Positions 1 to 64,000 of a DNA stretch of 64,000 bases are shown here, in pieces. The stretch is taken from assembly GCF_032191835.1 (NCBI RefSeq), contig NC_083229.1, forward strand, positions 79,298,001 through 79,362,000, given 5' to 3'. The notes under the pieces were generated by a model that made no database searches, was not told the origin of the DNA, and saw only the letters and a list, made by a program, of their open reading frames with translations. The translations under genes and the position numbers were made by a program. How positions within the stretch are numbered: the stretch's first letter is position 1; each line of letters starts with the position of its first letter. The DNA comes from Heteronotia binoei. Taxonomy: Eukaryota.

Positions 1-902
1 GGTCCAAAGGAAGAGTTTACTCTGCAGTCCTAAAATACATTCCTAGAAATAAGCATTGAATACATTGGGACTTGATTCCATTGAATACATTGGGACTTGA
101 TTCCAAGCAGATCTGTTGAGGATTGATCCCTTAATTAGTCAACCTAAGAAGTGTCAGGACACAGAACTGTCCTTACTGCCTTACAATGTGGAGAGATTGG
201 GAAATACTCTTGCTGTCTTGATCACACAAAACAAGGATTCAGGCCCAGTCCAAAAATAGTGCTTCTGGACTTTTAATCTGGTTATGTAAATTGGGAGTAC
301 CATCTTCCTTCCTTTTTCAGGTCCAGCAACAATGCCAAGTTACATCTGCATCGTGGCTAGCTTAAATCATAACTTGCAAATCTGATTCTGATTATGGTTA
401 CAAACTCTGATTTGAATAATTAACAGTGGTGATGTAATCCTAAATTCTGAAGTTTGAAAAGGTTTGAAGAGGTTTGAAAAGAGCAAGGCGAAGGGAATTC
501 ATGAGAAGGAGATGAGGATAGGGAGATGGGTGACTACAGAAACTCACGGGCACTCCAAGTTCTTTGTCGGCCCTATAGCCAAACTCTCAAACTTGCAAAT
601 TCTCTCCCTTCCTTTTTTCAAACATAACCTTGGAGAAGAAACCAGGAATGTTATGTTTCATCTTTTATGAAGCTTTTATAGATAGGATGATAAATCATGT
701 ATCTAGAAGTTGATGGCATTTATCTGGAAAAGTTAACATACGTGAAACATTCAGAAATGAACTCCTTTTCCACATTTGCTTTGAATGTGCACATCAGCAC
801 AAATGTTCATGGGACCCCCCCCCCCCCCCATTGAGCTTCTTAGTGCAAAATATGGCCATTATGGGGATTTCTACCTTCCTCTGAACAGCTGGTACAGGGA
901 GG

Positions 903-1213
903 CAGGGCCGGATTAAACCCTGTGGAGGCCCCCAGGCAGTCACAATCTTGGAGGCTCCCTTGCAAATTATCTCAAAGAGTTGGAGCGGCTGCCCCACTGA
1001 CTGTGGCCCTGCTGCAGCCTGCAGACACCTTCTCAAAAGCACCTTTGACAAAGCTGCAGGGGAGATGCAGAGAGAGGCAAACTTGGCAATGACTCCAGCA
1101 TCAGCCACTCCAGGCAAGCCAGACAAAGAGTGGCTCAGTTACTGGCTGCACTTGCAGGCTGGGAGGGCTGCAAACAGGGGGAAAACTGGGGGAAAGCTGT
1201 TAATCCAGCCCTG
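903..1213. mobile_element. hAT-type non-autonomous DNA transposon (MITE)
   Basis: TIRs CAGGGCCGGATTAA / TTAATCCAGCCCTG; flanking 8-mers CAGGGAGG and CTGGAAGG (6/8, degenerate TSD). Confidence 0.65.
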
Positions 1214-1219
1214 CTGGAA

Positions 1220-1660
1220 GGGGCTGTGGCTCAGTAGAAGAGCCCCTGCTTAGCATGCAGAAGGGCCCAGGNNNNNNNNNNNNNNNNNNNNNNNNNNNNN
1301 NNNNNNNNNNNNNNNNNNNNNNNNNNNNNNNNNNNNNNNNNNNNNNNNNNNNNNNNNNNNNNNNNNNNNNNNNNNNNNNNNNNNNNNNNNNNNNNNNNNN
1401 NNNNNNNNNNNNNNNNNNNNNNNNNNNNNNNNNNNNNNNNNNNNNNNNNNNNNNNNNNNNNNNNNNNNNNNNNNNNNNNNNNNNNNNNNNNNNNNNNNNN
1501 CCCACCAAAGCAGGTTCAGATCCCATAGAAAGGACCAGGCAGTTGGTGATATGAAAGACTTCTGCCTGAGACCCTGGAGAGCTACTGCCAGTCTAAGTAG
1601 ACAATACTGACTTTCTTGGACTAGAGGTCTGATTTGGTATAAGGCAGCTTCATGTATTCA
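1220..1660 (+). mobile_element. tRNA-derived SINE (Squam2/Anolis SINE2-like), split by an assembly gap
   Basis: tRNA-like head GGGGCTGTGGCTCAGTAGAAGAGC..GCATGCAGAAGG; body GAGACCCTGGAGAG..GTAGACAATACTGAC..GTATAAGGCAGCTTCATGT matches the copy at 16109. Confidence 0.8.
1272..1500. other. Assembly gap (N run)
   Basis: Run of N. Confidence 1.
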
Positions 1661-3689
1661 CTGTCAAACACCAGCTACTAGATGATCTAGGTGCTTGGCA
1701 AAGATCCACTGCCACAAATACATTCAAAATTTTAGTAATATAGAGCAATTGGTTTGTATGAAGCCTGTGCATTAATTGTGTCTTTTTTCCTGTGAACCAT
1801 TTGCATTGTTATTCAACCTTATTTAGTGCACACTCATTTAAAACACGTATAACACTTGGTGACAATAACTCTTATTTTTCTGTATTGTACTTCCCTGGAT
1901 TTGTTTATGCATGCATCCCATTGAGCTAATCCACCTCCTTTTAGAATATCAGGGACTAGAAGAATGAACCACTGTGACCAGTTCCGTGATTTTCAGCAAG
2001 ATTCAGTGTGCAAGATGAGAGTGACACCTGGCAATAGAAGTCCACACTGCCTAGAAGAGATGCTACCTGAAGCTGGACAGAGCATGTTAAATAGATCCTA
2101 TTCAGAAGAAGGGCTAAGGATATTGTATCTGCTCTCACCAGATATGGTAGTGTTTCCCAGAAGAGCTCTTTCTCATGTAGTCTCAGGATATCTTGTTAGG
2201 AGTCAGAGGGTAGGGGCAGCGCAATAATGTGCCACAGGTTTGTGGATTGTGCTTTTTATACATTGACGATTATTTAGAATCCAAAAAACTGCATGCCGAA
2301 ACACAACAGATCCAAATGAAACAAATCCAGTTACTGCTATAGTTTTAGATGCTTGTAGTTTAGGAGGATACCCAGATGATGAGAGACAGGTTGCTGCAAG
2401 TGCAGGGTATGCTTTCATTCAGTTTGTTATCTCTATCAGTTCTGAATATTTCTTGTCAGTCTTAGCTGCTATCCATTGCCTTTTTTGTCATTATAATCAA
2501 GCAGCAGAACAGTCTGATACTTAGATGCTTTGGAAAGAGAGGCGTGCTTTTAAAAAATCTTTTCACTTGAGATACACTCGAGTGGGACACCAGGTGCAGT
2601 CAGTGTTGTTTTTTTATTATTATTATTAATCGGATAGTGTATTTACCTGTAAGATCAAACTATTTGTATAACACACTGGTGACATACAGAAGGACCTTTT
2701 CTAAGATATGCTGAGGGAATTGAACCCTGTACAACAGAGCTTGGAGCTGCATCTTACCTAGCAACTGTTTCTAAGTAGGACAACCTATCATTGTTCCCAA
2801 GGTGGAAAGAAAGGAGCTGGCAACACTGTTGGGAAGAAAACCTAATGCTAGGCCTGGATGGAAGGGGGAGGGGGAAGGGCACAAAGGCCCTGCAGCTGAG
2901 AAGGAGGAAGATTTTAGGATTAACATGGTGGTAGCTAGGAATGCCTGTAGCTGAAAAATTAAAAGGCTTTGGAGCCTGTAGTGGGGTATTCATTAGCAGG
3001 TGGGAAGGAAGGAGTTCAAGCTTTTAAAGATATCCAGGCTTTGTTGTTTGGAAACAAAGGTTCATGATAGCATGCAAACTTAAACAGTAAAATACTGTAT
3101 GTATAAAAGAACAATACGTGACAGAATTAGACAATCTCAAATTCTGTCAGCCATTGCTGTGCTTTCATATTCTCAGCTACAAAAAGCCAACCCAAATAGC
3201 AAGGACCTACATAGCTTCACTACATTTATTTAAATGTTGAGGCTTTGGCAGCTGCAAATGAGAATGGGAAGATACAGAAGGAAGTCTGAGATAGGAAAGG
3301 AAGTCTAGAAAAGAAAATGTATTTTACAGGGCAGTCAAATTAAATTCTGTTTTATATAAGTAGGGGGTATTCAGACACTCCTCCTAGTCCCCATAACTTT
3401 AGTGGGGCCTGGAGAAACTTGCAGTATTTTTTCAGCTCTCCTGTAGAGGAGTAAGTTAACAGCTGCTGCAACAAGGGACCCAGCAGTATATCTGTACTAT
3501 TAATCTGCCACAGACCCTGGAATAGAATCTTCTACATCTGGCTGAAGAGCATTGAGATATACCTACTAGTAATTTACAAAAATCTGATGCCCTTTTAACT
3601 TATATTTAACAAATGCTCTTAATTCTTACTGAAAGTTGAATACTCTAATACCTGCCTTTTGCGGGAGATAGATGGAATGGTTCAGAACA

Positions 3690-3820
3690 AAGAAGTCCAC
3701 AGGCCCAGCCTTTGGTTTGCAAGACCTGAGCGAGGCTATTAACAATAGAATGTTTTGGAGGTCATTAATTCATGGGGTTACCAAAAATCAAAAGTGACTT
3801 GATGGCACTTAACATACAAA
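3690..3820 (+). mobile_element. RTE-BovB LINE 3' end fragment
   Basis: TTTGCAAGACCTGAGC..GGAGGTCATTAATTCAT..GACTTGATGGCACTTAACA, homologous to the 3' part of the copy at 6780-7090. Confidence 0.65.
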
Positions 3821-3897
3821 GAGGAAATGCTTCTTAAGACTGGATGAAAATCTGTTCATCACATGGAGTATCTTAGTCATGTTTAATCCAGTGCTGA

Positions 3898-4149
<252 letters not shown>

Positions 4150-6779
4150 TAATGGATTCATGCACATTCTCCAATGATGTCATTTATGCTGTGTTGACTT
4201 CAGGTCAACTTGTTTACAATTATTAGATTTGTGCTTATTAGAGATATTGATTAGGAATTATTTAAAAAGTCAAATGTGATGAGCGATCAGGCATCCATCT
4301 ACCTGAACAGAATCCCAAACATACCTCTCAAATAATGTATTTTATTGTGTCAATACTGATTTTATGTGTAAATTCCCTGCCCACAAAAATACTTACAAAG
4401 ATTAGGAGCTGTGCTATACATCTAAATTAAAGCAAAACACATAAGAGAGAAAAATTTTAAAGTCTTTTTTGTTCTCCAAAGTATGCTTTATAATTTTCTT
4501 TTCTAATCATCATATTGCTGTTTAACATGCCCTATTAGCAGCAACAAAGGACATTTTTGCAACATGTTTTGATAGTAGATGTATTCTGGAAAGAATCTGA
4601 AGTACCTTTTATTAAAAACTAGAGGGAGGATACATTTTATTAGAAAGATTAAAACCTGGTAGACTGTAGCAGTTAAAGGTGGTGGGCAGAATGTCCTACA
4701 ATAAGTATTCTCTCCACCTTGTGGTAGTTGTTTCTCCAGTACCTGCTCTTCCCCATACCCCATAACTGGTAATCAGTCTTCAGAGAACCTACACAGAGTT
4801 CTTTGTTTCTCTGGCAGCTCCTCATATAGCATAACTAACAACTTCTGAAATTCAGGATCCATTTATTAAATATGTATACCCACTTTTCCCTTGTAGCTCA
4901 AGGCAGTTTATAATTCCATATTAAAAGCATACATAATATAATAAAACACCTTCTGTATCAATGCTCCCATCCCTCATGCTCACTCGATGGAACACCAGGA
5001 GAAAAATAGAGGGTGAGGGACAGCATTTTCATTGCTCTAGAAACATCTCCAGATCTCTGTTTCGAACCATAGAGGTTGGAGAAATTCCTAGAGCATCATG
5101 GCTACCATGATATCACTTTTGGGTGCTCACCCAGAAGTGATGTCACAGTGTCCATGCCATCATCTCTCCACAGGTTGGGCCCTCGCATTGTTCCCAGGAG
5201 TAGCCAACAAAGGACTGGAAACCGTAATAAAATCCCATTAACCTCCTTCCCCAATTCCTTCTACTCAAACATCATTAAAAGCTAAAGTGACTTTACTGCA
5301 CCTCTTGAAAAGTTCTAAGGACAGTACTTCCATGTCCTCCCTAGGAAGTGTATTACAAAAGGTGTAAGCCACACTTGGAAAAGACCAGATGCTGGTAGAT
5401 GGAGACCACCTAAAGTGGGAGGACTACTTAAGGTAGCAACTAGCAGAACATAATGGAGACATGGAAAAAGAGGGTCCTTCAGATATGTGGATTGTGGGCC
5501 ATGAATGGCTTTAACCGCCTTGATTTGAATTCAGAATCAAACTGGCAGCTGATGTAACTGTTTTAAATATATTTTCATTAGCTAGCTCCTAACAAAAATC
5601 ATATAAATCGATAATACATTCTGAACAAGTTGCAATTTCTGGCAAGAGGAGCCAGATGAAGCATATTACTGTATGCTACCTGCAGAATTACAAAAGTGTG
5701 GATTAATGAGTGGCAGAGATAGTGAATGTCTACTATTAGGAGTGGGGGACAGTAAAAAAAAAAATCCCACCTCGGTACCTGAGCCTTGGCAGTTCCTAAA
5801 GTAGCAGTTTTGTCCCTAGTCCTTGGAAATAACTGGTGACATTTGTTATGCTAAAAGAAAATCATATGGGTATTCTTGGCTTTTTTGGAAGCTAGGGAGG
5901 GGCAATATGAAGGCTTTGAGGCACTATCAGTGACTGATACAGCTGTAGGTATAGGACTCCCAGTATATCTCCCAGTATATCCTACAACTGTCATTTTCTT
6001 CTGCTTTTTATAAAAACAAAATAACTTCCGAGAAGAGGAATATAATCTGTATAAGGCTGCCTGTAGTAAAATTGGAATTCAGACAACAGGATACATATTT
6101 TCAGAATCAGATCTCTAGTCATGCTTCTATTTCCATACAAGCATAACTTGTTTCTGTGCTGTTCATGTGTCACAGTATGCTCAGATATGTAATACTACAC
6201 ATCTCAAAATGTTTGCCCCATGACTTATGGTTCATATTTAAATGTTTACTACAAATAACATATTCCAGTGTGTAATACACATTAACATTTGACCTTGTTT
6301 GCACACCCAGACAAGTCTGGATCACACATGGGTGTATATCTGCTGACTATTTAACACTCAGAAGGTTACAACATGTAAATCAGTACAGGGCATAATTTTA
6401 GCCTTCCCTTTTCCCAAGCAGCCTCCCGTAACTGCCAAAAAACTTCTGCTGAGGGCCACAGTCCTTTATAAATGAAATGCACTGTAGAATGGGAACTGTA
6501 GCAAGGAAGGGGAAAATCCCCATCTTCCACTTGTGAAGCAAGTTTCAAGCTCGTTTCCTCCACTGGTGGGGGCCAATTTCATCCACTTCCCTCTTCACTG
6601 TGTTCTTTGATATTTTGTCCACATGTTGTCCCAACCCAGTAGAGGGTTGGGGGTGGGGGGGAAATGTTCCTGAAGCAGTTGTCTACCTGCTTCAGGAACA
6701 AGGGGAGGAACTGCCTCCATAAAGTCTTGTACTGGTGACTCATAGGACCAATCCTCTGAACTTGGAGGAGACTTTAAGA

Positions 6780-7090
6780 TAAATAAGTGGGTTCTATGAC
6801 AAATCAAGCTTGAGCTCTCCCTAGAAGCTAAAATGAGTAAACTGAGGCTATCATACTTTAGTCACATTATGAGAAGACAAGATTCACTGGAAAAGACAAT
6901 AATGCTAGGAAAAATAAAAGGCAGCAGGAGAAGAGGAAGACCCAACATGAGATGGATTGTCTCAATAAAAAAAGCCACGGCTCTCGGTTTGCAAGACTTG
7001 TGCAAGACTGTTAACAATGGGACACTCTGGAGGTCATTAATTCATAGAGTCACCATAAGTTGGAAGCAAGCTGATGGCAATAACACACAT
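6780..7090 (+). mobile_element. RTE-BovB LINE 3' fragment (C-terminus of the RT ORF plus tail)
   Basis: ORF 6833-7189 reads SLEAKMSKLRLSYFSHIMRRQDSLEKTIMLGKIKGSRRRGRPNMRW, the typical BovB C-terminus. Confidence 0.9.
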
Positions 7091-8913
7091 AAGAGAAAGA
7101 GAGACACCTCTCCAACTGCAAACTCATGTGTAAAGCCCATTGTCTGCTGTTTAATCTGTGACAATTCTTTCACGTCAGTCATCACTTGATTCTTCTGTTA
7201 CCAAATGGCAAACTTGCCTCTACGAACTTGCCCAAAACATATTATTGAGCATACTTGCCTGGTTTCTATATTGTTTCTCCCCATCATTCTGATACACACT
7301 CTACTGTAATTCATTTCCCCACCACTGTCTCCTACATTCTAGTCTTGTACCATTTGATAATCAGCTCAAGACAACTAGAGGTGCACCAGGCCAAACCTTG
7401 CAGCCACTTCTCCCTTTCAGCTGTCACTCACAGTTGTGATAAGCCCAGGTGACAGTTTTGATTGGCCTCCTACCAGTCTGATGAACAAAAGTGCTTCCCA
7501 AACACACACACACCCCCAATCTGAGAAACACTGCATAAACAATACCACTGGTAAAAATTAAACAATTGAAAGGCTGCATACAGAACTTTATTTAATACTA
7601 TTTTAAATTATATCCTGAATCAGGGCATTTTTTCTCTGGGGGAACGCAGCAGAACGGAGTTCTAAAACCTCTTAAAGGAAACAAAATTCCCACAAAATGT
7701 TTAAAATTCATGAGGCACCCAATATTTTTCTCTTTCATTTCCCTCTTGAGAGTTCCAGCACCTCTTTTTCCAGAAAAAAAGCCCTGTTCTGAATCATCAC
7801 ACATAAATTCAGGATTTGTTTTTTTCTAAAAAGAGGAAAATCAATGGCTTACCAAGTTTTATATAAATGGGAAGTATTTCTGCAGGTTTGTTCACCATTG
7901 ATGCACATTGATAAGAAAACATGACCCTTCAGTACCTTCATATTATTTCTTGTTGTTTGACAGCTGTGTTTCCAATAAAATGTAAACAAACCCTACAAAA
8001 GGAAATTAATGCTGAGTTTGTCTTCTGTTGGTTAGCATTACTACTTCTCATTATTACCTTCCTGTATATCAGCTAAATATATTTTCCCTGCATTATAACA
8101 TTTAGTTAATTTTCACTGTACAGCTTGTAGTAATAATGTCTGAAGCTATGGATAGTTTTACTTTCAACAGTTTGCCTGTCAGGCATCCGTGTTCAATAAT
8201 TCTTTCAGTCAAGCATTTCTCTGTATTTTGGTCTTTGAACTGATTGAACCAGGATTCTCTCCCGCACCCCCCTCCCCAATTCCCCCCCATGTATAGAAGA
8301 CAGTTTTCTTTTACCCCCTTATATGACTTGTGTTTCTAAGAGTTACGCTTGAGTTTGCTTTTATATTTTAAGTGCAATGTGCAGGTAGCACCTGAGAAGC
8401 AACCTTGCTGATGGCTCTCACAATAAATAAGTTACTGGATTGAAAGAATCCTTTCAAAGCCAGTGGCCTTATAAAATGTGTTAAGAAGTGTAGATGACTT
8501 CTATTCCAATCTGTATTAAAAGCCACTCATTCCCCCTCCTTGCTTTTGGCTGATGGGGTAAATAGACACAGCACATGTATCATAAACAATAATGTTTTAT
8601 GAGTAATATGCTATTAAATCATTTCAGCATGTAGAATATTAACAAAAACAGAAACTCACCATTATAAAGGATTTTTTAAAACAGAAAATGGAATCCAATC
8701 CTTTTTTAAGGTAATGAGAAATGTGATTAAAATGTATGACTCACAAGAACAGTATTCTAATTTTTTGTTGTTGGCATTCAATTAGAATTATTTTAATGAT
8801 TAGGAATAGAGTCAAAGTTAAATGCCAGCATCTTTCATAAATCCTTTCTCTGCCTATACAGATTAATATTGTAGATGCAAACTTTTTTTTAGGTCACAGT
8901 GCACCAAGCATCC

Positions 8914-9125
8914 NNNNNNNNNNNNNNNNNNNNNNNNNNNNNNNNNNNNNNNNNNNNNNNNNNNNNNNNNNNNNNNNNNNNNNNNNNNNNNNNNNNNNNN
9001 NNNNNNNNNNNNNNNNNNNNNNNNNNNNNNNNNNNNNNNNNNNNNNNNNNNNNNNNNNNNNNNNNNNNNNNNNNNNNNNNNNNNNNNNNNNNNNNNNNNN
9101 NNNNNNNNNNNNNNNNNNNNNNNNN
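8914..9125. other. Assembly gap (N run)
   Basis: Run of N. Confidence 1.
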
Positions 9126-9589
9126 TTTCACATTTATAGACATTGCCCCAATGTAGCTGTGGGATATAATTTTTAACATTAACACATTTAAATACAGAAT
9201 TGTTTGTTAGAATTAACTTTTAGGCAAATGTGGGGGGAAAACCCAGGGCTTTGGCATCTATTGTTTCCAAATTAAACAGCAGCAAAGAATTTTTTAAATA
9301 TGTTTCTTAGATTCAGAACTAAATTAATTGTGGGGTGGATGAGAGAAGGGACATTTCTAAATGTTTTAGATTTAAATAATATTGACTTTTTACCAGACAT
9401 ACAGCACATTTTTTTTTACAAAGAAAGGAAAATTAGGAGTTGAATGTGGAACTGAGCAATCATGGCTGATGCCTATTATAGCAACAGTATAATCAGAAAT
9501 TATAGGGTTCTTGGATAATTGTAGCCTTTGCAATTGCTCTGAGTTAATGAGGAACTGTTCACAAAATGTCTCCCCACATATAAGATTGA

Positions 9590-9835
<246 letters not shown>

Positions 9836-10297
9836 TGAATAGCTCTGGTGTTTAATGGGGACCAGGGATAGTGCACCAGGATAAACAGAAACTGTAATCC
9901 ACATGTGATGCTTGTCTGAACTGCTTCTGAAAACTGTCAGAGATGCTACCTAAGAAGCATCTGTCTTTGTGCTGCATACCACATCTTACAGGTTCCTTGG
10001 ATTCCTAGATGGGGGAAATACACAAGTGTTACAGAGCTGTGGTTTCTCATATTGCAAAGAAAAAAAGTGTGGTGTGAAGGCTCACTCGTCATTTTATAAC
10101 TTGCTAAAATGAATCAACTACTTTCTCCAGAAAAATTCTCTTTTGATTTGTTTTAATAAGTGGGACAGTTCTGGAATTAATGGTTTTGGTAGTTAATCAC
10201 AGTTGTCTTATTATGTTGCTTTCCCATAATAATCACCTGAATCAAGAACCATCAATTTCTACAGTAGGACAGTGCTCTGAATGTGTAATGTGTTTAA

Positions 10298-10946
10298 TAG
10301 GGATGGGCCCTAACCTAAACCAAGCCAGAAGGCCCCCACCTGAACCCAGCCAATCTGACAAGTTTGATCCCCCCACCCTTTCTCCTGGCTGTGATTTGCT
10401 GTATCCAGGAGAAAGGGAGGATTGCCAGGGAAGGGGTAAATGACTAGCAGCCATTTAACCCATCCGTTTTGCTTCTCCTCATTTCAAAGTGGGAGTGGGG
10501 GGAGCAAAACCAATGAGTTTAATGACTTTCAGCCATTTAAACCTAAGTGAGCACCCATCAGCACCCATCAGCTGTTAGGTTTAAATTGCTGGCAGTTATT
10601 TCACTGTTCAGTTTTGCTTCCCTCTGCTTCAAAGTGGAAGGAAGTGAAACCAACCAGGAAGATAGCTTGCAGCCATTTCAACCTAACAGTGGGGCAGGTG
10701 CACCCATCAGCTTCTTCCTCTTCATAGCAGATGGGGGAATGAAACTGACCAGTGAAATGGCTAATGGCCATTTAAACCTAACAGGTCAGTTGTGGACCTG
10801 CACTACTCAGCTGTTAGGTTTAAATTGCCCCGACAGCTGAAACAGACAAGTTTGATAAATGTTCAGGGAACATTGGTTTGGGGGCTCCGAACTGGCTCAA
10901 GTTTCTGCTGAATTTTGGCTTATGAGCTGGCTTGTGCCCATCCCTA
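10298..10946. mobile_element. hAT-like MITE with TAGGGATGGGC TIRs and internal inverted sub-repeats
   Basis: TIRs TAGGGATGGGC / GCCCATCCCTA; flanks GTGTTTAA and GTATTTAC (6/8); internal CATTTAAACCTAACAG / CTGTTAGGTTTAAAT units. Confidence 0.7.
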
Positions 10947-11499
10947 GTATTTACAGCTTATTCAGAAGCATTTACAGTCTAAACTAAAAATGTATGTTCC
11001 TTGGTAATAAGTGCCCTGGAATCCCTAACCTTTTACTTCTGTACATAAATTATGTAGTTCAGGGTTGGTTGCTGTATTATTTCCACTGAAGTAGTTGAAA
11101 CCTGTGAGAGGGCAGAAGCTATTTGGGAAGCATGAGAATGTTGCAAATGTGCTAATGGTCTTTTGTCTTCAAAAAGCAAGCTCCATGGCTTCCAGAATGA
11201 TCTCCTTGTCTTTTATATTGGGTTGGATCCAGCTAGCTGTTTTATATTGGGTTGCATCCAGCCAACTGTTTCTTACAACCTCACTGAATTCCTCCCTGCA
11301 ATCCCCATCCCACATTTGTTTTGTCCATGCAGGGCCCATGATCCTTAGAATTCCCTTCTTGATGGACAAAAGTGACCCTGACCTTCATTTTTCATGAATG
11401 GTTGTTTCCCAAATAGGAAATATGTCGGGGGGGGGGGGTGTTCCAATATTTTGATTATTATCCCAAATAGTCTTTCTGTTTACTCAGCACACTACTAGA

Positions 11500-11770
11500 T
11501 CTTGCGGCACCCACAATGAGACCTGTGGACACCATTTTCATTTTAGAGCTGAATCGGGGCCATTTAAAAATGCTGCACCACAGCACAATGGGACTAGGCA
11601 CCCTCCCCCTGCCTCTTCTCACACGCAAAAGCAGCCACGCCCCCCCTTTGTGCCATTTCACACTTGAAATGGCACAAAGGGGACAAGAATTTCTAGTCCC
11701 GCCATGCTGCGAGCCTCAACAGAATTTTTAAATGGACTGAGTTCAGCTGTAAAATGGCAGAGTACCATGG
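11500..11770. repeat. Decayed foldback (palindromic) element
   Basis: Perfect 18-bp inverted repeat 11643-11660 / 11665-11682 with a CACT loop, plus symmetric outer matches (GGGACTAG / CTAGTCCC; CCATTTAAAAA / TTTTTAAATGG). Confidence 0.6.
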
Positions 11771-13870
11771 GCACTATAACATCTAATTGTGCCCTCAGAT
11801 AGTGGTGTTTGGAGGCTGCTGAGTATTCCTTGCAGAAATCTTAATCATGGGTCTTAGCAGGCATTCTTCTTCTTCGTTCACCTTGCAGAAAGCTTTGTCT
11901 TTTGTTAAAAGTGGTAGTTTTAAGCCCCTAGCGTTCTTTTGTAAATTCACATTTTACTTTCATTGGGGCATTGTTGTTCTCGAGAGAGAATCAGAAAAGA
12001 AGTAAGTCTAAAGCTCCTTGTGTGAAGCTCAAAGAATATATTTGAAGAGGTCTCTGAATTGCTAGAATTTAGCAGCTAAGGGTTTACTGAAAAGACTTTT
12101 TTGTTACACCTGTTGAAAATTAAGAAAATTACATAGCTAAAATATTGAGCCATTTTATACTTTACAAAAGTATACACTTACGTAATGGTGAAAACCCTTT
12201 TTTATATGATTAATGAAATCAACTAACAAGATTGTAAGTTATGTGTTTATAAATGTAAATGTGCTTACCAAAAAGATATTCAAGCTGAAGAGGTCCAACA
12301 GTGCTTACCCTATTAAAAGCTAATAAAAGCTAGATCCTGTTTTGGTGGTAGCATAGTTTTGTTGTTGTTTGGGGATTTATTGTTTGTTTTTCCTTATATT
12401 TCCCCAATTCCAGTTTTATTTTGTCCTTTGTCATTTAATGTGTTTTGCCTTTGGCTGGCATTTTCGGTGTCTGTTTCCTCTTTGTCTATGACCAGTGCAA
12501 GGCTGGTCTTTTTCCAAGGTTAACTGACTCATTGTAGAAGTCTTCAGAGGGATGGATTAAAGGCTGAATTATGTGGATGTAGGTGGTGGGTGAGCAGGAG
12601 AAGGAAGGGGAAATACAACGTTGATACCTTTTCCAAGTAAGATTTAACTATAACCTAAAACTTGCTGTGATGGGGGTAAAAATCCCCCCCAACCATTATT
12701 GTCTAATTCATTTTCACTGAGTTGTTATAATCCAATTTTTGTGCAACCTATGTTGTACTTTGCAACCATTAGCTAATTGATCATCCCAGCCTCTCAAGAG
12801 AAAAAGGAGACAGGGAACTTAGCTTTACAGATGTAGGAAGAAGAGAAGAAATATTATGGCATGGAAAGAAAGAATATTTTGTGAAGTAATACTGTGAACA
12901 ATCTGGATAAGTTTAGTTTAGATTTTTAAAAGCGTGAGGAAAGATGACAGTTTTCATGTGTTGCATAAGATCTTAGAAAAGAGGAGGAAGGACAGTTGTT
13001 CATCCTTTCAACTAAGGATAAAACAACCAATGCAGCTTTTAAAATAAAGAATAGTTAGGAAATACAGGAGCAGAATAGCAATATAACAAGCTGCTTATCA
13101 AGGCTATATAATCTTACACTTCAGAACTATTCAAAGGAAGGCCAGACAAAGCTGTCAAGGTGATGCTTTTTGGAAGCACAGGAGGATATTGTGTTTTAGG
13201 ATTGAGTAGGATGCACCAAATTGGGTCTCTTTTAACTCTTACAATGATTTTACAATAATATCCCAACTAACCTCTGGCACTGCAGTTTTGAAGACATCCA
13301 GCAGACATGTTTGGTCCTAAAAATGGTGCAACCAGATGTATTCAGACTGAATAACATTTTTATTCGTTTGCAGTAATTACAGGATTTTGAAGCACATTAT
13401 GAGGCATTTTACTGTCCTTCCAATGACAAGAAGAGTAGAATTAAGCAAACATAGGAGAAGTGCTTTTTTTTTTTTTACTGGAACCACAATGCCTGTAAAG
13501 GTATTTAATAACACTCTAGATAGGAATATCATATTCTTGGTGGCAGCCAACATAAAACATACTAGCAAGCCATTCTGATAGGCATCTCATGGAATTATCT
13601 GCCCACTCATTTTAAGGGCCACATTCAACCTTGGATTGTTCTGGGTTAATCAAAGGGTTACATGACATTGTTAGCATTTGATGTACTCTGATGATACTCA
13701 AACTATTGAGCTACCACTCCTTAATTTCTACTAGATGCTTTGAGAAAGCTCCAATCAAACCTGTAAGAAAGAGATTATGGTAGACACAAAGCTAATGATA
13801 CCATCTTCAATACTGTGTCTCTGATTATACATATATAAATTGATGGAGGAAGCCTTTAAATTTAATGAAC

Positions 13871-13913
13871 ATGCTCGCTTTGGCAGCACATATACTAAAA
13901 TTGGAACAAAACA
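13871..13913 (+). pseudogene. 3'-truncated U6 snRNA retrocopy
   Basis: ATGCTCGCTTTGGCAGCACATATACTAAAATTGGAACAAAACA versus the U6 5' end GTGCTCGCTTCGGCAGCACATATACTAAAATTGGAACGATACA; flanks TAATGAAC and TAATTAAC (7/8). Confidence 0.85.
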
Positions 13914-14049
13914 TAATTAACAGTTTAAATTTTTAAAGGTACTTTATTTTAAAAAAAACACTACGTTTTTTTTTTTAAATAAGGTATGTGATTACATTTA
14001 ACTGTGCTGGATTTCAGGTGTTGTTGGAAAGAGAAGAAACTCTTATTGA

Positions 14050-15420
14050 CAGGTCTAGAAGTTTTAGAACAAATCATCAAATGTTACTAAGTGATTACTA
14101 AGAGCCAGCATGGTTTCTCAAGAACAAGTGATGTCAGACTAACCTTATCTCTCTTTTTTTAAATATAAAGTTACTACCTACAGTTGTCAGGTCCAACTCA
14201 GAAAATATCTTGGGATTTGGGGATGGAACTGGGAGACTTTGGGGGTGGAGCTGGAAGACTCCCATTCCTTAAAATAAATAAATAAAAATACAGCAATGCA
14301 GTTCCCCTGAATACATTTTCTCATCCCCCCAGCAGCTGCAGTTCCACTAAATGAAAGTGAACACAAAGCAGCCAAAATAAACACTTTTGTGATCTCACTT
14401 GGGCAATTTACTCATGGGAGTTGCTGATGTAACCATTTGCTGTATTTCAACCAGCTTCTTCAGACTAACAGGAAAATGAAAGCAGAGAAGCTTAGGGAGT
14501 GGAGTTTTCCTCCAAACAAACAGAGGGACTCTGCTGGCTTCTCTTCCTTTCTCACATGCTTCACACACTCACCAGGAAGACCCATGTGGCTCTGCCTGCT
14601 CACCCTGCCATTCAGCTTTCTTCTTGCTCAGATTTAAAGGCACACACACAGTCCAAAACACAGGCAGTTTGCATGTTTCTTTTAAGCCTACACAGATTTA
14701 AAGGCACATGGTGGCTGTTGGGCTGGGCTTTCCCTTGGTGGCCAGCTTGCTGGTGGCAGGGAGGAGCCTGCAAAACTGAGGACCCCACTGGGACCTGGGG
14801 ACTATCAAGCCTATTATTACCTTGCTGGATCAGAGGAATGCTGTAGACATAGTTTATCTTGATTTCATTAAGGCTTTTGAGAAGGTTCCACCTAATATTC
14901 TTGTTGAGAAATTGGTAACATGTGGTTTGGATTCTGTTACTGTTGGGTGGATCTGTAGCTGGATAATAGATCACATCCAAAAGAGTGCATGTTAATGGTT
15001 CCTCATTTTCTTGGAGAGGAGTGACGAGTGGATTACCTCAAGGATCTATCCTGGAACCTGTTTTGTTTAATATCTATAAATGATTTGGATGAAGAGGGAA
15101 TTGATGAAGGAATAGAAGAAATGTTTATTAAATTTGCAGATAAACTAAATTGGGAGGGATAGCAGCTACTGTAGAAAACAGAGTCAGGATACAGGATAAT
15201 CTTGACAGGCTGGAAAATTTGGCTAAAACAAATAAGAAAATTATTTTTAACAGGGATAAATGTAAAGTTCTGCATTTAGGTAGGAAAAATCCTATGCATC
15301 ATTATAGGATGGGAGAGACTTGTCTTGGCAGTAGTTTATGCAAAAAGGATCTAGGGGTCTCAGTGGACCATACACTGAACATGAGTCAGCTGTGTGATGC
15401 AGTAGCTAAGAAGGCCAATC
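14050..15420 (+). mobile_element. CR1 LINE RT fragment, interrupted by a hAT MITE
   Basis: Degenerate SQHGF..CQTNL..KVTT, then [65 protein letters not shown]: CR1 RT motifs with frameshifts. Confidence 0.9.
14179..14813 (-). mobile_element. hAT (Blackjack-like TIR) non-autonomous element inserted in CR1
   Basis: Degenerate TIRs TACAGTTGTCA / ATCAAGCCTA; TSD TTACTACC / TTATTACC (7/8); interior homologous to 59322-59958. Confidence 0.8.
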
Positions 15421-16108
15421 AGGGCTTGTACCATTGAATAAGCAATGGAGGCAGCTGCCTATAACAGCATCTTGCCACAGGGGGCACCAGCTGGGGCAAC
15501 CTCCTGCAGGCCAAAAGAACTCAGAAGAAAGAGGAAGAAGCACCAGCTGATTAAAGGCAACCGTGACAGGCCGGGGAGGGTGGCAGCGGTGCCCAGCGAG
15601 TAGCTGGTTTCGGCAGCAGCACTGGGCGCTGGGGTTGGTGGTTGGGGTCACTGGGGCTGGGCTGCCAGGTGTTGCCACTGCTGACCAGAGCCACCTCCTC
15701 CAACTTCTGCCTGCTCTTCCCACATCCTGGCTCCACACTGCTGGACCGTGGTGGAGGGGGGTACATGTGAACCATGGAAGGGTTGGGGGAGAAACAGATG
15801 GAAGCATCCCCTCCAGGCAGCATTGGCAACATCCCGCCACCAGCAAGGGGAGAGGGAACAAGGATGAAGGAAGAGGGGGAAAGACGGGGAAGCGGTGGCA
15901 GCCCCAGCTCCCCTGCTGCAGCTCGGCCTCTTCTTCCTAGATGTGCAGAAGCAGAAGGACAAGAAGGAGGAGGTGGCAGTGGCATCTGCAGCTCTGTCTC
16001 CAGCACTGGCTGGCTGTGTGCTCTGGGCAGCCATGAGCAGAGGGGGTCTACTTAGCTTGGTTGCATCCTCTGCGTCACCTCTGAGCTGTCCATAGTGTGT
16101 ATGAGAGA

Positions 16109-16330
16109 GGGACGGTGGCTCAATGCTAGAGCATCTGCTTGGTAAGCAGAAGGTCCCAGGTTCAATACCCGGCATGTCCAACTAAAAAGGGTCCAGGCAA
16201 ATAGGTGTGAAAAACCTCAGCTTGAGACCCTGGAGAGCCACCACCAGTCTGAGTAGACAATACTGACTATGATGGACCAAGGGTCTGATTCAGTATAAGG
16301 TAGCTTCATATGTTCATATATGTTCATATG
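16109..16330 (+). mobile_element. tRNA-derived SINE (Squam2/Anolis SINE2-like), near full length
   Basis: A box GGTGGCTCAATGCTAGAG, B box GGTTCAATACC, conserved body, (CATATGTT)n tail. Confidence 0.85.
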
Positions 16331-16335
16331 TCCTC

Positions 16336-16360
16336 GCCAGCCAGCCAGCCAGCCAGCCAC
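16336..16360. repeat. (CCAG)n microsatellite
   Basis: gccagccagccagccagccagccac. Confidence 0.9.
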
Positions 16361-16519
16361 CCAAACCCACCTGCCTGATCCTCCAGTATCCTTTCATTTG
16401 CCACTGCCAAGCCTCTTCTCTCTCCCCCTCCAGCCTTCCCTTCAATTTTACCCCTCCCCCAAACTCTGGCTGCAAGTAAAGTATCTTCATGAATCCCAAG
16501 ATTTTGTATATATGGGTTC

Positions 16520-16720
16520 ATTTCTCCTGGGGTCAGGCGACAATTTTTCTCCACATCACTTTTGCCAAGGATCCTGGAGGTTGTTTGGCATCTTCTGAGC
16601 ATGGAACAGGAGTTGTGTGTCTGTGGGGGGGGGGGGGGGGGCGTTATTTGTGAATTCCTGCATTGTGCAGGGGATTGGACTAGATAACCCTTGAGGTCCC
16701 TTTCAATTCTATGATTCTAA
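16520..16720 (+). mobile_element. CR1 LINE 3' UTR and tail
   Basis: GAATTCCTGCATTGTGCAGGGGATTGGACTAGATAACCCTTGAGGTCCCTTTCAATTCTATGATTCTA, a typical CR1 terminus. Confidence 0.8.
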
Positions 16721-17575
16721 GGCCAGCTGTGATTATGTATTGATTAAGGAATATTTTTGTTCTTTTAAAAAATCCTTGGGGTCAATGAAGCTGAGAAGGC
16801 TGACCTATGAGGGGTTAGGGGAAGGTGTGATGAGGAAGGGAAAGCCCAAAGAGGATGGCCATTAGAGGAGTACTTAGAGCCCTGCATGATCCTGCCCTAG
16901 CACAGAAGGCATTAGAGGATGCTAGGGTAGGCCTGCCCTGAGGAAGCCATTTGCATGACTGAGGAAAGGTCAGGGAGGAAGTGCCAGGTGTCTCCATTGC
17001 TATCTGAGGAGATTAGGGTGGCTGAAGAGAGAGGACCGAGGGTGCTTTAAGCCCCCTCCTCTCTGCATTCTGAGACTTTCATTGAGGCCCGCTGAAGAAA
17101 AAGGTCCTTGAGTATGTAGCCACCCCAAACTCCAGTCTTGGGAAGGAAAAACTAACTAGGGAGAAAGGAAATTCTGCAATTTTTTTTCTGGCTCAGATGT
17201 ATAGTCTAGATTGAAATGAATTGGTCATATTGAAGGCAAGTCATATGAGGCAACTTGCATTTTAGAAATGCAAACCTCAGCAGCCTCTGCCCTGTGAAGG
17301 GCCTACATTTTATGCTGCACACTATATCATTTGTGATAGAGTAGGTAATGTGAATATGTTGTTATATACATGATTATTATGATGGTTTTAAAAACTACAT
17401 TAGGAATCAGGAGCTGTATTTCAAGTGAGATTTTTCTTAAGCACCTGTTTACATAGGAGTGAAATTGCCAAGGACAGTTGAAGAGTAATTGTAATATTGC
17501 CCCTCAGGGCTGTCTGAAAACATTTTAACATAAAAAAGGTCCCCATTTTCTTGACTGTCTCTCAGAACAGTTAAG

Positions 17576-18629
17576 GGAGCCAGCATAGTGTAGTGGTTAA
17601 GAGTGGCAGATTCTTATTTGGGCAACTGGGTTTGATTCCCCACTTCTTCACAAGCAGCCCTACTCCTCCACAAGCACAAGTGATAGGCTTGCCGATTCCC
17701 AGGTCCCAGCGGGGGTTCTCCTGCTTTCTCAGTCTCCTTCCTGCCCCCAGTCAGCTGGCCGGTGGGGGGAAGCCTCGCCCCCACAGCCATCATGTGACTT
17801 TCCACCTCCAGAGGCTTCAATCTCTATTGGAAAGCCTTCCTCTTTGGATGGTGTGTCTGCATCTTTAAGGCTGAAGGGGAGTGGGGTGGGAGGAGAAGGC
17901 AGAACAACATGGCTGTGAAAGGAGCCCAGACCCTCCGTTTGTTGCACAATCTTTGCAGAGGTCGTTTGCATACTGTGAAGGTAAACTTGAACCTTTGGTT
18001 GCCCTGTGTTACTGTGAAAAACTGGGAAGTTCAGCAACTCGTGAGTAGGGGTGCCAATCCCCAGGTGGGGGCAGGGGGTCCCCGGTTTGGAGGCCCTCCG
18101 GAGCTTCAGGGTCATAGAACCAGGGGGGGGAGGAAAGGAAATGTCTGCTGGGCCATAGGATATAATGGAGAATTAATCCCAGGGTATCTTGGACTCTGGA
18201 GGGACAGTTGCTTTAGGCAGAGGTACCAAATTTAATGCCGGGAGGGGGAGAATTCTGGGTCTCCTCAAAATGCTCTCCAATTCCAGTGGGTCCAATTCTA
18301 TGAGCCCCAAAAGAAGGTGCCCCTATCCTTCATTATTTCTAATGTAGGGAAGGCATTAAAAAGGTATGTGGTCCCCGTAAATGTGATGGCCAGAACTCCC
18401 TTTGGAGTTCAGTTGCGCTTGTCACAACTTTGCTTATGGCTCCACCCCCAAAGTCCCCAGATATTTCTTGAATTGGACTTTGCAACCCTAACAAGTGATC
18501 TTGGGTCAGTCACAGCTCTCTCATAAGTCTCTCAGTGTCTGTTGTGGGGAGAGGAAGGGAAAGTAATTGTAAGCCACCCCAGGACTTCCTCGTGTAGTGA
18601 AGGGTGAGGTATAAAACCAACTCTTCTTC
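17576..18629 (+). mobile_element. Squam3-like (MIR/Ther1-related) SINE split by a hAT insertion
   Basis: Head GGAGCCAGCATAGTGTAGTGGTTAAGAG..GGGTTTGATTCCCCAC; body resumes at 18491 and ends TATAAAACCAACTCTTCTT. Confidence 0.85.
17684..18490 (+). mobile_element. Composite hAT (Blackjack-like) non-autonomous element, 807 bp
   Basis: TIRs TAGGCTTGCC / TTGCAACCCTA; perfect 8-bp TSD ACAAGTGA (17676-17683 and 18491-18498); second internal left end at about 18047. Confidence 0.9.
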
Positions 18630-19912
18630 CTAACTTAGCTTGTATTTTGATATAAGTGAGTTTCAACAGAAATCTTGGGGAGGGGGGGGGTCAAAAATAT
18701 TCTGAAAAGGGTTTCCTCCAAAGTTTTTTTTTTTAGTTTTAATATCAAAAGAAAGTTTCAATGCGGGGGGGGGGGGGATTCTGAGTTTCTTTCTGCTGTT
18801 CCTTTTGTTCCCCTGGGGATTAAAAGATTTTATAGTCATATTAGTCTTTCATAAGTTAATTCTTTTCTGAAAAAGAAACTTCCTGATCTGGAGTGTGTGA
18901 ACCCAACCTTCTTTGATTGGCCTATTCAAATATAATCACTCCCAGTGGATAGGTGGTTCATTAGTCCATGAATATTTATAGTCCCTTGTAAAATTGGCTA
19001 GCCCTGAATTGTCACAGTCACATCCTTATTGTATCGATGAGCATGTAAAGGGATTAAATCAGTTGTCTATGTCTTATCTCTCGTAATCACATACATGGTT
19101 TCCCTTTTATTCATGTAAAGGTCTAGGGTTTTTTTTAATAGTTTCATTGAATTTCACTTCTACATATTAAGTATCATTGCATTCAAATAAGCATGAGGTC
19201 CAAAATTTACAATTGCCAACAATTTTAACTTAATTCTCATATGTCAGTGTCTGTCTCTGTGCACAGAAAATTAAGTTGCAATTGTTGGCATATATATTTT
19301 ATTTGTTTGTTTTATTTCTGTCTTGACTTTTGATATGGAAAGATTATATGAGACAATAAAATGTAGTTAAATAAGGGGTGTTTCCATCTTGTTTGTCACA
19401 TGGTGTTGCACTGAGGTGGTATTAAATTGCAGGCTATGCTACAACTTGTCATTGGTTATTAAACTGATAAGGTTTTTTATTTTAATTAGTAATAAGTGGT
19501 TGTTGGCTTCAGTGGACTTAGAAAGGTATAACTGTGCTTAGGATTTCACCGCCAGTAAGCTTCATGCAGATCTGATATGGGAGTCTCCTAGATCAAGGAA
19601 GGGGTGGGGGGAAACCATACATGCCACCTTGAGTTTCTTGAAGGAAGGACAGAATAAACATTCTCTGAATGGGTAATTAAATCCTAGTTTGGCACTCTAA
19701 TCATTATAGTGCAGTGCCTCTCTGTCAAACATATACTGTAAAATGGGAGCTGATGATTTTTGATAAGTAAACAAAACTGAGCTTTATAATATTCAAAAGT
19801 GGAAGTAAATAATCTTTGGCTTGCATTTAGTAAAAACTCATGGAAGGAGCTGATCTTTCCCCACCTTGTCCTTTCCTAAGCAACGTGCCCATTTGCCCTG
19901 TGACTCCTCTCT

Positions 19913-20193
19913 GAAGAAGAAGAAGATGATATTGGATTTATATCCCGCCCTCCACTTCGGAGAGTCTCAGAGTGGCTCACAATCTCCTTTACCTTCCTCC
20001 CCCACAACAGACACCCTGTGAGGTGGGTGGGGCTGGAAAGGGCTCTCACAGCAGCTGCCCTTTCAAGAACAACCTCTGCCAGAGCTATGGCTGACCCAAG
20101 GCCATGCTAGCAGGTGCAAGTGGAGGAGTGGGGAATCAAACCCAGACACTTAACCACTACATCAAATTGGCTCTCCACACCAAACTGGCTCTC
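19913..20193 (-). mobile_element. Squam3-like SINE, young copy
   Basis: (GAA)n tail on +, body homologous to 30253-30545, tRNA-like head with an internal deletion and a duplicated 5' end. Confidence 0.9.
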
Positions 20194-20659
20194 AGAGACA
20201 CTCAGGACATCAGGAGAGTCTCACAAACAAAATGCACTTTTGGACAGGGTGCTCCAGTTACAAAGTGGAATTGAGGTAAAATTGCTTCCTTCATCCTGCT
20301 TGATTTAAATCAGCAAAATAAGAGATTTTGCCTGATCTCCCTGGGATACTGCAGCACCCTGTCTTGTGGTTTGTAAGGCTCTCCTGACCTTGAGAGAATT
20401 ATTTGAGAACAACAGTTTGAAGAAAACTTCTGAGAGAGAAATGCCTTATTTTTGACCTAGGTTTATTAGCAATAGAACAATTAACAGGCATTCTCACATT
20501 CTGACATGTTACTGTTTTATGGCTTCTCACGCTAATGCAACCCAGATCAAAGGTTTTCTGAATTTGTTAATTTTACTATTCTGCTATTGGTTTTTAACTT
20601 CGTGCCACTTGGTATTCCAAACCCCACCAGCTGTATGTGGCTCTGCTTACTGTACCTCA

Positions 20660-20750
20660 TTCCTCGTCTGAAGAAGTGTGCATACACACGAAAGCTTATG
20701 TTCTGAATAAAACTCAGTTGGTCTTAAAGGTGCAATTGACTCCTATTTTG
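20660..20750 (+). mobile_element. Penelope-like element terminal fragment
   Basis: CTGAAGAAGTGTGCATACACACGAAAGCTTATG..GAATAAAAC..GTTGGTCTTAAAGGTGC, resembling reptile Penelope pseudo-LTRs as I recall them. Confidence 0.65.
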
Positions 20751-21023
20751 TTCTTCAAACAGTTAATTCCTTAGGGGAGACAAGGAAAGTTCTACTCCAT
20801 CAACTTCTGTGAATTTTTCCACTGGATCTAACCCATGATAAACAAAATACTTAAATTAATTGGTGTGTAGAGATTTATTCATCTGATAATTAATAAAAGA
20901 CAATTTCTTTTCTGCACAGTTATTATTTTTCTGTCAGTCTTCATTTTGCTTATATACTTTCAGAATTTGTACACAACAGCATAATCATGTCACTTTGTTT
21001 CCCATTGCTTTCTTGTTTGAATT

Positions 21024-21288
21024 GAGAGCCGGTCTGGTATAATGGTTAAGTGCGTAGACTTTTATCCGGGAGAACCAAGTTTGATTCCACATTCCTCCAC
21101 ATGCAACTACTGGAATGACCTTGGGTCAGTCACAGTTCTTGAAAGAGCTGCTCTCTCAAGAGCAGTTTCTGTCAGAGCTCTCTCAGCCCTGCCTACTTCA
21201 AAGAGTGTGGGAAGGGAAAGCAGATTGAAAGCTGCTCTGAGACTCCTTCAGATAGTGAAGGGTGGGGTATAAATCCTACTTCTCCTCC
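21024..21288 (+). mobile_element. Squam3-like SINE
   Basis: GAGAGCCGGTCTGGTATAATGGTTAAG head; ends GGGTATAAATCC..CTT. Confidence 0.85.
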
Positions 21289-21502
21289 AGTATTTGAAAT
21301 AATTTATTCTTCCTGCAGTAACTGTATAAGCCAGGGGTGTCAAACTCATGAGGGCCGGATCTCACTTAAATGAGACCTTGTTGGGCCAGGCCATGTGTGT
21401 CATAAAATGTAATGCCAAGTAACAGAGATATAAACTTTATGAAGAACAAAGACAAACAAGTTTTTTTAAAAAAAACCCTTAAAATAAAACATACTTAAAA
21501 GA

Positions 21503-22614
21503 GCAAGAAATATTTGGGAACTTGGGGGTGGAGCTGGGAGCAAGGGTGTGACTGGCATGCTTGAACTCTGAAAGGAGTTCTGGTAATCACATTTAAAGGA
21601 ACTGCATGCATTTTAAATGCTTTCCCTCCATTTGGAATAATGAAGGATAGGAGCACCTTCTTTGGGGGTTCATAGAATTGGATCCCTTGGTCCAATCTTT
21701 TTGAAACCTGAGGGGTGTTTTGAGGAAAGGCACCAGATGCTATGCTGAAAATTAGGTGCTTCTGCCTAAAAAAAAAAATAGCTTCCCCGGAGCCCCAGAT
21801 ACCCAAGTATTCATTCTCCATTATACCTTATGGGAATCTGTCTCTATAGAGCAGGGGTGTCAAACATGCAGCCCGGAGGCAAAATCAGGCCCCCGGAAGG
21901 CTCATATCAAGCCCCCGAGCAACAGACTCTTTTCTGCTTCCTTCTCCCTCTCTTGCTTTCTTCTGCATCTCAGCTTGCTTTGCAAGGCTTGCTCAATTGT
22001 ACAGGAGCTACAGCGCAAAACCACAGTTTTCTCCATTGGTTGAGGCTTCTCCTCCTCCTGGTCCCCTGGGGAGAGAGGGAAAGAGCCAGAGCTTCCTTTG
22101 CCCAGTTCCCTGGATCTCATGGGAAAAATACAAAGAAAGCACCTTTAAGACCAACAAGTGCTAACGTTTTAAGCATGTTTTATTTTAAGGGCTTAAAAAA
22201 AATCTTTAGTTGTTTTTGTCTGTGTCCTTTAAAAAGTTTATATCTCTGCTACCTAATCTTAAATACGTACACCCATGGCCCAGCCCAACATGGCCTGCCC
22301 AGCCCAACAAGGTCTAATTTATGTCAGATCCAGCCTTCATAACAAATGAGTTTGACACCCCTGCCATAAAGTATAACAGAGTGCCCAGCAGACATTTCCC
22401 TCCCCCCTCCACTTTCTGATGACTCTGAAGCAGGGGGAGGGCCTCTAAACCAGGAGATCCTCTGCCTCCAACTAGGGATTAGACAAAACAGGAAACAACA
22501 GTGTAAATATTAGTGAAAAATACAAAACCATTGTGTTTTTGTATATTGTTGTTTTGTATATTTTTGTACACAGTGGTTTTGTATATTTCACACAACTGCG
22601 AATTGGCAACCCTA
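21503..22614 (-). mobile_element. hAT (Blackjack-like) MITE nested in the outer MITE, one end truncated
   Basis: Reverse complement of 60065-60592 across 21503-21851 and 22372-22478; TIR TGGCAACCCTA ends at 22614. Confidence 0.8.
21852..22363 (+). mobile_element. hAT MITE (innermost of the nest)
   Basis: TIRs CAGGGGTGTCAAAC / GTTTGACACCCCTG; flanks CTATAGAG and CCATAAAG (6/8). Confidence 0.88.
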
Positions 22615-24895
22615 TCTTTCTCTCCCTCCCTCTTCCTCCCCAGGGAATGAGGACAGGAAGGCGCCTCAGCCGATAGAAGGAATAGAGGCTTGGCTCAGTA
22701 GCTCTGCTGTGGGATTGAGAGAGCCTGGCAAAGCATGCTGCCCCTCCCCTCTTCTCCCCAAGGAAGGAGCCTCAGCTAATGGAGAAAATAGGCTTTGCTC
22801 TGTAGCTCCTGTGCAGTTGAGCAAGCCTGGCAAAGCAAGGTATGATGCAGAAGGAAGCAAGAGAGAAAGAGAAGGAAGAAGATGACAGCCAGTTGCTCAG
22901 GGGCCTGAAAGAAGCCCGCTGGGGGCCTGATTTGGTCCCCTTGCCACACATTTGACACCTCTGAAAGCACTGAGCTCTCTACATTCACAAATAGTACACT
23001 GATATAAATCTGTAAGTAGGCAAACATAAATTTTAACCCCATGTTTTTTCTTACTGTTTTCCTAATATTGTTCCAGAAAACATTTATAAAAAGAGATGTC
23101 TACTACGTGTGGGGAAGCAGCCTCTTTTTTAGGTTTTTCAAAATTTTGTCTGTTACTGTAATTTCATTTAGGTCACATTCAGTTGTGATGACAGACTTCT
23201 GGTTCTCTCTGATGAGCATGAACACAGCTTGTTTGTAGAACTCACGGGCTCCCTCTATCCTTTCCCCTTCTCCTTATCATGCATGTGGAGTATGATTGAA
23301 GCCTTTTTGGTTGCAAAGCTTTTTATCAAACTTCAGTTTGCTGTGATATCAGAATGAATATATTTACACAAGGGTATGTTGTTTACAATAGGAAGATTTC
23401 CATTAGGAAACAGAAGCACTGTTTACTGTGAAATATCAATTTTTGCAAGCATGTTGGTAAAATTCCTGACTATATCTATGAAATAGCTTGTTAGAATAAG
23501 TTAACTCTGCACCTTGGGGGCAAAATTAAAAAAGAATTCAGTCTGCTCAGTACCCCAACAGATTGGCTCCTTTACTGCATCCACATCTATCTTTCCCTTC
23601 TCAGCAACATACCTATAATGCAGATTCGTTACCTCTTAACAAATGCTAAGTAATATTTTTGTTCATGTAATTAGAGTGGTTGAACTGATGGGCCTTTCCC
23701 ATTCTTTTAGAGTATTAAACGGAAAGTGGTGAAAATACTCTTTAATTTATTTAATCTGGGATTAAAGATGCTGATTAACATAGGAATGAAATGCTTCTCT
23801 AAGTATGTTTTAAAAGTGCAATAAATCCAGACTTCATGTAATTTTTTAAACATCCAGATCCTATGAACAAAAGAGTGATCACAGGAAACTAATTTTAATT
23901 GAATGATTTTGAAAATGGTGACTTAGGGTGTGGTATTTATTCAAGGCTAATTATTTTGGAATATATAAATATATTCTGAAATCAGTCTTCAGCTTCAGAA
24001 GTGAGCCAGTATACATGTCAAAAGAAGAGAGTTTGGGAGCATTAAATTCTCAGTTTGTATTTGTATATTTGCAGCATTATGGCTGTGTTTTCTGAATTGA
24101 CTTCTTGCCTTGAGGCACCTTTCTCTCCTCCTCTCCCAGTGATCCTGGCTGTACTGACCTTGTAGCTTGTGATGGGAACAGAGAAGATGACATTGAAACA
24201 TTGGTGCTTTTCCATTAATGACAATAAGTAGGCTGAAGTTTCCTTCCTTTCATAGAACAGCTGGCCCAAGCTCAATGTATAAAAAAGTATGGAGCAACAC
24301 AATTGAGAAGTCAGTTTTGACAGTATAATCTTGAACAGAGGTATGCCCTTCTCAATTCTTTAAATCGAAGGGCTTAGAAAGGTGCAGTTCTCCTTAGGAT
24401 TTCACTGTGCGGTTCTCCTTAGGATTTCACCATATTTGCTATGTTACAAAGGAAGGAAGAAAACACTGTACAGTGACACTTTCCCATAGTTTTTTCTCCT
24501 TTTATGATGGCTGAGGTGAGATTTTTCATAGGTTCCACTGACATTTTTCATTATTTCTTTGATATTTCCATATATGGCCTTATTTTAGAAAGCTAGAAAA
24601 AGAGCCACACTTATTACATAAAGGAAGCAAGTTTCCACACTCCTGCCACAAACACCTCAAACACAAGAAAGACAGTAGTGTCAAGCCAGAACCCAACAGC
24701 AAGGTATATTTCATGGGGTTGGGATGTTTCTGGTGCCCTTGAAGCCTGTACATTAGCTCTTATTTAAGTTCCCAGCAGTGCAGAAAGGTCTTGGAAGAGT
24801 CAACTGAGTGCCAGTTTCATAGTGAGTTTCTCTCCTTCCCAGTAGCTGCAAGAAGCCCCCTCCTCAAAGTGTGACTTTACAGAACTCAGTAGTTG

Positions 24896-26100
24896 TGTAA
24901 GCCAAATTGCCCTAAAAATAAGTTTGGGGAATTAGTTTGGTGGGCAACTAGGCTGTAGTGAGATCAGGTTCTATGTATACAGAAGATGTCTCCTTTGGAA
25001 GTCACCCAATAACGAAGAGATGTCTAATAATCAATGGTATTTATTATAAAATAGAGACAAGCATACAAGGATATAAAATCATTCACCATACATACATACC
25101 TAGGAAAACAGCATGAAATAGACAGAGGTAACACAAAGGATGGACAAACAGGGCAATACAATTACCTATCATAGTCTTCAAGGAAGGCTCCAATGGCAAC
25201 GAAAAAGGGGATAGGGGAAAGGACCCTCAACTGATCAGGTATTGGGGGCGTATCTAAACAGCAGGGTAGGGGTACTGTCAGATGCACACCTGGGGGACGT
25301 TGGGTCAGAGGTTATAAGGACTCCCTTGAACCCTAAGGGGGAGGGAGGTCCAAGGACCTGTGACACAGGGTCAGGTGGGTCATGATGCTGTGACACGTAG
25401 CACATGACCTCAAAAAAGGGGAGGCTCCAATATGACAATTGTGCAAAACATGGGTTGAAGGGATTAAAACAAGCTACACAAACTTATCTAAAATGACAAT
25501 GAGGGATGAATTGATATCTAAGGTGACACCCAATTTACACAATAGCTCTGGCTCTGGATGAAGACTGGTCTTTCTCTTCTTCCTCCTCTGGCGGGCATCA
25601 TCTTTTGGTGAACATCCCATTTGACAAAGGCTTGGGCAGTCTGGCAGGATACACGCCTAAGATAAGCATAATGGCCTTATGCGGATGTCTGAGGCAACCG
25701 CTGGATACATGGGGCTCCCGCTTCTCCCTCATGGAGTCTGGAAGTGCATGAGATGGTTGCTAGTGGTGTTAGCTTTGGTAATGGCTTCCATTGAAAAGGG
25801 CTGAAAAACCACTTGACTGGACGCTCATGGCGGCGCAACTTCTTCCACTGCAACAGCCTGGATTGAACATGCACGGGGAGGCTGGGAGGTTGCTTCACTT
25901 CTGGCTAGCACCCATTCAGAAATAGAAAGTACTGCTGTAAATATGAGGCCTTTAGTAGCCACATAAGTCTGTTAGGAAATGGCAGGCCAAACCCAAGTCT
26001 TAGCACAGATGTGTGCGAGTTGAAACTCTAGGCACCCTGGCAATCACACCAGTGATCATGATGTCTATATTTAAATACAAATAGGGGGTTCTTGCTCACA
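24896..26100 (-). mobile_element. Solo LTR (about 1.2 kb), ERV- or Gypsy-type
   Basis: TGTAAGC...CTCACA termini; homologous to 48755-50085; minus-strand TATA-like CTTATAA (about 25315) and AATAAA (about 25040). The TSD is ambiguous: GTTG/GTGG, or GTAGT/GTGGT if the start is 24894. Confidence 0.75.
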
Positions 26101-28984
26101 GTGGTAGCAGTAAAGATGCTGTGTTCAAATTGGACAATTTGTAACATAAGCCCTAGTTCCTGATTGGCTGCTCCCTAGAGGAAGACTTGGAGTCAGTTAG
26201 CTGCAGCTTCCCCACAACTGGGTGCTGCCCCTAATATATCTTCCATATTGCTTCCTGACTCACTGAATCCGGCCTATATCATAACTGAAAGATGACACAG
26301 GTATATCATGGTTCTATATGTACTGTGGAGCTAGTAGACTTGTCCACCAAGGGCAAAAAAATGAAGAATCCCTGCTCCCCCCACTAGTGGCATTCTCCTG
26401 CTGCTACTGCTTTTTCTTGTGGATACAAGAAGACAGCTCTGATACCATCATCTCTTCACAGTGCAGTATTCAGACATTGTGTTGCCTTCTTCAAGCAGCC
26501 ACAAGATCTGTTCTTTATATCGGTTTCTAGAGCATAAGCCCCCGTTCCCATGTTACCCACATGATGCAGATGCCACTGCAATAATGTTCCTTTCCATGCA
26601 ACTGGAGTAATGTTAGAAGTCCTGTGCTATGTGGAAAGATGATCTTCTGGCTCCTGCATATGGCAGCATCAACTCTTGGGAAACTAGATTGACACAGGCA
26701 TGGGAAAGTCTTGAGCAGATTTCCCCTACCTAGTTGAAAGAGATTCACTTTAATGCAGGCTTTGGAGGGGTCTCAGCATTCTGATTAAAGCAGGTAGACA
26801 GGGTTTCAAGATATACATTACATGTATAGTCTGGGGATTCTAGGAGCAAGCACCATCATCTGTCTTGTCCAAGAGAAAATGCTGATAAAATTTGTATTCC
26901 CTGCTCAAAGGATGGGTTTCAGTAGCTTGTAATGAATTATCAGTTCTTCTTTAATTCAAATTGTATATGTAAGTCTGAGGACTTCAATCCTTCCACTCAC
27001 TCCTCATGTTGCAGATGTTGGCCATAGGTGACCAGCAAGCCAACTGATGGACTCTCTCTTCTCCCCTCTCCCTCCCAGCCATCTTGGTTTGCCCTCCCAG
27101 GCATTTTAATAGCATCTGAGGAGTGCTCAAAATAGCCTAAAAAATAATGGCCAGGATACCTCAAGTTAACTGTCATGGTCCCTGGATATAACCTTTTCCA
27201 GGGAGTCCTGATTGTGGTGCTGTGGAAGGCGGGGATCAGAAGTTAAAGGAAAAACCCTCACCTGCTGGCTGGCCACCACAGCCAACTGCTGCCTTCACAA
27301 GGTAAAGAGGAGAAGGAATGAGGTCCTCCGAGTCATTCTGAATACAGAAATGGGCTCAGAAAAAGCCAAGCAAGATGCCAACTTTGGGGAAAGCTTTCCC
27401 AATATGAATTTCAAATTGAGCTCAAAATTGACCTCATCTGCATAGAAAAGCACAAGATGAGGGCCTCTGGTATTTTCTGGGAGCAAGAACACGCAGTAGT
27501 CAGGAATCTCATCACTGGTCCTAATGGCTGGGACAACATAGAAGGGGCCTTGTCCAAAAAGTCAGGGCAAGGGACAGTGGTTCACATGCATCAAGCAGCA
27601 ACGAGCATCTTGAATTACTGCCAGCAGAGGAGCCCAGCAGCCCTTTTCCTTCCGGTAGATAGGATTAGCCTCAGCTTCCTGGACACTAGTAGATGCACAA
27701 CAATGCCCTAGATATTCTTTGTAGAAAAGGTGAGGTAATTAGTATCAGTGGTATTCTTGTACTGCCAAGGCAGTCCTCTTTGGTTATTTTGTGCATTTTA
27801 AAGGTTTATTAAGGAGATAAACAGATAACAAGGGGCAAACAAGAGGGAGAATAAAAATCAGTCTCTTGATCACCATTCTACAACCTCAAAGTGAAGGAAT
27901 AATCCCGTGCCACCCAAATTCATTGTCCTCCTTCAGATGTGGTTTTCACAGTTCAGCTGCTGTACATCTGGAGAAAAGATATATTGTACGCTATTGACAG
28001 AGTTTGCTAAAGCAAGATATTTCCAGAGCTGAACCTGTATTTTAAGAGAAACTCACATTTGTATCCTTTATTGTGATATTTGGCGGCAAGTCTACAGCTA
28101 GTAACAGTCTCTGCCCTGCAGCTATGAAGGAGTAAGACTCCATTGTTGGAGAGAGAGTGGTGCTCTGTGTAAAAACCTGAGATGTGGTAGGCAAGATGAA
28201 TCGCGCTTGAAAGCAGTGCTCGCGGTGCTGTCATTTAGAACAGGAACACTGAAGCTTTAAACGAAAGTGAAAGGCAGGATAAACGCCCCCTTTAAAAGTG
28301 GTAAAATTCTTAAACTGCCTACAACAACAAATCTTCTCCATTGATGACTTAGCTGAGGGCAAGACAATTTGGCAGAGGATGGCTCTCCCTTGGGATGGGA
28401 GGCACAGAATCTTCTTTTTTAATGTAAATAAAATCATTTTTTTAACCGTATGAGCTAGTATTACATGAAATAGCATGTCCCAGAAACTGTATAAAGTGTA
28501 GAAACTGACTTCTCTAGATGCTCAAACTGTTTTATTGAAAGCTTTAAGAAAGATATTTTCTAACTATTTCTAATGCCTCTGTGTGGTGCACTTGATTAGT
28601 TTGTTTAGTAGTTCCTGACCAATATGCAGGTGTTTGGAACCCACACAATGGTGACAGTTCAGAATCAAGAAGGAATCAGAAGAAGATGGATATCAAATGC
28701 ATGCCCATTGTCACAAGATCAACACTCCTCTCTTTCACTAGTGTTCATCTTGACACAAAGCTGACCTCAGACATTGTCCATGCATTTACTGAAAGCATAG
28801 AAAGGGGGCAGAATTGCATCCACTGGCCATGAGGGGAATGCATTCTGCTGAAATGTCTGCTCCAAGCCCCTGTATGCATATGGTCCTCCATCTGATCTAG
28901 AGTTACCGTCATTGTGGGAGAAAATGTAGGAATACTGAAGCCATTAGAAGCGATACAACTACATATGATATCAGCACCAGATTG

Positions 28985-29135
28985 TTTTAATGATTGTTTT
29001 AATTATTGAATTTTAAATTGTCGTATTAATATTATGCAATTTTTAAATTGATCGTTTTCATTTCATTGTTGTGTGCCGCCCTGAACCTGCTCTGGCGGGG
29101 AGGGCGGGATATAAATAAAATTAAATAAATAAATC
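28985..29135 (+). mobile_element. L2-like LINE 3' tail
   Basis: AT-rich UTR, then GCCGCCCTGAACCTGCTCTGGCGGGGAGGGCGGGATATAAATAAA(TAAA)n, homologous to the 50835 copy. Confidence 0.7.
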
Positions 29136-30252
29136 TGTTGAGGTGCCTGCTTTTTTGGCAGGAGTTTCCAGACTATGTGGAGGAGCCTCTGCACAAAGGG
29201 GCAAGTAAACCTCTGAAGAAGGCTATTCCTCCCCCCCCCCCGCCCCCTCAATTCATGTCCTGGTGTTACTTTAAAAGAAGGCAGTGCTAAAGAAATATAT
29301 ATAGCAGAGTTATATTCTTCCTGCTGGTCAAGTTATTGGATTCAGGGAATTGCAGCCCTGCTTTCCTGTTGTTTCTGAGCTGTCTTGGACTTTAGAGAAT
29401 TTTCACTTCCATGTTAAACTGCCAATCAGTACACTTTCCACAGTGAGGCACTTCCACTGACTCTCCATATTGTCTCCTCCATAAGGCAACATAAAAATCA
29501 GCCCAGTGGCTCTGTTGTTATGTTGCTAGTTTGCTAGTTAAGTAGTAGGGGAATTCCCATGGGTAAGTTGCAGGAGATGCCTAAGAAGTGTGGAGTGGGG
29601 GGCACCAATCAGCATCATGCAAGCTTACTGTTCCTGACTGACCAGCTGCCATAGTGGTGAAGTGAAGTGAGATAGCTGGTCAGCAAATGAAAGTTTTCAC
29701 ATTGCTGGTTAAGACCCCACATGTCTCTGCTATTACTTCTTGACATTTTGGGCAGGAAGTACACTAATCCCCCCCGCCTAAGTGCCTACTGCATTACATC
29801 AGTAACCTCACCACCACCACTTGTTGCATGTTTTCTCAAATTACTGCTCACTGTTTGAGAAAAACTGTGGTTTAGATATGTAGGTGTCACACAGCAGGGG
29901 ACCAGGAAGGGTCCACCATTCTGGCTGCCACCACTCTGGTAAGAGTCTGTATTGGAAGGCCCATAGCACCCACCCAACCTCTGTAACTTCCCAATTAGCA
30001 TTTACCTTTTAACCATGATCAAAGAGACTTGAGAACCCAGGCAGTTTCACAAGAAGTTTATTTTAAGTGCTCTAGAACAACAAGTGGGTAGTAAAACATT
30101 TACTGCAACAATGAATAAAGAAACTGAAGGTTGGTGCAAAGAAATAAACAGCCCTGACACAACTAAGTGGATGTGTTCCTTCTTCTAACTTCAAACTCAC
30201 CCTCATTGTATGAAAGATCCCTTTATGGCTTCAGGCTGTCTCCAGCTCCAGA

Positions 30253-30545
30253 GAAAGCCAGTTTGGTGTAGTGGTTAAGTGTGTGACCTCTTATCTGGGA
30301 GAACCGGGTTTGATTCCCCGCTTCTCCACTTGCAGCTGCTGGAATGGCCTTGGGTCAGCCATAGCTCTCACAGAGTTGTCCTTGAAAAAGGCAGCTTCTG
30401 TGAGAGCACTCTCAGCCCCACCTACCTCGCAGGGTGTTTGTTGTGAGGGAGGAAGATAAAGGAGATTGTGAGCTGCTCTGAGATTCGGAGTGGAAGGCGA
30501 GATATAAATCTAATATCATCTTGTTGTTGTTGTTGTCCTTCTTCT
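30253..30545 (+). mobile_element. Squam3-like SINE, full length
   Basis: GCCAGTTTGGTGTAGTGGTTAAG A box, GGTTTGATTCC B box, conserved body, (TTG/CTT)n tail. Confidence 0.9.
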
Positions 30546-30809
30546 GTGGCTCTTCCAGAGTGAACTACTTCCCTCTCCAGCCAGGCTTATTTGTGCTTTC
30601 CTCCCAGGTCTCACCCCTTCTTGGTGAGTTCTCCCTCCAAAACTCTACTACCCAATCAGAGGGACAGAAGGGATCCTGGGAGATATAGGCCCACTAGCAA
30701 CTCCCACACAGGCTTCCTTGGAGCCTGTAGGCTGCACTATACCTAGGAACATGACAGCAGGTAAAGGCGGTTCTCAAGAATTTAAAATTCAGGATCAGTG
30801 TCTGTTTAT

Positions 30810-30850
30810 TTGAATAAAACTTCTTTGGCATGAAAGGTGCCACTGGACTA
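30810..30850 (+). mobile_element. Penelope-like terminal fragment
   Basis: TTGAATAAAACTTCTTTGGCATGAAAGGTGCCACTGGACT, similar to the copy at 20660. Confidence 0.5.
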
Positions 30851-30884
30851 AAAAAAAATTTCTTTTATTTCTACTGTATTTATT

Positions 30885-31075
30885 TATTTGCTTCATTCAT
30901 TCCCATGCCTTTTACCCCATTGGGGCTCCCAAGTGGCTTACATTGTTCTCTTCATTGTTTCCTCACAACAATCATGAAAGTTAGGTTAGGCTGAAGTCAT
31001 CCAGCAAGTTTCCATAGCAGAGTGGAAATTCAAACCTGGATCTCCCAGATTCTAGTCCGATACTCTAACCAGTGG
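30885..31075 (-). mobile_element. Older Squam3/MIR-like SINE
   Basis: AAGTGGCTTACA..CCTCACAACAA..GTTAGGCTGA..TTCAAACCTGGATCTCCCAG..CTAACCA on +. Confidence 0.65.
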
Positions 31076-33514
31076 TCCATCTAGTCCAGCATCCTGTCTC
31101 TCAAAGTGGCCAGTCTGTTCCTCTGAGTCTACACAATATTGTAAATGAGACTGCCCTATAGATCTATACAGGGGCATAACATAACAATGTTTCATTCTCA
31201 ATCCCTTTCCTAATCATCCCTAACATGAGGGTTTGCCTTTTTTCATTGCTGCTTTCATGGGGCTTGGTCAAGCTGTCTCCTGCCTCTCCGCCCTCAGTCC
31301 TCTTGCCTCCTAGCCTTTGCCCAATCGGTCACTAATACTTTGTGTCAGAAGCTGAGCTAGAAGGCTGCCAGTGATGGGGAAGAGGGAGAGGGATGTGACC
31401 AGACTGGGAAGAATAAAAGGAAGCAGAGGAGCTGAGGTCGGGGAGGAAAACAGCTGGGAGCTCTGCAGTTGTGGAGCAGAGCACCAGCAGGAAGGAGGAG
31501 GAAAGAGACTGCTCATGGATCAGATAAGAGCCTGATTCGTTTGGTGAACCATATCTTTGACACGTCTGCTCTAAACACTAGACCATGCTGGCTTCCTCTT
31601 AAGGAGTGATTAAAAAAAAAAACTAGAAGCAAAAATTTACCTCCATGTGAAGACAGGTACAATGTCAGGATAGATGTCATTAAACCAATATATGAGGATT
31701 TGGTGTACAGCAACAACTGAAAGGCTTGGATCCAGTGCATCATGCACAGAAAACTTCTTGAGCTAAGTATAATTCTGTTCATTCTCAGCCGTTTGTGCTA
31801 TAAAACTCACTTGCACAAGCGGTATTGTATGCACACTTGCTAATGCTCCCACATTTCTCCTTTTGCTGTTGGCTGTGCCTGTGCAAATCAGGATTCAAGG
31901 CCAAGTGACTAATTGTGCTTTTAAAAAAAAAAACTTTTAAAGGGGAGGGGATGTACAAATTGAAAGATTAATCCCACAAAATGCACCAGCTCTCTCTCTC
32001 TTTCTCCATAGATATACCACACCATATAAAGAAATGCTGGTCCCATTAAATATTAGCAGTGCTTTTTGCTTTGCTTTGAGTTTGTCAAGGTGAAAGGTGA
32101 TTGTGCAGGAAAATGGAACAGTATATTTGCAGTGAGACAGGCAGTAAGAACTCACTCCCATGCTCAGTTATAATTCATGACTGTACTGGTGGGAAGCCCT
32201 TATCCCTCTGTGGAGTTAATGCATCTCTACTGTAGCCTGCTGAGAGCACCCTGCGTCCCCTCCCACCATCTGTGCATTCACTTGCGTGCCTTCGCTGGTT
32301 CTTTTTACCGTGAGATCTCTTGGTGTTAAAACTGTCAAACTACTTCTGCCTGGTAGAAGTGGCTTGATGATGTGTATTAATGTTAAATTGTCGTATAAAT
32401 GGAAAAGAGATGGCAGAGAGATTTATTACAGGCTTCTTTTAGAAAATACTGTACCGACGGGTGTCAAGGAGTATCTGCTTCTTTTAGACTGATTCCCTGA
32501 CTTAGGGAGTCTCTCATTTGCTTGCCTTCCTTGATGGAATCTCCCATACAAGAAGGTGAGCAAAATGTTTTTCGTTTGCCTCAATTGTTTGGCTTTTTTT
32601 GCATTCTTGTGATTTAAACTGTCATATTTACCCACTCATCACTTAATTTGCACAGGTAACTATTTTCACTTCTCTATGTTTATCCTGTCCCAATTAAGGC
32701 AGCCTACTCAGAAGCATAGAGTTAATTGCTTCCACATGTCCCAATGTATGGGAATCACATGACCAGAGACTATTAAGCAATCAGAATCCATATTCTAAAA
32801 TAGGCCCTATATGAAGATTTTTATTGGGCAGGAGGCTGTCTGAAGGGACTGAGTTGTGACAAGATCCTTGCTTGCCGCATAGGAGGGTCAGAATTGGACC
32901 ATGGAGATTTGAGATGGCACGCTATTATTGTGACCCCTTGCTGCTGCCCTCCGTTCTGCAACAACAAATCAGATGGAAATATATATACTTTATATCAATG
33001 CAACAAGATTTATTTATGGATTTCGCAGCATGTGTTGTTGCAGTTTGTTGTTAACACATCTTTAAAACATAAATCAAATCTAGACCTCAGATGGCAGTGA
33101 ATAACTTTAACAGATGTGATGTCATAAGAGGCTCAGTGTGTTGTGAACTGCAGAAATGACCTTTTTAAAAATATGTATCAGGCTTTTGGTTTATTCCAAG
33201 GAGGTTTTGGAGGCACAAAAGCAAGGTAAAAGGTCAAACATTAAAACAGCAGTAGCCACACATCCTCCTGATACTTTGACATTTTGTGCAACTATTATGA
33301 AATCTCTTTCTCTAAGCATTTGGTGAGGTTTTCCATGCAATTACTTTATAGTGCAACGGATGAGTAATTCATTTGCTTCACAGGATCAAAACGGCTTCCC
33401 TTAAGGCCGTTCTTTTATTTTGAATATGATTGGAGGTGCGTGGGGTTTTGTTTTTTCCTTTTCACTACATAAACCAAAATATAGGTTTTGGGATTATATT
33501 CTTTTCTTCTGATT

Positions 33515-33633
33515 GGGGAAGGCAATGGCAAACCACTGTGTAACAGAAAGTCTGCCAAGAAAACGTCATGATGTGACGTCACTCGATGAGTCAGTAAGGA
33601 CTTGATGTTTACACAGGGGATTATCTTTACCTT
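33515..33633 (+). mobile_element. BovB/Sauria-SINE type 3' tail
   Basis: GGGGAAGGCAATGGCAAACCAC..CACAGGGGATTATCTTTACCTT. Confidence 0.75.
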
Positions 33634-34392
33634 CTTCAGCTAACAAGTCTATTGTGAGCTGGAGAGCTGTGGGTGTACAAGAATCACAATACCTTTTCCA
33701 CAGTGCTTGTAACATCATTGCTGGGCAAATGGAATATCAAAAACACCCTAAATCCATACCACCTCTGAATTGCTGATTTTGGGTGAGGGGTGCCTAAAAT
33801 ATACGTATATGTGCTTGCTTGTGAGCTACAGCAACAATGGAGTGCTCAGCCACTGGTTGTTTTTAAAATGCAGAATAATTGCCCCCTTTTCTTCTGCTGA
33901 TCTGCCATTTCCTGACTCTGAATGAAACTGATCAAGCCAGAAGTGTTTTGTCAGAAGAGACCATCCAACTTGGTTTGCAGTAGAAACAAGTTGGAACCAA
34001 CTGCATATTGTTGCCCCCTTCATTAGTCCTTTACAGAAGGACTGGGTATCATGTGCAAGTTTTTTATAGGGCTGTTGGAAGTAGAACGCTGCACAACAAA
34101 ACTGGAGGGGGTGGTTCCATCTGAAAAGGCATGGTGTAATCACTGAAGTATGATGCTGAAGTTCCACAGGATAAAAATAAAAGTAGGGCAAGAATGACCT
34201 GAGTAGGTCATTGTCCAGGTTTTTCTAGGTGAAAGATCACTTTGCGATGACATGGCAGAGTAGTCAGGTTGAAGTCCTACTTGATATTTTATTAATCTTG
34301 CACCAGGATAAATCCTGAAATTCTGACAAACTCCATGACAGGTGAAATTCCTCCTTGCAGAATGTGCTCAGCAAGAGGCTGCTCATTTTGTT

Positions 34393-34524
34393 NNNNNNNN
34401 NNNNNNNNNNNNNNNNNNNNNNNNNNNNNNNNNNNNNNNNNNNNNNNNNNNNNNNNNNNNNNNNNNNNNNNNNNNNNNNNNNNNNNNNNNNNNNNNNNNN
34501 NNNNNNNNNNNNNNNNNNNNNNNN
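34393..34524. other. Assembly gap (N run)
   Basis: Run of N. Confidence 1.
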
Positions 34525-36399
34525 TGGAAAGCAATCTCCTGCAGACTGGCACTGAAGTGAGCTTTAAACTACTATTTTCTGCTCTCCAGAGGAGCCTGGA
34601 GTACTAAAAGATAGATGGACTGCAGATATTTTATGAGAAACTGTCAGAAGAAGAGCAGGGTAAATGTTTTTTTTTTCCCCTATCTTTTTTGAGCCATGCA
34701 CTACATCATTGTACAATTTCTTCCAGAGTCTTGTACATTTAAGAGAAGAAATTAATTGGTTGCTAATGATAATTTCTTTTCCTGGGTCCCCTCTTTTTCA
34801 CTCGTTTAATTCTGTTTTATTCTTTTTAAAATATTCACTCGGAGGCCCTCTGCTTAACCACAGTTGCAGAAAATCAGTACCATTTGCACTGAAATATTTA
34901 TAATGACAGAATGAAAAATTGGATTCATTTTCTGGCTTGTAGCCGAACAGTCGGCAACTTTGTGCAGCATTGTTTAGCATCTCTCTTTCTTAGTTCTTTT
35001 TTTCTGGGAATTGTCTTTCTGCACATGCACAAGCAGGAGATGCTTTGTAGGAATGCATGGGAAAACATCATCTCTCTCTTAGTCTGTCTAATCTCAGCAA
35101 TGAGAAAGCAAGTATTGTACAACCTGTCAACCATTTATAGTATGTGTTGTGGGGGGGAGAGAAGGTGGAACAAGTAGGGAAGATTAAGAAAGATGACATA
35201 CAGTAATCTATTTTGTGCAAGGGAGCAGTGCACAGATGGAATTCAGAGGCTTACTTCAGTGTATTTGTTGATAGGTAATGTGTTGACTAACATTAAATGG
35301 AATGCCTGGAACTTCCTGCTCATTCTTGTTCTATCAGTGACTCTTGAGTGCCAGACTAGATGTTGCAAACTAGATGTATAAGACACAGAGACAGGTATTA
35401 CTCCTGTCCTTTACTCAACAGAGAAAAGCAGCTTGGAAAGCTGATAGTGAGTGGAATAATGGCCAGAAACAAAATGGTTTACCAGCTGTCCCTGCATTCT
35501 TCCACCCAAACTGGCCAAGTGCTGAGGTTGCATTGGGACACTGTTACCCACATTCCCTATGTAATGTCTGGTTGTGAAAAGTTGTGGTGTACATAAAGCC
35601 AGTTTTTAAAAACCACTTTCTGCTTATGCTTTGGGAATTCTACATAGACAAATGCTGCATACAGTTTAAACATATCAATACACAAATAAGTTCTTACAAC
35701 ACAAAGAAGTGAAGTTTTTGTGACTTATTTTTTATTTGGAAACCATGTTTGAATGGAGAAAAGAGTATCTGATACAGACTGCCAGATCAGGAATATGCAG
35801 AAGACCTTCTACACATCAGAGATAGTTTCTTGAAACAAATTGCATTGTTGCAACAGGATTTGCTCTATTGCCTTCCTGTAGCCAGTTCAAGGTGCAGGTT
35901 ATGACATACAAATTCATAAATGACCTGGGCTGAAATTACCATTGTGACAAACTTCATTGCTCCCTCAGTCGGAATAAAGAGGTGGACACAAGTGAGTTGG
36001 TAAAACTATGGGCCGCTTCATTAAATAAACACAGCAGCGGCAACCAAACTGCGGCCAGGTCAGGGCCAGGGGTCTCCAAAGACCGCTCCCCTGCCTTTTA
36101 ACGGGCGAGAGACCCGGCCCCCCCCAGCCAGAGCTATGTATCACAGCTCCCATCAGGCAGGCCCAGCAGGGAGGCACGCACCAGAGGGCCCAGTCACCAG
36201 ACACGCATCTCAGCAAAAGGCACCCATCCGATCGAGTCTCCAGGACAGTCTGCATTCACACACCTTGGGTCGCCAATACCCAAAGGTTGATCCTGCCAGA
36301 CCCCTAACTCCCCAAAAGGGGGAGGCTAACTGGTCCTCCCCAGGCTGCATGGCACCATAAACCCAGTAAAACTTGCCACAACTAAGGCCAAGTCTCTAC

Positions 36400-36975
36400 T
36401 TAGGGCTTAGCACTCACTGGAAGGCTCAACGCCAACGCAAACCCTTGCCAAAGATCCCTCAGGAAAAGCATATTACCCTTTTCCGAGAGATGTACCCCAT
36501 CCCCTCTGTAGAGGTCAGGATACTTCATAGAAATATCTGGATGGGGCAAATAGTGGCCCCAACCACCCTCCAATGCCTTATAAATCTCCTTATTCGCTCT
36601 GTAACGAGTCCTCTCTATCCCAGCTGGATTCCAAGCACTGCACCACAGCAAGCGCGGAATCATGGCCATCTCTTCCTAATGTATTTGAAATCGTCTCGAG
36701 CTTGCAAGATCAAAGCCTTGCCCTTAATCAGGCCGAGATCATCCCCCCCAGGTGAATAATTAAAACCTGAGGAGGCAGGACCACACTCCCATGAAATAAA
36801 AGTGGAAGCAAACCAGGCCACTGAAGACCTCAGCACCCCCGCCATTCCACAGTAACATATTGGCTGAGTCCCAGCTGAGAGCCAACAGCAGTTCTCTGAG
36901 CCTGATGTGCCGCCCAAAACACATAACTGTGCCTACAGATAAGAACTCAGCTCCTCCGGCCAGGAACAACAGCAT
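36400..36975 (-). pseudogene. SGNH/GDSL hydrolase (esterase) ORF of the Ngaro element, disrupted
   Basis: Reconstructed across three frames: AVVPGRRS*VLICRHSYVFWAAHQAQRTAVGSQLGLSQYVTVEWRGC*GLQWPGLLPLLF..VLIIHLGG / DLGLIKGKALILQARDDF..RWP / MIPRLLW..YRGDGVHLSEKGN. Block I (G>R)HS, block III GG(N)D and block V DxxH are recognisable. Confidence 0.88.
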
Positions 36976-37002
36976 CTAAAGAGAAAAAAACAAACAAGTT
37001 AT
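36976..37002 (-). other. Predicted 3' splice acceptor preceding the hydrolase
   Basis: Minus strand ATAAC (candidate branch point), then TTGTTTGTTTTTTTCTCTTTAG|ATGCT. Confidence 0.65.
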
Positions 37003-37041
37003 AAAACCTAAACAGAACTACCCTAACTCCACTGAACAAAG

Positions 37042-37931
37042 CTAAGAGTGGAGCAAAGAGCGAATATAACACTTATAAGCCCGAGACCGCCAACGGCCAA
37101 GGCGCTGGATGGACAAGGAAGAATATCTCAAAGCCACGGCCGTAGAGACCGCCCCAATTCTAAAGGAGTGGGTACCACTAAGGCCCTAGACGTCACTGCC
37201 CAAAACTGATGTTTTGTCAGAGGGCTGCCTCCAGAATGACAAAACAACAACCCTTCGCAGCCTCCCCGCACCGCCAAATAATCAGCCAATGCAGAAACCG
37301 GGCAAAGCTCCACCTCCGAACAAGGACCCAGCTCCACTACAGTCCCAATGCCCTGCTGGTCCATCTTGGAACGGCGAACGGTAAGAGCCGCCTTACCCCC
37401 TGTCAACCTAACATCCCTAAGTGACAACGCCCTACCAGAAACATCCTTCCTGGAGCTTGCCACTAACTCACTGATCCTAAGTGCCCCAAAAAAGGCCACC
37501 AAAGAGGCTGCATGAAGCAAAACAGCCTCAAAGTGAGATGCACAAACTGCACTCCAAACCCCCTTCAAACCCCTAAGAATCTCAGGAGACATAGGGGTCC
37601 TGGTGTCAGGATTAGGCCCAACCTCTCTGGACCACCCTTCCAGCATCTTTCAAATACGAAAATCTGCTGTTTCCTCCTTATACCCCAACGCCTTGCTAGC
37701 AAAAGCAAGCGCAGACAGGTGTCCTCTAATCGATCGCATGGCCAATCCCTTACCTTTTAAGGAAACACAATAATGGAGCAACAGCTCCACTGGGAGGGGC
37801 CAAAAAATGTGATACCCTGCCTCGGCCCTAAAGTCTTCAAACTGCCGCACAGCACGTTTGTAAGACTTTCTGGTGCTATGCGCAATGGCTATGCCTATCG
37901 CTCTGCAGGCCTCTGCTCTCCAATCAGCCAT
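37042..37931 (-). pseudogene. Tyrosine recombinase ORF, disrupted
   Basis: N-terminal STRKSYKRAVRQF..SALAF, a TGA at 37650-37652, FFGALRISELV (catalytic R), RSKMDQ and CPV. After a deletion/frameshift near 37175 it reads HSFRIGAVSTA..IQRLGRWRSRAYKCYIR (HxxR, W and Y). Confidence 0.93.
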
Positions 37932-39595
37932 AGCTCCTGGGGCATTAGCGCCGCCTCTTGATCAGCATCCGGGGCCAACTGACGAAACCTCTCCATCTGT
38001 TTACGAGAGAGAGCGTCAGCCACCCCGTTATTCACCCCAGGAACATGCTTAGTCAAAAACAAAATGTTAAGCCACAGGCAACACAGAGTGAAGGCCCTCA
38101 CCAACCTCATAACCCTTTGTGATTTGGATAAAAGGGAATTAATAACATGAACAACAGCCATCTTATCACACCAAAAATGTACGGTGCGATCGACCATATC
38201 ACTCCCCCACAACCAAACCGCAACTAAAATGGGAAAAAATTCTAAAAAAGTGAGATCCCGGGTCAAACCAGCCTGCACCCATGAATCCAGCCACACCTCC
38301 ATGCACCAGTGTCCACGGAAGTAGACCCCAAAACCTAATGACCCAGCAGCATCGGACATGACCTGAAGCTCCGCCTCAAGTCTCATGTCCTCTCTCAAAA
38401 AAGAAATCCCATTAAAGGATTCCAAAAACTCCTGCCACACCTGCAGGTCCTCCTTCATACTGCTGGTAATCCTAGTCCTGTGCTGGGGCAAGCGAAGGCC
38501 CGCCATAGCATCACAGAACCTGCGAAGAAAGGCCCTTCCAGGGGCAACCACTTTGCAAGCAAAGTTAAGATGCCCAACTAACTGCTGAAACTCAAGAAGC
38601 ATAACCTTCTTCTTGAGGAAGAAAGTACTAATCCTACTCCTTAAATCCTCCAGCTTCTGACAAGGAATCCTGGACGATTGCCCAAGGGTGTCCAATTCAA
38701 TTCCCAAAAACACAAGGCATTGGGCCAGGCCCTCAGTTTTTTCCTCGGCCAATGTCACACCCAACTCAGCAGCCAGCTCAATAAAGCCAGACAACAACTG
38801 AGCGCAAGGTCCAGTACCCACAGGACCCACAAACAGATAGTCATCCAAATAATGAACAGCATCCTGTAAACCCACTTTCTCGCGCACAGCGCATTCAAGA
38901 AATGTGCTGAAACACTCGAAAGCAGCACATGATACAGAGCAGCCCATAGGCAAAGCCCTGTCCATGTAAAATTGCCCTGCAAAAAGAAACCCAAAAGCTC
39001 GAAATCATCTGGATGGACAGGGAGAAGGCGAAATGCAGATTTGATATTGCATTTAGCCAGCTCAGCCCCCTGACCACAGTGTCGAACGACACCCACGGCC
39101 TGATCAAAGGTAGTATATCTAACTGAGCAAAGTTCCTCAGGAATCCCATCATTAACAGAAGAACCCTTGGGGTAAGAAAGGTGGTGAATCAAACAAAATT
39201 CACCAGGCGCCTTCTTTGGTACCACCCCCAAAGGGGAAACCCTAAGGTTAACCACTGGAGGACTAGAAAATGGGCCCAAAATCCTGCCCTCCGCCAGCTC
39301 CTTGGCAATCTTAGCCTCCACTACATGTTCTAAACCATTAACCGAACTAAGGTTCTGAGACCAAGTTGGCACCCAAGAACCTTGAAAAGGAATTCTAAAA
39401 CCCAATGTAAAACCATTCAACAAATATAAACTCCCTACGCGGGTACCTGCGTAGCCACCACTCAAGAGGTCCCAGCTTTATCGGGCTGGGGCCCCTTTCC
39501 AGTTTGGGAAGAACCCCCACTCCCACCCTGTCTCTTCTGGCCCTTACGTGGCCAAACTCTTGGACAAGGAGTGTGGGCCAGCACACAGGGGGCAT
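37895..39595 (-). pseudogene. Reverse transcriptase-RNase H ORF, frameshifted
   Basis: GFRIP, SPLGVVPKK, LIHHLSYP, IKSAFRLLPV, LPMG, YLDD (38851-38840), FLGIELD; RNase H residues SDAAG, LEFF, WCD and VADALSR. Frameshifts near 39430 and 38985. Confidence 0.95.
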
Positions 39596-40796
39596 TCATG
39601 CTTGAACTGGCAAGCTTTCCGACTGCACACCCCCTGTGACCCAAACTCCCAACAAAGCAAGCGGGGTTGAACCACCTGCCCCGCTGAACCGCGGGAAGAT
39701 GATGAAGAAGTAACCTGAGAAGAGGAAGCCTTAGCAACTAAATGGCCGCTGTCAGAGCGGTCGCCCAAATTGGGCCGAGCCGGTGACATAACTTGCAGCC
39801 ACAGTTGCTGGTAGATGCAATCCCAGGGAAGGGAAGGGTACAAAGCGGCCCTCATCCTGAATTCCTTGTCATACTGAATCCAGGCCGGGCCACTAAACAT
39901 CGTGTACCCTTTGTATATAATGTCCATATACTGGATCAGCGCTGCCACCCACCAGGGCTAAGCATGCGCTATCACTCCAGCATACACAAAAAAACTACCT
40001 TTCAATCCACCTTCATCTTTTTCAACTTCTCCTTGTCCTTATCATCAAGATCCTCCTTGTCTTTCTTTTCAAGTTCCCTAAATAAAAGGGAGAATAGATC
40101 CACATATTCCCCCTTAAGGATCTTTTCTTTTGTGGCTGGTAACAGGTAATCACCCAAAAGTAGGGCAACCTCACCAAAGGGCATAGCACCAAAAGGGACT
40201 GCCCCATAAGGGGAAGGTAAACCCCAACCCCGGTTAAGGAGGGTGCCACCCCTTGCTGCCTTGCCTCTGGCCAATTCCCAAACGATCCAAACTGGCCTTG
40301 TGGCCAGGACCAGCTAGCTTGAGGCCCTACACCTCCAGAGGGAGTAGAGAGTGAACTCCCAGGTGCCAAACTCGCACCATTAGGCGCAGCAGGGCCCCAT
40401 GGCCAAACAAGCCCCACAAAGGCACTAGAACCATCACCCGACTTACCTGGATCTCTGGCAGGTACCAAAGCAGTACCTGCACCCCCAGAGCCAGAAGACG
40501 AGCCAGATCCTGCATCAGGAGCACCCGAGCCCACAGCTCCACCTGCTGTAGCAGCAGACCTGCCCTCTAAAATAGATAATTGTGTTAATATATCGGCCTG
40601 AAAAGCCATTTTTGAAACCGGACCCTTTTTAAAATTCAACTAAGGTGGCAACCCCAGCACCTGCTCAAGGGCACGCAGCCTCCCTAGGATAGCTGCATTC
40701 GCCTCATCCTCCCCCTCCTCATCTTCTGCGGAGGTTTTGGAGCCTTCGGGCAGGCTGCTTCCCCATTGATTTCCCTGTCTCTTTTCTTCCAGACAT
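39544..40796 (-). pseudogene. Gag-like ORF1, disrupted
   Basis: ATG at 40796; acidic tract; helical repeats AILGRLRALEQ and DILTQLSILEG; Gly/Ser linker; KEKILKGEYVDLFSLL; AWIQYDKEFRMRAA; C-terminal CWEF..C..C.FKHECPLCAGPH zinc knuckle. Stops at 40640-40642 and about 40002, plus frameshifts. Confidence 0.88.
40441..40449 (-). other. Predicted 5' splice donor inside gag
   Basis: Minus strand CAG|GTAAGT (full consensus); the exon ends at 40447 in codon phase 1 of gag. Confidence 0.6.
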
Positions 40797-40868
40797 TATC
40801 ACAAGCCCAGGAAAAATTAACCTGAACCAAAAATTATTATTCTAACAGACCAAAAATTAAACCAGCCT

Positions 40869-41100
40869 AAAATGGCTGCCAAATGTCCTGCCCGTAAAAT
40901 GGCCTCCTAACAGCCACCCAAAATAGCCCCCAGAAAATAAAACTAAAATGGCTGCCCAGCCACAAGGTACAAAGGCCTCCAAACAGCAACTAAAATGGCT
41001 GCCCAGCCACAAGGTACAAAGGCCTCCAAACAGCAAACTAAAATGGCCACCCCTACTGTAACCCAAAATGGCCACCCAGCAATTCAACTAAAATGGCCAC
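40869..41100. repeat. Array of AAAATGGC motifs with about 24-25 bp periodicity in the element's leader
   Basis: Motif at 40869, 40896, 40945, 40992, 41040, 41065 and 41090, with a degenerate copy at 40920; includes a 47-bp tandem duplication. Confidence 0.9.
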
Positions 41101-42998
41101 CCAGCCGTGAGGCAACAGGATAGGAGGGTGGGGGGGTACCCAAAGTTGGCCTCCAATATAGGCAACCCTGTCAATAACACACGTACCCCACCAACTCCCC
41201 CCGACCTGGCAGAACAACTAAGCTAGGCAGAATAAAAAAGGGTTTAAAAGGACCGAAAAAGCCTCGCCACGCTGCTAAACGCGGTTTTGTTTTGTTTTTT
41301 TTACAACCAACCATGACCACGAAATCACGTCTGCCGATGATCCGCTGGCCCAGGCACCGCAGGTCCCAAGCTAGGCAAACACAGCCCCGATGCGCCCCGA
41401 TCACGGCCCTGGTGCGACGCGATTGCCAAGATACGGCCTCGAAGCCTATTCCCTCGGTGCCGCAGAGAGGACGCTGCACACTCCTCTCAGACCGAGCATT
41501 GACAAGGGACTGACAAGAGGGGGCAGAGAGCCTCTAGAGGCACGTTCAAGCCCCGTCCCCATAAAGACGTGCCTAAAGCGCGTGCAGAAGTCCACTCTCC
41601 CTCCAGGGAGGCAAAAGTTCCTCGGCAGCAAAGCTGCGAGACGGCAAGCTGCCGGAGATTGCATTATGACTTGTAAAGCCAGCCAAGAGCACCCTTGTAA
41701 GTTTTACTATCTACATGTCAAGTGCTTTTAGATGAAGGGCTAGGGACCAGATCAGATTTTGCTGGCTGATATTCACCTCAAAATAACTCTCCCCAGCAAC
41801 AGTAGTCAAGTGGCTCATGAGCCTCATGCATGACTTCTGCCATGCCTGATTCATCCCAAGAAAATTGAGCTGAACCCTAGAGTCCTGCGTGATGTAATAT
41901 CCATGTGCAGCAGAACACCCAGCCAGATCAGAAGCTCTGTGGACCTGTCTTTATGTTTCCAGCCTATGATCTCAAAAGGTATGATAGTCATCAGCGGGCC
42001 TCATTTTGGGCAGGAGTTCATCAGTCCTAAAACAGGCTACCAGCAGTAAAGGTAGAAAAGGAGCTAGAAATTTAGGATATTCTCAGATGACATGCATTGG
42101 GTGGCATCAACACACAGAGAGAATGGGTATGCTGGGCCCATCCCCACCTATATGCAATTACTAGAATATGTGAACAATGATTACAAGTGTACAAACTGTG
42201 TATATATAAATTCTGTCTCCATGAATGGGAATGCTGCTTGCCAGGACATGTGAATGGTATCTATTGCAAATGCATGTAGGTAGGAAGGGTAGGGTTCATG
42301 TTCATGTTGAGACCTATATCATCTAAAGAAGGCTTGATACTGACAGGACTAATTCTCAGTCATGTTCTGGCTATTTGTGTGGTGAAAAGGTCTTTTAGTG
42401 AAATCACATGAACAATGCAATACACGGATAATTGTGTGAAATGCAGGCTGTGGGTGGTACAACAAAAAGCACAGAGAGGACAGGTGCATGGATACTATTT
42501 ATATTTCAGTGACGTGGGAAAAAAATTGTTCTCTATAATAGCAGAGTTAATGGTCAAATGCCTAGCAACAGTGCAACAAAACAGGTCAATAAACAGTCAA
42601 AGTAATATGTAGGGAAATGCCTTGTAAATTTTAAAAAAGAAGGAATTCCTTCTCCATTCTCAAAATGGCCTAATGAAAATTGAGCATGCTTATTGATACA
42701 AGCGATAAAATGCTGAAGGCAGCTGAGTACCACTTAATGGAAAGAAACAGAAATTGTGCGGGATGAGTGAATGGCCTGTTTAAGGCCCTTAATACTTCTA
42801 AAATTTTGGGAAATGTGATCCATTCACCCTCTATCCCCAGCCTCCACTTTCTGAAGTTCCCTGTATAACTAAGGCAGGCAAAAATTCCCTTTTCCATACT
42901 CAACACTAACCACTTAGATAAACTTTCTTACAGAATTATGTTACAGAGGGAAGTCAGTTCCTCCACATGCATACCCGATATAAATTCTTGTGGGTGAC

Positions 42999-43630
42999 TA
43001 GGGATGCCAGGTCCTACCTTGGTCTCATGCTCGTGGTGCAATGATGTCACCTGGATGTGATGTCATCATGTTGCCAACACTGCGGCACTCTAGGTTCTAT
43101 GGCAGAGGTGGCCAAACTTGCTTAATGTAAGAGCCACATAGAATAAACATCAGATGTCTGAGAGCCGCAAAAAATGAACGTCAGATGTTTGGGAGCCGCA
43201 AGACGGAAGGAAAGAAGGAAGGGAGATGGGGAAAGAAAGCAACTTTAATTTTCAATTAATTCTCCAAGCAGCCAGCTGGCTTGGCTTGGAGAAGTGATTT
43301 AAAGAGACAGTTGTCTTCTCCAAGTTGGGTGACAGGGTGGTGGGGGCTTTGAGAGCTACAAAATATGTGTGAAAGAGCCACGTGTGGCTCCCGAGCCACA
43401 GTTTGGCCACCCCTGTGCTATGGTTTTTTAGTTACAAAACCATAGAGTTTGCCCAAAAACCAGAGCATTGCACAATGTCCCTAGAGCAATGACATCATCA
43501 TATCAGGGACATTGTGTTATGATGTCCCTGTTGGAGGGGGTGGGGTTCCCCGTCAGCCAGCTTTGGGACAGCAGATTGGAGTCCCACAGACCAGGGATTC
43601 CCTGGCTGGACAGGGGGCCTGGCAACCCTA
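42999..43630 (+). mobile_element. hAT (Blackjack-like) MITE with a nested insertion
   Basis: TIRs TAGGGATGCCAGG / CCTGGCAACCCTA; TSD not preserved. Confidence 0.7.
43103..43415. mobile_element. hAT MITE nested in 42999-43630
   Basis: TIRs CAGAGGTGGCCAAAC / GTTTGGCCACCCCTG; TSD TTCTATGG / TGCTATGG (7/8). Confidence 0.88.
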
Positions 43631-43993
43631 TGTCGGTCCCAGTTTGCACCTAAGTACAGTGTCTTTGAGGCTTAACCTAATTTGAGGTTCAGCCATTTAA
43701 GATGTAAAATCAACTTGTTTCCCTCAGTTCCCAGTTACTCCACACACAGTAGCCCTGTCCACAAGTTTTACATTCAACACCCATACAACCTGTATACCCT
43801 TAATTTTTAAAAATACGTGCATTGAGTAATTCTCATATTACATTCTATGCATGTACAGCTGATTATGTGATTGAAATGCCACAGCTTTAATATCACAGTT
43901 ATCCAAGAACTGTTCCCCAGTTTAATTTGTGTAACGTACATGTGCATTAGTTCTTTCTTAGGAACAGATATATGCATATATGTGCAGAATATA

Positions 43994-44175
43994 CAAGGCT
44001 TTTTTTTTTTTTTAGCAGGAACGCACATAAATTCAGTTTTGGCTGGCTTGGAATCAGGGGGTGCAGCCTAATATGCAAATGAGTTCATGGTGGGCTTTTT
44101 TTTACAAAGAAGCAGTGTGAAACAATAGTGGTGTCAGGGGTGTGGCCTAAAATGCAAATGAGTTCCTGCTGGAAT
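43994..44175. mobile_element. Probable hAT-derived MITE fragment with a duplicated GGGGTG..CCTAATATGCAAATGAGTTC unit
   Basis: Two copies of CAGGGG(G)TG(C/T)(A/G)GCCTAA(T/A)ATGCAAATGAGTTC after a CAAGGCTTTTTT end. Confidence 0.5.
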
Positions 44176-45707
44176 TCTTGCGGATATATGTGCCTTCACT
44201 GTATCAAGTAACTGGTGCTAGTGGGATTACCTGCAGAGAAAATGTCTCAATATAGTCTAAGGTGCTGGATGTTACCTGATGAGTAGGAACGCTACAGGAC
44301 TAAAGATGATGAAAACCAGTGGCATCTAGTGATCCCATTCTATTTCCAGTTGCCCATGGCAGAATCTGTCCTATGAATTATAAGGTTGGAATTTTAAGTA
44401 GGTTTAATTATACTCATTTAGGAGAATGTTCTTAACAGATTAATCTGGTTGTGTTTATTTTTCCAAAGGAGGACTGATGTTTTAGGATCAGTACAAATCA
44501 TTATGAATGTTCAGTCTACTGTAATTTGTGTGAGATATACTTTACAAACAGCAAAAGTTTTGTACAGTCTTGCAAATCTGGCTTTTTATTATGTTCCCAA
44601 AGTGGGTTTGAAGGAATGTACTGTCAGGTCAGCACAAAGTGATGTGCGTTCTGTTACAAACAGCATTGTAACTCAGACGATTGCCCTAAAATTGTTTTTC
44701 CTGAGCAAATGCTTTGATTTTGAAAGAAGTCTCTACAAAGTAGTCCGTCTACAAAGAGACAACTTTTTTTCTCCAGTCAGTGCATATAGCCTAGTGACTT
44801 TCTACTTAAAGCCAGTTTTCATTTTGCTTCGTTTGTGTAGAAAGGCATGAAATCTATGTTTCCTAAATGCTTTCTAGCTGTAGAAAAAAAAATAGGAATT
44901 TAGGTGAATAATAAACTCACTAATGATTGTAATCTGGCCCTCTGATTCAGGATATATTGTCTGATTCAAGAAGTGGGTATTATAAACAGTAATTCTAATT
45001 GCTGATATTACTGATAAAAATTACTGAGCTTGATCTAATATAAATGTACCCACTACAACCAGTTGGCTGCTGTACCATCTATGTGAGCGTAATGTGGCCT
45101 GTAGATAGTTGAATACTTCCAAAACAAATAGATACCCCCATGATACCTATAGATCCTATCCAGTGTTGCCACTTTCTCAGCTCATCTCTGACCCTTTTCC
45201 ACTATTCTAATTCTATATATGTCTGCTTTCCACAATCTGTCCATGTGCGTCTTGTCTATGCATGTGCATAAACACATTATTCATTCCTGTAACCTTGTAG
45301 CCTCGGGTCTCTTTCCCTGCCTTCCTGCATCACTAGAAACAACATAATTAATTTAATCTGCCTTTAGCCAGGGTAGTGAATACACCTTAATAAATTGATT
45401 TAACACCTGCCCTGTACACACAGCATATGTGGCACATCATGTGGACAAGTCATGCATACAAACTGTACAAATATTATGTATGATTTGTTTTCTGGTCGAA
45501 AGTGCTGTTCTTCTGACATGAGGAATAAAGCCTATGCATGTAGTCTTCACCCATGTAGGCACTATGAACATGGGATGATAAATTTGTTCAGGGTGAGCAC
45601 ATTCTTTCTGCTCACCTCTATGCACATCGACTTGTATCAAAACTGTCGTATCTATATTCTGAAGAAAGGAGAAAACAATATTTGCATAAGCCTGTGAGCA
45701 GGGCTTT

Positions 45708-45920
45708 TAGGGTTTCCAGCCTCCAGGTGGGCCTGGAGATCGTCCAGAATTCATTCCCAGGCAACAGAGATCAGTTCCCCCAGAGAAAATGGCTGCTTTG
45801 GATGGTAGGAGTCTATAGCATCATAGTCTGTTGAGCTTCTTTGCCTACCCAAACCCCACCTTCCCCGGGCTTCACCTCCAAAATCTCCAGGCATTTCCCA
45901 ACCTGGTGTGGGCAACCATA
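45708..45920 (+). mobile_element. Short hAT (Blackjack-like) MITE
   Basis: Degenerate TIRs TAGGGTTTCCAG / GGGCAACCATA; interior is the reverse-complement homolog of 56293-56494. Confidence 0.65.
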
Positions 45921-46331
45921 GGTCTGACCCTGGATCTTCACAGCCCAACACTAGCAGCACCTTTCTAAGCTTTAAATGTTCTAGGTTACCCGTTTAGCTT
46001 TCTAACAGTACTTCTATTGCCCATGCAGGCAAGGTGGTTCAGGAGCCAGGTGCAGATAAACTTACAAATCCAGAGTGATGTGCAGATTTGCATGATCATG
46101 GCACAGTCCATAGACAGTAAAGAAATGGCACAGCAGAAAACTAGTCACAGGATCAGTGGTTGCTTTACAAGAAGGACTTGCAGGTTCAAATAACACTCAA
46201 AGCTATCTAGTTCAAGCTGCTTTAGGTTGATAACTCTAGAATAAATAGTTTTTATACTAAAATCATATACTACAAAAGAAATAGATAGCCTTCTTTGTTG
46301 ACCAATTGAGAACACAAAGGTATGTTGCAAC

Positions 46332-46526
46332 CAGTGTTCCCTCTAAACTGCAGAGTCTTGTGAGCAAAAATTCTACTTTGTGAGCTACTGGCATTAAAGT
46401 TGTGAGCTGCTGCATAAATTAGTGTGCTCTGGGGGTCATCCTTCCTGAGCTAAAACAAAAATGTGTGAGCTGGAGGCTAAAAATCTGTGAGCTAGCTCAT
46501 GCTAATTCAACGTAGAGGGAAGAGTG
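46332..46526 (+). mobile_element. hAT MITE (CAGTGTTCCCTCTAA TIR)
   Basis: TIR pair; flanks GTTGCAAC and ATTGCGAC (6/8). Confidence 0.8.
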
Positions 46527-46707
46527 ATTGCGACATATGTACTAAGAGCCCTTCTCAGATAAATTTCTGTATGGTATACATAATATGAAAACTGAGCTAC
46601 AGATGGTTTTTCAAGGAGCTGGACCAAAATTGCAGTGGCAGTGGGACTTGGTGCTGATGCTGAAGATCCAGTATAGTGATATTATTGAATTGAAGGGATG
46701 TGAAGAG

Positions 46708-46899
46708 CAATGTTCCTTCTAAGCTGCAGAGTCTTGTGAGCAAAAATTCTAGGTTGTGAGCTACTGGCATGAAAGTTGTGAGCTACCGCATAAATTATTG
46801 TGCTCTGGGGTCATTCTTCCTGAGCTAAGACAAAAATATGAGTTGGAGGCTAAAAATTTGTTAGCTAGCTCATGCTAACTCAGCTTAGAAGGAACACTG
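46708..46899 (+). mobile_element. hAT MITE, same family as 46332
   Basis: TIRs CAATGTTCCTTCTAAGCTG / CAGCTTAGAAGGAACACTG; perfect TSD GTGAAGAG. Confidence 0.88.
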
Positions 46900-48754
46900 G
46901 TGAAGAGTGACCCCCAAACATGTTTCATTTCATTACTGGCAAGAGCCCATTCTGGAGAAAACACTCCTCTCTCACCCCCTTTCCTAGCACAACCCTTTGC
47001 AGCACTTTCGTTGTTTGTATTTGCAGGACCAAGTCAGTTTATAGATTTTGCAAAGGTAAAAGTAAATGTAAGAGCTTTAAATTAGAATAAGTGCCTCTTC
47101 AGTATGACAGATTCCTTTGAGGACTGATTAGAAAGAAGGCCTCCTGTTGCCTGCCCCTTTATGCCAGGCGCCATTACAGTATCTGCTTGTTTATCACTTA
47201 CTTCTTGAAATAGTGTAAGAGTGCCATGGGATGCTAAATCCCCTCCTGGTAAGACAAGATTCTGCTTTCATTCTGGGATCAAGATAATATTTTGCTTTAA
47301 AGAATACCCTTAATTAGCTGATTAAAAAAAATAGCACATCACAAGAATATAAGATGCACAGCTTCAACACTGTGCATTTTTTTTCAGGGTTTTTTTCAGA
47401 TGGTCAGGCATCATGCACACATGGGGCAGCTAACATTAACCCTCTTCACAATCAACACATGGAAGAATGCAAAGTTGCATCTACCTTTCCTGCTCCGATT
47501 CACAACATGCTGACTGTGCTTATGTGCATACAGCCAGTGCATGAATGTCATCATTAAAAAGTTTTAAACTTAAATATGCAGCCTAAAGAAGAGCTCTGGT
47601 GATCTCAAAAGCTGCTGTAACATATTTTTAGTTGGCCCTAATAAAACAACCAACTGCAATTTCTACTTCATTTTCTATTCTCAGCACATGGTTTTCTAGC
47701 TATGAGTTTCCTGTGACTCCCTTTCTACTTAACATATGCATGGAATTAGACCTACCTTGTTTTCTTGTTAATACAGTTGCATTAAGCTTTATAAGCACAT
47801 GCGTTTTTCCACATCGTTTCAGCTAGCCCCTTTTTATCCCACCATTCACCATCTTCTCATTTCTTTGTACATCATCTTCAGAATTCTAGCTCTTTAAGAC
47901 AAATCACCTTTGACTATGGAAGAGAATACCAAGTTTAACAAACACGATCCTTGTAATCAGCCCATGATTTTAGCACCAACTTTAGGAACTGAGGGAACCC
48001 ATGCTCACTCTAGTCCATCTTTGATTAAGTCCTGAATTGCAAGATCAGGGTTTTTGTCACTGAGCCAGCTTCTGTGAACACATCCATTAAACTGTTTCTG
48101 CAGTACATCTTCCTATAAAATGATAGTACTGTAATGGCTCAGTACATCAGAAGGCTGAATGCACTATAGATTGTAAGGTGCTCCAATGTTATGACAATGA
48201 GAGACTTGGACATAGGCATCCAAGTGCCAGAGATATCAATTATTTTGAGAAGACTGGAATGATTCTCTAGAGAAGAAAAAATGCTGACTGATAACTGTGG
48301 AGTGGATATGGTAATAGCTATTTCCACAAAAATCAAGAAAATTTCATCCACAATTTTCTATTGCCTTTGCCCCTTGAGCAGTCAGTCACAGCTGAGCAGA
48401 GTAGCTGTAAAACTCCAGCACTCTGCTTTGGTAGCATTTTCCACTCACTTTGCACAAGTGTAAGTGATTACACCAGGGGCAAGGCAGCAGAGAATGAGGA
48501 CACTACAAGTTTACAACCAAGATCCACAATAAGGACATAAAATGTTATTGTCTTTTATAACGTGTCATGGCAAACTCATGCCAGTTTCTCTACTGTTTGT
48601 GACTTTTAAGTGTAAGAAAACTGGTCTGTTTTTAAAAGTAACTTCTGAACATCCACCTTTTGAAAAGTTTGCAGATTTCTCTACATTTAAATTCATTGGC
48701 ACATTAAACATTATTCAGAGCTTAATGGAAAGAACAGTGGTGGTGACGACAATA

Positions 48755-50085
48755 TGTAAGCAAAAATACCCTCAAAACGAGGATGGGGAATTGTCAGGTG
48801 GGCACCTGGCTTAATCAGGATCTTTTGCCTGCGTATACAGAATTCCACGTCCAGAAAGTAATGCTTAAAAATATTAGGGACTCTAAGTAAAACAATTAAA
48901 ATTTATTAAGAAAAATATAGGCTTCCATACAAGATAAAATACTCATAAAATCATACATACAGTCCTAAGAAAAATAGATAGAGAGATAGGGGAACATATG
49001 GGTAGACAAACTGGGTGATATTTACCGATCGTAGTCTTCAAAGAAGGCTCCAATGGCGACGAGCAAGGAAGTGGGAGAAGGGACCCGAAGCGGGGATGGA
49101 TCAGGAATCGGGGATGGATCTATGGAGCGGAATTGGGATGCTGATAGCACATCTGTGGGTAGCTAGTCCACAGATTATAAGGACTCTCTTGAGCCCTTAG
49201 GGGATGGGAGGTACGAGAGAGGAGGAAGGTGGTCAGCTGATGCATGACCTCCCAAAAAGAAGAGGTTTCGCAGTGACCACAAGGGCTGGACTACTGCGAC
49301 AACCAATAGAAAGTTCATTGGTGGCGCCTAATTGGGTGCCCATTCCTGACCAATGGACTTGCTTGGATGCTGGATATCTGAGTGAAATGGTTGAAATGGA
49401 CTGGGGTGAGGCTCCAAAATGACAGTTGGGGAGAAGAATAGGAGAGATTACTGGGTGGGAAGATACTTAAGATTATTAAACTTATCTAAAAGTGACAATA
49501 GAGAGTCAAATCATTGCCTAGGTAACACCCGGTTCACACAAAGGAACTTGGCTCAGGCTGAAGATGGTCTTCCTCTTCTTCTGTCTTCTCCTTGGCACCA
49601 GTCTTTGTCTTGAGTTCCATTAGACAAAGGCAGTGGTGGTTGGACAATTAGCCACTCCTGGGGTGGGTAGATTGCTTGCAGGCACAGGTGACATCTGACG
49701 AGTACGTGAGCCGTTCGTTTCATTGGAATGGAGTTAGGCCTGGTAGGAAGATGGCTGTGTGTGGTGTTAGCCCTCCATGGTGGATTCCATGGTCAGTACT
49801 TCAAAACCGATTGCCTGGATAGCTCCTGGCGGCGCAGTTTCCTCCGTTCCATGGCCGGGATGGACATCATACAGAACGACAGGAAGTCATCCGTTCTCCT
49901 GGTGGGCACTCATGTACCGGTCTTGAGTGCTTTTGTAGCGTTATGGCTGCTAGTACTGCATAAGTCCCTTTTACCCCTGGATAGGTTTGCTCACACTCTC
50001 TGGCCAAATGTGTGTGTTACTTCTCCAGGTACTTTGGCAACCAAGTTGGTGATTACGATGTTCTGTAAGGGGGGTTTTCCTCACA
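48755..50085 (-). mobile_element. Solo LTR (about 1.33 kb), same family as 24896-26100
   Basis: TGTAAGC...CTCACA termini; 4-bp TSD AATA (48751-48754 and 50086-50089); minus-strand TATA-like CTTATAA (about 49178) and AATAAA (about 48903). Confidence 0.82.
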
Positions 50086-50834
50086 AATACTGGTGACTAC
50101 AGTCAAGACATTTCAACAAGCAGGTCACAATGTTTTGCAGAATCAGATATTTATCACTTGGGGATGTCAGAAGCCTGATTAGATTCTGTTTCTGCAGCCC
50201 ATCTAATTATTGCTGTTCTACACAGAGACTGCATTGTTGCAATGAAGACACTATGAAAGCAAGTTATCTTTTGCCAATGCTGAAAGCTCTGTTGCTGTAC
50301 TGAGTTAGTTGTATATAATTCCTGAGCAGCCAGAGTAAGAGGTATCAGAGGTGCACAGAATGTAGTGGGAGGAAAGGAAAGGCAACAGGCAAGGATTCCA
50401 GGGGTTAGCACATACAAATTATACCATGGACTGGGCTGACTGGGAGGCATAAGACAATCAGTATGAACAACACAGAGCTATGGAGGCCAAAATTTAGACG
50501 AGGTGCTTGTAAGGGCTCAAGTTTGGGTGTAAGAAGGAAATAGGAGACTCATTAAGCTTGTGGGGCAGGTGGGAAAGGATAGTAAGAGCCACCTAAACAA
50601 AGAATAAATGAGTGCTGATCAGTTTGTAGGGTGTCAAAATGTCCCGGGATAACCTTCCATTCAGAGCTCAGTGGATCTGATGTTATAATGGTTATAAAGC
50701 AATAAGGAACAGTGTTATCATGTATACACCCTAAATACAAACTAAACCCAGAGTTCTCTGCTCTGTGAAATTAGTATTGCAGTGTGAACCTTTGTGATAA
50801 GGATTTTATCATGTTCTGCTCATTTATTATACTA

Positions 50835-51257
50835 TAAATAATAACAATAACAATAATAATAATAATAATAATAATAATACATTTTTTATTTATACCCCGC
50901 CCTCCCCGCCGAGGCAGGCTCAGGGCGGCTTACAGGACATGGCATAAGCCATGTTATAACAATAAAAACAGGATAATACAATTAAATACAATTCACAATT
51001 AAACATTAAATAATCTAAAAACAGTCTAAAACAATATAATTTAGTGATGCTACTATCTCAATTGTGTTAAAGATGGCGTGATGCTTATGCCAGGTTCCAT
51101 CTCAGAAGGCTAGTTGGAAGAGGGTGGTTTTGCACGCCCTACGGAATTGATTAAGATTCCATAGGGCCCGCACCTCTTCTGGCAGCTGGTTCCACCAGTG
51201 GGGAGCCTTTATAAAGAAGGCCTGTTGTCTAGTTGTTTTTAATTTGACCTCCTTAGG
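50835..51257 (-). mobile_element. L2-clade LINE 3' end with (ATT)n tail
   Basis: Minus strand PKEVKLKTTRQQAFFIKAPHWWNQLPEEVRALWNLNQFRRACKTTLFQLAF*, then an AT-rich UTR and GTAAGCCGCCCTGAGCC..TATAAAATAAAAAT(ATT)n. Confidence 0.85.
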
Positions 51258-51519
51258 CTATACAGGATGTATCTTTCTCCTGTATCTCCAGAAGAGAAGG
51301 AAAAATCAGCACAAATCCCTACCTCATTTTTCTGCAAGCTCTTGTATAGGCAGAAAGGCAGTGCTGCACATATGTTGGACCAAGGCAATGAAGGGCTTTG
51401 TATGTGATAGCTAATACTTCATATTCAGCCCAGTGGGCAACCTATGGAGTGACTGCAAAATGAGAGTAACACTCATGTTCCACCTTGATCCTGGTAAAAC
51501 CAAGCTGTTGCATTTGAAT

Positions 51520-51775
51520 CCATTGAAAATGGTACACACAATGTCCTTCAAGTTCTTCCCAACCAGCATCACTTTTATGTTGTCTGAATTAAATTTCAAT
51601 GTTTTTTTTGTTTTCAGACATTTGACCACAGTAGTCAGGCAGTGGCTCAAGACCTCTGCCACATCACCATGGGATTTGGATAGTGATACAGAGCCAGGTG
51701 CCATCTGTATATTGGTTCCAAAGCTGCAAATGACTTCTCTTAAAGACTTTACATAGTTGTTGAATACCACGGGAG
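51520..51775 (-). mobile_element. Decayed L2-clade RT fragment
   Basis: VFNNYVKSLREVICSFG..LSKSHGDVAEVLSHCL..LKFNSDNIKVMLVG resembles the L2 RT core; YADD is lost. Confidence 0.65.
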
Positions 51776-52224
51776 TTTTATTTATTTATTTATTTAAGTT
51801 ATATTTATATCCCTCCCTTCCCAAACGAGAAATTGCACCATGTAGAACGCCACAAGACAACCCCACACTGAAGATAGTTGGTCTTAAACAGCAGAGTCCA
51901 ATCCATGAGGAATTATTTTAACCAGTCCAAGGCACATCCCCTGATAGCTGTTTCTGCCTCCAAATGCCTCAACAGGATAGCATGACCTATGGTATCATAT
52001 CAGTGTATAAGCAGTGGCTAGGGGTGAGACTTGTTTTTAAGTAATAGAAGTGCTTCCACTTTAAATTTATTTATTAGTTACAGTATTGATCCTGAGTATT
52101 TCAGTGGAACCTATTATTGTAAAGTTATGTGAAACTGCTGCCTTATACAAAGTTAACATTTAGCCACTTTCTCAGCATTGTCCACACAGCACAGAAAGGT
52201 CTTCACAAACCTGATCATGAGTTG

Positions 52225-52304
52225 TGTTCAGCCAAAGATGCCAGGGATTGAACCTGGGACCTTCTGCATGCAAAGCATGTGCTCAACTAGTGAACCACAA
52301 CCCC
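52225..52304 (-). mobile_element. tRNA-derived SINE 5' head (Squam2-like)
   Basis: Minus strand GGGGTTGTGGTTCACTAGTTGAGCACATGCTTTGCATGCAGAAGGTCCCAGGTTCAATCCCTGGCATCT. Confidence 0.7.
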
Positions 52305-53638
52305 ACTCTTAGCATACCAATCACAAGTTAGTGTTATGCTCTCTCCATTTCAACCAATTGACCTTTTGAAAGCTGGCTACCAGACAGATAAAGACTTGAA
52401 ATCGATGCACTGACCCTAGTAGCTAGATGTGATCCTGCTTTTAAAATATCAGTGAACAATATGGAAATGTGATTGGAAACGCTTATTAGTCTCCTTTTAA
52501 CACCACACTTATAAACACAAAGCTTGTTGAATGGATGTGAATGACATTATAGCTGGCTAACTCTTAAAAACATCTGTGTGATTATCAATTTAAGCTCCCA
52601 TTATTTGGCACTAATTACTACACAGAGCTGTTAAATATTTAGCAGTAGCTTGTTTAATTGGCTTTGACCTATAAAGAAGTATGTACATTCCATGGGTTCA
52701 GTTCGTAGAGTCAGTTCTATGCTTACAACTGAGTTAGTTGAGAAGAGATAGTCACATAAAAAATAAACACCTTACAGCTTGTCAGGTTCTTGCTTTTTCA
52801 TTCTCTCCCTGTCACAGATTTAATTGTCTTGAAGGTATCTAAAATTAAGGCACAGAGAAAGTACACAATGCGTGGATGTAAAATGAGAAAGGTCATACTT
52901 AAACTTGTTTACAGATGTTCTAGTTTAAAAAGCACCAGCATGATAAATTAAACATTACAGGGGGAAAAATTAAAACATAGCAACAACTGGCACATGAACA
53001 CATCTGTCCATAATGCACTGACTTAATCCTTGAATATTTGATTAGGTGGTCTCGCCTATCAAAGCCTTCTGTCCCATGTCACTACTGCTCTAGAGCTGTA
53101 GCACAGAAACCTGAGATTGGCTTCTGTTTTCTCTCTCTTTTGGCTGTGCCTAACACAGACATGATGTGCTTAACAAAATGACACGTCTGTGTCCTTTAGT
53201 TACCCAAACCCTTGTGTCCATCTCTTCCTTCCATGGGGGGAGGGGGGCAATTGTATGTATGTCACGTTGAATTCCATGGTTGAAGAAAAATAGTTAAGAG
53301 GAACAGAGCTGGCTCAATTGCCAGTTTTTTACCCATGTGTCTTCCCAAGTCTATTTCATCATGTATATTAAAAACAGCTTCAGAACGTGTTCAGCTTGCA
53401 TCACAGACCAGGGTTTTTTTAGGTTGAAATACTCAAACACATATTGGGTCTAGCTTACTCGTTGCCCACTGATCATGAGCATGGAGTAAGGACTGCTCCT
53501 CTGGCAGCAGCCACTTGCTTTAACTCCAAACTAACTCCTGAGCATCAAGGAACTTCCAGAATTCAAGGTGTGGTGTTGAGGCTGCAGATGGTGGAGGGGA
53601 GAATCAGGAGAAACTTCCTGCATCCAAACCTACACAGA

Positions 53639-53925
53639 GGTCGTTTTCGCACTCCCCTCCAGCCGGCGCGACCCCCCTCTTCACCGCGCAGGATCTGCAC
53701 GGATTTCGCACTAAATGCTGCGGAGCAGCCTTTTGCGCCGGAAACTCCCATCGCAAAAGCTGCTCAAACGTAAATCGCCAAAAAGCAGTTTGGCGTTTGA
53801 GCGGCTTTTGCGCCGGGAGTTTCCGGCGCAAAAGGCTGCTCCGCGGCATTTAGTGCGAAATCCGCGCAGATCCTGCGTGGTGAAGAGGGGGGTCGCGCCG
53901 GCTGGAGGTGACTGCGAAAACGACC
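53639..53925. mobile_element. CpG-rich palindromic MITE (3-bp TSD, PIF/Harbinger-like)
   Basis: Inverted arms of about 130 bp from GGTCGTTTTCGCA to TGCGAAAACGACC, a short loop, and AGA on both flanks. Confidence 0.8.
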
Positions 53926-53984
53926 AGAGATAAATTTCAGGCTTGGTCTACACATAGGAGAACAAAGTAGAATGCCATGGTGAT

Positions 53985-54262
53985 AGAAGAAGAAGACTAC
54001 AGAAGAAGAAGGACGTTGCCCTTGCCTCTGAATCAGAGACACAGAGCGGCTTACAATCTACTCTTCTCCCCCCACAACAGACACCCTGTGAGGTGAGTGG
54101 GGCTGAGAGGGCTCTCACAGTAGCTGCCCTTTCAAGGGCAATCTATGTGAAAGCTATGGGCTGACTCAAGGCCATTCCAGCAGCTGCAAGTGGAGGAGTG
54201 GGGAATCAAACCCGGTTCTCCCAGATAAGAGTCTGCACACTTAACCACTACACCAAAGTGGC
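53985..54262 (-). mobile_element. Squam3-like SINE
   Basis: (GAA)n tail, conserved body, head ..CTTAACCACTACACCAAAGTGGC on +. Confidence 0.9.
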
Positions 54263-56059
54263 CCGGACTATACCATTTTATACCACAGGTCTTTTATATA
54301 CATCTCCATTTAAAAAAAAAATCTCTTTCAGCTTGTAATATGAAGTTATACGGCTCATTATAACTATAATATTTTGCTCCCTAATTTCCACATTGTTCAT
54401 TGCTCTGCTGCATGAGAGGACCAGCCTCTGATCCATACAAAAGTATTGGTAGCTCATTTTTCTGTTGCCATTGAGGTAGGGTTCGGATGCCCTTGGTCGA
54501 CAATTATTTGCTTCTTTCCACTGTACTGAGTCACAATACAAGTTGCTTCTTTTTCACACAATACAAAAATGGTCATATATTCTCCTATTTTGGGGGGAAT
54601 TTAGGAAGGCATCTAGTGATCCATGACAGGAAAGCTACTACTCTTTGTGGGATTGCCTCCCTTACAGAAAAGTCTGAAGAGTACCAAAATTATGGTAAGA
54701 CCAAGACTAATCATAGGTAGATTTTAAAAAAAAAAAAAGTAGCACCATTTTTCTTGTTGACAACGGCCTTTGCCAATTTAGATGCTCTGAAACTGCCTAG
54801 TATTTGATTAAATCTGGGATGGGACGACTGAGCCACAAATATTTCTCTGATATTCTGGGATGTCTATGAAGCAGAACTTCATCTTGGGTGAGGGGAATAA
54901 CATTTCCATCAGGAGCAGAGCTTCTACCACCCCTAGATGGATTAGTTTATGGCATGCCAATTGATTGTTAAGCAACCAAAATGTAAATACTGGTAGTGAC
55001 TGATGGTTTTCTGTTGAGGGTATGTTTGATTTCTGTTGACTTTGTAAACCACTCTGACTGGAGACCTACATTTTTCATCCGTAGACAAAAACTCTCCCAC
55101 TGCAGCCCATAAAATGCTATCCCTGAGGAACGGGGGATCCTGAGGAACAGCATGAGGAAAGTCTGTAGTAGGAAGGAGGTGGAACTTACCACTTTAGTCC
55201 AATTCAACCTATTAAGTCTGCTACTTTTGGAAGTTCTAATTATGCTGTAAGAAGCATAATATACCACAGTAGCCCTTCTGTCCCCATTTTCTAGCCATTT
55301 CAGATCTTGACGTTTGCTGTTGCTCTCTCACCTTTTTCTGTGATGGTGATATAATGACATCCAGAGAGTGTTAGATGTTACTGTGTAGAATGGTGTTAAA
55401 TGTCAAAAGAAAATTCAGCAGTTTCTTTGCAGGCTCATCATGAGTGAACAGAAACAAAAGAACAAAGAAAGCATCTCTGTAATCCGGAGACATAAAGTGC
55501 AGTGTTTATTATGCATGTGTCAAGTAAGAAAACATGCAAGCAGAAGGCATTACCCAAAGAAGGCAATAGCATTGCATGCTTAAGCATAAGTAGCCAAGCT
55601 TATAAAGAATAAAACCCTAATTCACCTAAAGCATTTAGACATGTGGCTTAAGGCCTCCAACACTACAGTTTCATGTTTGAGATCTCTCTTCATGTTTAAG
55701 GTATTTCTTTTATCTTCAGAGAGCTAGATTAAGGTCTTGTTCTGGGCAACAAATTTATACATTGTTTTTAGAATAACACATTATGAAGTTCAGATTCCTT
55801 ACCCAGCCAGCAGAATCCTTAAGCTTAAGCACCCTGCATCTTTTCCTTCCTCCTTTAGAAATCAGCTTAATAATTAAACATTTTCTTAGCAAACCATAAT
55901 TTATGTTCAAACCACAAACTGTGGTTTGCCAGCTTCCCACTAAACTAATCTTCCAAATCATGGTTTAGTCCTGACTCACAATCCTAGCTGAAAAGGATGA
56001 GGAGAACCACAGTTCATAGTTTGGACAGAATAACACATTCTTGATTTTCCATAGCAGTG

Positions 56060-56510
56060 ATGGTGGAAAGTACTGTCAAGTCACAACTGACTTAACAGTT
56101 ATCCTATAGGGCTTTCAAAGTAAGAGATGCCCAGAAGTGGTTTGCCATTGCCTGCCTCTGCATAGTAACCATGGGCTTCTTTGGTGTTCTCCCTTCCAAA
56201 TACTGATCAGGGTTGACCCTGCTTATCTTCCCAGCCCCAACAAGATCAGTAGGGTTACCCGGTCCCCTGGCCACTGGCAAGGGTGGGGAGGTTAGGTTGC
56301 CAGATCCAGGTTAGGAAACTCCTGGAGATTGAGGTCTGGAGCCTGGGAAGGACAGGGATCTCAGTGGGGTACAATGCCATATAGAGTCCACCGTCCAAGC
56401 ATGCATTTTCAGTGCGGGAACTTATCTCTGTATTCTGGAAATGAGCTGTACTTCTGGGGGATTCCCAGGTCCCACCTAGAGACTGGCATCCCTAGCAGGC
56501 TAGCCTGGCC
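56060..56510 (-). mobile_element. 5S rRNA-derived SINE with a BovB/Sauria-type tail, interrupted by a hAT MITE
   Basis: Minus strand CTGATCTTG..GGAAGATAAGCAGGGTCAACCCTGATCAGTATTTGGAAGGGAGA resembles 5S rRNA box A to box C, followed by GGCAATGGCAAACCAC..GTTGTGACTTGAC. Confidence 0.75.
56250..56494 (-). mobile_element. hAT (Blackjack-like) MITE with a doubled end
   Basis: TAGGGTTACC at 56250, internal TAGGTTGCCAG at about 56294, ends TGGCATCCCTA; no clean TSD. Confidence 0.65.
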
Positions 56511-57475
56511 CCCCCAGGTCAGGGATTTCCACAGCAGTAGAAGTAATTACTGAGCTGTACATGTGTGTGCGACCTTTGGGCCCATCTGAATCATATCTTA
56601 TTGGTGGGCCAGTAGATGTATTTATATTTAGACCTTACTCTGCTATATTAAAAGTATAATACAGATATTTGTTTGAAAGTGTATCCTCCTCTGAAGATCT
56701 CAGAGAAGCTCCCATATGGTTCCTGTGTCGTTAGACCATTATCTGAACTTGCAGCCATCCTAACCATGTTAGCTTTCTTCTCATTATGATGGCTGTAGAG
56801 CTTCCTCTAACTATATAATGGCCAAAATCTTGGTAGTTATCTATGTCAAGTAGAACCATTTTGAGAGAAGAGAAATGTTGGCTAGTCATAACTGGGTGGG
56901 GGTTTTTTATGTTGCTCTCTAAAATTATCTTAATATTATTATGGTTCCTTTGCTTCATGTCCTTGAATGTTTCAGACACACACTCCAGTTTTGAAGAAGA
57001 TATGTGATAGCTAGGGAAGTGATAAACTGGAAGTATACTGAAAGCCCTCAAAATCTTATTGATAATGGAACTTAATTCTGTTTGGCATTAGGGTTCTAAT
57101 TGACAGTTTGCTGGGTGTATCATTTTTATTTTGCCCCCAGCCCTCTGCCAAGGAAATCCAGCATCTCGTCATTCTCAACAGACAAATTGAAAACTATCAT
57201 AAAGAGGTTGGGAGGGAGGGCGCGAGGAATGAGGGTATAGAAGCAGAAAATCTTGATTAGAAAGTATAATTTAATAGAATGTGTATTGAACCAAATGTAT
57301 TGATTAATGTGGAGGATATAGTACTTATATTGATTCAAGCTAGAGATTTAGTACTAAAAGCTGTAAACCAAAAAGCTGTTGCAGATTGCTACAAAAGTCA
57401 GTTTAATGCTGTCCTTGAGAATGCCTTCACAAAGAAATTCTTCCAATGTTTGAGGAGTAGGTAGAATGCTGTATA

Positions 57476-57735
57476 NNNNNNNNNNNNNNNNNNNNNNNNN
57501 NNNNNNNNNNNNNNNNNNNNNNNNNNNNNNNNNNNNNNNNNNNNNNNNNNNNNNNNNNNNNNNNNNNNNNNNNNNNNNNNNNNNNNNNNNNNNNNNNNNN
57601 NNNNNNNNNNNNNNNNNNNNNNNNNNNNNNNNNNNNNNNNNNNNNNNNNNNNNNNNNNNNNNNNNNNNNNNNNNNNNNNNNNNNNNNNNNNNNNNNNNNN
57701 NNNNNNNNNNNNNNNNNNNNNNNNNNNNNNNNNNN
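57476..57735. other. Assembly gap (N run)
   Basis: Run of N. Confidence 1.
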
Positions 57736-59321
57736 CCCGTACAGATACATTTAAAGAAAGCTTTATTTTGAGTGGGCAGGAGATGAAATGCAGGACTTGC
57801 AGGCATTTCCTAAGTCAGCTATATGCCCGAGCACAGAGGTGACCTTAATGGGTCAGAGAAGAATGCAGGTCAAAAGACTTATTATCCAGCCTGTTGGAAA
57901 CCAATTGCTTTTGTTTTGTTTTTTTTCTTTTTAAAAAAATGGTGTTTAAAGGTTAGTAATGTAGAAATGTGTTTTACAACTTGAAGCTGTATTGGAATGC
58001 AGTAGGCTTACCAAAAGGGGGTGGGGAATGTTGGAACAGATATGAGTTTTTAAATGTAGATTTCCCATCAATTGTAAAATGTTAGTATACCATAATTAGT
58101 TAATCAGTGAAGATTGATTACTAGTGGTTTCCTTCTTGAATTAAGGAGAAAAAAACATGCTGCTGTGATACTGTCACCATCTGTCGAACAATAACATCCC
58201 CATTTAATCTTTATATTTCTTTATTTGTAATCTGCTATTGAGCAACAATTGCATTCTATTTCATTCAGCTTTGAAATATCTCATTTAAATTGAATGCAAC
58301 TGCACTTCACATTAGGGATTCTAATGGGATGGTGAATTAGTGGAAGCTTTTTTTTCTTGGGAGTTTTTTTCTTTTTCTGTTTCTCCCTTTTTTCTCTTAA
58401 CAACTGTTTACTGTAAGAATTTAGTTCAGGTAAATAGAGAGATGCTTTAAAACAGCTGCAGCAGAAAAACAACTGCCCTCTTTCTGCGTAAAAAGATTTT
58501 CTTTACTCAATGTGGCAGTGAAAACTGGATAAGACTTTAATGTTCTAGAACAGGAAGGGTCGAGAGGCAGGCAATAATTTCTCAAAGATATGAGAACAAT
58601 CCACTGTTTTAAGACATTGAGCTGTGACTAGGTCATGAATAGGGACCTGTCAGCTTCTGGAACCTCTAGGCTGCATATTTATCTATGGCTGTGCAAGTAT
58701 TAAGCCTTCTTCATCTTAATGGGCTATTTGCCTTTATTTAAAAGCTCACTAAGTATTTTAAGGGTCTTTATCCTGGATCAGGTGATGGAATCATGTTGCT
58801 CTGAGGAATGTAAAAATTACCAAAGTACCTACCTACATTTGTGCTTAAAAGAAACTACATTTTTAAAGAGGTTTTCCAGTGTTGTTGATGAGTGGATTGG
58901 AGGGCAGGTGCTATCACTATTATTCATTGTTGTAACATTAAAGGTCACCCCCCCCCCCCATTTCTTTCTGTCTGTCTGTCTGTCTCCCTCTCTAACTCTC
59001 TCTCTTACACACATACAGATACATGTGGAGTTTACCACTTAATGTGTATAATTGTTGTCTTGCAAAAAAAGATGCGTAATGAGAAGTTAAAAGTGGCAAT
59101 TTCAAATTTAGCAAACCATATTAATTCTAATGTATTTAATATTTATTTTGGAACATTAATATTTCACCATTTCCTAAGACTATGCCCAAGCAGCCCCCCA
59201 ACACATAAATAACACAATTATGTAAATAAATATTAATGATACAATTCTAATGACCTTAGAACATCAAGAGTTAAAACCCAAGAATAATATTTTCTGAAAT
59301 TGAAAAACAAGTATTCCAACA

Positions 59322-59958
59322 TAGGATTGCCAACTCCAACTCAGGAAATATCTTGAGACTTTGGGGGTGGAGCTGCGAGACTTTCCTATTCCAAATAAAT
59401 AATTAAAATACAGCAGTACAGTAACCCTGAATACAGTCTTCATTTCGTCCTCCTCTTTTTTGCCTTCAAAGGGTTCCCCAGCACTTGTACTTCCACTATA
59501 TGAAAGTGAACACACACACACCCTCACAAAGCAGCCATAATAAACAGTTTGCAGGCTCACACTTCTGTGATCTCACTGTGTCAGTTTACTCATGGGAGTT
59601 GCTGAATGTAGCACTCCGCTGTATTTCAGCCAACTTCTTCAGACTAACACAGGAAAATGAGAGTGCTGAGCAGAGCAGTCTAGGAGTGGAGTTTTCTTCC
59701 ATCCCATAATCAGATTCTGGTTACTATCCCTTTTACTATGCAAATGACTTCTGAAACCAATGCAAAACAGGGAGACTGGGCTCCCTCTCTTCCTCTCTCA
59801 TGCACTAACTGGGAAGAGTCATGTGGCTCTGCCTGCTCAACCCCTCCCCCTCGCAGCTTTAGTCTCACTGAGATTTAAAGGCACACACACACTGGTGGTG
59901 GGGAGGAGCCTGAAAAACTAGGAGATCCCCTGCCAGGACCTGGGAGCTGGCAAGCCTA
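59322..59958 (-). mobile_element. hAT (Blackjack-like) non-autonomous element, 637 bp
   Basis: TIRs TAGGATTGCCA / TGGCAAGCCTA; perfect TSD TTCCAACA. Confidence 0.9.
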
Positions 59959-60064
59959 TTCCAACATGAAAAGGCCTACAACTGTTTCCCAACTGTGTTT
60001 CTACATCAAAGGGACTCTCCTGCCACAGAAATTCAAAGTAGACATTGGGGATATCAGTACAGGT

Positions 60065-60592
60065 TAGGGTTGCCAATCCCCAGGTGGGGGCAGGGGATCC
60101 CCCGGTTTGGAGGCCCTCCCCCCGCTTTAGGGTCGTCAGAAAGCGGTGGGGGGGAGGGAAATGTCTGCTGGGAACTCTGTCATTCCCTATGGAGATTTAT
60201 TCCCATAGAAAATCAAGGAGAATTGATCCACGGGTATCTGGGGCTCTGGGGGGGCTGTTTTTGGGGGTAGAGGCACCAAATTTTCAGTATAGCATTTAGT
60301 GCCTCTCCCCAAAATACCCCCAAGTTTCAAAAAGATTGGACCAGGGGGTCCAATTCTATGAGCCCCCAAAGAAGGTGCCCCTATCCTTCATTATTTCCTA
60401 TGGAAGGAAGGCATGTAAAAGGTGTGCAGTCCCTTTAAATGTGATAGCCAGAACTTCCTTTGGAGTTCAATTATGCTTGTCACAGCCTTGATCTTGGCTC
60501 CACCCCTAATGTCTCCTGGCTCCACCCCCAAAGTCTCCTGGCTCCACCCCCAAAGTCCCCAGATATTTCTTGAATTGGACTTGGCAACCCTA
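60065..60592 (+). mobile_element. hAT (Blackjack-like) MITE, 528 bp
   Basis: TIRs TAGGGTTGCCAA / TTGGCAACCCTA; perfect TSD GTACAGGT; subterminal (TGGCTCCACCCC..)x3 repeats. Confidence 0.92.
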
Positions 60593-62733
60593 GTACAGGT
60601 TGAGGGGGGTATAGTCCACAGGGTTCACTGAATTTTACATAGAACAGAGAAAGAATGAACTCAGGGAAGTCACACAGTGTTGATTGTTTTCCAGAACAGC
60701 AGTTTAAAAAAAAATCTGTCCTTAAATGTACTGTGTGGCCTTTTAAATGTACTGTGTCCCATTCTCAGAGCTACATACACAGAAGCTCTTAACTCTAATA
60801 TCAGTTCTCCCTGTGCTCTGAAAACTCCCATGTTCATGTCAACAGGCGCCTATCTTCTGATTTCCCCACTTGCATCAACTTCCATTGTCATGGAAGTGGG
60901 AGTTCTGAGCACATGGAAAGATGAGAATATCACAGCTGAAATCTACTGTGTGGATAATAAAGGAAAATTTTGCCCTAAATTTTTAAACACAACATTCTTT
61001 ATATAAAAAAATCCTTAAAACACAAGCTCCAGCCATTCATAACTGGGATTAATGGTTGCAATTTTCAGTCACTTAGACAAGGGGTCTCTAAGAGACACTT
61101 CCCCCCCCCCCCCTACAATATAATATGGTTCTCTGTGGGATTAAAGAATTGTTCTTTTTTCCTTATCTCTTCCCTTCCATCTTTCACCTCTTTGTCTCAT
61201 AAATGTTATATCTGTGCTATGCTTTTCCTGTTAGCATATATAAAACAGTTTCTCTCTCTAGGCTAGTAGATCTCCCGTTGTCCATTGATGGTTTGTAAAA
61301 CAAAAAGGAGTAACATGTACACGTTGTGTCAATTGCTGAAATTCAGAGAGATGGCTTTAGATCCCTAGTCCATATACCCATGTAGAATATGTTTGGGTCT
61401 TGGTTTAACTAGTGATTTTTCTCCCTGCTCTTTCCCTTGGACTAATATCTTTGTTACCTCTTGAGAATCTTACTGTGCAGCAAGCTGTATTGGCTGTGGG
61501 ATGCTGAAGCAGGATCGAGCAGAGATTAATCCTATGGTTTATTTTCACTTTAGTGCTTTCATTTTTTTTTTAATTTAAAAAGGCCATGCGATTTGAGTTC
61601 CATGCACATATGAACAATATTTTCAGTTGCTTCATGCAATGCAGTATGACTTTTCTAAACCTTAAAGTGGCCATATGTGACCTCATGTCTCTTTTTTAAA
61701 ACAAAGTCAGGGCTTATTAAAGTACATAAGCTATTTTCCAGCATTGCAGGTTTCTTTTCATTCCTATTATCATAAGAGATAAGAGCCTCATGTGCCAAAG
61801 CAGTCCATCTGCTGTAGGCAGCGTGAGGAGCCTTGTAAATGTATAGAGCTCTAGAAAGGAAAGACAGATTTCCAGAAGATAGCACACATTCTCATGTGGG
61901 ATGATCAAATACTAAAAGTAGACTGAAACATGAGAACACAGATGCCCTTTAGATAATACTGCAGCAATGTGAGAGGTCCTTTTTTGTGATTTCATCCCAT
62001 AGCACTACTATAATATTTAAAGATCTGAAACTACATGCATGGTTCTGGATACTGCAATCAATCCACAGACATGGATCAGGGAAAAAATCTTGCTGCACAG
62101 TGTTAGGAGGCAACAAAGCCACCAGTGTAGCATGGCTAGGCACAAAACAGCAGTCCTGATGTTCCCTCTTTTCACACCCTTGGAGTGAAGACGATATGGA
62201 AGCTTCATTTGCACTTAGTGACATTCACAAAGTGATTGTTAGCTATACAGCAATTCAGAAGTGGCTCTCATAGCATATCATGACTAAGAACAGGCATGAA
62301 ACAACCCACAAGAACCACAGGGCTTTTGGTGCCTCTTAGAAATGTTCAAATGCAAATATTTGCCCTAATTGTACATTTATGTGATTTCCTCCATTGTGGA
62401 ATATAGAAGCTTTCTGCTTCTGTTTAGAAAGAAATGACTACCTCCATTGTCAACAGATGCAGAAACTTTTTAAGTTTGTGGGGGGAGGGGTTGCTTCTGA
62501 GTTGTGACACATGAAGACACATTCACATTCTGAAGTTCTATCTCAGTCCATGTGTATATTTTACACAAAAGATACTACAACATGATGACACAGAAAAGTC
62601 ACAGTGACTGAAATGAAAATAAATTCTTAGATTGTTAATTGTAAAGTCATCATCTGTTGGCCATAATGGCCAGTATCTTCAGGTTCTAATATCTATTATT
62701 GCTTTGTGAAAAGCATTAGGAAACCATATAGCC

Positions 62734-62867
62734 CAGGGGTGGCCAATGGTAGCTCTCCAGATGTTTTTTTGCCTACGACTCCCATCAGCCCCAGCCATTG
62801 GCCATGCTGGCTGGGGCTGATGGGAGTTGTAAGCAAAAAACATCTGGAGAGCTACCGGCCACCCCTG
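62734..62867. mobile_element. Palindromic hAT MITE, 134 bp
   Basis: TIR CAGGGGTGGCC; almost the whole element is self-complementary; perfect TSD ATATAGCC. Confidence 0.92.
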
Positions 62868-62958
62868 ATATAGCCTAATTTTTAACATCTTAGCTTTGGT
62901 AGAACTATTGTAATAATGTAGTACTTTTCATTCACATCTGAAAGTCATGGCTGCAGCT

Positions 62959-63206
62959 GAGAGCCAGCTGTGGTATAGTGGTTAAGAGCGGCGGATTTTA
63001 ATCTGCAGAACCGAGTTTGATTCCCCACTCCTCCACATGCAGCTGCTGGGTGACCTTGCATCAGTCACAGTTCTCTCAGAGCTCTGTCAGCCCCACACCT
63101 ACCTCACAAGGTGTCTGTTGTGGGGAGAGGAAGGGAAGACAATCATGGGCAACTCTGAGAATCCTTTGGATAGCAAAGGTTGGAATATAAAACCAACTCT
63201 TCTTCT
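62959..63206 (+). mobile_element. Squam3-like SINE
   Basis: GAGAGCCAGCTGTGGTATAGTGGTTAAGAG head; (CTT) tail. Confidence 0.85.
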
Positions 63207-63513
63207 ATCATGAGATCTATTTTATTTTTATCTTCAAAATGATGCTCTTAAAAGTCATATCTGTATATACATAAACATGTAAACATACATGCTTATGGTT
63301 TTAGAACTGTTCTGTATATTAGGTAGAACATGTTACATTCTGGGATGTACTGTGGTTGAAATATTAAAAATTACCTATGTGGTGCTGCTTTTGAAGGTAA
63401 CATAACAATTCCAGCTGGTGCAGAATGCAGCAGCCAACCTTTTGGTTGGTACTGGATAGCACTCACACATAATTCCAACTTTATGATTGTTGCACACTTT
63501 GTGTTATGTTTCC

Positions 63514-63842
63514 TAGGGTCACCAGGTCCCTTGTTGGAAGTGGGGGTCTCCTGCTGCCAAACCCTACTCCCAGCCTGCCGATTAACAGCCTGGCAGGAGG
63601 TACTTATCAGGAGAAAGGAAAAGGCTTACTGCTGGCTCCACACAGGAAGTGACATCAACATGCCAGTGTAGAAGCCAGTTTTACTATAGAATTTTAGTCC
63701 AAATATCAGGGCATCACTCAGACATCAATAGTGTAATGATGTCACTTCCTGTACAGTGCCAGCAGTGAGGTCTAGGCCTTTCTCTTTCTCCTCTTAAGTC
63801 TCTCCATCCCTGCTGGTTGCCAGGAGGGACCTGGCAACCCTA
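63514..63842 (+). mobile_element. hAT (Blackjack-like) MITE, 329 bp
   Basis: TIRs TAGGGTCACCAGG / CCTGGCAACCCTA; perfect TSD ATGTTTCC. Confidence 0.9.
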
Positions 63843-64000
63843 ATGTTTCCTGGTGCTATTTAGGGTGCTGGTTTTAATCTTTCAGGCCCTTGACATCCCG
63901 GGATCCACATACTTGAAGGACTTCCTCTCACTTTATATACATGCCAGTCATTTTTGGTCACTCCAGCACTTGGTTTTAAATATACCATTTGCCCCCCCCC

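Follow-up and report, generated by a model that had tools for sequence, protein, structure and literature searches.

The window (the whole 64,000-nt stretch of DNA that was analysed) carries on its minus strand a decayed Ngaro-type tyrosine-recombinase retrotransposon, recognised by its domains and by ends common to many copies of a family of more than 1,300. The window copy is laid out as A1-gag-RT/RH-YR-SGNH-B1, with A2-B2 absent, and comprises the following features, in which a slash marks an exon boundary:

35955..41665, minus: the whole element
41490..41665, minus: split direct repeat A1 (inner end approximate), which recurs after B1 in the complete copies L038, L041 and L120
40447..40796, minus: shared coding exon 1 of gag, 350 nt, frameshifted in the window copy
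40441..40449, minus: splice donor CAG/GTAAGT, phase 1, in Gly-Lys (in some subfamilies Gly-Arg) codons of gag
39462..40446, minus: rest of gag (core and zinc finger), open in copy L083 and related to database Gags
37895..39600 (start approximate), minus: RT and RNase H (PF00078, E 1.6e-6), overlapping the end of gag
37997..38025, minus: second splice acceptor, GCTGAC...CTCTCTCGTAAACAG/, exon start 37996, phase 1, in frame with YR
37042..37996, minus: tyrosine recombinase (YR) exon (PF02899), broken in the window copy
36976..37010, minus: SGNH splice acceptor, with a TnAY branch-like site, a polypyrimidine tract and TAG/
36400..36975, minus: SGNH hydrolase exon (PF13472), blocks GHS, G, GGND and DGVH, with premature stops and frameshifts in the window copy
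35955..36377, minus: split direct repeat B1

The element is Ngaro-type, as judged by its split direct repeats (A1...B1-A2-B2, complete in L120, L038, L041, L083 and other copies), the overlapping frames of gag, RT/RNase H and YR, the lack of any Pfam match to a methyltransferase domain after RNase H, whose end overlaps the start of YR, and the SGNH hydrolase that follows YR. The repeat layout also occurs in PAT-like elements, but a hydrolase downstream of YR is characteristic of Ngaro (PMC9210276, PMC7192593). The gag ATG lies at 40796, the YR stop at 37044-37042 and the SGNH stop at 36402-36400; an AATAAA-like signal near 36020, within B1, is intact in copy L041. The lesions in exon 1 and in the SGNH exon agree with the preliminary description of this locus, which had called the copy broken.

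That description had proposed an mRNA in which the N-terminal part of gag is spliced to the hydrolase, and its sites were found exactly where it had placed them: the donor ATCCAG/GTAAGT with its exon end at 40447 in phase 1, the acceptor ...TTTTTTTCTCTTTAG/ with its exon start at 36975, and an intron of 3471 nt between them. Within the element the donor ranks first of 380 GT sites and the SGNH acceptor first of 394 AG sites, by simple scores with approximate donor frequencies. Both sites are kept and phase-matched across subfamilies whose neighbouring bases diverge: in a set of 60 sequences, made up of the window copy and 59 others chosen for DNA similarity, the acceptor TAG occurs in 50/51 mappable sequences and the donor GTAAG in 37/43, and G/GT is present at the donor in 51/55 copies. 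The donor glycine is encoded by GGT in all of 20 subfamily clusters, as compared with 34% GGT elsewhere, and donor positions +2, +3 and +5 are invariant over these clusters, with exon positions -3 and -2 scoring 0.65 and 0.46 and third positions 0.63 on average. At the acceptor, the intron side diverges in sequence yet remains 88% pyrimidine. In a set of 99 copies, from which eight special loci were left out, a TnAY site lies 17-24 nt upstream in 96 and the spacer length takes all three phases; YAG is found in all 99, a count that is partly circular because many copies were found with probes containing AG, the unbiased figure being 50/51.

The YR gene draws on this donor too, so that the earlier reading of it, well supported for the SGNH join, was incomplete. 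The YR acceptor sits inside the RNase H codons A-D-A-L-S-R-K-Q, and its CAG is kept in 53/54 copies, with a synonymous constraint of 0.87 vs 0.75 that rests on four sites; it is absent from the top 10 acceptor scores of the element. Since YR has its own ATG at 37931, 21 codons past this acceptor, splicing to YR may serve to supply mRNA rather more than to make a fusion.

Exon 1 encodes, in order, a basic N-terminus, a Pro/acidic patch, two short amphipathic helices with motifs of the R-L-x-x-L-E type, and a Gly/Ser/Ala linker. In unshifted copies it places 120-128 codons ahead of the donor, with a length of 1 mod 3 in 28/36. The predicted Gag-N/SGNH fusion, earlier put at about 300 aa, therefore comes to about 320-330 aa when the 199 codons after the junction codon are added.

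The SGNH frame is under purifying selection: with two special loci left out, its synonymous and non-synonymous variants stand at 158:106 when shared between copies and at 86:279 when singletons. Of 87 copies, 75 retain the catalytic S, 79 the G, 70 the N, 81 the D and 79 the H (blocks I, II, III and V), and the open copy L046 matches PF13472 with E 6e-7, just below the family's curated cut-off. A model of the natural protein P0003 gives an alpha/beta/alpha SGNH fold with pLDDT >90 over most of the domain and two helices at 34-52 and 74-89, and the top structural matches of the SGNH model are PAF-AH-like and GDSL esterases (E 5.6e-8). Among PDB sequences the exon matches only 4c1b, weakly (E 0.34), an 'ORF1-encoded protein' that we take to be the ZfL2-1 esterase.

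Beyond these unspliced copies, the genome holds intron-less ones. Three of them carry the exact gag-to-SGNH join (L092/L119, C9; L093/L120, C21; L202/L212, C1), each breaking exactly at the donor and acceptor of its nearest intron-bearing relatives, and one, L120, is complete from A1 through B1-A2-B2. A single clade for the three was rejected (AU p 5e-6; pairs 2e-45, 7e-52 and 0.021); an analysis with 17 rows gave no significant support for separate origins of L119 and L120 (p 0.06 and 0.19). One further copy (L192/L199, C2) joins the same gag donor in frame to the YR acceptor, and another (L109/L121) joins a GT inside RT, a cryptic donor, to the same SGNH acceptor. The four copies joined from the gag donor all belong to one group of subfamilies; a probe for such copies in the subfamily of the window copy returned none, and pattern probes undercount them. 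Several candidates were discarded: L090 and L091 have other repeats inserted at the acceptor, and 5/7 matches of another junction probe were unspliced variants. Two other loci, L171 and L195, begin exactly at an acceptor, with foreign DNA before it. The joined copies are best read as reverse-transcribed spliced RNAs.

Related elements in other species show the same pattern among database proteins, most of which are automated gene models. In the leopard gecko (Eublepharis), Gag and Gag-SGNH models are identical over 44 and 49 residues and diverge after the same glycine; in Xenopus, SGNH and YR models are identical over 77 residues and again diverge after a glycine, and the YR acceptor lies at the same place. 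The shared N-terminus in Xenopus did not emerge as Gag: seven matches included no Gag core, and a further comparison gave a probability of 0.2. A Logan contig of 1677 bases encodes the Gag-SGNH fusion as one protein (P0063). The spliced Gag-N/SGNH mRNA that had been proposed is thus strongly supported, as judged from intron-less copies of independent origin with the exact join, conserved sites and matching database proteins.

The likely explanation, to which we give as a whole a probability of about 0.9, is that this family relies on alternative splicing from the single phase-1 gag donor to express its downstream genes. RNA splicing is almost certainly the cause of the genomic joins, and the fusions are very probably translated. 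Unspliced RNA would yield full Gag, the only product to include gag beyond the donor, and would serve as the usual template for new copies; splicing to 37996 would fuse the N-terminal Gag piece to YR, and splicing to 36975 would produce a protein of about 325 aa in which a flexible linker connects Gag-N to the SGNH esterase. Because the terminal repeats survive splicing, the element's own RT and YR would occasionally copy some spliced RNAs in trans. The shared N-terminus, with its basic tail and two short R-h-x-x-h-E helices, would most likely serve for oligomerisation, tagging esterase and recombinase for entry into the Gag particle; for co-assembly of the fusion with Gag we see the odds as evenly balanced. 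The esterase's target would be lipids or membranes, as has been suggested for its ZfL2-1 ORF1p counterpart, a role that we consider plausible at somewhat less than even odds. A gag donor with two phase-matched acceptors would explain how the downstream proteins get made, through junctions that are exact and testable. For biochemical work it would matter that the actual proteins become Gag-N/YR and Gag-N/SGNH. The scheme would also suggest a route for enzyme loading without a polyprotein, and one class of lizard and frog proteins that RefSeq lists as 'uncharacterized' would be explained as splice products of transposons.

Splicing could also operate without any assembly role for the fusion, Gag-N being a borrowed start codon and leader, and this is a real if lesser possibility. 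It would suit the linker, which is long, variable in length and predicted to be disordered, the retention by YR of its own ATG, and the dissimilar sequences of the frog and lizard N-termini. A mere leader does not, however, call for a donor that lies some 125 codons into gag and beyond both helices in each of the subfamilies as well as in Eublepharis, nor for the R-h-x-x-h-E helices that squamate fusions keep (at least one in 17/18, two in 11/18), although Gag alone could explain that selection. It is unlikely that Gag-N/SGNH instead restricts its own element or controls copy number, by poisoning Gag assembly through the helices that it shares with Gag. Ty1 p22, a truncated Gag, restricts its own element (PMC4551931), and a non-autonomous subfamily without RT and most of YR still retains gag, the donor and the SGNH exon; the catalytic residues, kept in 70-81 of 87 copies, would nevertheless be needless for a mere poison.

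That SGNH has an internal promoter of its own, or is made by re-initiation at an ATG close by, the joins being incidental splicing of full-length RNA, is highly improbable. The preliminary description had denied the SGNH frame an ATG of its own, and this holds in 76/99 copies; the other 23 have in-frame ATGs, scattered over different intron-side positions. The acceptor's own ATG was rejected as a start, being out of frame and in a frame that is not under selection (25 synonymous:64 non-synonymous vs 46:37). The exact gag-SGNH joins are rare (three, as compared with at least 1343 copies with an unspliced acceptor), one join uses a cryptic donor, and the main text of the Xenopus paper shows four overlapping ORFs without mention of splicing (PMC9210276), all of which would fit independent expression; yet synonymous sites preserve both phase and donor bases, and models of other species part at the same point. 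Finally, internal deletions are frequent (44 joints listed in 101 copies), but the chance that the joined copies are DNA-level deletions fallen at GT-AG is negligible, given that deletion joints are scattered, that spliced-type copies alone touch the acceptor, and that three copies of separate origin agree at both ends to the base at sites with a single G in common.

Alternative splicing of this kind has known counterparts. The ASLV splice donor, for instance, lies inside gag. Retroviral env and foamy-virus pol are expressed from subgenomic mRNAs, and a spliced gag mRNA is found in Ty1/Copia (PMC5294762, PMC5580714). As in these systems, one primary transcript would supply the downstream genes through splicing while its unspliced form is the genome. 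The term 'env-like', used earlier for the fusion, holds for this splicing logic only (a singly spliced subgenomic RNA, as read from the exact-join genomic copies) because the fusion has no hydrophobic segment: in 18 fusion proteins the highest 19-residue hydropathy was 0.7-1.8, and the N-terminus is basic. Unlike retroviral Env, it has no signal peptide, transmembrane segment or envelope function; its leader would be about 125 Gag residues that remain part of the product, and the element integrates by a tyrosine recombinase.

The amphibian elements DIRS-53_XT and DIRS-54_XT have the same split repeats (A1...B1-A2-B2) and gene order, with gag, RT/RH and YR followed by an SGNH hydrolase 'with no proven function', and are described as four overlapping ORFs in a main text without 'splic' or 'intron' (PMC9210276). 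The literature covered here gives the function of the Ngaro hydrolase domain as unknown, treats the element as overlapping ORFs and leaves the translation of the downstream ORFs unaddressed. The family of the window copy differs in that its hydrolase and YR are exons fed by the gag donor, and in its host, apparently a squamate. A search at the level of titles and the beginnings of abstracts found no description of spliced Ngaro gag-hydrolase or gag-YR mRNAs; the 2004 paper by Goodwin and Poulter, that by Poulter and Butler from 2015 and the supplements of PMC9210276 lie outside that search and may mention splicing.

ORF1p of ZfL2-1-type LINEs combines an N-terminal coiled coil with an active SGNH esterase that binds phospholipids (PMC3905857). 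The parallel drawn earlier with this protein stands for the architecture and is otherwise loose: ORF1p, read from a single unspliced ORF, takes the place of Gag in a non-LTR element and dimerises through one antiparallel five-heptad coil, whereas the Ngaro fusion would arise by splicing alongside Gag and bear R-h-x-x-h-E, a trimer motif (PMC5940361), on two short helices. The arrangement of coiled coil plus esterase in LINE ORF1p would be rebuilt here by splicing, and the two may have converged on a step related to lipids.

Tentatively, and at just under even odds, we extend the alternative-splicing explanation to vertebrate Ngaro elements from frogs to lizards: the shared Gag N-terminal exon would be a particle-loading tag, and alternative splicing would put the same oligomerising helices on Gag, recombinase, lipid esterase and perhaps RT, in place of the protease and Gag-Pol polyprotein on which LTR elements rely; host genes would also have captured the esterase exon repeatedly, thanks to its ready-made acceptor. 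For RT, none of 10 matches of a junction probe was an RT join (six were donors with point mutations), and another joined-copy probe was also empty. The candidate RT acceptor is a phase-1 AG near 39555, in the zinc-finger C-P-R codons; it is weak, with the AG kept in 52/52 copies and preceded to give AAG in 32, CAG in 8, TAG in 6 and GAG in 6.

The coding regions of the Ngaro-type element in the window are gag, RT/RNase H (PF00078), YR (a tyrosine recombinase; PF02899) and an SGNH hydrolase. Elements of this type, including their hydrolase, are already described (PMC9210276, PMC6681497, PMC7192593). Complete copies terminate in B1-A2-B2, the Ngaro layout, and the window copy ends after B1; a 20-base acceptor probe has 1343 exact matches in the 2.63-Gb genome. 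The relevant positions are:

41665-35955, minus strand: Ngaro-type element, 5.7 kb, with ends common to many copies
40447, minus strand: exon end at the gag donor
37996, minus strand: exon start at the YR acceptor, in the Gln codon that closes the A-D-A-L-S-R-K-Q motif of RNase H, matching the Xenopus place
36975, minus strand: exon start at the SGNH acceptor
about 39410 to 37264: joint in RT-less copies L122-L125 and L176
about 39410 to about 37165: joint in RT-less copies L144 and L175

Several copies form this RT-less, non-autonomous subfamily, which is devoid of RT/RNase H and most of YR and retains gag with the donor as well as the SGNH exon. A diverged subfamily has a shortened stretch within YR (37435 to 37177) common to at least 8 copies (L132-L137, L139, L140). 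In the 5' leader (40916-41106) a 47-bp unit stands twice in exact tandem, and several TAAAATGGC-type repeats occur as well.

The donor, SGNH acceptor, phase and 3471-nt intron proposed in the preliminary description all match the window sequence, and both exons of the window copy are broken. The predicted fusion of the gag start to the putative esterase also stands, but its length is revised from ~300 aa to about 320-330 aa, because the ATG-to-donor length equals 1 mod 3 in 28/36 copies. By simple scores of our own, the donor ranks first among 380 GT sites of the element and the acceptor first among 394 AG sites. A set of 60 sequences (39/41 and 20/40 matches of two DNA-similarity searches, plus the window) has TAG at the acceptor in 50 of 51 mappable members; the donor reads GTAAG in 37 of 43.

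Across 55 copies, which form 20 clusters and share as little as 50% pairwise identity, the Gly codon at the donor is GGT throughout, against 34% of other Gly codons. Donor positions +2, +3 and +5 are fully conserved, with values of 0.65 and 0.46 at exon positions -3 and -2 and a third-position mean of 0.63. The following codon is AAG or AGG, and therefore the base pattern, not the residue, is conserved. The intron side of the SGNH acceptor diverges among subfamilies, with a spacer in all three phases; despite this divergence the upstream region is 88% pyrimidine, TnAY lies 17-24 nt upstream in 96/99 copies, and per-column conservation climbs from ~0.7 to 0.99 across the site. As judged from these alignments, conservation at the splice sites exceeds what coding constraint explains. 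Two further strong, conserved donor-like sites occur within YR, at 37754 (AAG/GTAAGG) and 37397 (GGG/GTAAGG).

A second acceptor leads into YR. In Xenopus database proteins one N-terminus is joined either to SGNH (P0084, P0199) or to YR (P0195, P0196, P0198, P0200); P0084 and P0198 are identical over 77 residues and diverge after a Gly, the shared part being named here as an N-terminus only, not as Gag. The Gln codon at the Heteronotia YR acceptor is CAG in 53/54 copies, versus 253/320 for neighbouring Gln codons, with tentative synonymous constraint there (4 sites). This acceptor has a GCTGAY branch-like site and enters the YR frame in phase 1, 21 codons upstream of YR's own ATG; 12 of 13 stops in the intervening stretch fall at a single CGA/CAA codon. 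For RT we found only a weak phase-1 acceptor candidate, at ~39555 in the zinc-finger C-P-R codons; its weakest version, GAG, is found chiefly in RT-less copies.

Joins of the gag donor to both YR and SGNH are present in genomic DNA. Probes for the start of the SGNH exon (exon 2) without preceding intron gave four matches, two of which (L092 on C9, L093 on C21) are exact in-frame joins to exon 1, the gag start up to the donor; the other two are different repeats inserted at the site. A probe requiring a base other than G after exon 1 had ten matches: L092, L093, L202 (C1) as the third SGNH join, a single YR join, and six copies whose donors carry point mutations and which are not joins. The exact donor-to-YR join (L192/L199, C2) was one of seven probe matches. 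Each joined copy breaks where the closest copy that still has the intron has its donor and acceptor; L202, derived from the RT-less subfamily, is 94-95% identical to L176. The L093 locus (also L120) spans the whole element, A1 to B2, the L092 locus (L119) has A1, B1, A2 and a partial B2, and the L202 locus (L212) extends to A2. All four joined copies, their counts being lower bounds, belong to one group of subfamilies, and a probe for joins of the window's own subfamily found none in the genome.

In a 23-row exon-1 tree the three SGNH-joined copies fall among different intron-bearing groups, and an AU test rejects a single clade (p = 5e-6; for pairs, 2e-45, 7e-52 and 0.021); an earlier test of L119 and L120 on 17 rows gave no significant support for separate origins (p = 0.06 and 0.19). 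Chance deletion would give joins without splicing, and ordinary deletion joints are scattered: among 44 listed, only L120 and L121 reach the acceptor. The L121 join (L109/L121, C7) begins at a GT within RT (~39124) and runs out of frame to the SGNH acceptor, as a cryptic splice would give. We put the probability that RNA splicing caused the genomic joins at about 95%. Splicing from the gag donor to SGNH and YR is very probably real; we found no description of it in the literature covered, which excluded the founding Ngaro papers and Xenopus supplements.

L109/L121 also has a LINE-like insertion at its gag donor. Exons 1 and 2 of L120 cluster with different subfamilies, a sign of inter-subfamily recombination. 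In L171/L172 (C5) and L195 (C8), DNA foreign to the element is followed by sequence that begins, to the base, at the SGNH or YR acceptor; these copies may be insertions or chimeric splice products.

The absence of a start ATG from the SGNH frame, noted in the preliminary description, holds for most copies, but in 23/99 the intron side offers an ATG in frame, its position varying from copy to copy. The SGNH frame was, on the variant pattern of 87 copies, under purifying selection in active lineages (synonymous to non-synonymous, 158:106 for shared variants and 86:279 for singletons), and 70-81 of them retain each of the catalytic residues S, G, N, D and H. In the model of natural database protein P0003 (mean pLDDT 80.4), residues 34-52 and 74-89 are helical, the linker is disordered, and the SGNH domain is modelled with confidence and matches PAF-acetylhydrolase-like esterases in structure comparison; the sole PDB sequence match of the SGNH exon was 4c1b (E = 0.34). 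The R-h-x-x-h-E motif, described as a trimerisation motif (PMC5940361), occurs at least once in 17/18 fusions and twice in 11/18. None of the 18 has a transmembrane-like stretch, and the product is therefore not an envelope protein; what survives of the 'env-like' proposal is the spliced-type gag join, exact in genomic copies. The nearest functional model for the predicted esterase fusion is ZfL2-1 ORF1p, a coiled coil with an active, phospholipid-binding esterase (PMC3905857).

In the proposed mechanism, a single A1 transcript would either stay unspliced, providing Gag and genome, or undergo splicing that joins the gag donor to the YR or the SGNH acceptor. Spliced RNAs would retain the repeats and rarely be copied in trans; the RT of Dictyostelium DIRS-1 has been shown to act in trans (PMC7192593). 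The most likely role of the shared helices would be to bring the predicted esterase and recombinase onto Gag assemblies, to which we give about even odds. The rival readings are that the Gag-N piece is a passive leader, that the Gag-N/SGNH product is a self-restriction factor, that SGNH is made from an internal start, or that the joins are chance deletions.

Related fusions occur in other species, mostly as automated models compared here as protein sequences. The natural joined ORF of L093 matched 20 proteins, of which 7 cover at least 95% (Eublepharis, two Anolis species); the closest, from the gecko Heteronotia, covers 84%. Eublepharis Gag and fusion models share 44 and 49 identical residues and diverge after the same Gly, where Gag continues with Lys. 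The two-helix N-terminus also precedes SGNH in Pogona, Hemicordylus, Elgaria and Rhineura proteins, and long low-complexity N-termini do so in Zootoca, frogs and a newt. P0063, a fusion called as one protein, comes from a Logan contig of 1677 bases and unspecified type.

The family SGNH domain also occurs in larger proteins. Teleost proteins of 1400-2000 aa (P0094, P0088, P0103, also P0135 and others; from Salminus, Scleropages and Gymnothorax) combine cold-shock/CSDE1-like domains with a C-terminal SGNH domain, likely an old host capture. Proteins of 1300-3100 aa (P0041 from Paroedura, P0050 from Eublepharis, P0038, P0049, P0051) carry several such domains each. More host-like proteins end in one (P0089, P0180, P0056, P0074, P0044, P0127), which suggests repeated exon capture via the acceptor.
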